Shown here in pieces: positions 1 to 64,000 of a stretch of DNA of 64,000 nt. Origin of the DNA: an uncultured Gemmatimonadales bacterium. Lineage in GTDB: Bacteria > Gemmatimonadota > Gemmatimonadetes > Palauibacterales > Palauibacteraceae. Below the pieces are notes generated by a model. The model saw nothing but the letters and a program-made list of their open reading frames with translations, was not told where the DNA came from and searched no databases. Position 1 is the first letter of the stretch, and each line of letters starts with the position of its first letter. The translations under genes and the position numbers were made by a program. The DNA lies in assembly GCA_963783385.1 (NCBI GenBank), contig CAWANJ010000006.1, forward strand, positions 128,001 through 192,000, in the 5' to 3' direction.

Positions 1-604
1 CCGTGAGCAGGCCGATGAGACGCGAGTCGCTCGTCAGTGACTCCAGGACCTCGCGCGTGGTCCGCCGCGCGTGGCGCAGGAAGCGCCGCCGGAGGAGGGG
101 CCCGGTCAGGGCCGCGACCGGTGCCGGTAGCGCCTTCTCCATGAAGAAGCGTCGGGTGTCCGCCTCCACCTGCCGTACCAGGGCCAGGTAGGCGTCGATG
201 GCGTCGCTTTCAGCCGGGAATCTCTCCTTCAGGCGGCGACGCAACGGCTCTCGGCCCGCCGGCAGGTCGAATCGCTCCTCTCCGAGGACGATCCGGTCGT
301 AGACCTGGCCCATATCGGCCCAGTCGAGACGTCCGTCCGTGATGTCATTGAAGAGGGCGCGGAGCATCGTGCCCCGCTGCACGTCCCCGATGTAGTGCAC
401 CCCCACGTCCCACTCGTAACCCGGGCGCCGGAAGACGTGGGTGAACCCTCCCGGAGTGTAATGGCGCTCGAGGACGAGGACGCGTCTGCCGCCGTGCCGA
501 GCCAGCAGGGCGGCCGCCGAGAGGCCGCCCATGCCGGAGCCGACGACGATGACATTGTACCGATCGTCCAGATCGGCCCTCCGATAGGACTCGGCGATCT
601 TCAC
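1..604 (-). CDS. FAD-dependent oxidoreductase, phytoene desaturase/retinol saturase-like (runs off window)
   Basis: Manual translation from GTG at 604 (GAGGAGG upstream): ...NVIVVGSGMGGLSAAALLARHGGRRVLVLERHYTPGGFTHVFRRPGYEWDVGVHYIG; Rossmann GxGxxG. Confidence 0.85.
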   Translation of the reverse strand, partial: MKIAESYRRADLDDRYNVIVVGSGMGGLSAAALLARHGGRRVLVLERHYTPGGFTHVFRRPGYEWDVGVHYIGDVQRGTMLRALFNDITDGRLDWADMGQVYDRIVLGEERFDLPAGREPLRRRLKERFPAESDAIDAYLALVRQVEADTRRFFMEKALPAPVAALTGPLLRRRFLRHARRTTREVLESLTSDSRLIGLLT

Positions 605-648
605 GCTGCGCCTCCTCGTCGCCGGTCTCGCCGCGCCGCCGGTGAGCG

Positions 649-1176
649 CTAGTAGGAGATCCAGCCCGTTCCGTCGCTGGTCCAGCTTCCCGATTCGCCC
701 AGCACGGCCACGATGTCGAGCATTCCGGCCGCCCCGGCGAACCGGCCCGAGCCCCCGACGATCTCCGCCTGGAAGCGCAGCCGGGTGGTCGAGACCGCCT
801 GGCCGGCGAGCGTCATGTCGATCCGGTCGCCGTTCGCTGCTACGACCGTTGCGTTCCCATCTCCGATCTCGCCCGTCGTCGCATCGAGGCACCACGAGAG
901 CTCGATGTCGAACCCGCCCACGTGAGAAGCCCGACCCCGTCCCTCCGCCTCGAAGGCCACCACATTGGCGCTGCACGCCCCCACCGGCCTCAGCGTGCCC
1001 GAGGACGTCTCGCTGAGCGGCCGGGCCACAGCGTCCTCTGATGAGCGGATGACCGCGTCGCTCTGCTGTAGGCCCGCGACCTGATCCGGGCTCACCGGAC
1101 TGGCCGTTCCATCGCAGCCCAGGAGGCTGAGCGGGAGCGCGAGCACAACGAGGTAGAGAATCGCGAGCCTGTGCAT
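649..1176 (-). CDS. Predicted lipoprotein, dirigent/allene-oxide-cyclase-like beta-barrel
   Basis: Signal peptide with lipobox LLGC; C-terminal IVGGSGRFAGAAG motif; GGAGG RBS. Confidence 0.65.
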   Translation of the reverse strand: MHRLAILYLVVLALPLSLLGCDGTASPVSPDQVAGLQQSDAVIRSSEDAVARPLSETSSGTLRPVGACSANVVAFEAEGRGRASHVGGFDIELSWCLDATTGEIGDGNATVVAANGDRIDMTLAGQAVSTTRLRFQAEIVGGSGRFAGAAGMLDIVAVLGESGSWTSDGTGWISY

Positions 1177-1242
1177 GATCGACCTCCGAGTCGAAGGTTC
1201 GCGCCGCCCCGAAACGAACGGGGAGGGGCGGCGATCACCCGG

Positions 1243-1295
1243 AGTCTAGTTCCGGCCCGTCAGGCTTCTCTCAGTCCCTGTCAGCCGAACGTCAG
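1243..1295 (-). promoter_or_regulatory. Phased direct repeats plus -10 box, putative SARP-activated promoter
   Basis: Minus strand reads CTGAC-gttcgg-CTGAC-aggga-CTGAG-agaagc-CTGAC-gggccggaac-TAGACT; period 11/10/11 bp. Confidence 0.6.
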
Positions 1296-3481
1296 CTCAG
1301 ACCGAGGCGGCCCAAGAGCTTTTCGAACCCCGGCTCCGACCGTAGCGGGTCGAAGAAGGGATCGGTGGCCACGAAGGCCAGGCTAGGCCCGGCTGTCGCC
1401 ATCTCGCTCCCGCTGCCCAGGACGTTGCGGAAATGCGACTCGAGGACGGTCAGCGCCCGGTCGGGCATCCCCAGCAGCGCGTACAGCGAGCCGACCCCGT
1501 ACCAGTGGACGGCACCGGGCGCGAGCGCCACGATCCGGTCCAGCACGGCGGAGGCGGCGGCGGGCTCCTCGAGCTCGTCGAGCAGAGTCCGCCAGGGGGG
1601 GCCGAACATTCGGATGGGAGCCCACTCCCTTCGCGCGGCGGCGAGATCCCCCTCCAGGTAATGGATTCCGCCGAGTATATACGAGGCGGGGTCGAACTCG
1701 ACCGCGAGCTGGCTCACGAGGCGGAGCTGGCGAGCGGCGAGGTCCCGGTCGCCACCCTGCCATGCCTGGAAGCCGACGTGGAAGTTCGTGGAGACGGAGA
1801 GCGGGTCGAGAGCGTGGGCACGCCGCATCGTCTCGAAGGCCTCCTCGGTCCGCCCCGTAACACACTGCACGTAGGCGAGAAACACACACGCGCGGGTGTC
1901 ACTCACTGTGAGATCGAGGGCACGCCGCAGGTGATCCTCGGCCCCCTCCATGTCCCGTCCGAGAAGGAAGGCGATCATCCCAGCCGCGGAGTGCGCTTCG
2001 GCGCATGCGGGATCGAGCGAGATGGCTCGCTCGGCGGCGGACTCCGCCTTCGCTAGCCACACGGCCGCGGGGGCGGCCGTGTAGCTGGGGATCAGCGCGT
2101 ACGTCGCGGCCAGGCCCGCATAGGCCCGGGCGTAGCCCGGCTCGAGCTCGATGGCCTGCTGGAAGAGTCCGACGGCTTCCTCGAGAGCGCCCTCGACGCT
2201 GTCCTCCCACCGCCTCATTCCGCGCACGTAGAGCTCGCTGGCGTCGGGATCCCGGGGATCCGGCCTCGTCAGGGCTCTCCGTTCGGGAGGGCGAAGACGG
2301 AGATCGAGGATGTCGACCACCCGTTCGGCCAGGCGGGTCTGCAATTGGAAGACCTCGCCGAGCGTCGCCTCGTAGCTGTCCGCCCACAGGTGCGTGGCGT
2401 CCGACGCCCGAATGAGCTGCGAGCTGACCCGGACTCTCCGCTCCTTCGCAGAATCATCCCAGCGGACCGCTCCCTCCAGAACGTAGTCCACGCCCAGCTC
2501 CCGCCGGACCTGTGCGATGCTCAGCGTCGCTCCGCGGTACCGGTTCGCGCTGGTGCGGGCGATCACGGCGAGACCCGATAGCTGCGCCAGCCGGCTGGTG
2601 ACCTCCTCGGTGATCCCCTCGGTGAAGCGCTCATCCTCCGGGTCGCCCAGGTGCTCGAACGGGAGGACCACGAGCCGGGGCGCCGACCTGTCGATCGCTA
2701 CCGGTGGCGGGAAGACGGCTTCGGAGCTCACGCCTTCGACATCTTGCGGCGGCATCTCGATCCGCGCCATCAGGCCCGTCACCTCCGGCGCCGGCATCAT
2801 CCCCTCGGACTGCAGCCGTCGCTCGTACCGCTCGTACTGGCGGAGGGCTCCCCGCCGGTCACCCTCCTCGAGCAGGAGCTCGATCAGGAACCGGTGCACG
2901 TGGGGGGCGAAGGGCTCGCTCTCCGCCCACCGTCGGGCCGCGGCGATCGCCCCGGCCCGGTCGCCGCGGTCCCGGTGACGCTCCGCGGCCTCGCGGCACG
3001 CCCCGCGATGGAGATCCGCCAGATGGTCGCGCCACCCATCGACCCAGCGCTCGAAGGGCACCGTGTCCCTCAGATAGGTCCCCGCGAGGAAGGGGCCGCG
3101 GTAGAGGCGGAACGCGTCTTCGAGTGCGCCGCGCTCCACGGCCTGTTCGAACGCCACCGCGTCGGCGTCGATCCAATCGGATGCCGAGAGGCGCTCGCCT
3201 GCGCGCTCCACCCACCCCGGCCCCAACGTCCCCTTCAGCTCGTAGAGCACCTGGCTCAGGGAGTGTCGCGCCCGGCGCCCGTCGCGCTCGGGCCAGAGGA
3301 GACCGATGAGCTGGTCCCTCGTCGCGGTGCGCTCGACGGCCAGGAAGACGAGCAGGGCGGCGGAAAGGTCCGAGAGGACGAGGTGCGCCTCTCCAGCTCC
3401 ATCCTTCGTGACGGCGAAGCCTCCGAGAGTGCGAACCCTGATGGTCACAGGACTTCGCGAAGGAAGGTCGACCGAAGCCAT
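1292..3481 (-). CDS. SARP/BTAD transcriptional activator with TolB-like and TPR domains
   Basis: VRTLGGF...TRDQLIGLLWPE...ARHSLSQVLYEL (wHTH), LYRGPFL (BTAD), LVVLPFEHLG...FTEGITEEV (TolB-like), TPR repeats. Confidence 0.9.
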   Translation of the reverse strand: MASVDLPSRSPVTIRVRTLGGFAVTKDGAGEAHLVLSDLSAALLVFLAVERTATRDQLIGLLWPERDGRRARHSLSQVLYELKGTLGPGWVERAGERLSASDWIDADAVAFEQAVERGALEDAFRLYRGPFLAGTYLRDTVPFERWVDGWRDHLADLHRGACREAAERHRDRGDRAGAIAAARRWAESEPFAPHVHRFLIELLLEEGDRRGALRQYERYERRLQSEGMMPAPEVTGLMARIEMPPQDVEGVSSEAVFPPPVAIDRSAPRLVVLPFEHLGDPEDERFTEGITEEVTSRLAQLSGLAVIARTSANRYRGATLSIAQVRRELGVDYVLEGAVRWDDSAKERRVRVSSQLIRASDATHLWADSYEATLGEVFQLQTRLAERVVDILDLRLRPPERRALTRPDPRDPDASELYVRGMRRWEDSVEGALEEAVGLFQQAIELEPGYARAYAGLAATYALIPSYTAAPAAVWLAKAESAAERAISLDPACAEAHSAAGMIAFLLGRDMEGAEDHLRRALDLTVSDTRACVFLAYVQCVTGRTEEAFETMRRAHALDPLSVSTNFHVGFQAWQGGDRDLAARQLRLVSQLAVEFDPASYILGGIHYLEGDLAAARREWAPIRMFGPPWRTLLDELEEPAAASAVLDRIVALAPGAVHWYGVGSLYALLGMPDRALTVLESHFRNVLGSGSEMATAGPSLAFVATDPFFDPLRSEPGFEKLLGRLGLS

Positions 3482-3498
3482 GCTCCAGAACCCCCGCT

Positions 3499-3710
3499 CT
3501 ATTGGCCGGCCGCCCCGGGCACCAGCCCCAGCTGTCGCTGCATGCTCAGAACATCCGGATGGACCCGCTGCTCCGCGATCCTGCCGTCACGCACTCTGAA
3601 CATGGCCACCTCGGAGATCGCCACGCGTTTTTCCGTCGCGGACGGCCCGGGAATTCGCCCAGGTTGGTACCTCCCGACGAGAATCGCACCACGATGCGGT
3701 GGCGGCCGGT
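3499..3710 (-). pseudogene. C-terminal remnant of SnoaL-like ester cyclase
   Basis: RIVVRFSSGGTNLGEFPG in one frame, ATEKRVAISEVAMFRVRDGRIAEQRVHPDVLSMQRQLG in another; N-terminus not recognisable. Confidence 0.65.
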
Positions 3711-3865
3711 CGGAACGCCACCCTGACAAGATGGCACAGCTCCGCTCGTGCGGGGGTCCCGAGGTGGGAGACGACCGGGCTCGCGGGGCGTGGAAAGGTC
3801 GAGATCGAGGACGGCGCCCGAGGAGCCAGACGTGAATCCACGCCAATCGCTGGGAGATCGGGAAG

Positions 3866-3947
3866 CGGAGGGGGAGGGATTCGAACCCTCAAGCCCGTGA
3901 GGGCGCCGGTTTTCGAGACCGGTGCATTGCCGTTCTGCCACCCCTCC
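3866..3947 (-). tRNA. tRNA-Ser(CGA)
   Basis: GGAGGGG acceptor stem, anticodon arm CCGGT-CT-CGA-AA-ACCGG, variable arm, GGTTCGAATCC T arm; CCA not encoded. Confidence 0.95.
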
Positions 3948-3994
3948 GGGACCGCACCCGGTGCGAGGCCGGGAGGGCCGTTCTTTTCACGCAG

Positions 3995-4081
3995 CGGACG
4001 GGGTGGGATTTGAACCCACGAGGCGCTAACGCGCCCACACGCTCTCCAGGCGTGCGCCTTAAGCCGCTCGGCCACCCGTCC
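3995..4081 (-). tRNA. tRNA-Ser(GGA)
   Basis: Anticodon arm CACGC-CT-GGA-GA-GCGTG, long variable arm, GGTTCAAATCC. Confidence 0.95.
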
Positions 4082-4115
4082 GGGCTGTCCATGGCGCCGG
4101 CCTCGCCGGCTGAAA

Positions 4116-4201
4116 CGGAGGGGGAGGGATTCGAACCCTCGCGGGCCTTTCGGCCCAACGCCTTAGCAGGGCGCCGCCTTAAGCCACTCGGCCACCCCTC
4201 C
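4116..4201 (-). tRNA. tRNA-Ser(GCT)
   Basis: Anticodon arm GCGCC-CT-GCT-AA-GGCGT, variable arm GGGCC-GAAA-GGCCC, GGTTCGAATCC. Confidence 0.95.
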
Positions 4202-4296
4202 GGGTGCGCACGTTCAGCCCGTGCCCGAAACGAAAAGGAGTGAAGGACCGCGTCGCCGCAATCCCTTCACCCCCGATCGGTCCGTCCCATGTCGAG

Positions 4297-4369
4297 TTGG
4301 CCCGCCTGGGTTCGAACCAGGAATCTCTTGGTCCAGAGCCAAGCGTGTTGCCAGTTACACCACGGGCCA
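4297..4369 (-). tRNA. tRNA-Gln(CTG)
   Basis: TGGCCCG acceptor stem, anticodon arm CTTGG-CT-CTG-GA-CCAAG, GGTTCGAACC. Confidence 0.95.
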
Positions 4370-4448
4370 ATGCGGCGTCCGGACGTCGCCGGTCCGGACC
4401 GCGGCGGGCCCCGGAGAGGAGCCCCGCTCCCCCGAAGAGGGGTCGCCG

Positions 4449-4477
4449 ACAATAGCCTATCCCCCGGGGGGGAGCAA
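4449..4477 (-). promoter_or_regulatory. Putative sigma70 promoter for the tRNA cluster
   Basis: TTGCTC-N17-TATTGT on minus strand about 80 bp upstream of tRNA-Gln. Confidence 0.45.
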
Positions 4478-4503
4478 GTTCCGGCCGCCCCCACCGCGAG
4501 CCC

Positions 4504-4794
4504 TCAGGGGATGGGCTCGCGAACCTCCCGGAGCAACGCGAGATCCCCTTCGCGCTCCTCGGACGCGGCCTCCAGTTCGGCCTGGATACCGACCACCCGG
4601 TCATCGCCGAGCGCCGCCTCCTGGCCGGCCGGGAAACGCGTCACTTCCACGAAGCGCCCCGATCTTCCCTCGGCCTCGAGGAGCTCCGAGTCGATGCCCA
4701 TGGCGAACAGCGTCCCGCTCCACTCCGACCACGCCGCCAGGTAGCGCTCCCGCGCTTCCTCCGCGACGATCGCGCGCACCACGTGCCACCTCAC
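4504..4794 (-). CDS. Small hypothetical protein, possibly dimeric alpha/beta-barrel
   Basis: GTG start overlaps the stop of the upstream GntR gene (GTGA); MRWHVVRAIVAEEARERYLAAW. Confidence 0.6.
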   Translation of the reverse strand: MRWHVVRAIVAEEARERYLAAWSEWSGTLFAMGIDSELLEAEGRSGRFVEVTRFPAGQEAALGDDRVVGIQAELEAASEEREGDLALLREVREPIP

Positions 4795-5933
4795 GCTCGT
4801 CCTGACCTCCTCCGTCGACTTCCGCGGGACCTGCCCCCGGCGAGACCGCCCGGACCCACCCCGATCGGACCGACCGCGAGCCTGCGCGCCAGATCCGCGC
4901 ACAGCGCCGGATCCACGGTCCGGACGCCCAGCAGCCGCGTCGCTTCGATCCGACCTTCGAGCGCCGGACGACAGGCCACGTCGGCGAGCACGAACCGCGC
5001 CAGACGCAGCCCCCGGTCGAGCCTGGGCGAGGCGCCGGGCGCCAGGGCCAGGGCGGCGACCTCCCGTCCCCGGAGGCCGGCGGCCAGATCCCGGAAGCGT
5101 CTACGGAGGGTGGGACTCACCGACACGAGCACGGCCACGGCCCCGACGGCCAGGCGAAGGAGTAGACGGCGCTCCCGGGCCCCTCCGGGAGCCCGGAGCG
5201 CGACAACCTCGACCCAGGGCGGCAGCGCGGCACGCATCGCCGGGGCCTGGCGCGGGGAGGCCGCGATCAGGGCCCCGGAGGCTCGTTCAGGCTGCCGTCG
5301 GAGGGCGTCGGGGTCCGAGGCCGTGACCCGGATGCCGGAGAGGGCCCACTCGAGCTCGCGGCGACGAAGCTCCCGCAGCTCCGGCTCCTCGTCGACCACG
5401 ATGACCCGCCGGGCGGAGAGGGCCGCCCGCCAGCGCTCGAACAGCCCTGCCAGCTCCGCGGTTCCGGAGCCACGAGCCCGCTCGCGGGCCACGAAGGCAC
5501 GGAACGGATCCGGATCCCGGCCGGGGCCGACTCCCGGAGCGACGGCCGCGTCGCCCTCGCCCGTATCGGGCGCGGTCACGTAGGCACCGCTCCCCGGCTT
5601 CAGCTCCACCAGGCCCTCCCGGGCCAGGCGGCGGTAGGCCGACAGCACGGTGCCGCGGTCGATCCCGAGCCGCTCGGCGAGGACCCGGCCGCCGGGGAGC
5701 CGCGCCCCGGCCGTGCAGCGGCCCTCGCGCAGGGCGGCGGCCAGCTGCGCGGCCAACTGGCGGTGGAGCGGCACGGACTCGCCGGGCCGGAGCCGCAGGG
5801 AAAGCCACGGCAGGGGCCCGGTGGGATGGCTTGCGTCCGCCGCCGTACCGCCGCCGGAGCCGACACTCCCGCAAGGGCCTGGATCGCAGAACCCGCGTCG
5901 CTTCGACGTTTTCGAGCCTCGCCTCCGCTCCAT
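4791..5933 (-). CDS. GntR-family transcriptional regulator
   Basis: VPLHRQLAAQL...GARLPGGRVLAERLGIDRGTVLSAYRRLAREGLVELKPGSGAYV wHTH; GGAGG RBS. Confidence 0.85.
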   Translation of the reverse strand: MERRRGSKTSKRRGFCDPGPCGSVGSGGGTAADASHPTGPLPWLSLRLRPGESVPLHRQLAAQLAAALREGRCTAGARLPGGRVLAERLGIDRGTVLSAYRRLAREGLVELKPGSGAYVTAPDTGEGDAAVAPGVGPGRDPDPFRAFVARERARGSGTAELAGLFERWRAALSARRVIVVDEEPELRELRRRELEWALSGIRVTASDPDALRRQPERASGALIAASPRQAPAMRAALPPWVEVVALRAPGGARERRLLLRLAVGAVAVLVSVSPTLRRRFRDLAAGLRGREVAALALAPGASPRLDRGLRLARFVLADVACRPALEGRIEATRLLGVRTVDPALCADLARRLAVGPIGVGPGGLAGGRSRGSRRRRSGRA

Positions 5934-6108
5934 GTCGCCTCCGTTATTCGGTATACCTGTCGGAGATCGGGCCGGGGCCTTATGTATGGGGCCGTCCTCA
6001 ACTCCCGCTCATCCGGGGGGGCCGGACCGGGACCCCGGCGTACGGCCGCAGTGGGACGCCGGGACCCGCTGATCTCGGACATGAACACGCTGCCAAAGGT
6101 TGTTGCCA

Positions 6109-7251
6109 ATGCGACTGCTGGTACTGGGCGCGGGGCTACAGGGCTCCGCCTGCGCATACGACCTCCTCACGCAGGACGACGTGGAGATCGTCACCCTCGC
6201 CGACCTCGATCCTACGGGCGCCCCCTTCCTGCCCGGCGACCCCCGGCTCCGGCGCCTCACCCTGGACTTCGGCGACCACACGGCGCTCCGGGAGGCGATG
6301 CAGGGCCACGACGTGGTCCTCTCCGCGGCGCCGTACTACTTCAACAGCGACCTCGCCCGGCTGTCGATCTCGGAGGGGCTCGACTACAGCGACCTGGGCG
6401 GTAACACCGACATCGTATTCGAGCAGCTCGACATGGCGGGAGAGGCCGAAGAGGCCGGGTGCACGGCCGTCCCGGACGTGGGGCTGGCGCCGGGCATGAT
6501 CAACGTGCTCGCCGCCGAGACGATCCGCGGGCTGGACGAGGCCCAGTCGGTCATCATGTACGTGGGAGGCCTGCCTCAGCACCCGCACCCGCCTCTCAAC
6601 TACCAGGTGGTGTACTCGCTCGAGGGAGCGCTGGACTACTACACGACCCCCTCGTGGATCGTCCGCGGCGGCCGCCGTCAGAGGATCGACGCCCTCTCGG
6701 AGCTCGAGACCCTGGAGTTCGGCGAGCTGGGGGAGCTGGAGGCGTTCCACACGGGGGGCGGCGCCTCCACCATGCCCTTCCGGTTCGAGGGTCGGGTGGA
6801 CCGGCTGGAGTACAAGACGCTCCGCTATCCGGGACACGCCCACATCATGCACGCCATCCGGGAGCTGGGGCTCCTCTCCCAGGAGTCGGTGCGGGTGGAC
6901 TCGGCGGAGGTCGCGCCCCGGGAGGTGTTCCTGGCCTGCGTCAAGCCGCACCTCACCTTCCCCGGCGAGCCGGATCTCGTCGCGCTCCGGGTCGTGGCGC
7001 GCGGCACGCGGGGCGGCCGGCCCACGACCCTCGTCTACGAGCTCCTGGACCGGGAGGACCCGGAGACGGGCATCACGGCCATGGAGCGGACCACGGGCTT
7101 CACGCTGTCCATCGTCGGGCTCTTCCTGGGGAGGGACGTCATCGAGGAGGCCGGAGTGTTCGCGCCCGACGAGGCGATTCCCGCCGACATCTACCTCCAG
7201 GAGCTCGAGGACCGGGGCATCCGCGTGCGGCTGAGCGAAGACCAGGGATAG
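6109..7251 (+). CDS. Saccharopine dehydrogenase-like / lysine 6-dehydrogenase family oxidoreductase
   Basis: LVLGAGLQG, DLGGN, GLAPG, YVGGLPQ, YKTLRYPGH, TAMERTTG. Confidence 0.9.
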   Translation: MRLLVLGAGLQGSACAYDLLTQDDVEIVTLADLDPTGAPFLPGDPRLRRLTLDFGDHTALREAMQGHDVVLSAAPYYFNSDLARLSISEGLDYSDLGGNTDIVFEQLDMAGEAEEAGCTAVPDVGLAPGMINVLAAETIRGLDEAQSVIMYVGGLPQHPHPPLNYQVVYSLEGALDYYTTPSWIVRGGRRQRIDALSELETLEFGELGELEAFHTGGGASTMPFRFEGRVDRLEYKTLRYPGHAHIMHAIRELGLLSQESVRVDSAEVAPREVFLACVKPHLTFPGEPDLVALRVVARGTRGGRPTTLVYELLDREDPETGITAMERTTGFTLSIVGLFLGRDVIEEAGVFAPDEAIPADIYLQELEDRGIRVRLSEDQG

Positions 7252-7383
7252 GAGCACCGCCCGGCGAGCGTCACGTCGGGCGGTGCTCCGGCGGAGGCGG
7301 CCGGCACCCGCTCGCGGGCCGGGAGCCCGGCGAGGACCGCCAGGGTGCGGCCGGCCGCGAACCGGGGCTCGGCCTCCGGCGGG

Positions 7384-10350
7384 CTAGCTGCCCCCGCCGT
7401 CACTCCCGTCGTCCTCCTTCCCGAGCCCGAGGTGCAGGTCGTTCCAGTTCATGATCGCGTTCCACACCAGGGCGAAGTCGCCCTGCGGCTGGAAGCGGTG
7501 CATGGGGTCGAAGCCGAACAGGACCACCATCCCCTCGCCCTCCGGCACCACGACGACCGCCGGCCCGCCGGCCATCTTGCCGCCGCCCTTGACGAGTCCG
7601 GACAGGAAGAGCGAGTCGGCGCCGGCGTACTTCACCACGGCGTCCTCCTTCGTCCGGTCGTCCAGCCGGAAGTAGGGCCCGAAGCGGTGGTAGAGCGGCA
7701 TGCGCTCGGGGTAGCCATACGCGACCGGATTCTCGGCCCGAACCACCTTCCCGCGCACCAGGGATCCGGGCACGAACAGGCCGCTCGGCTCGACCCGCTG
7801 CACGTGGCGGACGAGCCCCATGTCCACGGGCAGGGCGCTGGAGGAGCCCAGTGTCACGAGCGTTCCTCCGCGGCGCACGAAGTCGCGGAGCGCCGCGAGC
7901 CCTTCGTACCCGATCCCACCCGTGATGTCGGCAGCGGAGTCGGGGAGGCCGAGAGCCGGATAGGTGGCCGACGAGCGATAGGACAGGGGTCCGCGGGACG
8001 GATCCAGCCCCTCGAAGATGCGCTTCCCCGTGGCTCCGGCTCCCTGCGAGGCCATGAGTATGACGTCGAAGCGGGCGCGCAGGTCGGCCGGTCGGGCACC
8101 CTCGGTGAGGTCGTCCGTCCCCAGGTAAGTGTAGGGCACGCCCATGGTGTCCAGGGCAAAGCGCACCGAGCCGTCGTCCTGGGTGTCCGTCCAGGTGTGG
8201 AGGAGCGCGACCCGCGGCGCGTCCATCGCGTGCCGGGTCACGTCCCGGACGTCCCGGTCGCGGAGTCCCGTGACCTGGAGATCGAGGCCGGCCGCCAGGC
8301 TGTCGATCACGGAGCGCGGCACGGAGTCGGCCGGCACCAGCCACGTGCCCGCCGCGAAGCTCCGGTCCCGGGCCCGAAAGCTGTCCTCGGCGGCGTAGGC
8401 CGGGATCGATCCGTCGGCACGCCGCAGGCCGAGCCAGGCCCGAACTTCCCGCCCGGAGGCGTGGGGCTCCACCGCCCACCAGTCGGCGCCGCCGGCGTGC
8501 GCCACGGAGGCGGGCAGCCGAACGCGCCCGCCGTCGACGGGCGAGGTCCGGAGCGCGAGCACGGCGCTGTCGCCGACCGCGTGCGCCTCGACGCCGTACA
8601 TGAACGGGTAGGTCCAGCCCACGTCGTCGTAGGGCGGGGGCGCGTCCTCGGGGAATTCCTGCGGCCGCATGAGCGTCAGCAGGAAGTTCCGGTAGGGCTG
8701 GTCCATGCGGAGCACGTAGTCGCCCTTCCGCACCCGCACCGAGTCCGCCTGGTCGTAGCGCTTGCCGGCCCCGGCGAAGGTCCCGTCCTGCGCCGCCCGC
8801 GATACCTCGATGCCGTGGTCCCGCAGATTCTGGAGCATGGCCGCCGCATCGGCGCGGCGGGGCTGGTCGGCGGGCACGACCCAGGCGAACGGCTTCTCGG
8901 TCCGTCCCTTCGTCAGGCTGTTGACGCCCTTCTGCCAGAAGTCGCGCAGCAGGCGCCCCCGGTGGGCGGCGGCCAGGGAGAGCGCCGAGAGGGCGCCCGA
9001 CTCCATGTAGTTGGTGTTGTTCCGGAGGGACCACAGGGTGGAGTCGTGCGGCGGGCTGGGCCGGTACCACTGCACGTGGGTCGCATCGCCCCGGAGCTCG
9101 CGCTTCATCGTGTTGGGGACGCTGTTCCCGAACGTCTCGTAGAAGCGGCCCAGGCTGTTCAGGTCCATGTTCGTGACCCACATCATGTAGCCCGGATACC
9201 AACCGGTGTAGAAGCCGTGCGTCCACACCCCGGGGAGCCCGTACGAGGTGAGGCTCGTGACCTCCCAGTTGGCCATCCACGCCCACTCGCTCACCGTGAT
9301 CGGGTCCACGGCGGGGTTGTAGGGCCCGGTCCCGGTGGCCGTGTACAGGTAGGGCACCGACTCGTGCATGTCGTGCCCGACCGTGTAGTGCCAGTGCAGG
9401 GCCAGCTTCACGATGATCCGGGTCAGGTCGGTGATCATCCCGAATCCGTCCCGGTTGTCGTCGTGCATGATGTAGTGGCCCCAGTAGGGCGGTCCCCGCA
9501 CGATGCTGTCTGCGTAGAACACATCGGCGTTGTGGAGGCGGTGCCACTCGACCACACGGTCACGACCATCGGGGTCCATCACCGGGACGATGAACACGAC
9601 CACGTTCTTGCGGATGGCCCGGGTCACCGAGTCCTCGGAGGCGGCCAGCCGGTAGGCCATCTCCATGGTCATCTCGGGGGGGCCCGTCTCGGCCGAGTGG
9701 AGCCCGGCGTAGAAGGTGTAGACCACCGGCAGGTCCCGGACGAGAGTGTCGGCCTCCGCGCGCGAGGTCGTACGCGGGTCGGCAAGCTTCCCGAGCCCCG
9801 TCCGGATGGCCTCGAGCCGCTCCAGGTTCTCGCGGCTCCCCACCTGGACCAGCGCCAGATGCCGGCCCTCCTCGGTCTTCCCCAGGAGCTGGAAGCGAAC
9901 GCGCGGCGTGCTGGCGGCCAGGTCCCTGAAGTAGCCGTAGATCTGGTCCACGCTGTGGAGCGTGCCCGGCTTCCCGATCGGGTCGCCGAAGTGCTTCGAG
10001 GGCGAGGTGGCCGACGAGACCGGGATCTGGTCCACGAGCGGCGTCATGTACTCGGCCCTCGTGGTCCACGACAGGATCTTCCGGGTGGCGACCGTGTCCA
10101 CGGCCTGTCCCCACGGCGTCGTGTCCGGCACGCCGGCGGCCCTCCACCAGTCGAACGTCTGGGGGACGGGGGGCGCCCCGGCGCGGGCGGAGTCCGCGGC
10201 CGTGTCCCGCCGCGCGGCCGCGACCGCGACCGCCGGACGGTCCGGCCGGACCACGGCGCGGGGCGTGGACGCCGACGCGGTCGGTGGCGCGGAAGCGGCG
10301 CCGAACAGAAAGACGAGCGGGAGGATCACTGCGAGCATCCGTCGGGGCAT
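7384..10350 (-). CDS. Secreted M14 zinc carboxypeptidase family protein
   Basis: Signal peptide; LHSAE (HxxE), DPDG, DDNRD, HDMHE motifs. Confidence 0.9.
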   Translation of the reverse strand: MPRRMLAVILPLVFLFGAASAPPTASASTPRAVVRPDRPAVAVAAARRDTAADSARAGAPPVPQTFDWWRAAGVPDTTPWGQAVDTVATRKILSWTTRAEYMTPLVDQIPVSSATSPSKHFGDPIGKPGTLHSVDQIYGYFRDLAASTPRVRFQLLGKTEEGRHLALVQVGSRENLERLEAIRTGLGKLADPRTTSRAEADTLVRDLPVVYTFYAGLHSAETGPPEMTMEMAYRLAASEDSVTRAIRKNVVVFIVPVMDPDGRDRVVEWHRLHNADVFYADSIVRGPPYWGHYIMHDDNRDGFGMITDLTRIIVKLALHWHYTVGHDMHESVPYLYTATGTGPYNPAVDPITVSEWAWMANWEVTSLTSYGLPGVWTHGFYTGWYPGYMMWVTNMDLNSLGRFYETFGNSVPNTMKRELRGDATHVQWYRPSPPHDSTLWSLRNNTNYMESGALSALSLAAAHRGRLLRDFWQKGVNSLTKGRTEKPFAWVVPADQPRRADAAAMLQNLRDHGIEVSRAAQDGTFAGAGKRYDQADSVRVRKGDYVLRMDQPYRNFLLTLMRPQEFPEDAPPPYDDVGWTYPFMYGVEAHAVGDSAVLALRTSPVDGGRVRLPASVAHAGGADWWAVEPHASGREVRAWLGLRRADGSIPAYAAEDSFRARDRSFAAGTWLVPADSVPRSVIDSLAAGLDLQVTGLRDRDVRDVTRHAMDAPRVALLHTWTDTQDDGSVRFALDTMGVPYTYLGTDDLTEGARPADLRARFDVILMASQGAGATGKRIFEGLDPSRGPLSYRSSATYPALGLPDSAADITGGIGYEGLAALRDFVRRGGTLVTLGSSSALPVDMGLVRHVQRVEPSGLFVPGSLVRGKVVRAENPVAYGYPERMPLYHRFGPYFRLDDRTKEDAVVKYAGADSLFLSGLVKGGGKMAGGPAVVVVPEGEGMVVLFGFDPMHRFQPQGDFALVWNAIMNWNDLHLGLGKEDDGSDGGGS

Positions 10351-10614
10351 CGGCGCACCATCTCCGCGGGGGGGACCGGGTCTCGAGGCCGCGGGAAGAT
10401 CCTGTCGGGCGCCGCGCGACGCAACCGGTTCGGCCCGCCGCGGATAAGGCCGCGGCACCCCTCGGGCGGCCGGTCCTGCCGCCCACCTTCAGGAGCGCCG
10501 CGAATCCGAGACAGGTCCGAGGACAGCTCCCCATCGGACGTGATCCCGGTTCGATCGATCCTGCCCTCGGCCCGGTTCCTGCCACGCACCGTCCGAAACG
10601 CGAGGAGGCCCGTG

Positions 10615-11958
10615 ATGCCGGATCGAACACGCGTGGTCATCGTCGGAGCCGGGTTCGGAGGGCTCGAGGTGGCGCGGGAGCTCGCCGGCGAGGACGTCGA
10701 CGTCCTCGTGGTCGACCGTCACAACTACCACACCTTCTTCCCGCTCCTCTACCAGGTAGGGGCGGCCGAGATCGACGCCAGCGAGATCGCCTATCCCGTG
10801 CGGCGAATCGTGCGCGGATGGCCGAACGTGCGCTTCCGGATGGCCGAGGCACGCGGCCTGGATTCCGATCGGCGCATCCTGCGCCTGAGCGCACCGGAAG
10901 GGGCGAGTCGGGGGCCCGGGGACGGAGACGCCGGCCAGGAAGTTACGTACGATCACCTCGTCCTGGCCGCGGGCAGCGACGCCCACTTCTTCGGCGTGCC
11001 GGGCGCCGCCGAGCACGCCTTTCCCCTTCGACAGGTCGAGCACGGGCTCGCGCTCCGGAACCACGTGCTGGGCCGCTTCGAACGCGCCGAGGCCGTGGCG
11101 GACCCGAAGAGCGCCGAGCGGCGCTCACCTTCCTGATCGTGGGAGGCGGTGCCACGGGGGTGGAGTACGCCGGGGCCCTGGCCGAGCTCGTCTACCGACC
11201 GCTGCTCCTCGATCACCGCGACATCGGACGGGACGAGCCTCGCATCGTGCTCGTGGAAGCCACCTCCAGCCTCCTGGGCGGCGTCCCCGAGCGGCTGGGC
11301 GCCTACGCGGCGCGGCGGCTGTCCCGCATGGGCGTCGACGTACGGACCGAAACGAGCGTGCGGCGCGTGAGCCCCCGGCACGTCGAGCTCGACCGGGGCG
11401 AGTGGCTGGCCACCGAGACCGTGGTGTGGACCGCCGGCGTTCGCGGCGCCGGCGTGGCCGACGCGCTGGGGCCTCCCGGTGGACCGCCAGGGCCGCGTGA
11501 GCGTGGCTCCGACCCTGGAGCTCGCCGGTCCCGGAGGGCGTCTGGGTGCGTCGGCGACCTCGCCGCGCCCGACCGGGGAGGACCCGGCGCCGATGGTGGC
11601 GCCGGTCGCCATCCAGCAGGGGACGCACGTGGCCCGCGGCATCCTGCGCCGGGCGGTCGGCGCCGAGCCGGAGCGCTTCCGCTACCGCGATCCGGGGCTC
11701 CTGGCCACCATCGGACGGAACGCGGCCGTGGCCCGGCTGTTCGGTCGGACCTTCACTGGCTTCCCGGCCTGGGCGCTGTGGGCGGGGGTGCACATCGCCC
11801 GGCTGATCGGCTTCAGGAACCGCCTCGTGGTGCTGGTGAGCTGGGCGTGGGACTACCTCACCTTCGAGCGCGTGGTGAGGCTCATCCTCCCGCTGCGCGA
11901 GGCCGCCAGGCTCGAGGAGCGGGACGGCGGGTCGCGACCGCTCCGCGGATCGGGCTGA
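10615..11958 (+). CDS. ndh: Type II NADH dehydrogenase (frameshifted in assembly)
   Basis: VVIVGAGFGG, HTFFPLLYQV, IVGGGATGVEYAG, PMVAPVAIQQG, FRYRDPGLLATIGRNAAV across three frames. Confidence 0.85.
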
Positions 11959-12049
11959 GGTCGCCCACTCGCCCCGTCCGGCCCGGCGCCTCGGGCGCTG
12001 CGGCTCGTTCCACACCCCCGCTCCGGCTGCGCGAACGGCTTGCCCCGCC

Positions 12050-12087
12050 TATTATTCACGCTTATGATAATATACATGGAATATACA
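12050..12087. promoter_or_regulatory. AT-rich promoter/operator upstream of PadR-ABC operon
   Basis: TATTAT-N11-ATAATA inverted repeat and ATATAC direct repeat in GC-rich context. Confidence 0.4.
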
Positions 12088-12158
12088 CGCGATTCCCAGT
12101 CCCCCGGGCGTTCAACGCCGCGTTCCCTTCCCCGCCGTGTCGGCGGAGGCTCGAGGCC

Positions 12159-12819
12159 ATGAGCCGCGGCGCCTCGCCGCCTTCCTCGGGCCAGGTCACC
12201 CGGCTGGTGCTCCTGTCCATGGTCTCCACGGGGCACACGCACGGCTACCGGATCCGAAGGGGCTCGAGGCGCGGCACATGGACCGGTGGGCCGACATCCG
12301 CTACGGCTCGATCTACGCCGGGCTCCGCCGCCTGACCGACGAGGGGCTGCTCGAGGAGGCGGGGCAGGAGCAGGAGGATCGCGGGCCCCCGCGGACCCTG
12401 TACGGGATCACCGAGGCGGGACGCCGCGAGCGCGACAGACTCCTGCGTGAGCTGGCCGCCCGGCCCGCGGCTGGCCGCCGATCCGGTCGACGTGGCGCTG
12501 GCGTTCGGGCACTTCCTCCCCGGCGAGGAGCTGGCAGGGCTGCTGGACGAGCGGCTCGGCGCCGGTCGACGGAGCGCATCGACCAGATCCGGGCCACCCG
12601 GCGCATGGCCGTCCGGGCGCCGGCCCCGGGGTCAAGGCCCTGGTCGACGACCTCGTCGAGCACAGCTGGCAGCGGCTCAAGACCGAGGAGCGCTGGACCG
12701 CCCGGGTGCGGGACCGGCTGCTGCAGGGCCTCTACCGCGGCGCGGGCGCGGGCGAGTTCGAGCCGACCGCCGGGCCGGCGCCCGAGCGTGGGACCGAAGA
12801 CGGAGGGAAGGGGACGTGA
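12159..12819 (+). CDS. PadR-family transcriptional regulator (frameshifted)
   Basis: THGYRI, WADIRYGSIYAGLRRLTDEGLL, PPRTLYGITEAGR. Confidence 0.85.
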
Positions 12820-13834
12820 ACGCGATCGAGGTGGAGGACCTTCGGAAGACCGTACCGGAACGGGGTGGAGGCGCTGCGAGGCGTCTCGTTCGCGGTCGAG
12901 GAGGGCGAGATCTTCGGCCTGCTCGGCCCGAACGGGGCGGGCAAGTCGACGGCGGTGCGCATTCTGTGCACGCTGTCGGCCCCCACCTCCGGCCGGGCCC
13001 GGGTGGCCGGGGTGGACGTGCTCGAGAACCCGGACGAGGTCCGGCGCCGGATCGGCTACGTGGCGCAGGAGTCCTCGGTCGACATCCAGGCGACGGGGCG
13101 CGAGAACCTGGCCCTGCAGGGCCACCTCCAGGACCTCTCCGGGCCCGCGCTTCGGGGCCGGGTGGACGAGCTCCTCGAGCGCTTCGACCTCGCCGACGCC
13201 GCCGACCGCATGGTCGAGACGTACTCGGGCGGCATGAAGCGGCGATTGGACGTCGCCATGGGCCTCATCCATCGCCCCCGAACCTGCTGTTCCTGGACGA
13301 GCCCACCACGGGCCTCGACCCCGAGAGCCGGGCGGTGATGTGGCGGGAGGTACAGGGATCTCGCCGAGCCAGGGCGGCGTCAGCGTGCTCCTCACCACCC
13401 ACTACCTGGAGGAGGCGGACCGCCTCTCGCGCCGGCTCGCGATCGTCGACCAGGGCCGGATCGTGGCGCGCGGGACACCCGACGAGCTCAAGTCCGGGCT
13501 GCACGGCGACCGGATCACGGTGGAGCTGGCCGACGGGGTCGACGCCGAGCGCGCCGCCCGGTGCCTGGCCGACCTGCCGGGCGGAAGCGAGATCGTGACG
13601 GAGGAGCGCCGCTGCACGTGCAGGTCACGAACGGGGCGCGGGCCGTGCCCGGGGTGGTGGCGGCGCTGGAGGACGCCGGCGTCCAGATCGCCCAGGTCGC
13701 GCTGAGCCGGCCTTCCCTGGACGACGTCTACCTGCGGGCCACGGGGCACAGCTTCGGGACGGCCGATGCGACCGGGCGGGGGCCGCGGCCGGCGTCCGGC
13801 GGTGGTACGGGCACGGCCGGGGAGGGGGCGATGA
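12816..13834 (+). CDS. ABC exporter ATP-binding subunit, DrrA-like (frameshifted)
   Basis: GPNGAGKST, YSGGMKRRLD, LFLDEPTTGLDP, LLTTHYLEEAD, RPSLDDVYL. Confidence 0.9.
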
Positions 13835-14603
13835 AGGCGATCCGCGACACGCTGCAGCTGTTCATGCGCGAGATCCGCATCTCGCTGCGCATGCCGATCT
13901 GGATCATCATCTCGATCGTCGCAGCCGATCATCTGGCTGCTCCTGTTCAGCCAGCTGTTCCGCGTGGTCGGGTCGCTCGCGAGCTTCCCGGGAGGCTCCT
14001 ACCTGGGATTCCTGGCGCCCGGACTCGCCATCATGTCCTCGCTGTTCAGCTCGGCGTACGGAGGGGATGGGGCTCCTGCGGGACATCGAGCGCGGCTTCG
14101 TGGATCGGCTCCTGGCCACCCCGGCGAGCCGCGGCGCCCTCATCGGCGCCCGGGTGCTGCACGCGGCAGCGACCGTCATGTTCCAGGCGGCGGTCATCCT
14201 GGTGATCTCCTTCATCCTCGGGGTGCGGCCGGGTAGCTGGGTGCTGGGAACCCTGATCGTGCTGCTGTCGGCGGGCCTGCTGGGCGGCGCGTTCGGGGCG
14301 GCCTCCAACGGGCTCGCCCTGCTGGCCGGACGCTACGAGATCCTCATGGCGCTGATGAACTTCACGATCCTGCCGCTCACCTTCCTGTCCACCATGATCA
14401 TGGCGCGGCCGCTCATGCCCGGCTGGATGCGGGCCGTGACGCGCTTCAACCCGGTGGACTGGGCCGTGTCGGCGGCGCGGGACGGCTTCGACGGCACCGC
14501 GAGCGGCACCCTCGCCCTGCACTTCCTGCTGCTGCTGGCCTTCATGGCCGTGTGCTGGCTGCTGGCGGCGCGGGCGTTCGGCCGGTACCGGGCGCGGAGC
14601 TAG
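13831..14603 (+). CDS. ABC-2 type permease, DrrB-like (frameshifted)
   Basis: YLGFLAPG, DIERGFVDRLLATP, MPGWMRAVTRFNPVDWAV. Confidence 0.85.
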
Positions 14604-16516
14604 GAGCCGCCGCTCTTCGCCTTCGCGCCCGTCTTCTTCGCCTTGCCGGACTTCTTCTCGCGCTTCGCGGCCGCCGCCCGGCTCGATTTCTTCTTCCGCG
14701 CCCCCTTCGGCAGCTCCCTCCAGTGCTTGGCCCGCTCCTCGCGCGGGGCGTCCAGCCACGCCCGCAGGTCCTCCAGCGAGCGGGTGTTGAGCACGTCCTC
14801 CCGGGTGAGCCACGCGCGCCGCGCCTGGTCGATCCCGTAGCGGATGAGGTCCAGGTCCTGGGTTCGGTGGGCGTCCGTGTCGATCACGATCGGGAGGCCG
14901 AGGGCCTTCGCCTTCATCAGGTGCGTGTCCTTGAGGTCGAGGCGGTCCGGGTGGGCGTTGAGCTCGACGGCCACGCCGCGCTCGGCGGCGCGCTCGAGGA
15001 CCGCGTCCAGGTCGAACTCGTAAGGATCCCTCTCGTTGATGAGGCGGCCGGTGGGATGGGCGAGGATGTCCACCTCCGGGTGATCCAGAGCGCTCAGGAG
15101 CCGTTCGGTCTGCTCGTCGGCCGGCAGGTTGAAGCGCGAGTGGATCGAGACGAGGACGATGTCGAGCTTCTCCAGCATCTCGTCCGAGAGGTCGAGCGTG
15201 CCGTCGGCCAGGATGTCGATCTCCATGCTGCGGAACAGGTGGATCTCGTCGTGCTCGGCGACGACCTCGTCCATCTCCTTCCACTGCCGGCGGAGCTTCT
15301 TCTCGTCCATGCCGCCGGTCATCGCCAGGGACTGGCTGTGGTCGGTGAGGGCGAAGTACTCGTATCCGCGCTCGGCGCAGGCCTCGAGCATGGTCTCGAT
15401 GGACTCCCGTCCGTCCGACCAGGTCGAGTGCATCTGCAGGTCCCCGCGCAGGTCCTCGAGCGTGATGAGCTCGGGGAGCTCGTCCTTCTCCGCCGCCTGG
15501 ATCTCCCCCCGGTCCTCGCGCAGCTCGGGCGGGATCCACGGCAGGTCGACCGCCGCGTACACCTCCTCCTCGGTGGCGCCGGCCACGAATTCGCCCTCCC
15601 ACGGGTCGCGCTCCCTCGCCTCCTCGTCCTCGTCCTTCCCCCGCTTTCCTTTCTCCACCCGAAGACCCCGTACTCGGAGATGCGGAGACCCCGGTCGATG
15701 GCGCGCTGTCGGAGGCGGACGTTGTGCTCCTTGGAGCCGGTGAAGTAGACGAGCGCCGCGCCGTAGCTCTTCGCGGTGAGGATCCGGAGGTCGACCTGGA
15801 GACCGGAGGCGAGCCGCACGCTACCCTTCGTCGCGCCCGAGGCCAGCACCTCCTCGACCCGGTCGTAGCTGGTGAAGCGCTCCATGAGCGAGGCGCCCTC
15901 CTCCGCGATGGCGAGGAGGTCGATGTCGCCCACCGTCTCCTTGCGGCGCCGGTAGCTGCCGGCCACTTCGATCCGTTCCACGGAGTCGTCCTCCCGCAGC
16001 CACTCGAGCAGGGGCAGGACGTGCTGGTCGGCCTCGGAGATCTTGAAGCGCGCCTGGTGGCGGCGGTACGCCTCGATGCCCTGGAGGATCTTCTCCTCGC
16101 TCTTCTCCCCGAAGCCCTCGAGCTCGCGGACCTTCCCGGCCTTCGCCGCCTCCTCGAGCTGGTCCACGGTCTCGATCCCCAGCTCCTTCCATAGCTTCCG
16201 CGTCTTCTTGGGACCGACGCCGGGCAGCCGACCGATCTCGATGAGCGAGTAGGGAACGTCCCCGGTGAGCTCGTCCAGGAGCTCCAAGGGACCCCGTGTC
16301 CACCAGCTGGTGGATGTACTTCGACATGTCCTCGCCGATGCCGGGGAGCTCGGTGAGGTCGGCGTCCTCCTCGACCAGCTTCCGCATCGGGACCGGGTGC
16401 TCCTCGATCGTGCGGGCGGCGTTGCGGTAGGCACGGACCCGGAACGGGTTGGACCCCTGGATCTCCAGGAGGTCGGCGACATCCTCCAGGGTGCGGGCGA
16501 TCTCCACGTTCTCCAT
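14600..16516 (-). CDS. polX: DNA polymerase X / PHP 3'-5' exonuclease (frameshifted)
   Basis: NPFRVRAYRNAA, AGSYRRRKETVGDIDLL, YFTGSKEHN, GDLQMHSTWSDG, TDHS, DTDAH. Confidence 0.92.
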
Positions 16517-16758
16517 GGGAGCTCCCTCGGGTGGGGGGCTGCGATGTGGCGGCGCGAGGCTCCGGGACGCGGGAACCGGCGCCAGCCGGTACCTTGGGTC
16601 CGGACACGGCTCTCGGCGACCCTTGCCGCACGCCCCGTACCGGCCCGGCTCGCGCGGCCCGAAGGGAACCGGTCCGATCCCCGGAACGGTTTCGGGGGTA
16701 CGTCCTGCGGCCGGCCCCGCCCCCGGGGCCGGTCCCGAGCGGCTCGAGCGGCGGAGGG

Positions 16759-17733
16759 ATGAGCGAGACGATGACGGACGAGGCGCGCCCCGTGGCGACC
16801 GCTCCGACGATCTCGGCCGATCCGGCCGGAGCCACGCCGCCCGACGCGGTGGATCCGGCCCGTTCCGCCGCGCCGCCCGGCCCGGAGGATCCATCCGGGG
16901 CTTCGGCGCCGGCCGGCCCGGAGGCGCCCGGCCGTTCCCGCCATCACTGGCTGGTGCGGCTGACCCACTGGGTGAACGTCGTCGCGCTGACCGCGATGGT
17001 GGCCAGCGGCCTCCGGATCTTCAACGCCTACCCGGCCTTCGCGCCCCGCGGGCGGGACCTTCTGCTGCTACCCGTTCGCCGGCCAGCCCATCCCGGCGTG
17101 GCTGACGCTGGGCGGCTGGCTGGCCGGCGCCCGCCACTGGCACTTCGCCATCATGTGGCTGCTGGTGGCCAACGGACTGCTCTACGTGGGTTCATCTACC
17201 TGCACGGGGAGTGGCGGGATCTGGCGCCGCGCCGCGGTGACCCGCGCGACGCCTGGGAGATGGTGAAGTTCTACCTGTTCGCGCGCCGCGAGCACCCCCG
17301 CCAGGGCAAGCACAACGCCCTGCAGAAGCTGGCCTACCTCTCCCTCCTCGTCCTGGCCGTGATCGCGGTGGCCTCGGGGCTGGCGATCTGGAAGCCGGTG
17401 CAGCTGGGCTGGCTCACCCGGCTGATGGGGGGCTACGTGTGGGCCCGCTACTGGCACTTCCTGGCCATGCTCGGCCTCGTGGCGCTGGGCCTGATCCACG
17501 TGTTCATGGTGGTGTCGGTCGATCCCTACTCGATCCCGGCCATGATCACGGGGCGCTACCGGGCCGACCGCTCGCCCGAGCGCCGCAACGCGCGACCCTT
17601 CCAGCACCTGTTCGGCCCGGTACGACCCTCCGGCGCGACGGCGGAGGCGACCGGGGCCGACGCCGCGCGGGAGCGCCGGGCGGCCATCGATCCGGAAGCC
17701 TCGCGAGACGACGACACGGCGGAGCGATCCTGA
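16759..17733 (+). CDS. Di-heme cytochrome b (Ni_hydr_CYTB/PhsC-like) membrane subunit (frameshifted)
   Basis: VRLTHWVN, GGWLAGARHWHF, KHNALQKLAY, ARYWHF, IHVFM. Confidence 0.8.
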   Translation: MSETMTDEARPVATAPTISADPAGATPPDAVDPARSAAPPGPEDPSGASAPAGPEAPGRSRHHWLVRLTHWVNVVALTAMVASGLRIFNAYPAFAPRGRDLLLLPVRRPAHPGVADAGRLAGRRPPLALRHHVAAGGQRTALRGFIYLHGEWRDLAPRRGDPRDAWEMVKFYLFARREHPRQGKHNALQKLAYLSLLVLAVIAVASGLAIWKPVQLGWLTRLMGGYVWARYWHFLAMLGLVALGLIHVFMVVSVDPYSIPAMITGRYRADRSPERRNARPFQHLFGPVRPSGATAEATGADAARERRAAIDPEASRDDDTAERS

Positions 17734-18437
17734 TGGACCGACGAGACTTCATCACCGTGGGAGGCGGCGCGCTGGCGGCGCTCCTGGCAGCGTGCAACTC
17801 GGAGGGGCCTCCGGCCGCGAAGGGCGTCCTCGAGTTCGCCCGCCGCAAGAACCAGGACGTCGAGGAGGCGCTCTTCCGCCACCTCACCATGGACCACGTG
17901 AAGGAGGGCGGACGGCTGGCCGGGGACGCGCTCCCCCGCTACTACGTGTCGCCCACCGTGCCCGTGTGGGACCCGTCGCTCCGGGGCGCGTGGAAGCTCG
18001 AGGTGGGGGGCGCCGTGCGGAATCCGCTCACCCTGCGGATGGACGACCTGCGGGGCCTGCCGTCGGTGACCCAGCGCGTGAACCACTACTGCGTGGAGGG
18101 CTGGACCGCGCTCACCGAGTGGACGGGCGTCCGGGTGAGCCTGCTGGCCAAGCTCGCCGAAGCCCGGCCGGACGCGAAGTTCGTCGACTTCCAGTCCTTC
18201 GACTCCGGCTACCACGAGAGCTGGGACCTGGCCAGCGCCCTCCACCCCCAGACCCTGATCTGCTACGAGTACGAGGGCTCGCCGCTCACGCCCGGCCGGG
18301 GAGCGCCGGCCCGCCTCCACTCACCGGTCAAGCTCGGCTACAAGAGCGTCAAGTACCTGACGCGGATCGTGTTCCTCCCCCACCCGAACGGGGGCTACTG
18401 GACCGACCGCGGCTACGAGTGGTTCGCCGGGACCTGA
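17733..18437 (+). CDS. Molybdopterin-dependent oxidoreductase, sulfite oxidase/MsrP-like
   Basis: Tat/lipoprotein signal MDRRDF...LAAC; [32 protein letters not shown]. Confidence 0.85.
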
Positions 18438-18439
18438 GC

Positions 18440-20493
<2,054 letters not shown>

Positions 20494-20766
20494 GCCGACC
20501 GCGTGCTCCTGGTCTCGGGACCTCCGGACCCTCCCGGGCCGGCACGTGTCCGCCGCGGCGGCGCCCGGAAGGTCCGGTGGGACACGCCTAATTATGCGGG
20601 CCCCTTCCCCGTCAGAGAAGCGGTAGGGCCGGGAGCCTGCCCTCGTCTCCCGCCACCCCTCCGACCCGGGCCCCCGAGCGGGGGCAAGTAGTGGGCAGGT
20701 CCTGCAATCGCTAGATTGGGAGGCCGCGCGCCGCCCGGTGCGTGCAGCATCCGTGCGAGGCGAAGG

Positions 20767-21955
20767 ATGGACTCACGCGACGCCGCAACGACCCCGGCCC
20801 CAGCGGCCCACGGTCACCCCCACGCCCCGGCGGCCCACGCCCGGCCGGCGACCGCTCGGTCGGCCATTTCCTTCACGGCCGCCGAGCGGCTTCGCCTGGC
20901 GGGCCTGTACGGCTTCATCGCCCTCCTCCACCTGATCGGTTGGGGGCTGTTCCTGTACTACGCGTCCCGCTACACAGCGCTCGTGGGACTCGGCGCCGTG
21001 GCCTACCTGTTCGGTCTCCGACACGCCTTCGATGCCGACCACATCGCGGCGGTCGACGACACCGTCCGCTTCCTGCTCAAGGACGATCGCCGGCCCCTCG
21101 GAGTCGGGTTCTTCTTCTCGCTGGGGCACTCGACGGTCGTCGCCGGGCTCGCCGTGGTGATCCTGTTCGCCGCCGCGGCCGTGAAGCAGCACCTGCCCGC
21201 GATGCAGAACATCGGAGGCCTGATCGGAGCGGGCGTGTCGGGCACGTTCCTGTGGATCATCGGGATCCTCAACCTCCTGGTGCTGTTCGACATTCTGAAG
21301 GTCTGGCAGGGAACGCGGGCCGGCCATCACACGCACGAGCACGTCGAGGAGCTCCTGGCCCGCCGCGGCTTCCTGAACCGGCTGTTCGGCCGTCGCCTCC
21401 AGGGGGTCATCCGGCGAGAGCTGGCACATGTATCCCGTGGGGCTCCTGTTCGGACTCGGGTTCGACACCGCCTCGGAGGTCGGGCTCCTCGCCATGACCG
21501 CCGGCGCCTCGACCAGCGACCTCCCCTGGCCGGCCGTCCTCTCCCTGCCCGTCCTGTTCGCGGCCGGCATGTCGCTGATGGACACGACCGACGGCGTCCT
21601 CATGTGCAAGGCGTACGACTGGGCCTTCGTGAACCCACTGCGCAAGATCTACTACAACCTCACCACCACCAGCCTGTCGATCCTCGTGGCCCTGGTCATC
21701 GGCACGGTGGAGCTGGCCCGGGTGATGGTCGGCATGACGGGTGCTCGGGGACCGGTGGCCGACTTCCTGGCCGGCATCGACTTCGGGAGCCTGGGGTACC
21801 TCGTGGTCGGACTCTTCCTGCTCGCGTGGGCGATCTCCGTGGCGGTGTGGAAGTTCGGGCGCTTCGAGGAGCGGTACGGAGCCGCGCCGGTGGCGCATGC
21901 CCACGAGCACACCCACGAGGGCGGGCTCACGCACACCCACCGCCACTTCCACTAG
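20767..21955 (+). CDS. NiCoT high-affinity nickel/cobalt transporter, HoxN/NixA family (frameshifted)
   Basis: [32 protein letters not shown]; His-rich termini. Confidence 0.92.
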
Positions 21956-22118
21956 GGCCAAACGGCCCGGCAGCTTCGCACCCGGCGACGGAACCTTTGC
22001 GGGCGTGGCCACTAACCATACCATCCCCGGACGGCATGCGGTCGGCGCCACGCCTCGAAGGCGAGCCGGCCGGCCGGGAGGATCCGGTTGGCAGGTGGAC
22101 CGCGAACGGGAGCGAGCG

Positions 22119-23138
<1,020 letters not shown>

Positions 23139-23486
23139 GCTTCCGTTCTCCATGCCGGTGGCTTTTCGATAATGCGGAGCGCTCGGCATTCCCTGCACGG
23201 CATCCATGAGGTCCGGGAAGGCTGATCGCTTTACGGTACCGTCAAGCGCCCTTTCCATCGGGGAAAGAAGGACATCCGGTTCCCCCCAGCCCTCCGGCCG
23301 CTCGCTGACCCGCCCCCGCCGCGGCCTCCTGAACACGGTGCAGGATCGTGCAAGAAGTCTCGTGAACTGCGCCTGTCGTCGCCCACGGACCGCCGGCGGC
23401 GGCGGGCCGTCAGGCCATGGATGATTCGCAACAACGTCCTGCCTCACGGGGAGATGGGACGTCCACGGCCGTGCGCCTTCGGCAGC

Positions 23487-23501
23487 TGGCACCTCGGTTG
23501 C
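23487..23501 (+). promoter_or_regulatory. Sigma54 (-24/-12) promoter of minor-pilin operon
   Basis: TGGCAC-ctcgg-TTGC, exact consensus, about 90 bp upstream of first pilin gene. Confidence 0.75.
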
Positions 23502-23592
23502 CCCTCCGCCCGCTGAGCGCCGGTCCGGACGGAGAGCCGATCCCGACCCGGCCGAACGGTCGAACCGCCGATCCTGACACGGAGGTCCCTGG

Positions 23593-24213
23593 GTGCCCGT
23601 CCGATCTCGATGCCACACGCGTTCGAGCGACGCGGCCGATGCCGCGTCCCTCGCGGAGGTCGCCCACCGGGGCTTCACCCTGGTCGAGCTGCTCATCGCT
23701 CTCACGCTCATGTCGATCCTGGCCGCCGTCGCGATCCCCAACATGGGCATCGGGCGCCACCAGGCGGAGGCGGCCATGCAGACGCTGGGCTCGGACCTCC
23801 TGGCCGCCCAGCGCATGGCCATCACGCGCCAGCACGACATCATCGTCGAGTTCGACGTCGACCAGCGCACGATCCACATCGTCGACGACGCCAACAACGA
23901 CGGCACGCACCAGAGCGACGAGCACCAGAGCTCGCACTCCCTGGGTGACGGCGTGGCGTTCGGCCGCGGCGGCGCACCCGCACATCCGATCGGCCCGGGA
24001 CCGATCACCTTTACGCAGCGGACCAATGGCAATCCGAGCGTAACGTTCCACCGCGACGGCAGCGCCAGCGAGGCCGGCGGAATCTACGTCCAGTCGGCAC
24101 GCGACCTGGCCGCCGGGAGCGCCGATGGGGCGCGACTGCTGGTCGTGGACCGCGCCACGGGCCGGGCGTCCTGGTTCCGCTGCTCCGGTGGGGCCTGGCA
24201 ACGGGGGTTCTGA
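23593..24213 (+). CDS. Type IV minor pilin, FimT/GspH-like
   Basis: Prepilin motif RG|FTLVELLIAL; AQRMAITRQ; VTFHRDGSA. Confidence 0.85.
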   Translation: MPVRSRCHTRSSDAADAASLAEVAHRGFTLVELLIALTLMSILAAVAIPNMGIGRHQAEAAMQTLGSDLLAAQRMAITRQHDIIVEFDVDQRTIHIVDDANNDGTHQSDEHQSSHSLGDGVAFGRGGAPAHPIGPGPITFTQRTNGNPSVTFHRDGSASEAGGIYVQSARDLAAGSADGARLLVVDRATGRASWFRCSGGAWQRGF

Positions 24214-24605
24214 TGAAGGAAGAGCTCCGCATGGAGCGAGGCTTCACGCTGATCGAGGTCATGGTGGCGCTGGTCATCCTGGCCGTCGTCCTCCTCGGCC
24301 TGGGCGCCGCTACGGGTACACTGGTCAGTCGCGTCGCCGACAGCGGCCGAAAGGAGGTCGCCGTGGAGCTCACGCAGGACCGGCTGACGCGAATCCAGAT
24401 CGACCCCGCGTACGACAGCCTCGAGGCACGCTACGCCTCGACGGGCGATTCCGTCCCCGGCCATCCGGGCTTCACCCTGTCCACGAGCATCGTGCACTGG
24501 GGCGGCTCGAACCAGGCCGAGGACTACAAGGTGGTGACCGTGCAGGTCGACGCGATCGGCCTCGCCAAACCGGTGGAGCGCACGGTAACCGTGGGGGCGC
24601 CATGA
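24213..24605 (+). CDS. Type IV minor pilin, PilV-like
   Basis: RG|FTLIEVMVALVIL; overlapping stop/start with neighbours. Confidence 0.85.
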   Translation: MKEELRMERGFTLIEVMVALVILAVVLLGLGAATGTLVSRVADSGRKEVAVELTQDRLTRIQIDPAYDSLEARYASTGDSVPGHPGFTLSTSIVHWGGSNQAEDYKVVTVQVDAIGLAKPVERTVTVGAP

Positions 24606-25819
24606 CGATCCCGACCCAGGAAGCCGGCCAACGCCGGACCGAAGCGGGCTTCTCGCTCGTCGAGCTCCTCATCGCGCTCGTGGTCATGAGTCTCGTGACC
24701 GCGGCGGCCCTGGGCTTCTTCCGTGCCCAGAGCGCCGGGTTCCGCAGGGGCACCGAGCGATTCACGGTGATGCAGAACGCGCGATTCGCCGTGAACGCGC
24801 TCGAGAAGGACCTGCGCACGGCCGGCGGCCACCTCACCGATGGGCAGCCGGCGCTGGTCTACGCCGACTCGCTCACGGTGACGTTCAACGCGGACTTCGC
24901 CACCAACGACGCCAACGACGCCTTCGCCATCTACTACGAGCCGGAGGCCCCCGACTCGGCCGTGACCTCGCTGGGCGCCGCGGACGCCATCCAGATCCCC
25001 GGCACCACCTTCACCTATCCCGACACGACCTACCGGTCGGGCGGGACGGCGGGGGCGAAGAGCGCCGCCGAGACGATCACGTTCGTGTTCCGGCCCGATT
25101 CGACCACGGCCCGCGCGGACGACTGGGTGCTGCTGCGGCAGGTCAACGACCAGGCACCGGAGCTCGTCGCCAGGAACCTGCTCCGCTCGGCGGATGGCCC
25201 CTTCCTCCAATACGAGCACGAGATCACCCCGGCTTCGGGCCTGGCGTCGATCGATACCGTGCCGGCGTCGGACCTGCCGCTCGAGCACTCGGTGGCCATG
25301 CACGGGTCGCCGGCGGACACGGGCTCGGCAGCGCTCATCGACAGCGTCCGCGCGGTTCAGATCCGGCTCACGGCCACCAACGGCCAGCAGGGCGCCGACG
25401 AGCGCACCGAGGCCATGACGCGGCTGGTGCGCGTCCCGAACAACGGGATCACGGTCCGAAAGACATGCGGCGACGAGCCCATCCTGGGCACGAGCCTCAC
25501 GGCCACGCCGGGCAACCTGACCAGCGGGGACCCCCAGATCACGCTGACCTGGAGCGCGGCCACCGACGAATCGGGTGGCGAGAAGGACGTCGTCCGCTAC
25601 GTGCTCTGGCGGCGTCCGGCGGGCGGGAGCGAGTGGGGCGATCCTCTACTCAGCATCCCATCCGGACACAGCTCGTACACGTACACCGACACCCAAATCC
25701 AGGGCGGGAGCAGCTACGACTACGCCCTCGCGGCGCAGGATTGCACGCCCACGCTCTCGTCCCTGACCACGGCTCTTTCGGTGACGGCGCCGATGCCGAC
25801 GAGCCCGCCAGGAGGTTGA
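24602..25819 (+). CDS. Type IV minor pilin, PilW-like, with C-terminal FN3-like domain
   Basis: AG|FSLVELLIAL, QNARFAVNALEKDLRTAG; TLTWS...YTDT...YDYALAA. Confidence 0.85.
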   Translation: MTIPTQEAGQRRTEAGFSLVELLIALVVMSLVTAAALGFFRAQSAGFRRGTERFTVMQNARFAVNALEKDLRTAGGHLTDGQPALVYADSLTVTFNADFATNDANDAFAIYYEPEAPDSAVTSLGAADAIQIPGTTFTYPDTTYRSGGTAGAKSAAETITFVFRPDSTTARADDWVLLRQVNDQAPELVARNLLRSADGPFLQYEHEITPASGLASIDTVPASDLPLEHSVAMHGSPADTGSAALIDSVRAVQIRLTATNGQQGADERTEAMTRLVRVPNNGITVRKTCGDEPILGTSLTATPGNLTSGDPQITLTWSAATDESGGEKDVVRYVLWRRPAGGSEWGDPLLSIPSGHSSYTYTDTQIQGGSSYDYALAAQDCTPTLSSLTTALSVTAPMPTSPPGG

Positions 25820-25822
25820 GCC

Positions 25823-27726
25823 ATGCTGGATAATTCATCCCGCCCGACCAGATCCGCGCCTACCGGGCAGATCCCGCCCCTCCGGGAACCCGGAAGGGCG
25901 AGGAGGGCTTCGCGCTGCTCTTCGTGCTGTTGCTGGCCATGGCGGTGGCGGCGCTGGCCATCGGCGCCACGATGGTACAGTCGAACACGACGCTGATCTC
26001 GCGCTACCAGTCCCAGAACAGCGTCCTCGAGACGGTGGCCGACGCGGGTCTCGAGCAGGCGCGATCGGAGGTCAACGCCAACGATTCCCTGTACCCGGAC
26101 TCGGGCTACGACACGCTGGAGAACGAGGCGCGGGTGTACGATGCTTCCGGCAACCAGATTCCGGACGTCCGTCGCAGTATCTGGGTAGGACCCAGCGGCA
26201 TCACCACCGGCCAGTACGGTGTGTTCGGCAGCATCGTGGTCGAGGCGAGAGACTCGCACGGCAACAAGGTGGTCCGCCGGCAGGAGATCCGTCAGGAGAG
26301 CTTCGCCAAGTACGCCTACTTCACCGACATCGAGCCGTCGAACATCGCGTTCGGGAGCGGGGACCAGATCTTCGGACCGGTACACTCGAACGACTACATC
26401 AAGATCTACGCGTCGGGCGCCACGTTCTGGAACCACGTCACCACCGCCAAGACTGTGCAGGGCGCCCAGTACGCCAGCTTCCCGCAGGGATACACCGAGA
26501 ACGCGCCCACCATCCCGATGCCCAAGACGGCGGATCTGAACAAGCTCCGCCAACAGGCGCAGGCCGGTCACACCTATTTCTCGGGCGACAACAACGGCGC
26601 GCCCGGACAGGCCACCACCCGCATCGAGTTCCTGGCCATCGACCTGAACGGCGACGGCAAGATCAACGGCGACAACGAAGGCTTCATCCGCGTCTACCAG
26701 TCCTCCGACGCCGGCTGGGTCGTGGCCGACATGCCGGAGACGTGCTCATGGTTCGGCTGCACGCCGGCCTCGGACCTGAGGAGCTCCATCAACTGCGGCC
26801 ACTACCACAACCCCGGCACCGCCAACGACACCTTCGTGGTGGCCGCGGACCACCCGTCCAGCGGCGGTGGTGGCGGCGGGCGCGGCGGGCGCGGCGGACG
26901 TGGGGGCGGCGGTGGCGGCACCACCACGGACTCCTGGGTGGCGGCGGTCTCCAACAGCGGTCGGCGCTGCTACCTGGGCGGGTCCGACTCCCTGTCGAAC
27001 GGGTTCGTGGCCACCGACACCCTGGGCGGCTGGGTGGCGTGGAACGGCCCCTCCTACACGCTCCCGGTGAGCCGCGCCGACCACAGCTACCTGATGCCGA
27101 TCAGCCGCGCTCTCAACCCGGACTTCAAGGGCGTGATCTTCGTGGATGGCAACGTGGCGATCAGCGGCGTGCTGAGGGGAAAGGTGACGGTGGCCGCCAC
27201 CGGAGACATCGTGATCGCGGACGACATGACCTACGCGACCGATCCGGGCGCGGGGACCTGCAACGACCTCCTGGGGCTGTTCTCCGGCAACGACGTGGTG
27301 GTGGCCGACAACACCATCAACTCGCCGGAAGAGGGCACCGGCGCGTCCTCCTGGTTCACCTACGACGACACCAAGGACGAGTTCATCCAGGGCGTGGTGC
27401 TGGCGCTGAACCAGTTCACGGTGGAGAACTATCAGTACGGCGCCGACAAGGCGGAGGCCTGCGAGGGAACTCTGACGGGGCGCGGCTGTCTCTACCTGAC
27501 GGGAGGCATCATCCAGAAGACCCGCGGACCGGTCGGCACGGAATACGTCTACTCTCCCGGGGGCACGGGCTACATCAAGCGCTATTCGTACGACGCGTGC
27601 GCGGCCACGAGCCCCCCTCCGTACTTCCCGACCACCGGCCACTTCACGCGGGGCGTCTACTACGAGGTCGATCCGTCGAACTTCAGCGTCGCGTCGTTGT
27701 TCCAGAGCCTGACGCCAGGCTCCTAG
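25823..27726 (+). CDS. Large PilX-like minor pilin (one frameshift near 5' end)
   Basis: EEG|FALLFVLLL lacking Glu5; ADAGLEQA; SFAKYAYFT; GPVHSND; GYIKRYSYD...PPPYFP; GGAGG RBS before ATG 25823. Confidence 0.8.
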
Positions 27727-27758
27727 TCACCGCCGGGGCGGGCGCCCCGTCGACGGGA

Positions 27759-27992
27759 TCAGGACGCCCGCCCCTCTCGAATCGTCCGGACGACCTCCTC
27801 CGGGTCGGCGTGCCGGCCCGTCCGCTTCTTGGAGTACACCAGGCGACCGTCGACCATGACTTCGAACACGCCGCCTCCGGACGCGATGAGCTCGATCTCG
27901 GGGTCGTCGAACGCCTCTTCGAGCCTGGCCGCCAGCCTGGCGGCGCGGGGCCCGTAGTCTCAAACCGTGCAATACTCGATGCTCACCTTCAT
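27759..27992 (-). CDS. SelW/SelT/SelH (Rdx family) selenoprotein
   Basis: MKVSIEYCTV-U(TGA 27962-27960)-DYGPRAARLAA...IELIASGGGVFEVMVDGRLVYSKKRTGRH. Confidence 0.92.
27921..27953 (-). promoter_or_regulatory. Bacterial SECIS-like hairpin
   Basis: GGGCC-ccgc-GCCGCCA-ggc-TGGCGGC-ca-GGCTC; apical loop begins with G, 23 nt after the UGA. Confidence 0.7.
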
Positions 27993-28108
27993 CCTGATCC
28001 TCCGCGCTGATGCGTCTTCGGCGACGACGTCGCGGACGTGGGCCCACGCCCGCCTCAGGGAAGGACAGGGTGCGGGATCGCGGGCCCGGGGGCAACGCGG
28101 CGGCCGGG

Positions 28109-29273
28109 GTGCTGCTCCCTCACAACCCGCGCCTGCCCCGCGACCGCAGACTGCGTCCGCGCCGGCCCGCCATCCTGCTGGCCGCGGGTCTGGCGTGCTT
28201 CGGCCTCTCGCACCTGCTGACGCGTACGCCGGGCCTCGTCGAGGGCGTCTACGGCGCGGGGATCGGGCCCTGGATCGCCCTCGGACTCTCCCGAGCGACG
28301 GGCTGGATCCCCTTCCCCGTCGCGGAGGTGCTGCTGGCCGGCAGCGTCACCGCTTACCTGATCCTGTCGGGCTCGGGCCGGCCTGCAGCTCGTGCGGCGG
28401 CGACGGCGGCTCCGCAACGCGCTGGGGGGCGCCGCCCTTCGGGTGGTCGCTGACGCCGGACTCGTGGCCACCCTCTTCTACCTTCTCTGGGGCTTCAACT
28501 ACTCCCGTCCACCGTTGGGAAAGCAACTCGATCTCCCGTCGGGAACGGGAGCGGACACGGCGGAGATCGCGGTGCTCGCCCGGCAGGAGATTCGGGCCAC
28601 GAACGCGGCCTACCTGGCCATCCACGGGGTCTCCGACGCCGGTGTGCCTACCTGGATCGACGAGAGCCGGAGCGTCCTCAGGCGGGGCCTGGAGGAGGGC
28701 TGGCGCCGGGCGATCGGCGAGATCGGGCTTCCGGCTTCCCTCGCCCTGCCGCGGGGACCCGTCAAGCGCTTCGTCCCGCCCGACGTTCCGAGCCGCGTCG
28801 GCATCTCGGGCTTCTACTTCCCGTGGACCGGAGAGGCGGTCGTGGACGGGGGCGCGCCGGCGCTCCTGCTTCCCTTCGACATGCAGCACGAGAAGGCGCA
28901 CCAGCGCGGCGCCGCGCCGGAGAACGAGGCCAGCTTCCTGGGCTGGATGGCGGCGACACGATCGCCCGACCCGTACGTGGCGTACGCCGGCCACGCCATG
29001 GCCCAGCTCACCTTCGTGGGCATCCTGGCCCGACGGGACCGCCGGGCGGCCCGGGCGCTCGTCGCCGAGCGCCTCCCGGGCGTCCGGCGGGACATCCGGG
29101 ACTACGCCGATTACATCCAGCGAGTCGAGGTCCACGTGGCGGCCGAGGCCAGCCGCACGGTCAACAACGCCTACCTGCATGCGAACCAGGTCCCGGGCGG
29201 CATCGCCAGCTATGGCCGGGTGGCGCGACTACTGGTGGCCTGGTCGCGAGCACATGGAGGACATCTGCAATGA
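28109..29273 (+). CDS. DUF3810-like membrane-anchored putative zinc metalloprotease (frameshifted)
   Basis: LWGFNYSR, GISGFYFPWTGEA, HEKAHQRG, ENEASF; start approximate. Confidence 0.75.
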
Positions 29274-29428
29274 AGCGCGTGCCGGAGCGCCGCGGGCACC
29301 GACGGGCCCGGATGTAGCATTCGTACCACACGGTCGGGCGACCTCGCCCGTACCGACTCACCCTGTCCTATGGCGAAACACCCTTCAGGAGTGTAGGTTA
29401 GCAGGCCCTCGTCGAAACAGCCGGTGGA

Positions 29429-29443
29429 TGGCACGAGGCGTGC
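29429..29443 (+). promoter_or_regulatory. Sigma54-like promoter of tadE-tadE-tadG operon
   Basis: TGGCAC-gaggc-GTGC (GG-N10-GC) about 95 bp upstream of first tadE. Confidence 0.6.
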
Positions 29444-29538
29444 GCCTGATCGCGGGGCCTTTCACCTCCGAAGGGCCGGCCCGCGACGGGCCACCTTTCC
29501 GGCCCGGGCTGCCGGCGAACCGAAGGGCGGTCGAAGAC

Positions 29539-30036
29539 ATGGCGAGCAACTCAGCGTTCATCCCGATCGAGCTCCGACGGAGGGCGGGCGTACGTCCGGC
29601 CTCCCGCCTGGCGCGCTCCGCATCGGGGCAGAGCCTCATCGAGTTCGTGCTCGTCATCCCGATCCTCCTGCTCATCCTGTTCGGGATCATGGAGTTCGGG
29701 CGCTACTTCTACACGCGGCTCACCCTCCGGCAGGCGGTGGCGGAGGCCGCCCGCTTCGCCGTGACCGGGAACCAGCTCACCGACCCGGTCAGCGGACAGG
29801 GCCTGGGCCGGGCCAGCTCCATCGAGCACATCATCGAGCAGCGCACGGCCAGCCTGGGCGTGAGCCCATCCGACATCTCGATCTCGCCAGCCAATGGCGG
29901 AGCTCCCGAACAGGTGGTCACGATCAATGTGCACTACCACTACGACATCGCCTTTCCGTCGATCGCGAGCCTCGTCCCGAGCAGCCTCCTGGATTTCACC
30001 GTCAGCACCTCAATGCGCAATGAACCGTTCTACTGA
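29539..30036 (+). CDS. TadE-like pseudopilin
   Basis: SG|QSLIEFVLVIPILLLILFGIMEFGR...AVAEAARFA. Confidence 0.9.
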   Translation: MASNSAFIPIELRRRAGVRPASRLARSASGQSLIEFVLVIPILLLILFGIMEFGRYFYTRLTLRQAVAEAARFAVTGNQLTDPVSGQGLGRASSIEHIIEQRTASLGVSPSDISISPANGGAPEQVVTINVHYHYDIAFPSIASLVPSSLLDFTVSTSMRNEPFY

Positions 30037-30613
30037 GCCGGGGACGTCGCGCACTCGTCCGCGAGGGCGGATCCGGCCGCACCCGGCGAACACCCGGTCG
30101 GGCGCGGCGCGCCTGGCGCATCGGCTGGTCCGGAATCAGCGCGGCCAGGAGCTCGTGGAGATGGTGCTGGTGGCGCCGATCCTCGTCATCGTGCTGTTCG
30201 CGGTGTTCGAACTCGGGCACGCCTTCGACGTGGCCCACACGCTGGCCGGCCTCGCCCGCGAGGGAGCCAACATCGCCTCGCGGGGCACGGCGCTCGACAC
30301 GGTGCTGGGCGTCACCATGCACAACGGCGCCAGCATCGGCCTCGGGAAGGAGGGCGGCGCGGTGGTGAGCGAGCTCGAGGTTAAGGGCGGGGTGCCACGG
30401 ATCGTCAGCCAGGTGGCCAGCTCGGGCTATTCGGGCCACAGCCGTCTGGGAACGACCGGTGACCCGGCCTCGTCGCTGGCGGGGCTCGGGCTCGTGAACG
30501 GCAGGACCATCTACGCGGTGGAGGTCTTCTACTCCTACGAGCCGCTCACGCCCATCGGGCGGCTGGTTCCGGGCATGGTGCCCGGGACGGTGTACGATCG
30601 GGCCTTCTTCTGA
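30020..30613 (+). CDS. TadE/TadF-like pseudopilin
   Basis: RG|QELVEMVLVAPILVIVLFAVFELG...LAREGANIASR. Confidence 0.85.
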   Translation: MNRSTEPGTSRTRPRGRIRPHPANTRSGAARLAHRLVRNQRGQELVEMVLVAPILVIVLFAVFELGHAFDVAHTLAGLAREGANIASRGTALDTVLGVTMHNGASIGLGKEGGAVVSELEVKGGVPRIVSQVASSGYSGHSRLGTTGDPASSLAGLGLVNGRTIYAVEVFYSYEPLTPIGRLVPGMVPGTVYDRAFF

Positions 30614-30648
30614 GGCCCGGCGATCCAGGGACTGCGAGGGTAGCGTTC

Positions 30649-31935
30649 ATGTCCGACCAACGTCGTAGGAATCCTCGAAGGGCCCACGTGAGGCGCGTGA
30701 TTCGTGAGATGGGATCCGACCGGCGCGGAGCCGTCCTCGTCATGGTCGCGGCCCTCCTGGTGATCGTCCTCGGGGTCGCCGGTCTCGCCGTGGACCTGGG
30801 CCGCGGCTACATCGCCAAGTCGCGGCTGTCGCGGGCCGTCGATTCGGGCGTCCTGGCCGCGGCCCGCTCGCTGCGCCTCGGACAGAGCGTTGCCCGCCAG
30901 CAGGCGCTGGCCATGGCCCGGGCCAACGGCGTCACCAACACGGGTGCGATCAGCATCTCCTTCGGCACGAACCCCCAGGGCGAGAGCACCGTGTCCATGA
31001 GCGCCTCGGAGACCCTCCCGACGACACTCATGCGACTGCTCGGCATCAAGAACATGGACATCGGCTCGAACGCCACCGCGGCGATTCCGCCGGTGGACCT
31101 GATCCTGGTGCTCGACCAGTCCGGTTCGCTGGGTCAGATGGGCGCCTGGCGAGACCTGCAGAGCGCCGCCAAGCAGTTCGTGTCCAACTTCGACGAGTCC
31201 ATGGACCAGGTGGGGCTGGTCTCGTTCCAGATCCGCGCCGCCGACCAGTTCGACCTGGACCACTACTTCAAGAGCCCGATCGACGGCGCCATCGACCGGA
31301 TGACCTCCAACGGCGACACGGACACGGGCGAGGGGCTGCGGCTGGCCTACGACCAGCTCCAGCTCTCCAACGTCCGCGAGCATTCGGCCAAGGTGGTCGT
31401 GTTCTTCACGGACGGAAGGCCGACGGCCTTCCGGGGCGTGGTCGGGCCGGGAGGGCCCCAGAACGGCGGTTCGGCCCTGGGGCCGTTCACGGCGCCGAAC
31501 GGAGCCAAGTACGAAGACCGCGTCATGGCCGTCTCGACCACGCGCGCGGGCGGCCGCATGCGCGGATACTTCGATCGGCCCGACCAGCTGCCGATGAACC
31601 GCGCCGCCAACCCCAACGGATGCAGGAACGCGACGGTGTGCTGGGGCTGGACCGAGACCAAGATCCGCAACAAGGCCATCCAGAACGGCGGCGTCGTCGC
31701 CAACGCGATCCGGAGCCAGAAGGCCTACATCTACACGATCGGCCTGGGCAACCCCAGCGCCTCCGACCCGCTGCTCCAGCCCGACATGGGCTATCTGGCC
31801 GAGCTGGCCAACCAGAACGGGCAGGCCAATTCCTCCCAGCCCACGGGCAAGGCGTACTTCGCCCCGAGCAAGGACCAGCTCCAGCAGATCTTCCAGCAGG
31901 TCGCGCAGGACCTCCTGGTGCGGCTGACGCAGTAG
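30649..31935 (+). CDS. TadG-like pilus protein with vWA domain
   Basis: RRGAVLVMVA...GLAVDLGR...AVDSGVLAAA; MIDAS DQSGS, T, FFTDG. Confidence 0.88.
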   Translation: MSDQRRRNPRRAHVRRVIREMGSDRRGAVLVMVAALLVIVLGVAGLAVDLGRGYIAKSRLSRAVDSGVLAAARSLRLGQSVARQQALAMARANGVTNTGAISISFGTNPQGESTVSMSASETLPTTLMRLLGIKNMDIGSNATAAIPPVDLILVLDQSGSLGQMGAWRDLQSAAKQFVSNFDESMDQVGLVSFQIRAADQFDLDHYFKSPIDGAIDRMTSNGDTDTGEGLRLAYDQLQLSNVREHSAKVVVFFTDGRPTAFRGVVGPGGPQNGGSALGPFTAPNGAKYEDRVMAVSTTRAGGRMRGYFDRPDQLPMNRAANPNGCRNATVCWGWTETKIRNKAIQNGGVVANAIRSQKAYIYTIGLGNPSASDPLLQPDMGYLAELANQNGQANSSQPTGKAYFAPSKDQLQQIFQQVAQDLLVRLTQ

Positions 31936-31979
31936 GGAGGGCCGGGGCGGCGGACGGCGGTCGAGCGCCGGCCGATGCG

Positions 31980-32468
31980 TCAGTCGCCTTTCGTTTCCCC
32001 GGCCCGCGCCAGCAGCCGCCACTCCCTGGCCACGAGAACGACGATGAAAGCGTCCACCACGGTGAGGCCCCCCAGCCACACCGAGGGCACGGTCGCGAGC
32101 CGGTAGACCTGGTAGGCCAGGAACAGTCCCAGCACGACCAGGGCGATCGGGAACACCCGCCTCTTCTCGGCCAGGAGTCCTCCCACCAGCCCGAGCTTCA
32201 CGAGGCCATGCACCAGCAGGTAGGCCGTGACGAAGGCCTTGGTGCCCACGGACAGGTGCCTCGCCAGCCCGAGGAGCCCGTTGGCCACCAGGTCGCCCGG
32301 ATCCTCCGACAGCTCGCCCCGCACCAGGTGCTGAACGAGCACCGCGATCTGGTGCCGGCTCGCCACGGCCAGCGCCACTCCGCCCACTACCTCCAGGAGG
32401 CCGTCCAGTCCCTTGAGCCACATCCCGACCCGGAAGAGCTGGTGCAGGCGGTCCGGCTTGTGGCTCAC
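31980..32468 (-). CDS. DUF2127-like membrane protein
   Basis: KGLDGLLEVVGG, ELSEDPGD, YLLVHGLVK. Confidence 0.8.
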   Translation of the reverse strand: MSHKPDRLHQLFRVGMWLKGLDGLLEVVGGVALAVASRHQIAVLVQHLVRGELSEDPGDLVANGLLGLARHLSVGTKAFVTAYLLVHGLVKLGLVGGLLAEKRRVFPIALVVLGLFLAYQVYRLATVPSVWLGGLTVVDAFIVVLVAREWRLLARAGETKGD

Positions 32469-33301
32469 GCCGTCCCGAGCTCCAGGGCCCTGCCCCAGAT
32501 CCGGTCGAACATCGGCTCTGTGAGTGTGCCCGTGAAGGTGTTTTGCTGGCTGGGATGGTAGGAGGTGAGGAGGGTGAGGGGGGCGGGCGACGGCTGGCCC
32601 GCGTCAGCGCCCGCGGGCGACATGGCCGCGTCCGGCGCATCGGCCCGGCCCGGGGCCCCGAGCTCGACCTCGAGCCCGTGCCCGAAGCCGGGCATCGGTG
32701 ACGGGACCGTCCACCCCCGGTCCCGGAAGATGCGCAGCACGTGGCGGTAGGCGTACCCGCCCAGGGCCACGATCACCCGCACGTCCTCCAGCAGGTCGAT
32801 CTCACGCTCCAGGTACGGGCGGCAGTTCGCGCGCTCCGACGGGCTGGGCCGGTTCCCGGGAGGGGCACAGCGCACCGAGGCGGTGATCCAGGTGCCGAGG
32901 AGCTCGAGCCCGTCGTCTCGCGAGGTGGCCTCGGCCCGCGTGGCCAGGCCGGCCCGGTGGAGCGCTCGGAAGAGCCAGTCGCCCGACCGGTCTCCCGTGA
33001 ACATGCGACCCGTCCGGTTGGCGCCGTGGGCGGCCGGCGCCAGGCCCACGACCAGGAGCCAGGCGGCCGCGTCACCGAAGCCCGGAACCGGCCTCCCCCA
33101 GTACGTCTGGTCCGCGAAGGACGCCCGCTTCTCGCGCGCCACCTTCTCGCGCCAGCGCACCAGGCGGGGGCAGCGCCGGCACGCCACGACCTCCTCCCGG
33201 AGCTCGGACAGCGCCCGGCGGCGGGCGCGGAGCGACCGGCCGGCGGCGCTGCGCTCGCGCCGCCCCTGTGGACCTGCCGGTCTCTCCCGCTCGGCGTTCA
33301 C
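32465..33301 (-). CDS. Uracil-DNA glycosylase, family 5 (UdgB-like, 4Fe-4S)
   Basis: CRRCPRL, GLAPAAHGANRTGRMFTGD, CAPPGNRP, YHPSQQNT. Confidence 0.92.
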   Translation of the reverse strand: MNAERERPAGPQGRRERSAAGRSLRARRRALSELREEVVACRRCPRLVRWREKVAREKRASFADQTYWGRPVPGFGDAAAWLLVVGLAPAAHGANRTGRMFTGDRSGDWLFRALHRAGLATRAEATSRDDGLELLGTWITASVRCAPPGNRPSPSERANCRPYLEREIDLLEDVRVIVALGGYAYRHVLRIFRDRGWTVPSPMPGFGHGLEVELGAPGRADAPDAAMSPAGADAGQPSPAPLTLLTSYHPSQQNTFTGTLTEPMFDRIWGRALELGTA

Positions 33302-33712
33302 TTGCGCAGCAGGAGCACCGGGATGTGGACCTGGTGCCGGACCTCGGAAGCGGCGCTCCCCAGGAGGAGATCCAGGACCCCACGGTGCCCGTGGGTCGCC
33401 ATGGCGATCAGGTCGACGCCCAGCTCGGCCGCGGTCGCGACGATGCCCTCCCCCGGCGTCCCGTAGCGGATCTCGCCGCGGACATCGATGCCCCGCTCCT
33501 TCAGACGGTCGACCCGTCGCTGAAGCCGCTCACGGTGCTCGCCCTCCTCGGGGTCCTGGAGACGGCCCTGGAAGTAGCGACCGCGCCATCCGCCGGCCAC
33601 GTGCAGGAGGATGACCTCCGAGCCGCACAGCTTCGGCGAGCTCGGACACGTGGTCCAGGATCCCCTCCTCGCCCTCCTCCAGCTCCAGCGGCACGAGTAT
33701 CGTCCCGTACAC
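33298..33712 (-). CDS. Universal stress protein (frameshifted)
   Basis: MYGTILVPL; [27 protein letters not shown]...PVLLLR. Confidence 0.88.
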
Positions 33713-33811
33713 GTCTCACCTCCATGGTTGCTACAGGGGCGGCCCGGTCGGCCGACCACCACCGATCTCCGCCGGCCGCCGATCGGCCCGCCTCGCCTCC
33801 GCGCAGCGCCT

Positions 33812-35156
33812 TCAGGACCCTCCCGTGACCACCAGGTAGATCAGGAACAGGTTCACCAGAACGATGACCGCCGTGATCACCCAACCCACGATCCGCGTCA
33901 GCCTGCGGTTGACGAATCCCCCACCCATGAGCTTCTCGGACGATGTGAAGCGCAGGAGAGGGACGATCGCGAACGGGAGCTGGAGGCTGAGCACCACCTG
34001 GCTCAGCACGAGCAGGAAGAGCGGGTCCGTTCCCAGGGCCACCGCGATGATGACGGGGATCATGGTCAGGAGCCGCGTCACGAGGCGGCGCACCCACGGC
34101 TTGACCTTGACCTGCAGGAAGCCCTCCATGACCACCTGTCCCGCCAGGGTTCCGGTGGCCGAGGAGGACAGGCCCGCCGCCAGGAGCGCGACGGCGAAAA
34201 CGGTGGCCGACGCGCTTCCGAGCAGAGGACCCAGCGTATGGTGGGCCTGCTGGATGCTCGCGACCTGGAGGCCGCGCGCGCCGAACACGGCCGCCGACAT
34301 GATGAGAATGGCCGCGTTGACGAACAGGGCCCCGTTCAGGGCGATGGCCGAGTCGATGAAGGCGAAGTGGACGAGCTTGCGCTTGTGCTCCTCCTCCTCG
34401 GACTTCTTCCGGTACTGGGACAGGGCCGAGTGCAGGTAGACGTTGTGCGGCATCACGGTGGCGCCCAGCATGCCGATGGCTACGAACACGGCGGCCTCCG
34501 GCATGCGCGGCACCGCGAGGCTGTAGAACACCTGACCCACGTCCGGCCTCGCCAGGAGGATCTCCACCACGTAGCCCCCGCCCACGATGGCCACCATCGC
34601 CGTGATCGCGATCTCGAACCACCGGAAGCCGGCCCGCTGCAGCGCCAGCACCAGGAGCACGTCGAACGCCGTGATGAAGCACAGCCGGAATGAGCCCGAT
34701 GTGGAACAGGAGGTGGATGCCGATGGCCGCACCGAGGAACTCGGCCAGGTCGGTGGCCATCATGGCCAGCTCGGCCGTGATCCACAGGAGCATGGCCACG
34801 CCGCGCGAGTACTCCTCCCGGCAGAGCTCGGCCAGGTCGTGGTTGGTGGCGATCCCGAGCTTGGCGGCCAGCGTCTGCAGGAAGATCGCGAAGATGTTGC
34901 TCCACAGAAGGACCCACAGGAGCTTGTAGCCGAACTCCGCCCCGCCGGAGATGTCCGTGGCCCAGTTGCCCGGGTCCATGTAGCCCACGCTCACGATGAA
35001 CGCGGGGCCGAGGTAGGGAAGCAGGACGGAGGGCGTCAGGTACTCGCGCAGGAGGCCCCGGATGCGGACCGTCACGGACTCGCGGCCACTTCCGCCTCCG
35101 CCCTGGTCCTCTCCGTCCGGTCCCGGGCCGTTGGCATCCGCCACGGGGGCGTTCAC
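33812..35156 (-). CDS. mntH: Nramp divalent metal (Mn2+) transporter (frameshifted)
   Basis: [46 protein letters not shown]. Confidence 0.93.
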
Positions 35157-35623
35157 GGAGATCGGTCCGCCTCGGTGAGGGAAATGTCGCCCGCCTCCTT
35201 GGGCGCCGAGAGGACGATGGAGGTGTTGGTACCCTCGATGCCCGGGAGCCCCAGGAGCCGCTTGATCTCCCGGTTCATCTCCGTCTCGCTCCGGAAGCGT
35301 CCGATCACCATGACGTCGAACTCGCCGGTGATCTCGTACACGTGCGTCAGGCGGTCGTCGGCCACCAGCGCCTCCACGATGCGCGGGAGCGCGTCGCCAC
35401 GTGCCTTGATGCGGATGACCGCCACCAGCCCGTAGCCCAGCCTCGAATAGTCGACCACGGGGCGGTAGCCCGCGATGACCCCGCTCTCCTCGAGCTCGCG
35501 GAGATGGTTGCGGACTGTGCTCGTCGATACGCCCAGCGCCTCCCCCAGCTCCCGCAGGGACCGGCGCGCATCGTCACGCAGTGCCTCGATGAGGCGCGCA
35601 TCCAGATCCTGATAGGCCATCAT
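35153..35623 (-). CDS. Lrp/AsnC family transcriptional regulator
   Basis: [34 protein letters not shown]; [10 protein letters not shown]. Confidence 0.92.
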
Positions 35624-37143
35624 GCGGTCTCTGCCTTGATCTGCAGGTCGGGGTCCGCGGCCGGAGGCGACTCCGGGGAGAGCCGCCGGCCGTAGAGGCG
35701 TCGCTCAACGCGGGCCTCGGCCCCCAGAGGATAACGCCAGTAGCGCCACGGTGCCGAGAGAAGGTGGCGGGCGATGAAGGGCCCGGCCACCTCCGGAGCG
35801 TCCTCGAACAGGTCACGGCCGAGCCGGACGCGGACCTGCTCGAGCCGGCGGATGGCCTCGTCGGGATCGTCACGCACCAAACGTCGGAACAGGACCGCCG
35901 CCAGGTGACGCAGGCTGCGCTCGGGGACGCCCTCGACCTCCGGCATGAAGGTGACGGCCCGGATGGACGGCGCGTGGAACACGAGGTCGGCGTCCGCTTC
36001 CACGAGCCACAGCCCCCGCCGGCCTCCCGACGCCGCCTCCCGTGCCGCCGCCTCGTCGCTGCCGTCGGCCGCCGTGAGCCGTTCGGCCGGGATCCACAGC
36101 TCGCGGTAGTGGCCGTCCGTGACGATCCACTCCAGGCGACCGGCTTCCCGTCCGTCCGCCCGGATCCACAGCTCGACCCGCTCCCAGTCGCGCTCCCAGA
36201 ACTTGCTCAGCTCGGCGGGGGTGAGGGCCAGGTATCGCCACACCCAGTAAGCCTGACCCTCCAGCCACCAGGGCCCGTCGGATTCCCGCTCGTACGGGCG
36301 GCCCGGCCCCTGTTTCACGTACAGGAGGAGCACCGGAGGAACCGGGCGAGGGACGAAGAACGCGCCGACGAGGAGGTCGACGAGGAACAGGCCCGCGAGG
36401 GCGGCCAGAAAGGTTCCCCAGCCCTCGGTGCTGCCGTGCCGGACGAAGGGCAGCAGGTATCGGACGATCACGACCGGGAGCGCTCCCAGGACGGCGGTGA
36501 CCGCGTCGCGATAGATCCCATACAGCAGGAGGACCAGCAGCGGCAGTCCCGCCGGGATCCACAGGTCGAGAGCCGGGCGGAAGACCCCGACACGATGGAG
36601 CAGCGGCACGCTCACCGCGGCGAGGACCAGACCGGTCAGGGTGGCCAGCGGGAGCTTGTACGTGGCGAAGAACATGCTGGTGAAGCCCGAGATGTGGCGC
36701 GGATCCAGGAGCCCTCGGCCCAGGGACGTCCCGTCGTGGACGACGTCCACGCGTCCGCCGCCGACGGGCTTCAGCTCGAGCTCCAGCCTCCGCAGGCGCT
36801 CCAGCACGTCCCGGCCCGCCTCGCTCTTGACCCCGAGCCGGTAGCGGCCCAGGCGCCGGAAGCGGCGCAGAACGAGGAGGAGAGGGCCGATGAGGAACAG
36901 CAGCACATAGCTGCGGAATCTCGGCACCTGGAGGTCCGGACGATCGAGGCCGAGGCGATAGAGCACCGGATCAGCCAGCCCCGCCTCGCGCAGCCGAGCG
37001 GGAACGCCGTCCTCGAGCCGGAGCACGCTGGCCCAGTAGTCGGCGTACAGGTAGGGACCGCGGAGCAGGCCGCGGTCCCTGAGCCACTCGGCCAGCGACT
37101 GGACCGCTCCCTCCTCCGCCCGTGGCCGGTCTTCCGCGTTCAT
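35620..37143 (-). CDS. Hypothetical membrane protein
   Basis: About 507-aa ORF with several hydrophobic segments and a Trp-rich C-terminal domain; stop overlaps Lrp start. Confidence 0.7.
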   Translation of the reverse strand: MNAEDRPRAEEGAVQSLAEWLRDRGLLRGPYLYADYWASVLRLEDGVPARLREAGLADPVLYRLGLDRPDLQVPRFRSYVLLFLIGPLLLVLRRFRRLGRYRLGVKSEAGRDVLERLRRLELELKPVGGGRVDVVHDGTSLGRGLLDPRHISGFTSMFFATYKLPLATLTGLVLAAVSVPLLHRVGVFRPALDLWIPAGLPLLVLLLYGIYRDAVTAVLGALPVVIVRYLLPFVRHGSTEGWGTFLAALAGLFLVDLLVGAFFVPRPVPPVLLLYVKQGPGRPYERESDGPWWLEGQAYWVWRYLALTPAELSKFWERDWERVELWIRADGREAGRLEWIVTDGHYRELWIPAERLTAADGSDEAAAREAASGGRRGLWLVEADADLVFHAPSIRAVTFMPEVEGVPERSLRHLAAVLFRRLVRDDPDEAIRRLEQVRVRLGRDLFEDAPEVAGPFIARHLLSAPWRYWRYPLGAEARVERRLYGRRLSPESPPAADPDLQIKAETA

Positions 37144-37253
37144 CCGCCTGCCCCTCCCGTGGCCCGGCGCCGTTGTGCGCCTCGTCGGTCGGACCCACAT
37201 TCCGCCGGTCCGCGACTCGGTCCCGCTCGCCTGAATCTAAGCCGGGAGGCTCC

Positions 37254-38171
37254 ATGCGCTTCAACCTCGTCCGTCGCGCACCGGCGGTCGCCGGATCCAT
37301 CCTGGCCCTGGCCCTCCTCCTGGCACCCTCCGGCTCGTTCGCCCAGTCGGCGAGCGGCTCGCCGGACTCCGTGCGGGGCGTCCGCTGGTTCCCGCGCACC
37401 AGCCCCTTCCCCTCGCTCCTGGCCGACCCACGCGAGGTGGGACTCAGAGGCTCCTTCATCCTGGCCGACCGGCCACGGCTCGGCGCATACAGCGGCCGCA
37501 ACATCGAAGCGGACGTGGCCGTGGGACACCGGTTCGGCGTCGTGAGATTCCAGGAGGCCACGGCATCCCGTCCCGCCGTGCAGCTCGGCTTCGAGGTGGG
37601 CGTGGTCTCCCGCTTCTACATGCAGACGTCCACCCGGGACCTGATCGACGTGACGTACCGCGTGGGCGTGCCCCTGTCGCTGGGGTGGCGCGGCTGGGAG
37701 GGGCGGCTGGAGCTACTGCACGAGAGCTCGCACGTGGGCGACGACTTCCTGTCCCGGTTCGGCTTTCCGTACGGGTCCTTCCACGAGGTGAGCCGGGAGG
37801 GCGTGGAGCTCCTCGTGGCGCGCCGGGTCACCCCCGATATCCGGGTCTACGTCGGGGGGGATGCCAACTTCCACGCCAATACGTCGGTGGAGAGGACCGA
37901 CGTGCGCTGGGGAGCCGAGTGGGATCCCGCGCCGGGCCAGGGCCGGGGCGATAGCGCCCACCTCGCGGCGTGGCCCTACGCCGGGGCGGATTTCTTCCTC
38001 AGCGAGGAGAACCGTCGAGTGGCGGGGAGCGGAGTCGCGGGCGTGGGCCTGCGCGTCGAGGGCGTGACGCTGCGGCTCGAGGCACGGGGCCACTATGGAC
38101 CCTCCACGATGGGCTATTTCCGGAACACGCCCGAGACGTTCGCCGGACTCGGATTGCGGGTCGTGCTCTAG
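37254..38171 (+). CDS. DUF1207-like secreted/outer-membrane protein
   Basis: Signal peptide; FPSLLADPRE, HESSHVGDDF, C-terminal alternating beta strand. Confidence 0.75.
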   Translation: MRFNLVRRAPAVAGSILALALLLAPSGSFAQSASGSPDSVRGVRWFPRTSPFPSLLADPREVGLRGSFILADRPRLGAYSGRNIEADVAVGHRFGVVRFQEATASRPAVQLGFEVGVVSRFYMQTSTRDLIDVTYRVGVPLSLGWRGWEGRLELLHESSHVGDDFLSRFGFPYGSFHEVSREGVELLVARRVTPDIRVYVGGDANFHANTSVERTDVRWGAEWDPAPGQGRGDSAHLAAWPYAGADFFLSEENRRVAGSGVAGVGLRVEGVTLRLEARGHYGPSTMGYFRNTPETFAGLGLRVVL

Positions 38172-38236
38172 CCGCCTCGCCCGTCCTCTGGCGATCCTCG
38201 CCGTCCCACGACCGCTCCGCAGGCACGAGGGAGAGC

Positions 38237-38515
38237 ATGACGACCTTCCCGCCCGACCCGGAGGAACGCGACCTGGTGGCCGTGAAGAGCGTCGCGCGGC
38301 CCGACGGAGGCCGCCGGTTCGCGCTGGAGGAAGGACTCGGCGAGGAGGCGGCGGGCCTCCGGGAGCTGCTCGGGGCGCAGCGACACGAGAGCGACCTGGT
38401 GAGCGCCATGCGGGAGGTGGGTTTCCACCTCACCATGATCGGGGGAGGCGCCTCGCCCGAGGAGACGCGACGCTTCTACTTCCGGAAGGTCGGGGGGAGC
38501 GCGGAGGGCAGCTGA
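38237..38515 (+). CDS. Small hypothetical protein
   Basis: [10 protein letters not shown] then ATG; typical codon usage. Confidence 0.55.
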   Translation: MTTFPPDPEERDLVAVKSVARPDGGRRFALEEGLGEEAAGLRELLGAQRHESDLVSAMREVGFHLTMIGGGASPEETRRFYFRKVGGSAEGS

Positions 38516-38568
38516 CCGGGAGACCGCCGGACGGCGTCGGTCGTGAGCCGCGGATCGGCCGCCCGTGC

Positions 38569-38793
38569 TCAGCCCACGTCGACGCCGGACACACGCTCGG
38601 CGGGTCCGGCGCGCTCGACGCGCGCCACGACCCGCAGGACGTCGCCGGCTCTGAGTCCGGGCGGCAGGAGATCCCGAGGGAGCTCGAATCCGCGTCCGTC
38701 CGCGATCTCGAGGAGCTCGACCACATCCTCCGTCACGTCGAACACCACGAGCTTCCTGCGCTCGGTGTCCGTGGCACTGTGCATGGCATCCAT
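38569..38793 (-). CDS. Small protein, DUF3006-like
   Basis: FELPRDLLPPGLRAGDVLRV. Confidence 0.5.
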   Translation of the reverse strand: MDAMHSATDTERRKLVVFDVTEDVVELLEIADGRGFELPRDLLPPGLRAGDVLRVVARVERAGPAERVSGVDVG

Positions 38794-39119
38794 CCCGTCT
38801 CGCTTTCGCACGGTCCCGCGGCGTTCACGGGCGGCGCGGACAAGCGCCGCGCTCGACGGGACACGGTTCAAGCCACGTGCCGCCCGCGCACCCAGGTCCC
38901 ATGACCCGTAAGCTACATGATAATAGACACTTAGACACATCGTAGCATACGGCGGACCGGCGGGGTCCGCGCGGCGACCGTGCAGCTTCCCTCCGGCTTG
39001 GCGATCTGCGAGGGCTTCCCGGGCGGCGCCTCCACGCCCCCGGAGCCTGGCCTCCGGGCGGTGTCGGATGGTCCGGAGGCCGGGAGATCCCTCCGCCAGG
39101 TGGTGCGGCCGATCTCGCC

Positions 39120-39573
39120 TCAGGAGCCCTCTTCCGGCTCCGACGAGTTCCAGATGTCGCGCCAGATCTTCCACGACCCGTCCTTGCCCTTCACCACCAC
39201 GTTCATCCACGGGCCACCCTGGGAAATCGTGTTCCCGTCCTCGTCTTTCCCCGTGAGCTCGTACGTGCCCCAACCCGCTCCCCAGTCCCCCGTCATTCTT
39301 GCTGCCCGTGACCGTGAGCTTGATCGTGATACCCTTGTAGTTCTGCATGTCGGCCACGATGTCGTCCGTCCCGCGCTGGGGATCGGCTCCCGGCGGGTAG
39401 CGGATGGCGTCAGGCGTGTACAGGGCCGCCGTGGCGTCGTAGTGTCCCGCGTTGAAGGTCGACTCCCACTGGGCGAGCAGCTTCGCCATGGGATCCTGGG
39501 ACTGGGCGCGCAGGGCTCCGGCGGAGGCCACGCACAGAGCGACCGCGACGAGCAGGACGGGACGGTACCGCAT
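39120..39573 (-). CDS. Secreted DUF4440/YybH (NTF2-like) protein (frameshifted)
   Basis: WESTFNAGHYDATAALYTPDA; KDGSWKIWRDIWNS in second frame; AGGAGG RBS. Confidence 0.8.
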
Positions 39574-39682
39574 GAGGCACACCTCCTGGAGTAAATTAGG
39601 TATGGAAAAGTCTTAGATCTTTAACATGGCACGATTTACGTGCCTCCACAAGGGAGTCCTCGAGCCGGGAGCCACTGACGCC

Positions 39683-41027
39683 ATGAAGCCGCGCGTCCTC
39701 GTGTTCAGGTGCCTGGCGACCGTCGCCGCCGGGGCGGTGACCGTCGGAAGCGCCCGGGCATCGGTGCCGGGTGCGATCGGGGGCCGCGCGACCGCCGCCG
39801 ACACGACGGTCCTCGCCCTCCGGCACGCCACGGTCATCGATGGCACCGGCGCGCCGCCCGCGCCGGATCGCACCGTGCTCATCCGGGACGGGAAGATCGC
39901 GGCCGTGTACCGGACGGGGACTCGGACCCTCCCCGACGGTGCCCGGACCGAAGACCTGTCGGGCCGGCTGGCTCATCCCGGGCCTCATCGACGCCCACGT
40001 CCACCTCACGGGCGCCGCCCCCGACATGGCGGCGTATGGGAAGCTCCTCGGCTGGGCGCTCCGGAACGGGATCACGTCGGTGCGGGACATGGCCGGCGAT
40101 GACCGCACCCTCGCGTATCTGTCCCGACAGGCGGAGATCGGGGAGATCGCCTCGCCCGACATCTACTACGCCGCGCTCATGGCCGGTCCGACCTTTTTCG
40201 CCGAGGACGGGCGCGCGCAGGCGGCCTCGGCCGGCGAGGTGGTCGGGCAGGCGCCCTACATGCGACAGATCACCGGCGCCACGGACCTGGCGCTCGCCGT
40301 GGCCGCCGCGAGGGGGACGGGGGCCACGGCGCTCAAGCTGTACGCCAACCTCCCCGCCGCCCTGGTGCGAGGCCTGACGGCCGAGGCGCACCGGCAGGGT
40401 CTGCTCGTGTGGACCCACGCGACCATCTTCCCGGCCGGGCCCATGGACGCGGTGCGGGCCGGCGCGGACGCCATCTCGCACAGCGCCTACCTGGCCTGGG
40501 CGGCGGCCGACCGGATCCCGCAGGACTACGGCGTCCGGGCCCGGGCGGACTACCGGCACATCGCGCCGGACGACGCCCGGATCCTGGCCGTGCTCGACAG
40601 CATGAAGTCCCGCGGCACCATCCTCGACGCGACGCTGTGGGTGTTCGCGCACGAGGTCGCGGAGGAACCGGGAAGCGTGGGGCCCGGGCTGGTGGACTGG
40701 GAGGGCGCTGTCACGCGGGAGGCGCATGCGCGCGGCGTGCTGGTGGACGCCGGCACCGACGACCTGGGCTCGCCGGAGGACACGGTGCCCAACCTCCATC
40801 GGGAGATGGCCTACCTGGTCGAGCACGCGGGCTTCACGCCGCTGGAGGCGATCGTGGCGGCGACGCGCGTGTCGGCCATGACGATCGGGCAGGAGGCCAC
40901 CCGCGGGACCATCAGCTCGGGGAAGCGCGCCGACCTGGTGGTCCTGTCGGCCGACCCGACTGCCGACATCCACAACACGCGCCGCGTCGTGGAGGTGTTC
41001 GAGGAGGGCCGCGCCCACGAACGCTGA
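39683..41027 (+). CDS. Secreted amidohydrolase family protein (frameshifted)
   Basis: ATVIDGTG, IPGLIDAHVH, AGTDD, GKRADLVVL. Confidence 0.88.
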
Positions 41028-42403
41028 GCGATCCGCCGGAGCCGGCCTGCAGCGGGTCTTCCGGGTCCGCGACGGCCTGGCGGTCTCGGTCGGCATCGTC
41101 ATCGGCGCCGGCATCCTCCGCACCCCCGGCGCCATCGCCGGCTACCTGGGCCGCCCCTGGCTCATCCTGGCGGTGTGGCTGCTGGGCGGCCTGGTGGCCG
41201 GCCTCAGCACCCTCCTCCTGTCCGAGATGGCCGCCGCCCTCCCCACGGCGGGAGGGAAGTACGTATACGCCCGCGAGGCGTGGGGGCCTGCGGTGGGTTT
41301 CGTGGCGGGGTGGGCCGAACTGCTGGTCGCGAGAGGCTTCTCCGGGGCGGCCAAAGCGGTCGTCATCGCGGAGTACCTGGGACTCCTGGTCCATGGCGTG
41401 AACATCCCGGTCGCGGCCGGGACAGTGGTCCTCCTGTTCACGGCCCTGCACCTGGCCGGAGTGCGGACCGGGCGCGCCTTCCAGAACGCCAGCACCCTGA
41501 TCAAGGTCGTCCTCCTCCTGGTCATCGCCGCCGCCGGACTGGCGGCGGGGCTCGGAGCCGGGGGAGGAGGAGCGGCCGCGGCGGTCCGCGTGGCGCCGGG
41601 CGCCGGTGGCGTGGCTCCGGTGACCCTGCTCGGCCTCGCCCTCGCCTACCAGAACGTGGCGTTCGCCTACTACGGGTGGGAGGACGCCGCCAAGATGGCC
41701 GAGGAGACGCGCGATCCCGGTCGCTCCCTGCCGCGCATCCTCCTCGGCGGAGCCTGCGGCGGTCGCCCTCCTGTACCTCCTCGTCAACGGCTCCTTCCTG
41801 GCCGCCCTCACGCCGTACGCAGATGGCCGGCTCCAAGCTGGTGGCCCGGGAAGCGGTGGCCGGGACGTTCGGGCGCGCCTCCGGCACCTTCGTGATCGTC
41901 GCGGGTCTGCTCATCCTCCTCAGCAGCCTCAACGTCAACTTCCTGGGCATGCCGCGGGTGGCGCTCGCCCTGGCGCGGGACGGCCTCGCTCCGCGGGCCT
42001 TCGCGCGGGTCGGGAGTCACGCGGAACGCCGGTCCCGGGCCTTCTGTTCATCGCGGCGGTGCTGTTCGCCCTCGCGATCACCGGGGCGTTCGAGTGGATC
42101 ATCCGCTTCATGATGCTGGTGGCCATCTCGGTCGACACCGTCGTGCTGGCGGGCTTCTTCCGGCTGCGGCGGACGCGGCCCGAGCTGCACCGCCCGATGC
42201 GGGTGCCCGGCTGTCCGTGGCTTCCGGGCTTCGCTCTCCTGTTGCAGGTCCTCGTGCTGGCCGCCATCGTGGGCACGCAGCCACGCCTCGCGCTGGGGGG
42301 TGGGGCGATGCTGCTGGCGCTCGTCGCGGCCGGCGTCCTGACGGCGCGGCGAGGGCCCCCGCCCCGTGCCGGTAATCGAACCCCTACCGGACCGACTCCC
42401 TGA
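41017..42403 (+). CDS. APC-family amino acid permease (frameshifted, start unclear)
   Basis: VGIVIGAGILRTPG, EMAAALPTAGGKYVY, FAYYGWED...AEETRDP, RPMRVPG. Confidence 0.85.
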
Positions 42404-42421
42404 GCCCCGACGGAGCTCGAC

Positions 42422-44130
42422 ATGACGCCCGTTCGCACGTGGTCCGTACGCCGCGCTCCGCTCCTCGTCGCCGCGGGGCTCACCGCCCTGGGCGGCTCGA
42501 GTCCGGCCGCGGCCCAGAGCCCGACGCTCAGCGCCCCCGGCCTCGGTACCCTGACCATGCCGACCTCGGCTCGCTCGGACTCCGCGCAGCGCGCCTTCCT
42601 GCGGGGCGTCCTCCTCCTGCACCTGTTCGAGTATCAGCGGGCCGAAGCCGCGTTCCGCGCGGCCGAGGCGGCCGAGCCCGGCTTCGCCATGGCCACCTGG
42701 GGCGAGGCCATGACCCACACGCATCCGGTGTGGAACCGGCAGGACGTCGCGGCCGGCCGCGCGGCTCTCGCCCGGCTTGCGGCGACACCGGCCGCGCGGG
42801 CCGCGAAGGCTCCCACGCCGAGGGAGAAGGCCTACCTCGCCGCGGTGGAGATCCTGTACGGGACGGGGCTCAAGGCACGCCGAGACACGCTGTACTCGGA
42901 GGCGATGGGCCGCCTGGCGCGCGCGTATCCCGGTGACGACCAGGCCCACCTGTTCTATCGCCCTCTCGCTGCTGGGACTGAGCCAGGGGGTGCGGGTCGT
43001 CCCCACCTACCTCCGGGCCGCCGCCATCGCCGAGAGCGCCCTGGCGCGCGAGCCGCACAATCCGGGCGCCGCCCACTACCTGATCCACGCGGTCGACGAC
43101 CCGGAGCACGCCGCGCGGGGCCTGCCCGCCGCCCGTGCCCTGCTGGCCGAGGCGACCGACGCCGGCCACGGCGAGCACATGGCCTCGCACATCTTCATGG
43201 CCCTGGGCATGTGGGACGACGTGGTGGCGGCCAACGAGACCGCCGTGGGGGTCGTCGACCGAGCGGCTGGCCGCAGCGGGCCGGCCTGCGCTCGTCTGCG
43301 GCCACTACCCGAGCTGGCTCGAGTACGGCTACCTGGAGCAGGGACGGATCGGGAAGGCCCGGGCCGTGCTTCACGCCTGCTACCAGCGGGCCATGAGCGC
43401 CGCGAAGCGCTCCGGCTCGAGCGACCCCGACAACTCCGTGGTCGGCTCCTACGCGATGATGCGGTCCCGCTTCCTGGTGGACGTGGCCGGAACGGGCGCC
43501 GAGGTCGGCGGCCTGGACGGTGGACCCGGGCTCGAACACGTTCGCCGCGCTCACCGACGCGTTCGTGAGCGGGACTGGAGGCGGCGCGGAGCGGGGACGA
43601 CCCGGGGCTCCACGCCGCTCGCGCGTCCTACGACAGCCTCGCGCAGCGAGCTCGCGGCCCGAGCCGCGTCGGAGGGCTGGTCCGACCCCGGAGCTGACGG
43701 AGTTCGAGAAGCGCGTTCGGACGCTGGGACTCGAGCTCCGGGGCCTGGAGCGGAGGGCGGCCGGAGACGACGCCGGCGCCGTGGCGGACCTCGAGAGGGC
43801 GACGGCCACCGAGGACTCCATGGCGTTCGCCTTCGGCCCGCCGTTCGTCGACCAGCCGGCGCACGAGCTCCTGGGCGAGGTGCTGCTGGCGGCGCACCGG
43901 CCCTCCCGTGCCGCCGAGCGAGTTCCGCAGCGCCCTGCGGCACGCGCCGCGTCGGACGCGATCCCTCCTGGGGCTGGCCCGGGCCTCCGAGGCCGCGGGA
44001 GACACCGTGGCCGCTGCGCGGAGCCTACCGTGAGCTGGCGGCCATCTGGCACGCGGCGGACGCGGACCTCCCGGGGCTGGTGGAGGCGCGATCTCGGGCG
44101 CCGGCCGGGAGCGCCGGCGCTGGACACTAG
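42422..44130 (+). CDS. Secreted TPR-like hypothetical protein (frameshifted)
   Basis: AQRAFLRGVLLLHLFEY, FAMATWGEAM, NPGAAHYLIHAVD, HMASHIF, PAHELLGEVLL. Confidence 0.75.
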
Positions 44131-44248
44131 AGGCGCCGCCGGCGGCGGCTCCGGATCGGGAGGCTGAAGGAGCGCTCTCCCGATCGTCCGGCGGCGGGCG
44201 CTGGCGGCCCCTAGCCTCGCCCCGGGACTCCTCCCCACATTGGCGATC

Positions 44249-46249
44249 ATGAATACGCTACGGAGCATCTCGGCCGCCGTCTGCCTGGCGCTCCTGGGCG
44301 CCGCGACGGCATCCGCCCAGGAGGCGGACAGCACCTTCATCCGGCAGAACTACGTCAAGCACGAGTACCGCATCCCGATGCGGGACGGCGTGAAGCTGTT
44401 CACCATCGTGTACGTGCCCAGGGACGCGTCCCCGACGCACACCTACCCGATGGTGATGGAGCGTACCTGCTATTCGATCCGACCCTACGGCCCGGACGCC
44501 TACCCGAGCCGGCTGGGACCCGACCGGTTCATGATGCGGGACAAGTACATCTTCGTGTACCAGGACGTGCGCGGGCGCTACATGTCCGAGGGCACCTTCG
44601 TGAACGTGCGCCCCTTCGTCCCCGACTCCATCAAGGCGAAGAACCCGAAGGCCGTCGACGAGGCGTCGGACACCTACGACACCATCGCCTGGCTGCTGAA
44701 GAACGTACCCTACAACAACGGGCTCGTGGGACAGTGGGGGATCAGCTACCCCGGCTTCTACACGACCATGGGGGCGCTGTCGGGGCATCCGGCCCTGGTC
44801 GCCGCCTCGCCGCAGGCGCCGGTCACGAACTTCTACTTCGAGGACTTCCACCACAACGGCGCCCTGACGCAGGGCTACTTCTACACCTACCCGGTGTTCG
44901 GCGTCCAGCACCCCCACCCGACCACCGAGAACTGGTGGATGCCCGAGATGCAGCACGTGCTGGGCACCGAGGGGCAGCAGGGTCGAGGGTTCTTCGGAGG
45001 GGCCCGGAAGATCCAGGGGCTGCCCGACGACTACGACTACCAGCTCAGCCTCGGGCCGCTCCGCAACACGACCGAGAAGTTCTACAAGAACAACTTCTTC
45101 TGGGAGGAGATCGTCCACCATCCCGACTACGACGCCTTCTGGAAGGCGCGCGCCGTCGGCCCGGACATCGTCGAGCACATGAAGACCGGCGCGCCCATGC
45201 CGGCCATGATGGAGGTGGGAGGCTGGTTCGACGCCGAGGACCTGTACGGTCCGCTCCAGGTCCACCGCATGGTCCAGTCGCAGGACCCCCAGCGCTTCAA
45301 CGGACTCGTGTACGGGCCGTTCCGCCACGGCGGCTGGTCCGCGCAGGGCGTCGTTCACACCGTGCACGGCGACATCTACTTCGGCGACTCGCTCGAGACG
45401 AAGTTCCAGCGCGACGTCGAGGCGAAGTTCTTCCACCACTTCCTGAAGGACGGCGGCAAGGGACCGGTGGGGCTGGCCCAGGCCCACATGTTCGACACCG
45501 GCAAGAAGGTGTGGGACAACTTCGAGACCTGGCCCCCCGCGGCCGCCACCAAGCGCTCGCTCTACCTGGACCCGCACGGCTCCCTGTCCTTCGAGCCGCC
45601 CCGGGGCGGCCCGGCCTACTCGGAGTACGTGAGCGATCCCGAGGAGCCCGAGGCGAGCCGCTGCCGGCCGCCGACGATCCAGGGCCTCACCATGTACCAG
45701 TACATGAGCGACGACCAGCGCTGCTTCGACAACGACCGCGGCGTGGTTACCTTCGAGACGCCGCCGCTGGACCACGACGTGACCCTGGCCGGGCCCATCG
45801 AGGTGCACCTGTTCGCGAGCACGTCGACGGACGCCTCGGACTACGTCGTGAAGCTCATCGACGTCTACCCGATGGACGAGCCCGACAGCCCGTACCGGCC
45901 CGACAAGGAAGTGCACTACGCCGGCTACCAGCAGCTGGTGCGCGGCGAGATCATGCGCGGGCGCTACCGGGACGGGTTCGACGACCCGAAGCCGTTCGTG
46001 CCGGGGAAGGTCACGAAGGTCGACTTCCGGCTCCAGGACGTGCTGCAGACGTTCAAGAAGGGGCACCGGATCATGGTGCAGGTGCAGAGCACCTGGTTCC
46101 CGGCCTTCGACCGGAACCCGCAGCACTACGTGCCCAACATCTACGACGCCACGCAGGGCGACTTCGTGAAGGCCACCGAGCGCATCTACCACACGCCCGA
46201 GCAGCCCAGCCGGCTGGACGTGGAGGTGCTGCCGGGCGGGTCTCCGTAG
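44249..46249 (+). CDS. CocE/NonD (S15) hydrolase, alpha-amino acid ester hydrolase/glutaryl-7-ACA acylase-like
   Basis: IPMRDGVKL, QDVRGRYMSEG, WGISYPG, GGWFDAED, QVQSTWFP. Confidence 0.92.
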   Translation: MNTLRSISAAVCLALLGAATASAQEADSTFIRQNYVKHEYRIPMRDGVKLFTIVYVPRDASPTHTYPMVMERTCYSIRPYGPDAYPSRLGPDRFMMRDKYIFVYQDVRGRYMSEGTFVNVRPFVPDSIKAKNPKAVDEASDTYDTIAWLLKNVPYNNGLVGQWGISYPGFYTTMGALSGHPALVAASPQAPVTNFYFEDFHHNGALTQGYFYTYPVFGVQHPHPTTENWWMPEMQHVLGTEGQQGRGFFGGARKIQGLPDDYDYQLSLGPLRNTTEKFYKNNFFWEEIVHHPDYDAFWKARAVGPDIVEHMKTGAPMPAMMEVGGWFDAEDLYGPLQVHRMVQSQDPQRFNGLVYGPFRHGGWSAQGVVHTVHGDIYFGDSLETKFQRDVEAKFFHHFLKDGGKGPVGLAQAHMFDTGKKVWDNFETWPPAAATKRSLYLDPHGSLSFEPPRGGPAYSEYVSDPEEPEASRCRPPTIQGLTMYQYMSDDQRCFDNDRGVVTFETPPLDHDVTLAGPIEVHLFASTSTDASDYVVKLIDVYPMDEPDSPYRPDKEVHYAGYQQLVRGEIMRGRYRDGFDDPKPFVPGKVTKVDFRLQDVLQTFKKGHRIMVQVQSTWFPAFDRNPQHYVPNIYDATQGDFVKATERIYHTPEQPSRLDVEVLPGGSP

Positions 46250-46280
46250 TGGAGCGGACGGGGGCGCGACGGCCGGAGGC

Positions 46281-47177
46281 GTGATCCGGACGGCCCCGTC
46301 CGAGACCGCGCCGCTCGGCACGGTCCTGGTCAAGCGACCCGAGGAAGCGTTCGGGAGCGCGGAGCGGATCGAGGCGGAGTGGCGCGACCTGGGCTACGCG
46401 TCGCCGCCCGACTACGAGGCCGCGTGCGCCGAGCACGCGGCCTTCGTCGAGCTGCTCCAGGCCATGGGCGCGCAGCCCACCTACCTGCCGTCCGCCCCGG
46501 ACACCGGGCTCGACTCCCTGTACGCCCGCGACGCGTCCATCGTGGGGCCGCGGGGCGCCATCCTGTGCCGCATGGGCAAGGAGGCGCGGCGCGCCGAGCC
46601 GGAGGCGGAGGCTCGTGCATACTGGATGATGGGCGTCCCCGTCCTCGGCGGGATCGAGGCTCCGGGGACCGTGGAGGGCGGCGATTTCGTGTGGCTCGAC
46701 GAGCGTACCGCGGCCGTGGGACGCGGCTACCGCACCAACGCCGAGGGTATCCGCCAGCTACGCGAGCTCCTGGCCGACGACGTGGACCGCCTGCTCGTCG
46801 TGCCGCTCCCCCACTGGCGAGGACCCGGCGATGTCTTCCACCTCATGTCCATCCTGAGCCCGGTGGACCGCGATCTGGCCGTGGTCTACTCGCCCCTCCT
46901 ACCCGTGCCCTTCCGGGAGGCGCTCCTGGAGCGCGGGGTCGAGCTGGTGGAGGTCCCGGACGAGGAGTTCGACGCGCTCGGCTGCAACGTGCTGGCCGTG
47001 GCTCCGCGCCGGTGCGTCATGGTGGAGGGGTGTCCGGTCACGCGCCGCCGGTTGGAGGCGGCGGGCGCCGAGGTGCGCACGTTCGCCGGCCGCGAGATCT
47101 GCCTCGAGGGGCAGGGAGGACCGACCTGCCTCACGCGGCCTGTGGTACGGAGGACCGAGGGCGGACCGACGGGTTGA
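46281..47177 (+). CDS. Amidinotransferase/dimethylarginase (DDAH/ADI-like) family protein
   Basis: DSLYARD, VEGGD, GYRTN, FHLMS, GGPTCLT. Confidence 0.88.
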   Translation: MIRTAPSETAPLGTVLVKRPEEAFGSAERIEAEWRDLGYASPPDYEAACAEHAAFVELLQAMGAQPTYLPSAPDTGLDSLYARDASIVGPRGAILCRMGKEARRAEPEAEARAYWMMGVPVLGGIEAPGTVEGGDFVWLDERTAAVGRGYRTNAEGIRQLRELLADDVDRLLVVPLPHWRGPGDVFHLMSILSPVDRDLAVVYSPLLPVPFREALLERGVELVEVPDEEFDALGCNVLAVAPRRCVMVEGCPVTRRRLEAAGAEVRTFAGREICLEGQGGPTCLTRPVVRRTEGGPTG

Positions 47178-47523
47178 GCCCGGCGCCTCGATCCATTCGG
47201 CGACCGCCTCGCGGCTCCGGGGCCCACGCCGGAGCCGCGACCAGACGCTCAACCGACGACGGCGCAGGATTCGGGGTGAATCCACCGGAATGATTCGATC
47301 AGCCATCCGACGTTCGTAGTCGGTAGATCTTGGGCAGACTTCCTATTGTGACCGCCCGAGTTGTTGATACTACGTTGACGAAGCTATTTAGAATTGCTAC
47401 AGAGGTCTCTGGCCGGCCATGGACCAAGTCTTGTCAGAACTCACTCTGGGCGAGCGACAGGAGAAGCCTACCGAAAGTCCCCACAGGCCCAACATTCCTG
47501 CTACCTCGGAGGCCGTAATCGGA

Positions 47524-47772
47524 TTGCCCGCTCGCAAGTACTCGATTGTGACCGCCGCTTCCCTCCTTGTTGCAGTTCTCCCGATCTCCCTTAGACACGT
47601 GTCGGCCAGCCCCTCAGGCGATAGGGGTGTTCGATCTTGGCATGTCACATGGAGTAGAGCGTGTGCTGAGGGAACGTGTGTCTTCAAATTCTTCTGGGAC
47701 TGCGTGACCCCCAACAACCCATTCCCGCAACCGAATTCATGCGACTATCGAGATCCAGGCTGTTTGCCATAG
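47524..47772 (+). CDS. Secreted Cys-rich peptide 1 (82 aa)
   Basis: TTG start after GGAGG; MPARKYSIVTAASLLVAVLPI...WHVTWSRACAEGTCVFKFFWDCVTPNNPFPQPNSCDYRDPGCLP; paralog of next ORF. Confidence 0.75.
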   Translation: MPARKYSIVTAASLLVAVLPISLRHVSASPSGDRGVRSWHVTWSRACAEGTCVFKFFWDCVTPNNPFPQPNSCDYRDPGCLP

Positions 47773-48007
47773 GGGCGCAAAACCTCTATGAAGTGCCGGC
47801 ACCCAGATCATGGTGGCAGGTCTCAAGTCGGTTCAAGAGCTACCCCGCTTGTAGTCCGACACGCTCCGCAGGTCGAGGATGTTCCTACGGCGTCCGTTCG
47901 GTCACCCAGCGAGAACCAGTGCGCCGACATGCAGGAAGGCACTGTGCGGTGCGAGGCAACGCTCGATACGCGTGACCGAGTATATTCCCCAATACAAGGA
48001 GGATAGC

Positions 48008-48265
48008 ATGCGCACCAAGAGGCTCCAGATGGTCGCAGCCGTTTCCGCCAGCATGCTGGCCCTCGCCCTGCCCATCCACTTTGGACACGCTGCGTCAGCG
48101 CCGGGCGTGGTCGCAGAGATGACAACCTGGCACATTTCCTGGAGCGAGGCGTGCGCGCAGGGGAGCTGCGCACCCAAGGACAATTGGGACTGCTGGTGAC
48201 CCGGCGCACCCCTTCCCGACCCGAACCACTGCGACCCTTGGGATCCTGGTTGTCTGGATCAGTAG
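48008..48265 (+). CDS. Secreted Cys-rich peptide 2 (85 codons, in-frame TGA at 48197-48199)
   Basis: AAGGAGG RBS; MRTKRLQMVAAVSASMLALALPI...WHISWSEACAQGSCAPKDNWDCW*PGAPLPDPNHCDPWDPGCLDQ-TAG. Confidence 0.75.
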
Positions 48266-48291
48266 CGGATCAAGCTCTGCCCATCGCTCGC

Positions 48292-49578
48292 ATGCCGGCC
48301 GGGATGCATAGTCCATCGCGTGCCGGCGCTGGGCAGGCTGTCCTCACAGCGCTTCTGTTACTTCTGGCCAGCTGTCACGCCGACTCCCGCGAGGCGGTCC
48401 GCTCTCCCGTCACGGACACGAACAACCAGGGAGACTCACCAGCGGCGAGCGCCGAGAGTCCTCCCCAACCGGCCGCTGCGGCATGGCATGTCGACCCGGC
48501 GTCTCGTCTGCGAATTGGACGAGCAGCAGGAGACCCCGAGTATCTGTTCGAACGAGTCAATGGCGTCCAGGTCCTGGAGAATGGGAGAATCGCCATAGCC
48601 GACGCCGGCTCCGAGTCGGTCCGCTTGTTTGACGCTTCCGGGCATTGGGTCGCCACTGCCGGTGGGTTTGGTGGGGGGCCGGGCGAGTATCGCGGACTGA
48701 AGTGGATCGGCGAATGCAGTCCTGACACCCTCTATGCGTACGATGCTGTCAACTGGAGGATTACAGAAATCGACGCCGACGGAGGCGTTGACCACATGTT
48801 CACGCCGGCGCTCCCATCCTCCGATATCCCGCCGCTGCGCGTTGCGTGTGCTCCCGATGGTAATGTGATCCTGATGGGTTGGGGTGGCCTTCGACCGGAC
48901 CACGCGATGATGGCCTGGCGTCCAGACGTTCCGATCGCCGTCGTTGACCAGGACGGCCGGCTCGTCAGGGACATTGGAACCGTCCGTGGCAACGAGCGAT
49001 ACGCCTTCGCTCGCAGCGTTGGTCCCATGCCCCTCGGAAAGTCGACGTTGATCGCGGGAGGTGCAAGCCACGTCTACGTTGGAACAGGTGACAGCTATGA
49101 GATTCGGCAGTACGGTCGTAGGGGCCAGTTCATCAGAACGGTCAGGCTCGGCCGTCGACCTGTTGCCATTACGGACCGCGACATCAATGCGTTCACGGAC
49201 AGTGTACTAGCTCTCACACAGAGCAGCGCCAAGCGAAACATCTGGCGCAAGCAGCTCGAGGAGGTCCGGTTTCCAGCCACTCTCCCGGCCTACGAGTCCC
49301 TGCTGGTCGGGGGAAAGGGCTGCCTGTGGGTCGAGGATTATGCTAGACCGGGAACAGCTTCCGACCGTACATGGTCTGTCTTCGCCCCATCAGGTCGGCT
49401 TGTTGCGACGAGTGCTACTCCACATGGCTTGCAGGTGCTGGATATCGGCCCATCAACCATCGCCGGTGTCACGGCTGATTCTCTAGGAATCCAGCATGTC
49501 GAGGTGCACTCACTGCTTCGTGACTCCCCGCAGGGAGCCGAGGCCTGTGGTGAGACTCAAGCAAGAGGGCCAGCCTGA
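48292..49578 (+). CDS. Lipoprotein, 6-bladed beta-propeller-like
   Basis: Lipobox LASC; IAIADAG...VRLFDASG...GGFGGGPGEYR; LWVEDY; WSVFAPSGRL. Confidence 0.8.
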   Translation: MPAGMHSPSRAGAGQAVLTALLLLLASCHADSREAVRSPVTDTNNQGDSPAASAESPPQPAAAAWHVDPASRLRIGRAAGDPEYLFERVNGVQVLENGRIAIADAGSESVRLFDASGHWVATAGGFGGGPGEYRGLKWIGECSPDTLYAYDAVNWRITEIDADGGVDHMFTPALPSSDIPPLRVACAPDGNVILMGWGGLRPDHAMMAWRPDVPIAVVDQDGRLVRDIGTVRGNERYAFARSVGPMPLGKSTLIAGGASHVYVGTGDSYEIRQYGRRGQFIRTVRLGRRPVAITDRDINAFTDSVLALTQSSAKRNIWRKQLEEVRFPATLPAYESLLVGGKGCLWVEDYARPGTASDRTWSVFAPSGRLVATSATPHGLQVLDIGPSTIAGVTADSLGIQHVEVHSLLRDSPQGAEACGETQARGPA

Positions 49579-49635
49579 GGCGAGCGCGCCGGCGGCCGCC
49601 TCGGGGTCGAGCCCCGGGACGGCCCGCTCTCGCGC

Positions 49636-51217
49636 TCAGCCGCCCACGTTGTCCGTGGACTCGATGAACTTCGCCACGTTGTCGTGCAGCTCCTTCAGCG
49701 CCGGAACGTGCGCGTACACCATGTGGCCGGACTGATAGAAGTCGTAGGAGATGTTGTCCTGCAGCCGGCGCTCCATGGGCAGGTGCTTCATCGTGTAGAC
49801 GGCCGCGTAGAAGGGCGTCGCCAGGTCGAAGTAGCCCGAGTTGAGCAGCACCTTCAGCTTCGGGTTCGTCTTCATGGCCTGCGCCAGGTCGAGCATGACG
49901 TTGGTCGCGCCGATGCTGCCGAAGCGCGTCCCGGGCGCCCGGTGCTTGAAGCTCCATCCCTTGGCATACAGGCCGATCTCCGGCCGGTACGACTTGCCCT
50001 TCCCGAAGTCCAGCGTCTTGCGCACGTAGTCGTTGAACAGCGACACGTACGCCGAGCTGATCGCGGAGGCCTGGGGATCGTAGGACGCCTCCTGGCTGAG
50101 GGGATCGATCGTCGGGCCGGCGAAGCGGGTGTCGAGCCGGCCGACGGTCTCCTCGTCCTGGGCGAGCAGGTTCTTGGTGAACTCGCCGCCGTTCACGCGA
50201 AGGTCCGCCTTCATCAGGTAGTCCACCGGAAGGCCGATGTACTGGTGCATCTTCTCGGCGACCGAGCGCAGCGTGGCCGAGTCGAGGGCCGCCCCCTGGT
50301 CGAGCGCCTGCTGGTACGGGCCCATGGCGAAGCTCTCGACCTCCTTCAGGAAGGGCTCGAGCTCGGCCGGCCGGTCGGCAGCGCGTGGTGGTACCAGGCC
50401 GTGGCCGCGTAGGTGGGCAGGGCGAGCTCGTAGGTGAGGTCCATGCCCGGGTTCATCTGCGGACCATCGACGTCCGAGAGGTCGTAGCTCAGGATCTCGG
50501 AGAGGAGGACGACGCCGTTCAGGTCGACGTCCTTGCCGTTCTCGAGGTCGTTGGAGAGCACGGCCGAGCGCGTGGTGCCGTAGCTCTCGCCGAACAGGTA
50601 CTTGGGCGAGTTCCAGCGCCCGTACTCCGACAGGAAGCGGGTGATGAAGTCCGCGAACGCGTGCGCGTCGGCGATCCACGCCGTAGAAGTCCTTGTCGGT
50701 GCCGATCGCCGCCCTGGTCCTTGCCGATGATGCGGCTGAAGCCGGTGCCCATGGCGTCCACGAACACCAGGTCGCTGGCGTCGAGGAGGCTGTAGTCGTT
50801 GTTCACCAGCTTGTAGGGCGCGGCGGCGGTGTGGCTGTGGTCGGCCGTGGTCACCCGGCGCGGCCCGAAGGCGCCCATGTGGAGCCACACGGTCGAGGAG
50901 CCCGGACCGCCGTTGTACAGGAAGGTGACGGGCCGGCTGGCGGGGTCAGCGCCCTGCTTGAAGTAGGCGACGTAGAACATGCTGCCGGTCGGCTTGTCCT
51001 CGTCGTTCTTGAGGATGATGGTCCCGGCGACGGCCCTGTACGAGATCTGCTTGCCCTCGACCGTGACGGTGCCGTGAGTGACGGACTGCTCGGGCTGGAC
51101 CGCCGACTTCCTGGCCGGCGCGCCCGAGTCCGACGGACTCGACTGCGCCACGGAGATGGCGGGCGTGAAGAACGCGCAGGCCGCGAACAGCGCCGCCAGG
51201 GTCGCGAAGCGCCTCAT
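49636..51217 (-). CDS. Secreted S10 serine carboxypeptidase (frameshifted)
   Basis: FLYNGGPGSS, GTGFSR, GESYGTTR, GYFDLATP, SGHMVY. Confidence 0.92.
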
Positions 51218-51528
51218 GGTGACTTCTCCTGTGCTCGATGGAATCGATCGATCGGAACGGCGTCCCCGGTGATGGGGCGGGAGCGTGGCGCGGCACGCCC
51301 GGGGAGCCGGAGGAGGTCCGGCTCTCGGATCGCGTCTGTGGTCGGGACTCGTCGCTGCGACACGCTCATGGTCGGGCGCCACGATAGGACGGGCCTCCAT
51401 CCGGCTGCAACAGGCACCGCCTCCTCCTTGCCCGTGCCCGGCGGGGCACGCGAGGTTGACCGCCGCGTGACCTCCGACGTCGGGGGTGCGCCCGTGACCC
51501 TCGAACCGAAGCCGTACGGAGTGCCCCG

Positions 51529-53016
51529 ATGAGCTCAGCCAGCCCGCTACCCGCCCTTCGATCGCGCGTCACCTCCGGCACCCGGGGCCGATCGGCCGAG
51601 CGCCGACCTCCCTTGGTCACCGTCCTGGCGCTCCTCTGGCTCCTCCCCCTGGCGGCCCCGGCGCCCGCGCGGGCCCAGGCGCGGCCGGGCGCGGATCCGG
51701 CCCTGGCGGGCCGGGTCGACACGATCGCGTCACGGGTCCTGGAGACGACGGGCGTTCCGAGCGCCTCGGTCGCTGTCGTCCGGCACGGGCGCCTGGCGTA
51801 CGTCCACGCGTACGGGTCGGCCCGGCTGGAGCCGCGGACCCCCTCTGCGGCCGACATGCGCTACGCCATCGGTTCGATCAGCAAGCAGTTCGCGGCCTCC
51901 TGCGTCCTCCTCCTGCAGCAGGAAGGGAAGCTCTCCCTGGATGACCCGGTGTCCCGCTTTCTCCCGGACCTGCCCCATGCGGACAGCGTGACCCTGCGCG
52001 AGATCCTCTCCCACACCTCCGGCTACCAGGACTACTGGCCGCAGGACTACGTGCCGCCGGCCATGCTGAAGCCGGTGACGCCGCAGGAGATCCTGGACCG
52101 GTGGGCGAGCAAGCCGCTCGACTTCGCGCCGGGGACGCGCTGGCAGTACAGCAACACCAACTACGTGATCGCGGGCCTCGTCGTGCAGAAGGTCTCCGGG
52201 CTGCCTTTCTTCGAGTTCCTGCGCAGCCGGATCCTGCGGCCCCTCGACCTGGAGAGCGTGGTGAACGTGGACGCGGGACACCTGACCGAATCCGACCCCA
52301 CCGGCTACATGCGCTACGGCCTCGGCCCCCTCCGCCCCGCCCCGAGCACGGGGAAGGGCTGGATCTACGCCATGGGCGAGCTGGCCATGACGCCCCGCGA
52401 CCTGGCCAGGTGGGATGTGTCGCTCATCGACCGGAGCCTCCTGGCACCGGCCTCCTACCGGGAGCTCGAGACGGAAGTGCGGCTGAAGAGCGGGGTGGGC
52501 ACGGGCTACGGCCTGGGCGTCTCGGTGGGCATGCAGAACGGCCACCGGATGATCTCGCACACCGGCGAGGTGTCGGGCTTCACGGCCTCCAACCTCGTGT
52601 TCCCCGACGACAGCGCCGCCGTCGTCGTCCTCACCAACCAGGATGCGGCCAGCGCGGCGGGTCTCATCGCCGGTGGAATCGCGCGGCTCCTGTTTGCCCG
52701 GCAGGACTCGGCGACTCAGGGCCGCCTGGAGCGGGCCCGGCGTATCTTCCGGAGCCTCCAGCGCGGGACCATCGACCGGTCCCAGTTCACTTCGGACGCC
52801 AACGCCTACTTCAGCGACCAGGCGCTCAAGGACTTCGAGTCGAGCCTCGGACCGCTCGGGGAACCTCGCTCCTTTCAGCAGGTGGCCGAGCGAGAGCGGG
52901 GCGGGATGCTGGAGCGCGTGTACCGGGTGACCTTCTCGGACCGGACGCTCCGGGTGTGGACGTACGAGATGCCGGACGGAAGGCTCGAGCAGTACCAGGT
53001 GGCGCCGACGGACTAG
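51529..53016 (+). CDS. Serine hydrolase, beta-lactamase class C/S12 family
   Basis: SISK, YSN, HTG motifs; signal peptide. Confidence 0.9.
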   Translation: MSSASPLPALRSRVTSGTRGRSAERRPPLVTVLALLWLLPLAAPAPARAQARPGADPALAGRVDTIASRVLETTGVPSASVAVVRHGRLAYVHAYGSARLEPRTPSAADMRYAIGSISKQFAASCVLLLQQEGKLSLDDPVSRFLPDLPHADSVTLREILSHTSGYQDYWPQDYVPPAMLKPVTPQEILDRWASKPLDFAPGTRWQYSNTNYVIAGLVVQKVSGLPFFEFLRSRILRPLDLESVVNVDAGHLTESDPTGYMRYGLGPLRPAPSTGKGWIYAMGELAMTPRDLARWDVSLIDRSLLAPASYRELETEVRLKSGVGTGYGLGVSVGMQNGHRMISHTGEVSGFTASNLVFPDDSAAVVVLTNQDAASAAGLIAGGIARLLFARQDSATQGRLERARRIFRSLQRGTIDRSQFTSDANAYFSDQALKDFESSLGPLGEPRSFQQVAERERGGMLERVYRVTFSDRTLRVWTYEMPDGRLEQYQVAPTD

Positions 53017-53126
53017 TCGCGGGCCGTGCGGCGGAGCGGAGGTGGCGCGACGTAGCCGGTCTGGCGCACCGCCTCCGCGTCCCTCACTGTCAGGACCGAA
53101 CGCCACGTCCATGACAGGAGGAAGCT

Positions 53127-54854
53127 GTGAACCGCCCGCGCCCCGCCGTCCGTCCCCTGGCCTTTCTCCCGCTTCTCGCCCTGGCCGCCCTGCTCCCGGC
53201 GTGCACGGCGCCGGGGGGAAACGCCACCTCCTTCACCATCTCGTTCCCCGATTCAGCCCACGACGGACCGATCACGGGTCGCGCTTTCGTGATGATCTCG
53301 CGCGACTCGAGCCCCGAGCCACGCTTCCAGGCGGGCCGGTTCTTCGGCTCGGCGCCCATGTTCGCGGTCGACGTCGATTCCCTGGCAGCCGGGAGGCAGG
53401 TGACGGTGGACGCCTCGGCCCTCGGGTTCCCCGTGCACGGTCTGGCCGACCTCCCGGCCGGCGACTACTACGTGCAGGGGATGCTGAACGTCTACACGGA
53501 GTTCCACCGCTCCGACGGCCACACGATCTGGGCGCACATGGATCACTGGGAGGGACAGCACTTCCAGCGCTCCCCCGGCAACCTGTACAGCGACGTCCTC
53601 AAGGTGCACCTGGACCCGGCCCGCGGCTTCCACGTGGCCCTCGACGCGGATCACGTGATCGCGCCCATCCAGATGCCCTCCGACACGAAGTACGTGAAGC
53701 ACATCAAGATCCAGAGCGACCGGCTCACGAAGTTCTGGGGTCACCCGATGTACGTGGGCGCCACGGTCCTCCTCCCGAAGGGCTATGACGAGCACCCCGA
53801 CGTCCGCTACCCGGTGGTCTACGAGCAGGGGCACTTCAATCTGAGGCCGCCGTACGGCTTCAGCCCGGACAGCCAGGCCGTACCGGCCGCCATGCGCGCC
53901 CGGCTGGCCAATCTCAACCGCGAGACCGGCCACCAGTTCTACGAGAGCTGGATGAAGCCCGACTTCCCGCGCATGATCGTGGTGACCTTCCAGCACCCGA
54001 CGCCTTACTTCGACGACTCCTACGCGGTGAACTCCCCCAACAACGGGCCGTACGGCGACGCGCTTCTCGAGGAGCTGGTTCCGTACCTGGAGAGCCACTT
54101 CCGCATGGTCCGACAGCCGTGGGGCCGGGTTCTCACGGGCGGGTCGACCGGCGGGTGGGAGTCCCTCGCCCTCCAGGTCTTCCACCCCGGGTTCTTCGGC
54201 GGAACGTGGACGCTGTATCCCGATCCGGTGGACTTCCGGCACTACCAGCTCGTCAACGTCTACCAGGACTCGAACGCGTTCGTGAGCGGACAGGCCGTGG
54301 GCCGCTCCTCGGGATGGGAGTATCCCGAGCACCCGATGATGCGGACGACCGAGGGACAGCCGCTCCAGACCTACCGGGGGATGAGCCGCATGGAGGCCGT
54401 GCTGGGGAGCCACGACCGCTCCGGCGAGCAGATCGCGGCGTGGGAGGCGGCCTACGGCCCGGTGGGGAAGGACGGCTATCCCGAGCCCGTGTGGGACAAG
54501 CTCACCGGGCACATCGACCACTCGGTGCCCGAGTACATGAAGGAGCACGGCTTCGATCTCAGGGCCTACCTGGCCGCCAACTGGGACTCGATCGGCCCCG
54601 ACCTGGTCGACAAGATCCACGTCGACGTGGGCGACATGGATACTTACTTCCTCAACGTGGCCGTGTACGACCTGCAGGCCTTCCTGGACTCGACCACGAG
54701 CCCGGCGGCCCACGCCACTTTCCGGTACGGCCGGCCCGAGAAGCCGCACGGCTGGCAGCACACGACGACCGCGAACCTGCTGCGGGAGATGGCCGACTAC
54801 ATCACCCGGCACGCGCCGCGGGGCGCCAACACCTCGGCCTGGAAGTACCGGTGA
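53127..54854 (+). CDS. Alpha/beta-hydrolase putative esterase lipoprotein
   Basis: LPAC lipobox; LLPKGYD, SPNNGPYGDAL, TGGSTGGW. Confidence 0.8.
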   Translation: MNRPRPAVRPLAFLPLLALAALLPACTAPGGNATSFTISFPDSAHDGPITGRAFVMISRDSSPEPRFQAGRFFGSAPMFAVDVDSLAAGRQVTVDASALGFPVHGLADLPAGDYYVQGMLNVYTEFHRSDGHTIWAHMDHWEGQHFQRSPGNLYSDVLKVHLDPARGFHVALDADHVIAPIQMPSDTKYVKHIKIQSDRLTKFWGHPMYVGATVLLPKGYDEHPDVRYPVVYEQGHFNLRPPYGFSPDSQAVPAAMRARLANLNRETGHQFYESWMKPDFPRMIVVTFQHPTPYFDDSYAVNSPNNGPYGDALLEELVPYLESHFRMVRQPWGRVLTGGSTGGWESLALQVFHPGFFGGTWTLYPDPVDFRHYQLVNVYQDSNAFVSGQAVGRSSGWEYPEHPMMRTTEGQPLQTYRGMSRMEAVLGSHDRSGEQIAAWEAAYGPVGKDGYPEPVWDKLTGHIDHSVPEYMKEHGFDLRAYLAANWDSIGPDLVDKIHVDVGDMDTYFLNVAVYDLQAFLDSTTSPAAHATFRYGRPEKPHGWQHTTTANLLREMADYITRHAPRGANTSAWKYR

Positions 54855-54863
54855 CGACGGACG

Positions 54864-54913
54864 TTCGCGCTTCGTCCGCGACCCTCTACTTGTACAACTA
54901 GAGGGAGCGCGAA
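54864..54913. terminator. Hairpin between convergent genes
   Basis: CCCTCTA-c-TTGTACAA-c-TAGAGGG inner palindrome, outer GTTCGCGCT/AGCGCGAAC. Confidence 0.5.
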
Positions 54914-54977
54914 CAGGCTGCCGCGTCGGGGATGGGGTCGCGGTCGGCCAGCCGCCGGGGCCGGCTCCGGGGCCTGC

Positions 54978-55970
54978 TCAGTCGGTATCGAAGCCCAGGA
55001 GGCGGACCGCGTTCCCTCCGAGCACGGCCGCTTCCTCCTCCGCCCCGAGCCCCAGGGCGCGTATCGAGGAGAGCATGGCGTCGAGGCTGCCGATCATGTG
55101 CGGGTAGTCGCTTCCGGCCAGGAGGTGGTCCGTCCCGGCGAACTCGATCGCCAGCCGCAGGGCGGCCGGGTCGAAGTTCACCGTGTCGTAGTAGAACTCC
55201 CGCAGGACCTCGCTCGGAGGTCGGCGGAGTCGCTCCCGGCAGGCCCGGAACGCCTCGAAGCCACGGTCCAGCCGCTCCGCCACGTACGGGATCGTCCCAC
55301 CGAGGTGGCACAGGACCCAGCGGATCCCGGGGAAGCGGTCGGGGATGCCCTCGAACACGAGGTGGGCCGCGGCCAGGGTGGTGTCGGCCACGAACCCCAC
55401 CAGCGGCATCAGCATGTGAGCCTTCATGGCCTCGACGCCGCGCGGATAGGTGGGATGGATGTAGACGACCGAGCCCAGCCGGTCGGCGGTCTCCCACACG
55501 GGCAGGAAACGCTCATCGGCGAGCGGCACGCCCCGCACGTTGCTGAACACCATGACGCCCGGCAGGCCGAGCTCGGCGGTGCAGCGCTCCAACTCCGTGG
55601 CCGCCGCGGCCGGATCCCGCAGCGGCAGGTTCCCCAGCGCCGCGAACCGTCCGCCGCTCTCTCGGGCAGCCGCCGCGAGCTCGTCGTTCACCAGGCGTGC
55701 CAGGGACACGGCCCGCGCGGGAGGGGCGAAGGCGGTGCCCGGCGTGGTCAGGGTGAGGAGCTGAAGGTCCACGCCCTTCTCCTCCAGGACTCGGGCCCGC
55801 ACCGCGAGGTCGCGGTGTCCGGGGACGAGGACGTTGTAGTCACCGGGGTAGTGGAGGACCGGGTTCCCCGCCGCGTCCTCGGCCACGCGCACGTCGGCGC
55901 CCGGCGGGTCGGAGCGGAGCGCCTCGAGGAAGCCGGACGGATAGAAGTGGTTGTGGAAGTCGACGATCAT
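54978..55970 (-). CDS. Amidohydrolase_2 family (ACMSD-like decarboxylase/hydrolase)
   Basis: IVDFHNH, VYIHP, CHLGGTIPY, YYDT, GSDYPH. Confidence 0.9.
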   Translation of the reverse strand: MIVDFHNHFYPSGFLEALRSDPPGADVRVAEDAAGNPVLHYPGDYNVLVPGHRDLAVRARVLEEKGVDLQLLTLTTPGTAFAPPARAVSLARLVNDELAAAARESGGRFAALGNLPLRDPAAAATELERCTAELGLPGVMVFSNVRGVPLADERFLPVWETADRLGSVVYIHPTYPRGVEAMKAHMLMPLVGFVADTTLAAAHLVFEGIPDRFPGIRWVLCHLGGTIPYVAERLDRGFEAFRACRERLRRPPSEVLREFYYDTVNFDPAALRLAIEFAGTDHLLAGSDYPHMIGSLDAMLSSIRALGLGAEEEAAVLGGNAVRLLGFDTD

Positions 55971-55990
55971 GCCGCAACGTAGCGCGCCCC

Positions 55991-56018
55991 TTGACAGACA
56001 CGCCAGTTCTGTTATCAT
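55991..56018 (+). promoter_or_regulatory. Sigma70 promoter upstream of cold-shock gene
   Basis: TTGACA-N16-TATCAT with extended -10 TG. Confidence 0.7.
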
Positions 56019-56074
56019 TGATCCTGAGCGACGATCCACGGGCGCATGCCGGGCACGACCCGGACCAGAGTACG

Positions 56075-56110
56075 AAAGGACCTGGACGCTAATCGTCCCG
56101 GTCCTTTTTT
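56075..56110 (+). terminator. Intrinsic terminator-like hairpin inside csp leader
   Basis: AAAGGACC-t-GGACG-ctaat-CGTCC-c-GGTCC-TTTTTT. Confidence 0.7.
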
Positions 56111-56241
56111 CGTAGCTGCGCCGGACGTCGATCACGCCACGCGGAGGGGCGGAGTCCTTCGCACAGAACGATGATCCGCTGGTACGGCACGACCGGACCT
56201 CGACATCGTCAAACAGCACCATTCTTTATTGGAGGAACGGT

Positions 56242-56448
56242 ATGCGTACCACCGGGACCGTGAAGTGGTTCAACGACCAGAAGGGCTTCGGGTTCATCAC
56301 ACTGGACGGCGGCGAGAAGGATTGCTTCGTGCACTTCTCCGCCATTCAGGGCGATGGCTTCAAGTCGCTGGCCGAGGGCGAGCGCGTGGAGTTCGACGTT
56401 GTGCAGGGTCAGAAGGGCCCGGCGGCGGAGAACGTCACCAAGGTTTAA
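56242..56448 (+). CDS. Cold-shock protein, CspA family
   Basis: [15 protein letters not shown] (RNP1), CFVHFSAI (RNP2), [10 protein letters not shown]; GGAGGA RBS. Confidence 0.97.
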
Positions 56449-56502
56449 GCCCGAACGGTCCGATGGGCTCCGGCGCACGTCGCCGAGCCTGAAGGTCCAG
56501 CG

Positions 56503-56539
56503 GAAGGGGCCGGTCCGATACGTCGGGCCGGCCCCTTTC
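56503..56539. terminator. Bidirectional terminator hairpin
   Basis: AAGGGGCCGGTCCGA-tacg-TCGGGCCGGCCCCTTT between convergent genes. Confidence 0.75.
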
Positions 56540-56544
56540 GCATC

Positions 56545-58668
56545 CTACTTCGTCCACACCAGCAGGACGCCGCAGTCGGATTGCAGATCGCGGTACTGGA
56601 TCGGAGCCGTCTGTGCGCTCGGATAGGCCTCGATCCCTGCGACGGCCGTGGGGTCGAGGTTGAGGACGAAGTCGGCGGCCGTCTGGCCGGTCATCGGAAG
56701 ACCGTTCACGTAGACCCGCGTGGCGCACCGGCGCGGACCCTGTCCGATCGAGATGGTCTCACACCCCACCCCGAACCGGCCCCCGGAGTAGCAGGGCCGC
56801 ACCCTCACGCCGGGCAGGGCACGAAGAGCGCCGCGTACGCCCGCCTGCTCGATCTTGTGCGAGGTGACGTAGTAGCCGGAGCCCGTGGTCATGCGCTGGT
56901 AGAAGCCCTGCACCCCGAGCCGGCGGGCGGATCCACGGACCGCGACCTTGAGGCCCGGGAGCTGGCGAGGTCCTCCCGTCACCTCCAGGACCACGAAGCG
57001 CGTCCCGCCCGGTTGGAGGGCGACGACCATCGTGTCGGCCCGGCCGTCCGTGAGCTGGATCTCGAGGCGCGCCGAGTCCGTCGGGAGATTGGAGAACCTG
57101 AACCCGCCCCCCGCGGTCGTGAGGGTCTCGCGCGCCCTGCCGAGCACGCGGAGGCGCACGGACCCCAGCCCCTGGCCGGAGGCCGAGTCCCGCACGATGC
57201 CCATCAGGGTCGCCGCGCCGCTCACCGAGTCGTGGGTGGCGGCCGCGACGGGCTCGGGCGCGCGCGCCACCAGCTCCAGGCGCTCCTCCTCGCGGTCCCG
57301 CACGTGGACGACGGCCGTCGCCACATCCGCCTCGTCCGCACCGCCACGCACGACCACTTCGTAGTCACCCGGCGGCACGGGGCCGAGCCGAAATCCCCCG
57401 AACGCATCCGCCGTGTCCACGTACGAGGTCCGGCGCAGCCGCACGACCGCGCCCGGAAGGAGGTGGCCCGGCGCACCGGAGTAGGCCACGCCCGATACGT
57501 AGCCGGCCGGCCCCAGGAGCACCGTCCGCCCGCCCGGAAGCCCCGCACTCACGACCTCGCCACCCTCGACGTGATAGACCGTGAACTTCCAGGCCGTATC
57601 CTGGCGCAGTCTGCGCGTGCCCCAGGCCCCCGTGACCACGCTGCGGTCGACCGACTTCCGCCGCGCGGGGGACTGGACCGACCAGCTCGAGACCAGCCAG
57701 GCGCCGTTCGGGAGGCGGTCGAAGGCCAGGTGACCACCAGCCGAATCCGCTCCGGCTGGGAAAACGAGGCCCGTGTACGTGAAGTCCATCGTGCGGAGCG
57801 CCGCCGTGCCGCGGTCCACCCACAGCACGCCGCGAACGTCGGGGATCTTCCGACCCGGCACCGGGCGGAAGGCCAGGCCCACGAGGCCGACGGACTGGCG
57901 GCTCCGGTCGACGCCGAAGCAGTGGTCCGACGCGAAGGAGGGCGACAGCAGCACGTCCGCGTCGGGGGCCTGGAGGGTGTCACCGCGGAGGTAGCCCCTC
58001 GACGAGAGGGTGTCGGCCGGGAGCGTCGTGAACGCGCGGTGCGCCCGCACCACCGCGCTCACGGAGGACCGGGCCACGACCTTGCGGGTCTTCGGGTCGA
58101 GATCCCGCTCGTAGCGGCGCACGTCGAGAGCCAGCCTGCCCTTCTCGGACCAGGCCGTCACGCGGAGGGCTTTCCGCGCCTCGGACCACAGGTCGAGCAG
58201 GCCCTCGTCGGAGCCGGGCGAGCCGCGGCACTGGTCGCCGACCCGGACGCGGAGGTTCTCGAGGCTGACCGCCTGGATCGGCACGACGAAGGTCCGAGAG
58301 ACCGTCGCGCCCGCGGCGAGCTCGATCCGATCCGAGGTCCACGTCCGGTACCCGATGCGCTCGATCCGGACGCGGTAGGTGCCGGGCGCGGGCGCCGCGA
58401 GCGCGAAGGCCCCGTCCTTCCCCGAGAGGGCGGCGTCGGCCCGTCCGCCGGCGCTGTCGAGGAGGGTCAGGAAGGCGCCCGAGGCCGGCGATCCGCTTCC
58501 CTGCTCGAGCACGCGCCCCCGGAGCTGCTGCGCTTCCACGGGTCGCGGTCGCGCGCCGACGGCGGAGAGCGATATCAAGAGGACCGCCGCAAGGATCCCG
58601 AAGCGTCCGATTGGCCGGATCCCGGGTCGAGGTCGGTGCGGGCGATCGGTCCGGAACTCCCGTGTCAC
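56545..58668 (-). CDS. Secreted protein with repeated carboxypeptidase-regulatory-like domains and C-terminal TonB plug-like domain
   Basis: LRGRVLE...PGTYRVRIERIGY; two more similar units; VYVNG...AVAGIEAYP...CGVLLVWTK. Confidence 0.75.
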   Translation of the reverse strand: MTREFRTDRPHRPRPGIRPIGRFGILAAVLLISLSAVGARPRPVEAQQLRGRVLEQGSGSPASGAFLTLLDSAGGRADAALSGKDGAFALAAPAPGTYRVRIERIGYRTWTSDRIELAAGATVSRTFVVPIQAVSLENLRVRVGDQCRGSPGSDEGLLDLWSEARKALRVTAWSEKGRLALDVRRYERDLDPKTRKVVARSSVSAVVRAHRAFTTLPADTLSSRGYLRGDTLQAPDADVLLSPSFASDHCFGVDRSRQSVGLVGLAFRPVPGRKIPDVRGVLWVDRGTAALRTMDFTYTGLVFPAGADSAGGHLAFDRLPNGAWLVSSWSVQSPARRKSVDRSVVTGAWGTRRLRQDTAWKFTVYHVEGGEVVSAGLPGGRTVLLGPAGYVSGVAYSGAPGHLLPGAVVRLRRTSYVDTADAFGGFRLGPVPPGDYEVVVRGGADEADVATAVVHVRDREEERLELVARAPEPVAAATHDSVSGAATLMGIVRDSASGQGLGSVRLRVLGRARETLTTAGGGFRFSNLPTDSARLEIQLTDGRADTMVVALQPGGTRFVVLEVTGGPRQLPGLKVAVRGSARRLGVQGFYQRMTTGSGYYVTSHKIEQAGVRGALRALPGVRVRPCYSGGRFGVGCETISIGQGPRRCATRVYVNGLPMTGQTAADFVLNLDPTAVAGIEAYPSAQTAPIQYRDLQSDCGVLLVWTK

Positions 58669-58907
58669 GGGCAGACTGCGCCTCCCCGGGCTGCGAGTGG
58701 CGGAGACGTAAAATGCAAAACTAGAATATCGCCCGGCTGAGCCCCGGCCGGCAATGGCTGGCGCTTCGAGCTGTCCGCGCCCGATCCTCCGCCTGTCTCG
58801 CCGACCCTCGCCCGCCTACCTTTCCTCCGTAACCAGCGCGCCGCCCGGAGCCCAACGACCCGGCTCCGGGGCGGCCCTTCAGGTCCCACCTCATCCGAGA
58901 TGACGCC

Positions 58908-61172
58908 ATGCGCCCTGCACGTCCGAGTTTCCGGGCCCTCCCCGGCCTCCTCGTCGCGGCTCTCCTCGCCCTTCCCGCCGGCGCGGCCGCCCAGCAGCCG
59001 GCGGCGCGCCAGCAGCACAAGCAGGGCTTCGACAGCCTGCGCGAGGCCCTGTCCGCGGCCTCGGAGCTGAGAGGCTCCTCGGGACCGCGGGACGTGAACT
59101 GGATCGACGGTGGCAAGCGCTTCTCGTACACGACCGGCCGGGCCGGGGACGAGGAGATCCGGGCCTACGATCCGGCCACGGGCGAGGATACGCTCCTGTT
59201 CACGGCGAAGGGCCGGACGTTCCCGAGCACGGACTCGCCGTTCACCTACCGCTCCTTCCAGTGGGCCTCGGACTCGCGCCACCTGGTGTTCCAGACCCAC
59301 TTCCAGCCGCTGTACCGGCGCTCGGGCACGGCCGACTTCTACGTCTACTCCCTGGACGACGGATCCATGACCCTGGCGGCGCGCGGCGCGCGCACCGCCG
59401 AGCTCTCCCCCGACGGCTCCATGCTGGGCTACGAGCGGAGCGGCAACATGTACGTGTACGACATGAAGGCCGGGAAGGAGACGCAGCTCACCGACGACGG
59501 CACCGAGCACGTGTTCGACGGGCACTTCGACTGGGTGTACGAGGAGGAGTTCGGGATGGCCCAGGGGTGGAACTGGTCGCCCGACAGTCGTCACCTGGCC
59601 TACTGGCAGCTGGACGACAGCGCCGAGCCGGTCGTCCAGCTCACCGACTACCAGGGGCGCCATCCCGACTGGACACGCATCAAGATCCCCCAGCCCGGCG
59701 ACTCCAACGCCACGGTGAAGATCGGCGTGGTCGACGTGCACTCGGGCAAGAACGTGTGGCTCGACCCGGACCTCCGGGGGGAGTACTACATCCCGCGGGT
59801 CTACTGGACCAGCCGGCCGGACACGCTGGCCGTGGTGACGCTGGACCGCCCCCAGCAGACCATGAAGCTGTTCTTCTTCGACGTGACCACGGGCGGGAAG
59901 CGCCTGGTGCACACCTGGAAGTCGAACACCTGGATCGACGTGTACGACTTCTACGCGGGCATCCAGGACATGCTCACCTTCCCCAGGGGCATGGACCAGT
60001 TCTTCTGGATCTCCGACCAGAGCGGCTGGCAGCACGTCTACCGCTACGACTACTCCGGGAAGCTGGTGAACCAGGTGACGAAGGGGGACTGGACGGTCAC
60101 CCGGGTGGAGGGCATCGACCCGAAGAGCCGTACCGTCTACTACACGTCGACCCAGGTCTCCCCACTCCAACGCGAGATGTACGCGGTGGACTTCGACGGC
60201 TCGCACACGCGACGCCTCACCTCCACCGCGGGCACGCACCACGTCGACATGTCCCCGGACACGCGGTACTACATCGACCGCTGGTCCAGCCTGGAGACGC
60301 CCGCGCAGGTCGAGCTGTGGGCCACGGGCAAGAAGAAGCTCCGCACGATGGAGGACAACGCGAGCGTCCGGCAGTGGCTGGCGAGCCACGAGTACTCGAC
60401 GCCGCGACTGTTCCAGTTCACGACCTCGGACTCGGTGCGGCTCGACGCGTCGATGATCCTCCCGCCGGCGTTCGACTCGACCCGCCGGTACCCGGTCATT
60501 CTGGCCATCTACGGCGGGCCCGGCTCCCAGGAGGTGTACGACCGTTTCGACACCGACTCGTGGGCACAGTGGCTGGCCCAGCAGGGCTACATCGTCGTGG
60601 GGGTCAACAACCGCGGAACCAACAACTACGGCAGCCGGTTCATGAAGATCGTCTACCGGCAGCTGGGGAAGTGGGAGAGCCACGACTTCGCCGAGACGGC
60701 CCGCTACATGGCCCGCCAGCCCTACGTCGACGGAAGCCACATCGCGATCATGGGGACGAGCTACGGCGGCTACAGCACGGTCTACACGATGGAGATGTAC
60801 CCGAGCACCTTCTCCGTCGGGATCGCCAACTCGCCCGTGACGGACTTCAAGCTGTACGACACGATCTACACCGAGCGCTACATGGGCCTCCTGGGAGACA
60901 ACGAGGACGGCTATCGGCAGGGCTCCGCGGTGGATCACGCCGGCGACCTGCGGGGGCACCTTCTCCTCATCCACTCGATGATGGACGACAACGTCCACCC
61001 CCGGAACACGATGCAGCTCCTCACGGCGCTCACCAACGACGGGAAGGACGTGGACCTGAGGATCTACCCGCCGGGTCGCCACGGAGCCGCGTACAACGCG
61101 GCCAGCTACCTGCTGATGCGGAGCGTGGAGACCCGGTTCCTGGATCGCGAGCTGGGAGCCGACCGGCCGTGA
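58908..61172 (+). CDS. Dipeptidyl peptidase IV (S9B)
   Basis: DWVYEEE, YGGPGSQ, GTSYGG, YTERYMG, DDNVH, YPPGRH. Confidence 0.93.
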   Translation: MRPARPSFRALPGLLVAALLALPAGAAAQQPAARQQHKQGFDSLREALSAASELRGSSGPRDVNWIDGGKRFSYTTGRAGDEEIRAYDPATGEDTLLFTAKGRTFPSTDSPFTYRSFQWASDSRHLVFQTHFQPLYRRSGTADFYVYSLDDGSMTLAARGARTAELSPDGSMLGYERSGNMYVYDMKAGKETQLTDDGTEHVFDGHFDWVYEEEFGMAQGWNWSPDSRHLAYWQLDDSAEPVVQLTDYQGRHPDWTRIKIPQPGDSNATVKIGVVDVHSGKNVWLDPDLRGEYYIPRVYWTSRPDTLAVVTLDRPQQTMKLFFFDVTTGGKRLVHTWKSNTWIDVYDFYAGIQDMLTFPRGMDQFFWISDQSGWQHVYRYDYSGKLVNQVTKGDWTVTRVEGIDPKSRTVYYTSTQVSPLQREMYAVDFDGSHTRRLTSTAGTHHVDMSPDTRYYIDRWSSLETPAQVELWATGKKKLRTMEDNASVRQWLASHEYSTPRLFQFTTSDSVRLDASMILPPAFDSTRRYPVILAIYGGPGSQEVYDRFDTDSWAQWLAQQGYIVVGVNNRGTNNYGSRFMKIVYRQLGKWESHDFAETARYMARQPYVDGSHIAIMGTSYGGYSTVYTMEMYPSTFSVGIANSPVTDFKLYDTIYTERYMGLLGDNEDGYRQGSAVDHAGDLRGHLLLIHSMMDDNVHPRNTMQLLTALTNDGKDVDLRIYPPGRHGAAYNAASYLLMRSVETRFLDRELGADRP

Positions 61173-61236
61173 GGTTGAGCGGGCGGCGCGTGATGGAGGC
61201 GAAGGCCGGAGCGGCGACGGGCGCGGAGAGAACGGT

Positions 61237-63018
61237 GTGACGCACCGCCGCGCCACCTCCCCGGTCCTCGAGTGCCTCCCGTCCGCGGCGGGTGACGCTC
61301 TCGTCGAGCACATCCGGACCTCGATGATCGGGCGCGACGAGGCGGTCGTCGGCCCCTGGGGCCCGCGGCGCGTCACCTACGCGGACTACACCGCCTCCGG
61401 ACGGTCCCTCTCCTTCATCGAGGACTGGATCCGCGACGCGGTCCTGCCCCTGTACGCCAACACCCACACCGAGAGCTCCGGGACGGGCCTCCAGACCACG
61501 TGCTTCCGCGAGGAGGCGCGGGCCATCGTGCTCGAGTCGGTGGGAGGGGAGCCCGACGAGCACGCGGTCGTGTTCGCCGGCTCGGGCTCCACGGCCGCCA
61601 TCGACAAGCTGGTCGGCGTCCTCAACCTCCGGATCCCCAACGACCTGGACGAGCGCCACGGCCTCTCCGACCACATCCCGGTCGAAGAGCGTCCCGTGGT
61701 GTTCGTGGGTCCCTACGAGCACCACTCGAATGACCTCCCCTGGCGGGAGTCGATCGCCGACGTGGTCACCATCCACGAGGACCTGCACGGCGGCATCGAC
61801 CTCGATCACCTGGAGGAGGAGCTGGGCCGCTACGCCGACCGGCCACTCAAGATCGGCTCCTTCTCGGCCGCCTCCAACGTCACCGGCATCGTCTCCAACG
61901 TGTCGGCCGTATCGACCCTCCTCCACGAGCACGGGGCGCTCTCCTTCTGGGACTTCGCCGCCTCGGCCCCCTACGTGGAGATCGAGATGCGGCCCGGGCG
62001 CGGGGAGCGCCCCGAGCTGGACTACAAGGACGCCATCTTCCTCTCTCCTCACAAGCTCATCGGCGGGCCGGGCACCCCCGGTGTGCTCGTGGCGCGCCGC
62101 GCCCTGTTCACCAACCGCGTTCCGGTCGTCCCCGGGGGCGGCACGGTGTGGTACGTGAACCCGACCGTGCAGCGCTACCTGGAGGACCCCGAGCACCGCG
62201 AGGAGGGGGGGACGCCGGACATCATCGGCTCCATCCGCTGCGGCGTCGTGTTCAAGCTCAAGAAGGCGGTCGGCGAGGAGCGCATCCGGGAGCGGGAGGA
62301 GCGCTTCATCCGCCGGGCCATCGCCACGTGGTCCGAGAACGACCGGATCGAGATCCTCGGCAACCGGGAGGCCGAGCGGCTCAGCATCGTCTCCTTCGTG
62401 GTTCGCCACGGGGACGGGCGTTACCTGCATCACAACTACGTCGTCGCGCTCCTCAACGACCTGTTCGGGATCCAGGCGAGGGGCGGCTGCTCGTGCGCCG
62501 GCCCCTACGGCCATCGGCTCCTGGGCATCGACGTGGAGACGAGCCACGAGTTCGAGCGCGAGATCGGGAGGGGCTGCGAGGGGATCAAGCCCGGTTGGGT
62601 GCGAGTGAACTTCAACTACTTCATCTCCAATGCGGTGGCCGAGTACATCCTCGAGGCCGTGCATCTGGTCGCCCGGGAGGGCTGGAAGCTCCTGCCACTG
62701 TATGTGTTCGACCCGATGACGGGGCTATGGCACCACCGGGACGCGCCGGCCCAGCCGGCCATGAGCCTGCGGGACGTGCGGGTGGGCCCGTCGGGCCTCG
62801 AGTACGAGCGGGTGCGCCTCACCGAGCCGGAGACGCGCCTGGCCGACTACCTGGAGGCGGCGCGCCGGGCTTTCGCGGCGGCGGACGCGCGCCGGGCCGC
62901 CGGCGACGTCGCCGGGGCGCACGGCGTTTCCGGCCCTGCCGTCCCCCTGTCGGCCGACTTCGAGCACCTGCGCTGGTTCCCGCTGCCCGAGGAGATCGCG
63001 GCGGCCCCGGCGGGCTGA
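61237..63018 (+). CDS. Class V PLP aminotransferase / cysteine desulfurase-like
   Basis: YADYTASGR, YANTHT, EHHSN, SPHK, GGTP, RGGCSCAG. Confidence 0.9.
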   Translation: MTHRRATSPVLECLPSAAGDALVEHIRTSMIGRDEAVVGPWGPRRVTYADYTASGRSLSFIEDWIRDAVLPLYANTHTESSGTGLQTTCFREEARAIVLESVGGEPDEHAVVFAGSGSTAAIDKLVGVLNLRIPNDLDERHGLSDHIPVEERPVVFVGPYEHHSNDLPWRESIADVVTIHEDLHGGIDLDHLEEELGRYADRPLKIGSFSAASNVTGIVSNVSAVSTLLHEHGALSFWDFAASAPYVEIEMRPGRGERPELDYKDAIFLSPHKLIGGPGTPGVLVARRALFTNRVPVVPGGGTVWYVNPTVQRYLEDPEHREEGGTPDIIGSIRCGVVFKLKKAVGEERIREREERFIRRAIATWSENDRIEILGNREAERLSIVSFVVRHGDGRYLHHNYVVALLNDLFGIQARGGCSCAGPYGHRLLGIDVETSHEFEREIGRGCEGIKPGWVRVNFNYFISNAVAEYILEAVHLVAREGWKLLPLYVFDPMTGLWHHRDAPAQPAMSLRDVRVGPSGLEYERVRLTEPETRLADYLEAARRAFAAADARRAAGDVAGAHGVSGPAVPLSADFEHLRWFPLPEEIAAAPAG

Positions 63019-63177
63019 GCGGATCTTCTCCCACACTCCCGCACGGCCCTCTCCCGACAGACACCGCGGCGCTCCCCGGACAGGTTGAAGCATGGATGGG
63101 CCCGGGAAGGCGCCGGAGCGCGCCGCGTGGGCGCGCCTTCCACCCTCCGGCCACCCGGGCGAGCGCGGGAGGTCATC

Positions 63178-63690
63178 ATGCACGTCGATCGAATGCGGGT
63201 GCTTCGGGAAGGGTTCGTCGCGGGGCTCATCGGCGCCGCCATCGTGGCGGTGTTCTTCGGCGTCGTGAACGTCCTGGGCGGCCACTCGCCCTTCTACACG
63301 GTGGACCACCTGGGGCGCGCCCTGGTCGGGACGGCCCCGGCCGGTGGACCGGGATCGGCGGCGGGACCTGCCCTGGCTTACAACGGGCTCCACCTCCTGG
63401 TCTTCCTGCTGATCGGGTTCGCTCTCGCCTGGCTCACCGCGAAGACGGAGCAGCATCCCGCCTTCTGGTACCTGGCGTTCTTCGGCCTGGTGGCCGCGTT
63501 CATCTACGACTTCTTTTTCGTGATGATGCTGGCCGGCCGCGCCACGGGCGGGCTGCCGTGGACACAGGTGGCGATCGGTAGCCTCCTGGCCGCCGTGGGC
63601 ATGATCGCGTACCTGCTGCGCATGCACCCCGCCCTGCGGCGCGCCGCGGACGAGGGCGGCGATCCGGAGTCGAGCGTGCGCCGAACCTGA
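63178..63690 (+). CDS. Hypothetical membrane protein
   Basis: GGAGG RBS; about four hydrophobic segments. Confidence 0.7.
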   Translation: MHVDRMRVLREGFVAGLIGAAIVAVFFGVVNVLGGHSPFYTVDHLGRALVGTAPAGGPGSAAGPALAYNGLHLLVFLLIGFALAWLTAKTEQHPAFWYLAFFGLVAAFIYDFFFVMMLAGRATGGLPWTQVAIGSLLAAVGMIAYLLRMHPALRRAADEGGDPESSVRRT

Positions 63691-63800
63691 CGCCCCCACA
63701 GATTGCTCCCGCCCCGCCCGGTGAGCGGGCGGACGGGTCGGGGCCGGCCCCACACGAGTAGCGGCACGGCCCGGCTCATCCCCGAGGGAGGGAGCGGAGG

Positions 63801-64000
63801 ATTCAGGACATCGAACCGGCGGAGGGCGCGCTCCACGCGGAGTCCCCCCGCGGACGCCAGCTGGCCGGGCTGTCGCTGGCCGCGCTCGGTGTGGTGTACG
63901 GCGACATCGGGACCAGCCCGCTGTACGCCCTGCACGAATCCCTGGCCGAAGAGGCGCACCTGCACGCGGATCCCCGCAACGTGCTGGGGGTCCTGAGCCT
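63801..64000 (+). CDS. kup: KUP/HAK/KT potassium transporter (5' part, runs off window)
   Basis: [21 protein letters not shown]...NVLGVLS; start codon uncertain. Confidence 0.9.

Follow-up and report, generated by a model that had tools for sequence, protein, structure and literature searches.

The 64,000-nt stretch of Gemmatimonadales DNA analysed here (the window) contains a short low-GC region encoding two small Cys-rich peptides, here named P1 and P2, followed by a beta-propeller lipoprotein. A first-pass annotation had read the peptides as two functional paralogs, released as four-Cys cores by cleavage after a shared ACA motif. The locus raises the question of whether the peptides and the propeller form a working unit, and where such a unit came from.

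The sharp drop in composition reported by the first-pass annotation is exact: GC counts are 26/60 over 47341-47400 against 44/60 over 47101-47160, and a 300-nt profile drops from 0.75 to a value of 0.55 at 47250-47549, then stays between 0.55 and 0.66 as far as 49649. GC3 values are 0.59 for P1 and 0.65 for the propeller gene, compared with 0.92 for the left-flank gene. G448, which belongs to the same genus, has an empty site at which the flanks are joined within ~85 bp; homology to this site stops near window position 47143. The low-GC stretch of ~2.35-2.4 kb, with three genes (47245-49589, delimited by the GC profile and the G448 comparison), is a genuine indel and looks foreign.

The left edge (47215-47240, + strand) is marked by a perfect 12-bp hairpin (47209-47240, inverted repeat I10), located shortly past the stop codon (47177) of the ADI/DDAH-like gene; the hairpin is the terminator-like portion of the original convergent intergenic spacer. 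An imperfect (88%) direct repeat of 17 nt (D13) is found at both insert ends (47198-47214 and 49590-49606). The neighbouring genes encode an S15 peptidase, the ADI/DDAH-like protein, an S10 peptidase and a beta-lactamase-family protein. As previously noted, no modifying enzyme or maturase, no transporter or dedicated exporter and no integrase was found in the insert or its flanks.

Identity to the relative L079 is 98.5% across the insert and 89.1% and 86.4% in the flanks; with the insert 1.5% and the flanks 11-14% diverged, the cassette was recently exchanged between lineages. The cassette closest to that of the window, in G261, interrupts an IS21 istB gene, and G261 contains no intact version of that element from which the insertion borders could be fixed. 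The window insert and the G261 cassette share no terminal repeats beyond coding similarity, no relative of the peptides or the propeller was found in viral contigs, and an Rfam scan of 47000-49800 gave chance-level matches only (E >=2).

P1 (47524-47772, + strand; identified with the family HMM, its start placed by alignment with L079 and P2) is an intact gene for an 82-aa precursor. Its start is most likely the TTG at 47524 rather than the ATG at 47419, because the latter reads AGG in L079 and the former aligns with the ATG of P2; a GGAGG at 47508-47512 precedes the TTG. The precursor is predicted to comprise an ordinary Sec-type signal, MPARKYSIVTAASLLVAVLPISLRHVSA, which consists of MPARK, a hydrophobic stretch and VSA|S, and a 54-aa mature part with five Cys spaced C-x4-C-x7-C-x12-C-x6-C; the cleavage site, after residue 28, was read by the -3/-1 rule. 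The proposed cleavage after ACA is unlikely, since the Cys of this motif is invariant in 23 of 23 aligned family members and the hydrophobic signal ends 18 residues before it, and the mature peptide would carry five Cys rather than four. Between the window and L079 the mature part shows two synonymous and no non-synonymous changes, and the start, Shine-Dalgarno sequence and frame are retained in both haplotypes. An AlphaFold2 model of mature P1 built on a 19-row alignment (pLDDT 56.9) was too low for a fold or disulfide map, and the best ESM Atlas look-alikes (0.81-0.82) were all unnamed clusters below the useful range.

Homology places P1, intact but divergent, in an unannotated family of secreted mini-proteins with five Cys. 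The family HMM (A3) matched P1 with E 6.9e-17 and P2 with E 3.6e-16, values that are partly circular since the profile includes both peptides; as an independent check, a profile made only from P1 and P2 (A1) recovered the G261 and G241 members. The family is almost confined to a sister genus, where it is present in 20 of 36 genomes, and was found in none of the three other genomes of the window's own genus. A sample of the phylum gave 14 positives among 29 genomes of family f1 and one marginal match among 371 genomes from outside that family. In P1, Thr takes the place of the fourth Cys of the peptide family and an extra Cys is added at the C-terminus, so that the count is kept and the positions are not. 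The first-pass annotation had not recognised the peptide family; neither Pfam (E<=1) nor NCBIfam contains a family matching P1 or P2, NVEALA (PF14055) included, and the best PDB sequence match of the peptide profile (E 0.4) was the zinc-cluster region of a yeast protein, taken as chance.

P2 (48008-48265, + strand; read from the sequence and compared with L079 and contig X12) is a duplicate of P1 split by an in-frame TGA (48197-48199, + strand), which falls at position 24 of the 44-residue P1/P2 alignment. It is preceded by a Shine-Dalgarno AAGGAGG (47996-48002, + strand), 5 nt before the ATG. The reported gapless alignment over the last 44 positions, with 25 identities, has exact numbers, given read-through of the TGA, but P2 is not the open frame that it was taken for. 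Similarity is far beyond chance, a P1 query recovering P2 in a whole-genome search with E 1.4e-19. Under table 11 the product is 63 aa long and ends in ...NWDCW. In L079 the gene has lost its start (ATG to ATA) and carries Q51 to TAG, TGA to TGG and a +CC frameshift (+2); contig X12 has the ATA, TGG and +CC. P2 is a duplicate of P1 in decay, most likely a pseudogene or else the source of a 63-aa truncated product, and the reading of two functional paralogs fails because P2 carries the TGA and is dead in the sister haplotype.

Some observations would fit a selenoprotein, in which the TGA encodes selenocysteine at a conserved Cys position of a secreted mini-protein, as in known Sec/Cys pairs. 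The genome has complete Sec machinery (selA 535 bits, selB 253 bits, selD 363 bits and tRNA-Sec 76 bits, all above cut-offs), its own selD carries an in-frame TGA, the P2 TGA column is Cys in 20 of the 22 other family rows (all 20 rows of the sister genus), and P2 in the window, like its copies in two identical metagenome contigs, keeps its frame, its Shine-Dalgarno sequence and the conserved residues past the TGA. This reading is nevertheless very improbable: the TGA is not followed by a SECIS-like hairpin (fold z -0.25; no Rfam hit), the 51 nt downstream fold at -10.5 kcal/mol, a stability equalled or exceeded by 88% of 800 background TGA windows, whereas the genome's own selD reaches -24.1 kcal/mol, the nearest relatives lack Cys at this column (Thr in P1, Gln in G261; Cys is confined to the distant sister-genus members) and a sixth-position Cys keeps the count at five, the site reads TGG in the sister haplotype, where the gene is otherwise decaying, and TGG to TGA is a single transition.

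The third gene (48292-49578, + strand) starts 26 bp past P2 in the same orientation, as first described, and encodes a 428-aa six-bladed NHL/DUF5128-like beta-propeller lipoprotein, identified with AlphaFold2, Foldseek and its lipobox. The lipobox, LLLASC with Cys28, matches [LVI][ASTVI][GAS]C, predicting lipidation, and its Cys column is retained in 65 of 69 propeller relatives. The AlphaFold2 model (pLDDT 89.7, pTM 0.88) is confidently that of an NHL-like six-bladed propeller belonging to a very large family; Foldseek matched it to NHL domains (E 5e-14, target TM 0.6-0.7) and to Bacteroides fragilis BF0058 (4raa, E 3.6e-10). Its DUF5128 (PF17170) score of 16.3 bits (E 0.006) is below the gathering cut-off of 22.9, and 61 of the 69 aligned relatives match DUF5128 at E<=0.01 (best 2e-08); the window propeller is a distant branch of the DUF5128/NHL six-bladed group. 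DUF5128, PF17170 and PF15869 were not mentioned among the literature matches listed.

Propellers of the window type have 10,406 representatives at E<=1e-30 and occur in 219 of 401 genomes of the phylum; a contig search with the propeller gave one weak relative, in a Longimicrobiales MAG. Among the 30 best propeller loci, a gene of this peptide family was found beside the propeller in the window and in G261 only, indicating clearly that the propeller does not generally depend on this peptide. Cys142, Cys186 and Cys344 are common to the window propeller and its G261 counterpart. Cys344, placed where an inner propeller strand begins, is unusual: 2 of the 69 aligned relatives have it, both peptide-linked, as do 3 of 30 members of a second set. 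The propeller frame is undamaged in the four versions seen, and the seven non-synonymous and two synonymous changes between the two haplotypes, which are small numbers, give no sign of strong constraint.

Seen from the peptide side, the association is consistent. The first-pass annotation had suggested searching Gemmatimonadota with a peptide HMM and scoring co-occurrence with propellers; in the sister genus, all 26 peptide loci examined, excluding that of the window, had a propeller match within the 1.5-kb flanks, partial in one case and at the locus edge in another. The peptide/propeller pairing is a conserved unit rather than an accident of gene position. Gene order varies, with the propeller before the peptide in G261 and after it in the window. 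The propellers of the sister genus are also of another type, matching PF15869 (TolB-like; E 1e-15 to 1e-18) where the window propeller is DUF5128-like. The peptide thus travels with two families of six-bladed propellers, whose resemblance to each other is only local (hhalign probability 42%).

The four sister-genus loci examined for gene order each encode an ECF sigma factor, a zf-HC2 anti-sigma factor, the peptide and the propeller in succession, the propeller gene abutting the peptide stop codon. The anti-sigma factor is a ~700-aa membrane protein with zf-HC2, TPR and an AhpC/TSA-like (thioredoxin-like) end. Because peptide and propeller are transcribed after the ECF sigma factor and this thioredoxin-like membrane anti-sigma factor, the pair is probably part of an envelope-signalling circuit in the sister genus. 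These operons resemble the window in having a homologous peptide (HMM E ~1e-16) with a signal and five Cys, three of them spaced as in the window, and in the propeller gene lying directly beside the peptide gene. They differ in that the window peptides have the fourth Cys, part of a C-x-C motif, replaced and a new C-terminal Cys, and that in the window the peptide gene is duplicated and the cassette lies on a low-GC indel. The ECF sigma and large zf-HC2 anti-sigma genes are absent from the window, the pair is also absent from the 8.4-kb G261 contig, and the window's own genome contains no homolog of the sister-genus anti-sigma factor beyond a 24.5-bit zinc-finger match. Scanning for the ECF-type pattern GGAAC-N-CGT upstream of P1 and P2 gave one loose match, 5' of P1; the pattern was not found 5' of five sister-genus sigma genes.

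Several known systems share parts of this arrangement. In Bacteroidota, NVEALA (PF14055) small proteins adjoin DUF5128/TolB_like six-bladed propeller lipoproteins, so that a gene for a small exported protein lies by a propeller lipoprotein of the same structural group (BF0058); the window peptides, however, are Cys-rich, have no PF14055 match at E<=1 and come from another phylum. A literature search with the term 'NVEALA' returned no paper. Small exported Cys-rich subunits bound to a beta-propeller are known from methylamine dehydrogenase (MauA/MauB) and quinohemoprotein amine dehydrogenase (gamma/beta). The window differs in having no sequence match of its peptides to any PDB chain (best E 0.4), no MauG or radical-SAM maturase near the cassette and six propeller blades instead of seven, and the sister-genus peptides lack the Trp needed for a quinone cofactor. 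In RpoE-RseA-RseB envelope-stress modules, a periplasmic accessory protein is co-transcribed with an ECF sigma factor and a membrane anti-sigma factor, as are the periplasmic accessory proteins of the sister-genus operons, but these proteins are unrelated to RseB or RseC and the window has neither sigma nor anti-sigma gene.

Taken with reserve, as having somewhat less than an even chance of being right, our preferred explanation is that the region carries a two-part extracytoplasmic binding module, peptide plus propeller, as an orphan copy that was moved horizontally. P1 would be exported by its N-terminal signal and cut after VSA28, and the mature peptide (~54 aa) would fold, stabilised by disulfides, and dock on the co-expressed propeller lipoprotein; the lipid-anchored propeller most likely binds P1. 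Docking may involve an unpaired fifth Cys of P1 and propeller Cys344. An intermolecular peptide-propeller disulfide was rejected as a general feature of the module, since the sister-genus propellers have no conserved mature Cys. Complex prediction for mature P1 and the propeller scored 0.01 and 0.02, where the mark is 0.32; with the peptide's own fold uncertain, these values weigh neither way on binding. The window copy would have lost, or never had, the sigma/anti-sigma wiring, and could thus act alone or through unlinked partners.

The locus might instead serve competition, with P1 as a Sec-exported, disulfide-rich, bacteriocin-like antimicrobial peptide and the propeller providing immunity or self-protection. 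The cassette is small and self-contained, without a dedicated regulator; its presence varies between strains (G448 lacks it) and it was recently exchanged; a peptide gene has been duplicated and one copy has become a pseudogene; the G261 cassette is embedded in an IS21 element; and 7 of 9 propeller changes are non-synonymous. This reading is unlikely, as the same pair occurs within ECF sigma/anti-sigma operons of the sister genus, a setting that suggests sensing and not warfare. The peptides drew blanks in Pfam and NCBIfam, and a 400-aa propeller is, to our knowledge, no known type of immunity protein.

An enzyme and its substrate, with a propeller of lyase, cyclase or lactonase type maturing or cleaving the peptide, would explain the tight coupling of the genes (26 bp in the window, abutting in the sister genus). 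PAL, a peptide-acting six-bladed propeller, is a structural neighbour (3fvz, E 3.2e-09), and SGL/lactonase-type Pfam matches occur in 7 of 69 members of the propeller family. The top structural matches, however, are non-enzymatic NHL binding domains and most family members have no such peptide nearby, leaving this reading with a low probability.

It is comparably doubtful that the whole cassette is a decaying passenger, the functionless relic of some larger mobile element, in which the adjacency has no present function in this genome. P2 is broken, the propeller changes are mostly non-synonymous, the sigma/anti-sigma partners are missing and a sigma-70 scan found no promoter-like site. Against this stand the purely synonymous changes in the mature part of P1, whose expression signals and frame persist in both haplotypes, the intact propeller frame in all four versions and the recent spread of the cassette between lineages.

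A bolder form of the binding module, which we likewise consider improbable, is a self-contained mobile ligand/receptor cassette in which the fifth peptide Cys would be disulfide-tethered to Cys344, where the propeller channel opens, forming a two-component unit at the surface, the same module being wired into ECF sigma/anti-sigma circuits of the sister genus. If true, this would be a new class of portable extracytoplasmic module for sensing or recognition.

The P2 gene offers a worked caution for annotation, as a TGA on a Cys column in a Sec-using genome that is most likely a nonsense mutation. The peptide/propeller pair ranks among the clearest examples of strict co-inheritance between a very small secreted cysteine protein and a beta-propeller, and no component of it is annotated. 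The window indicates that such a module can be present and mobile where its regulators are missing, that it is exchanged between lineages, and that its peptide genes duplicate and decay. If the pair binds, as the preferred reading holds, this would assign a role to a small fraction of a propeller lipoprotein family of more than 10,000 sequence clusters, and would hint at what the unusual thioredoxin-like anti-sigma factors of Gemmatimonadota sense.

The low-GC cassette (~2.4 kb, ~47245-49589) carries three genes on the plus strand: those for the five-Cys peptides P1 and P2, and a propeller lipoprotein gene. The GC figures of the first-pass annotation proved exact (26/60 at 47341-47400 and 44/60 at 47101-47160), and a sliding profile (300 nt) fell from ~0.75 to 0.55 at 47250-47549, remaining at 0.55-0.66 up to 49649. 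GC3 was 0.59 for P1, 0.65 for the propeller gene and 0.92 for the left-flank gene. The flanking genes encode an S15 peptidase, an ADI/DDAH-like protein, an S10 carboxypeptidase and a beta-lactamase-family protein; as originally described, no maturase, exporter or integrase was found among the cassette neighbours. The S10 serine carboxypeptidase directly right of the insert (49636-51400, minus strand) appears to be spread over three overlapping frames: 51400-50519, 50888-50346 (which holds the GESYG motif) and 50679-49636. This pattern suggests frameshifts or a pseudogene.

When recomputed, the gapless alignment of P1 and P2 over their last 44 positions gave the same 25 identities, and this likeness is beyond chance, since a whole-genome search with P1 retrieved P2 at E 1.4e-19. 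The description of both as small ORFs with ribosome binding sites held for P1 with a moved start, but not for P2, in which an in-frame TGA (48197-48199, position 24 of the alignment) leaves the frame open only with readthrough. P1 most likely starts at TTG 47524 rather than ATG 47419: the ATG is replaced by AGG in a 98.5%-identical relative, and the TTG is preceded by GGAGG and lines up with the ATG of P2. P1 (47524-47772) encodes an 82-aa precursor with a basic N-terminus, a hydrophobic stretch, a predicted VSA|S cleavage site and 54 further residues that contain five Cys. Except for the TGA, P2 (48008-48265) is built like P1, with a perfect AAGGAGG five bases ahead of its ATG. The propeller gene (48292-49578, lipobox LLLASC) does start 26 bp past P2.

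Two further metagenome contigs (L077 and L078) confirmed the TGA of P2, which is therefore not an assembly error, and a contig from run X5 was identical to the window. In L079, which carries a 98.5%-identical insert, P2 shows ATG>ATA, CAG>TAG, TGA>TGG and a +CC frameshift; an independent contig from run X12 has the ATA, TGG and +CC, with no TAG. Thus, in this comparison of haplotypes from contigs, where rare variants are invisible, P2 is dead in one haplotype and has one nonsense codon in the other. A lone transition turns TGG into TGA, and P2 is very probably a pseudogene.

That P2 is a selenopeptide, its TGA read as selenocysteine, is highly improbable. P2 has the look of a Sec/Cys pair, because the TGA column is Cys in 20/20 rows from the sister genus g2 and the window's genome has selA, selB, tRNA-Sec and a selD that encodes a selenoprotein. 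However, the 51 nt from the P2 TGA fold at only -10.5 kcal/mol, 88% of 800 background TGA windows being at least as stable, versus -24.1 kcal/mol over 51 nt for the strong hairpin directly 3' of the selD TGA, the organism's own positive control for a SECIS element. In the window-type subfamily the TGA column is Thr (P1) or Gln (genome G261), and the Cys count stays at five through a new Cys at the C-terminus. The TGG and the other P2 lesions of L079 and X12 also speak against selenocysteine. Selenocysteine in P2 is not supported, and P2 differs from known Sec/Cys selenoprotein pairs, otherwise a near layout, in failing on both SECIS and conservation. The selD gene lies outside the window (L014, G000:C9:735480-736403, minus strand), and its in-frame TGA (GAG-U-ACKLGP) and hairpin mark its product as a bona fide selenoprotein. 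The selB match came in two abutting pieces (L005 and L010, G000:C9:419445-420104 and 420103-421299; profile positions 2-218 and 218-575), which may reflect a frame change or merely two HSPs.

Neither P1 nor P2 matched Pfam or NCBIfam. The peptide HMM search of Gemmatimonadota, with a P1+P2 profile, found two true relatives in the 401-genome phylum sample, a tally that takes in the unpublished genome G097. With a four-sequence profile, matches came from 22/114 genomes of the taxonomic family, made up of 20/36 g2 genomes, 0/3 further genomes from the window's genus and one weak match in G438; the genome samples were partial, and each absence holds for the searched genomes only. A 23-row profile matched 14/29 genomes of family f1 in the phylum sample and 1/371 from other families, marginally (E 2.2e-4). 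The G438 match and a row from G473 were judged false members, as the Cys pattern is absent in both, and two rows without a locus were left outside this check. The g2 peptides are 59-72 aa long, each with a Shine-Dalgarno sequence and a signal peptide, and share the core LSTASC-x4-C-G-x7-C-x-C-PD-x10-C, in which all five Cys are invariant. A profile search of 5.8 billion proteins returned 19 sequences, none with a Pfam domain or a name other than 'hypothetical protein'. The P1 family is a real, conserved secreted five-Cys protein. Decaying copies occur in g2 too, since in one (L059, G242:C3:179540-179739) a frameshift puts signal part and core in different frames.

The proposed co-occurrence of peptide and propeller was borne out, tblastn with three propeller proteins giving a match at 26/26 real peptide loci outside the window. 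The propeller started at or ahead of the peptide stop in 24 of these; the match was partial in L051 and at the locus edge in L062. In four g2 loci for which a longer stretch was retrieved, the order was ECF sigma, anti-sigma, peptide and PF15869 TolB-like propeller (E 1e-15 to 1e-18), the anti-sigma being a ~700-aa zf-HC2 protein with TPR and an AhpC/TSA-like end. In one g2 operon, the gene next after the propeller encodes signal peptidase I (L071, G100:C3, 8241-9086; Peptidase_S26, E 3.9e-46). The window cassette is most closely related to that of G261, where the propeller (38% identical to the window's) precedes the peptide, and no sigma gene was found on the 8.4-kb contig. The window's genome showed no homolog of the g2 anti-sigma besides a 24.5-bit zinc-finger match. 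Among the best 30 loci of the window-type propeller, the peptide occurred only in the window and G261; from these surveys, the peptide is always with a propeller, and the window-type propeller is mostly without the peptide. The peptide therefore co-occurs strictly with six-bladed propellers of two families, in two gene orders.

A word-based search with the window propeller found only 9 relatives, and full HMMER with the 9-row profile reached 10,406 cluster representatives at E<=1e-30. This profile matched 219/401 phylum genomes (including the unpublished G057), frequently in tandem arrays; neither G057 nor G097 underlies any specific claim made here. The AlphaFold2 model (69 rows; pLDDT 89.7, pTM 0.88) retrieved NHL six-bladed propellers with Foldseek (E 5e-14) and, at lower ranks, Bacteroides exported proteins, PAL and BtuG-type lipoproteins. 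Only the GxGPGEF region aligned between the window and g2 propellers (hhalign probability 42%). Cys142, Cys186 and Cys344 are common to the window and G261 propellers, and Cys344 occurs in 2/69 members of one set and 3/30 of another; among the g2 propellers, no Cys of the mature protein is conserved. At 7/28 examined loci the window-type propeller lies directly beside AcrB-type RND transporter genes (L089, L090, L092, L093, L094, L096 and L100), between two of them in three cases; elsewhere, two to three paralogous propeller genes stand in tandem. Upstream of one window-type propeller, at a distance of 269 nt and in the same orientation, is a different small secreted Cys-rich ORF (L115, G272:C97, 2972-3172, minus strand; 66 aa with six Cys, ...ITCWVCVCSGSNCKCEQVTCP...), which may represent a second, unrelated peptide/propeller pairing.

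The cassette is mobile. In the same-genus genome G448 (~81% identical), the convergent flanking genes are ~85 bp apart, and window positions 47143 and 49631 lie side by side; of the other two same-genus genomes, one gave a match that runs out where its contig stops, and in the other the flanks are not neighbours. A 17-nt imperfect repeat occurs at both insert edges, and past the left flanking gene there is a perfect hairpin of 12 bp. Against L079, the insert differs at 36/2,328 positions (1.5%) and the flanks at 269/2,475 and 233/1,715 (10.9% and 13.6%), indicating that the insert was exchanged after the lineages split. The G261 cassette (L075, G261:C35, ~4257-5940; GC 0.635 versus 0.67-0.72 in its flanks) interrupts an IS21 istB, since the IstB frame is split on its two sides (profile positions 2-52 and 52-234), with istA beyond; no intact istB copy was found to fix its borders. 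No cassette relatives were found on viral contigs. A second indel in the neighbourhood (G448:C103:30458-32286) adds ~1.8 kb relative to window 46234-46283, between the S15 peptidase and ADI/DDAH-like genes.

It is unlikely that the peptide is a toxin and the propeller its immunity protein, and an enzyme (propeller) acting on the peptide as substrate is less likely still. No more probable than the latter is a non-functional remnant; the mature part of P1 shows 0 non-synonymous and 2 synonymous changes relative to L079, a pattern of purifying selection at the codon level.

The nearest known layouts include NVEALA peptides with DUF5128 in Bacteroidota, MauA/MauB and the QHNDH small subunit with a propeller, and RseB-type accessory proteins of ECF systems. 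The suggested resemblance to NVEALA failed at the peptide level, P1 and P2 not matching the NVEALA model, and a literature search on NVEALA found no paper. The window propeller agrees with DUF5128 in fold but not in Pfam score, falling under the cut-off although 61/69 relatives match. Our preferred, still tentative, reading is that peptide and propeller would bind each other outside the cytoplasm, that the g2 pair would belong to an ECF circuit, and that the window cassette would be an unwired copy of the g2 module. The peptide family and its propeller linkage are real and unannotated, and belong to a known, uncharacterised kind of gene pair.
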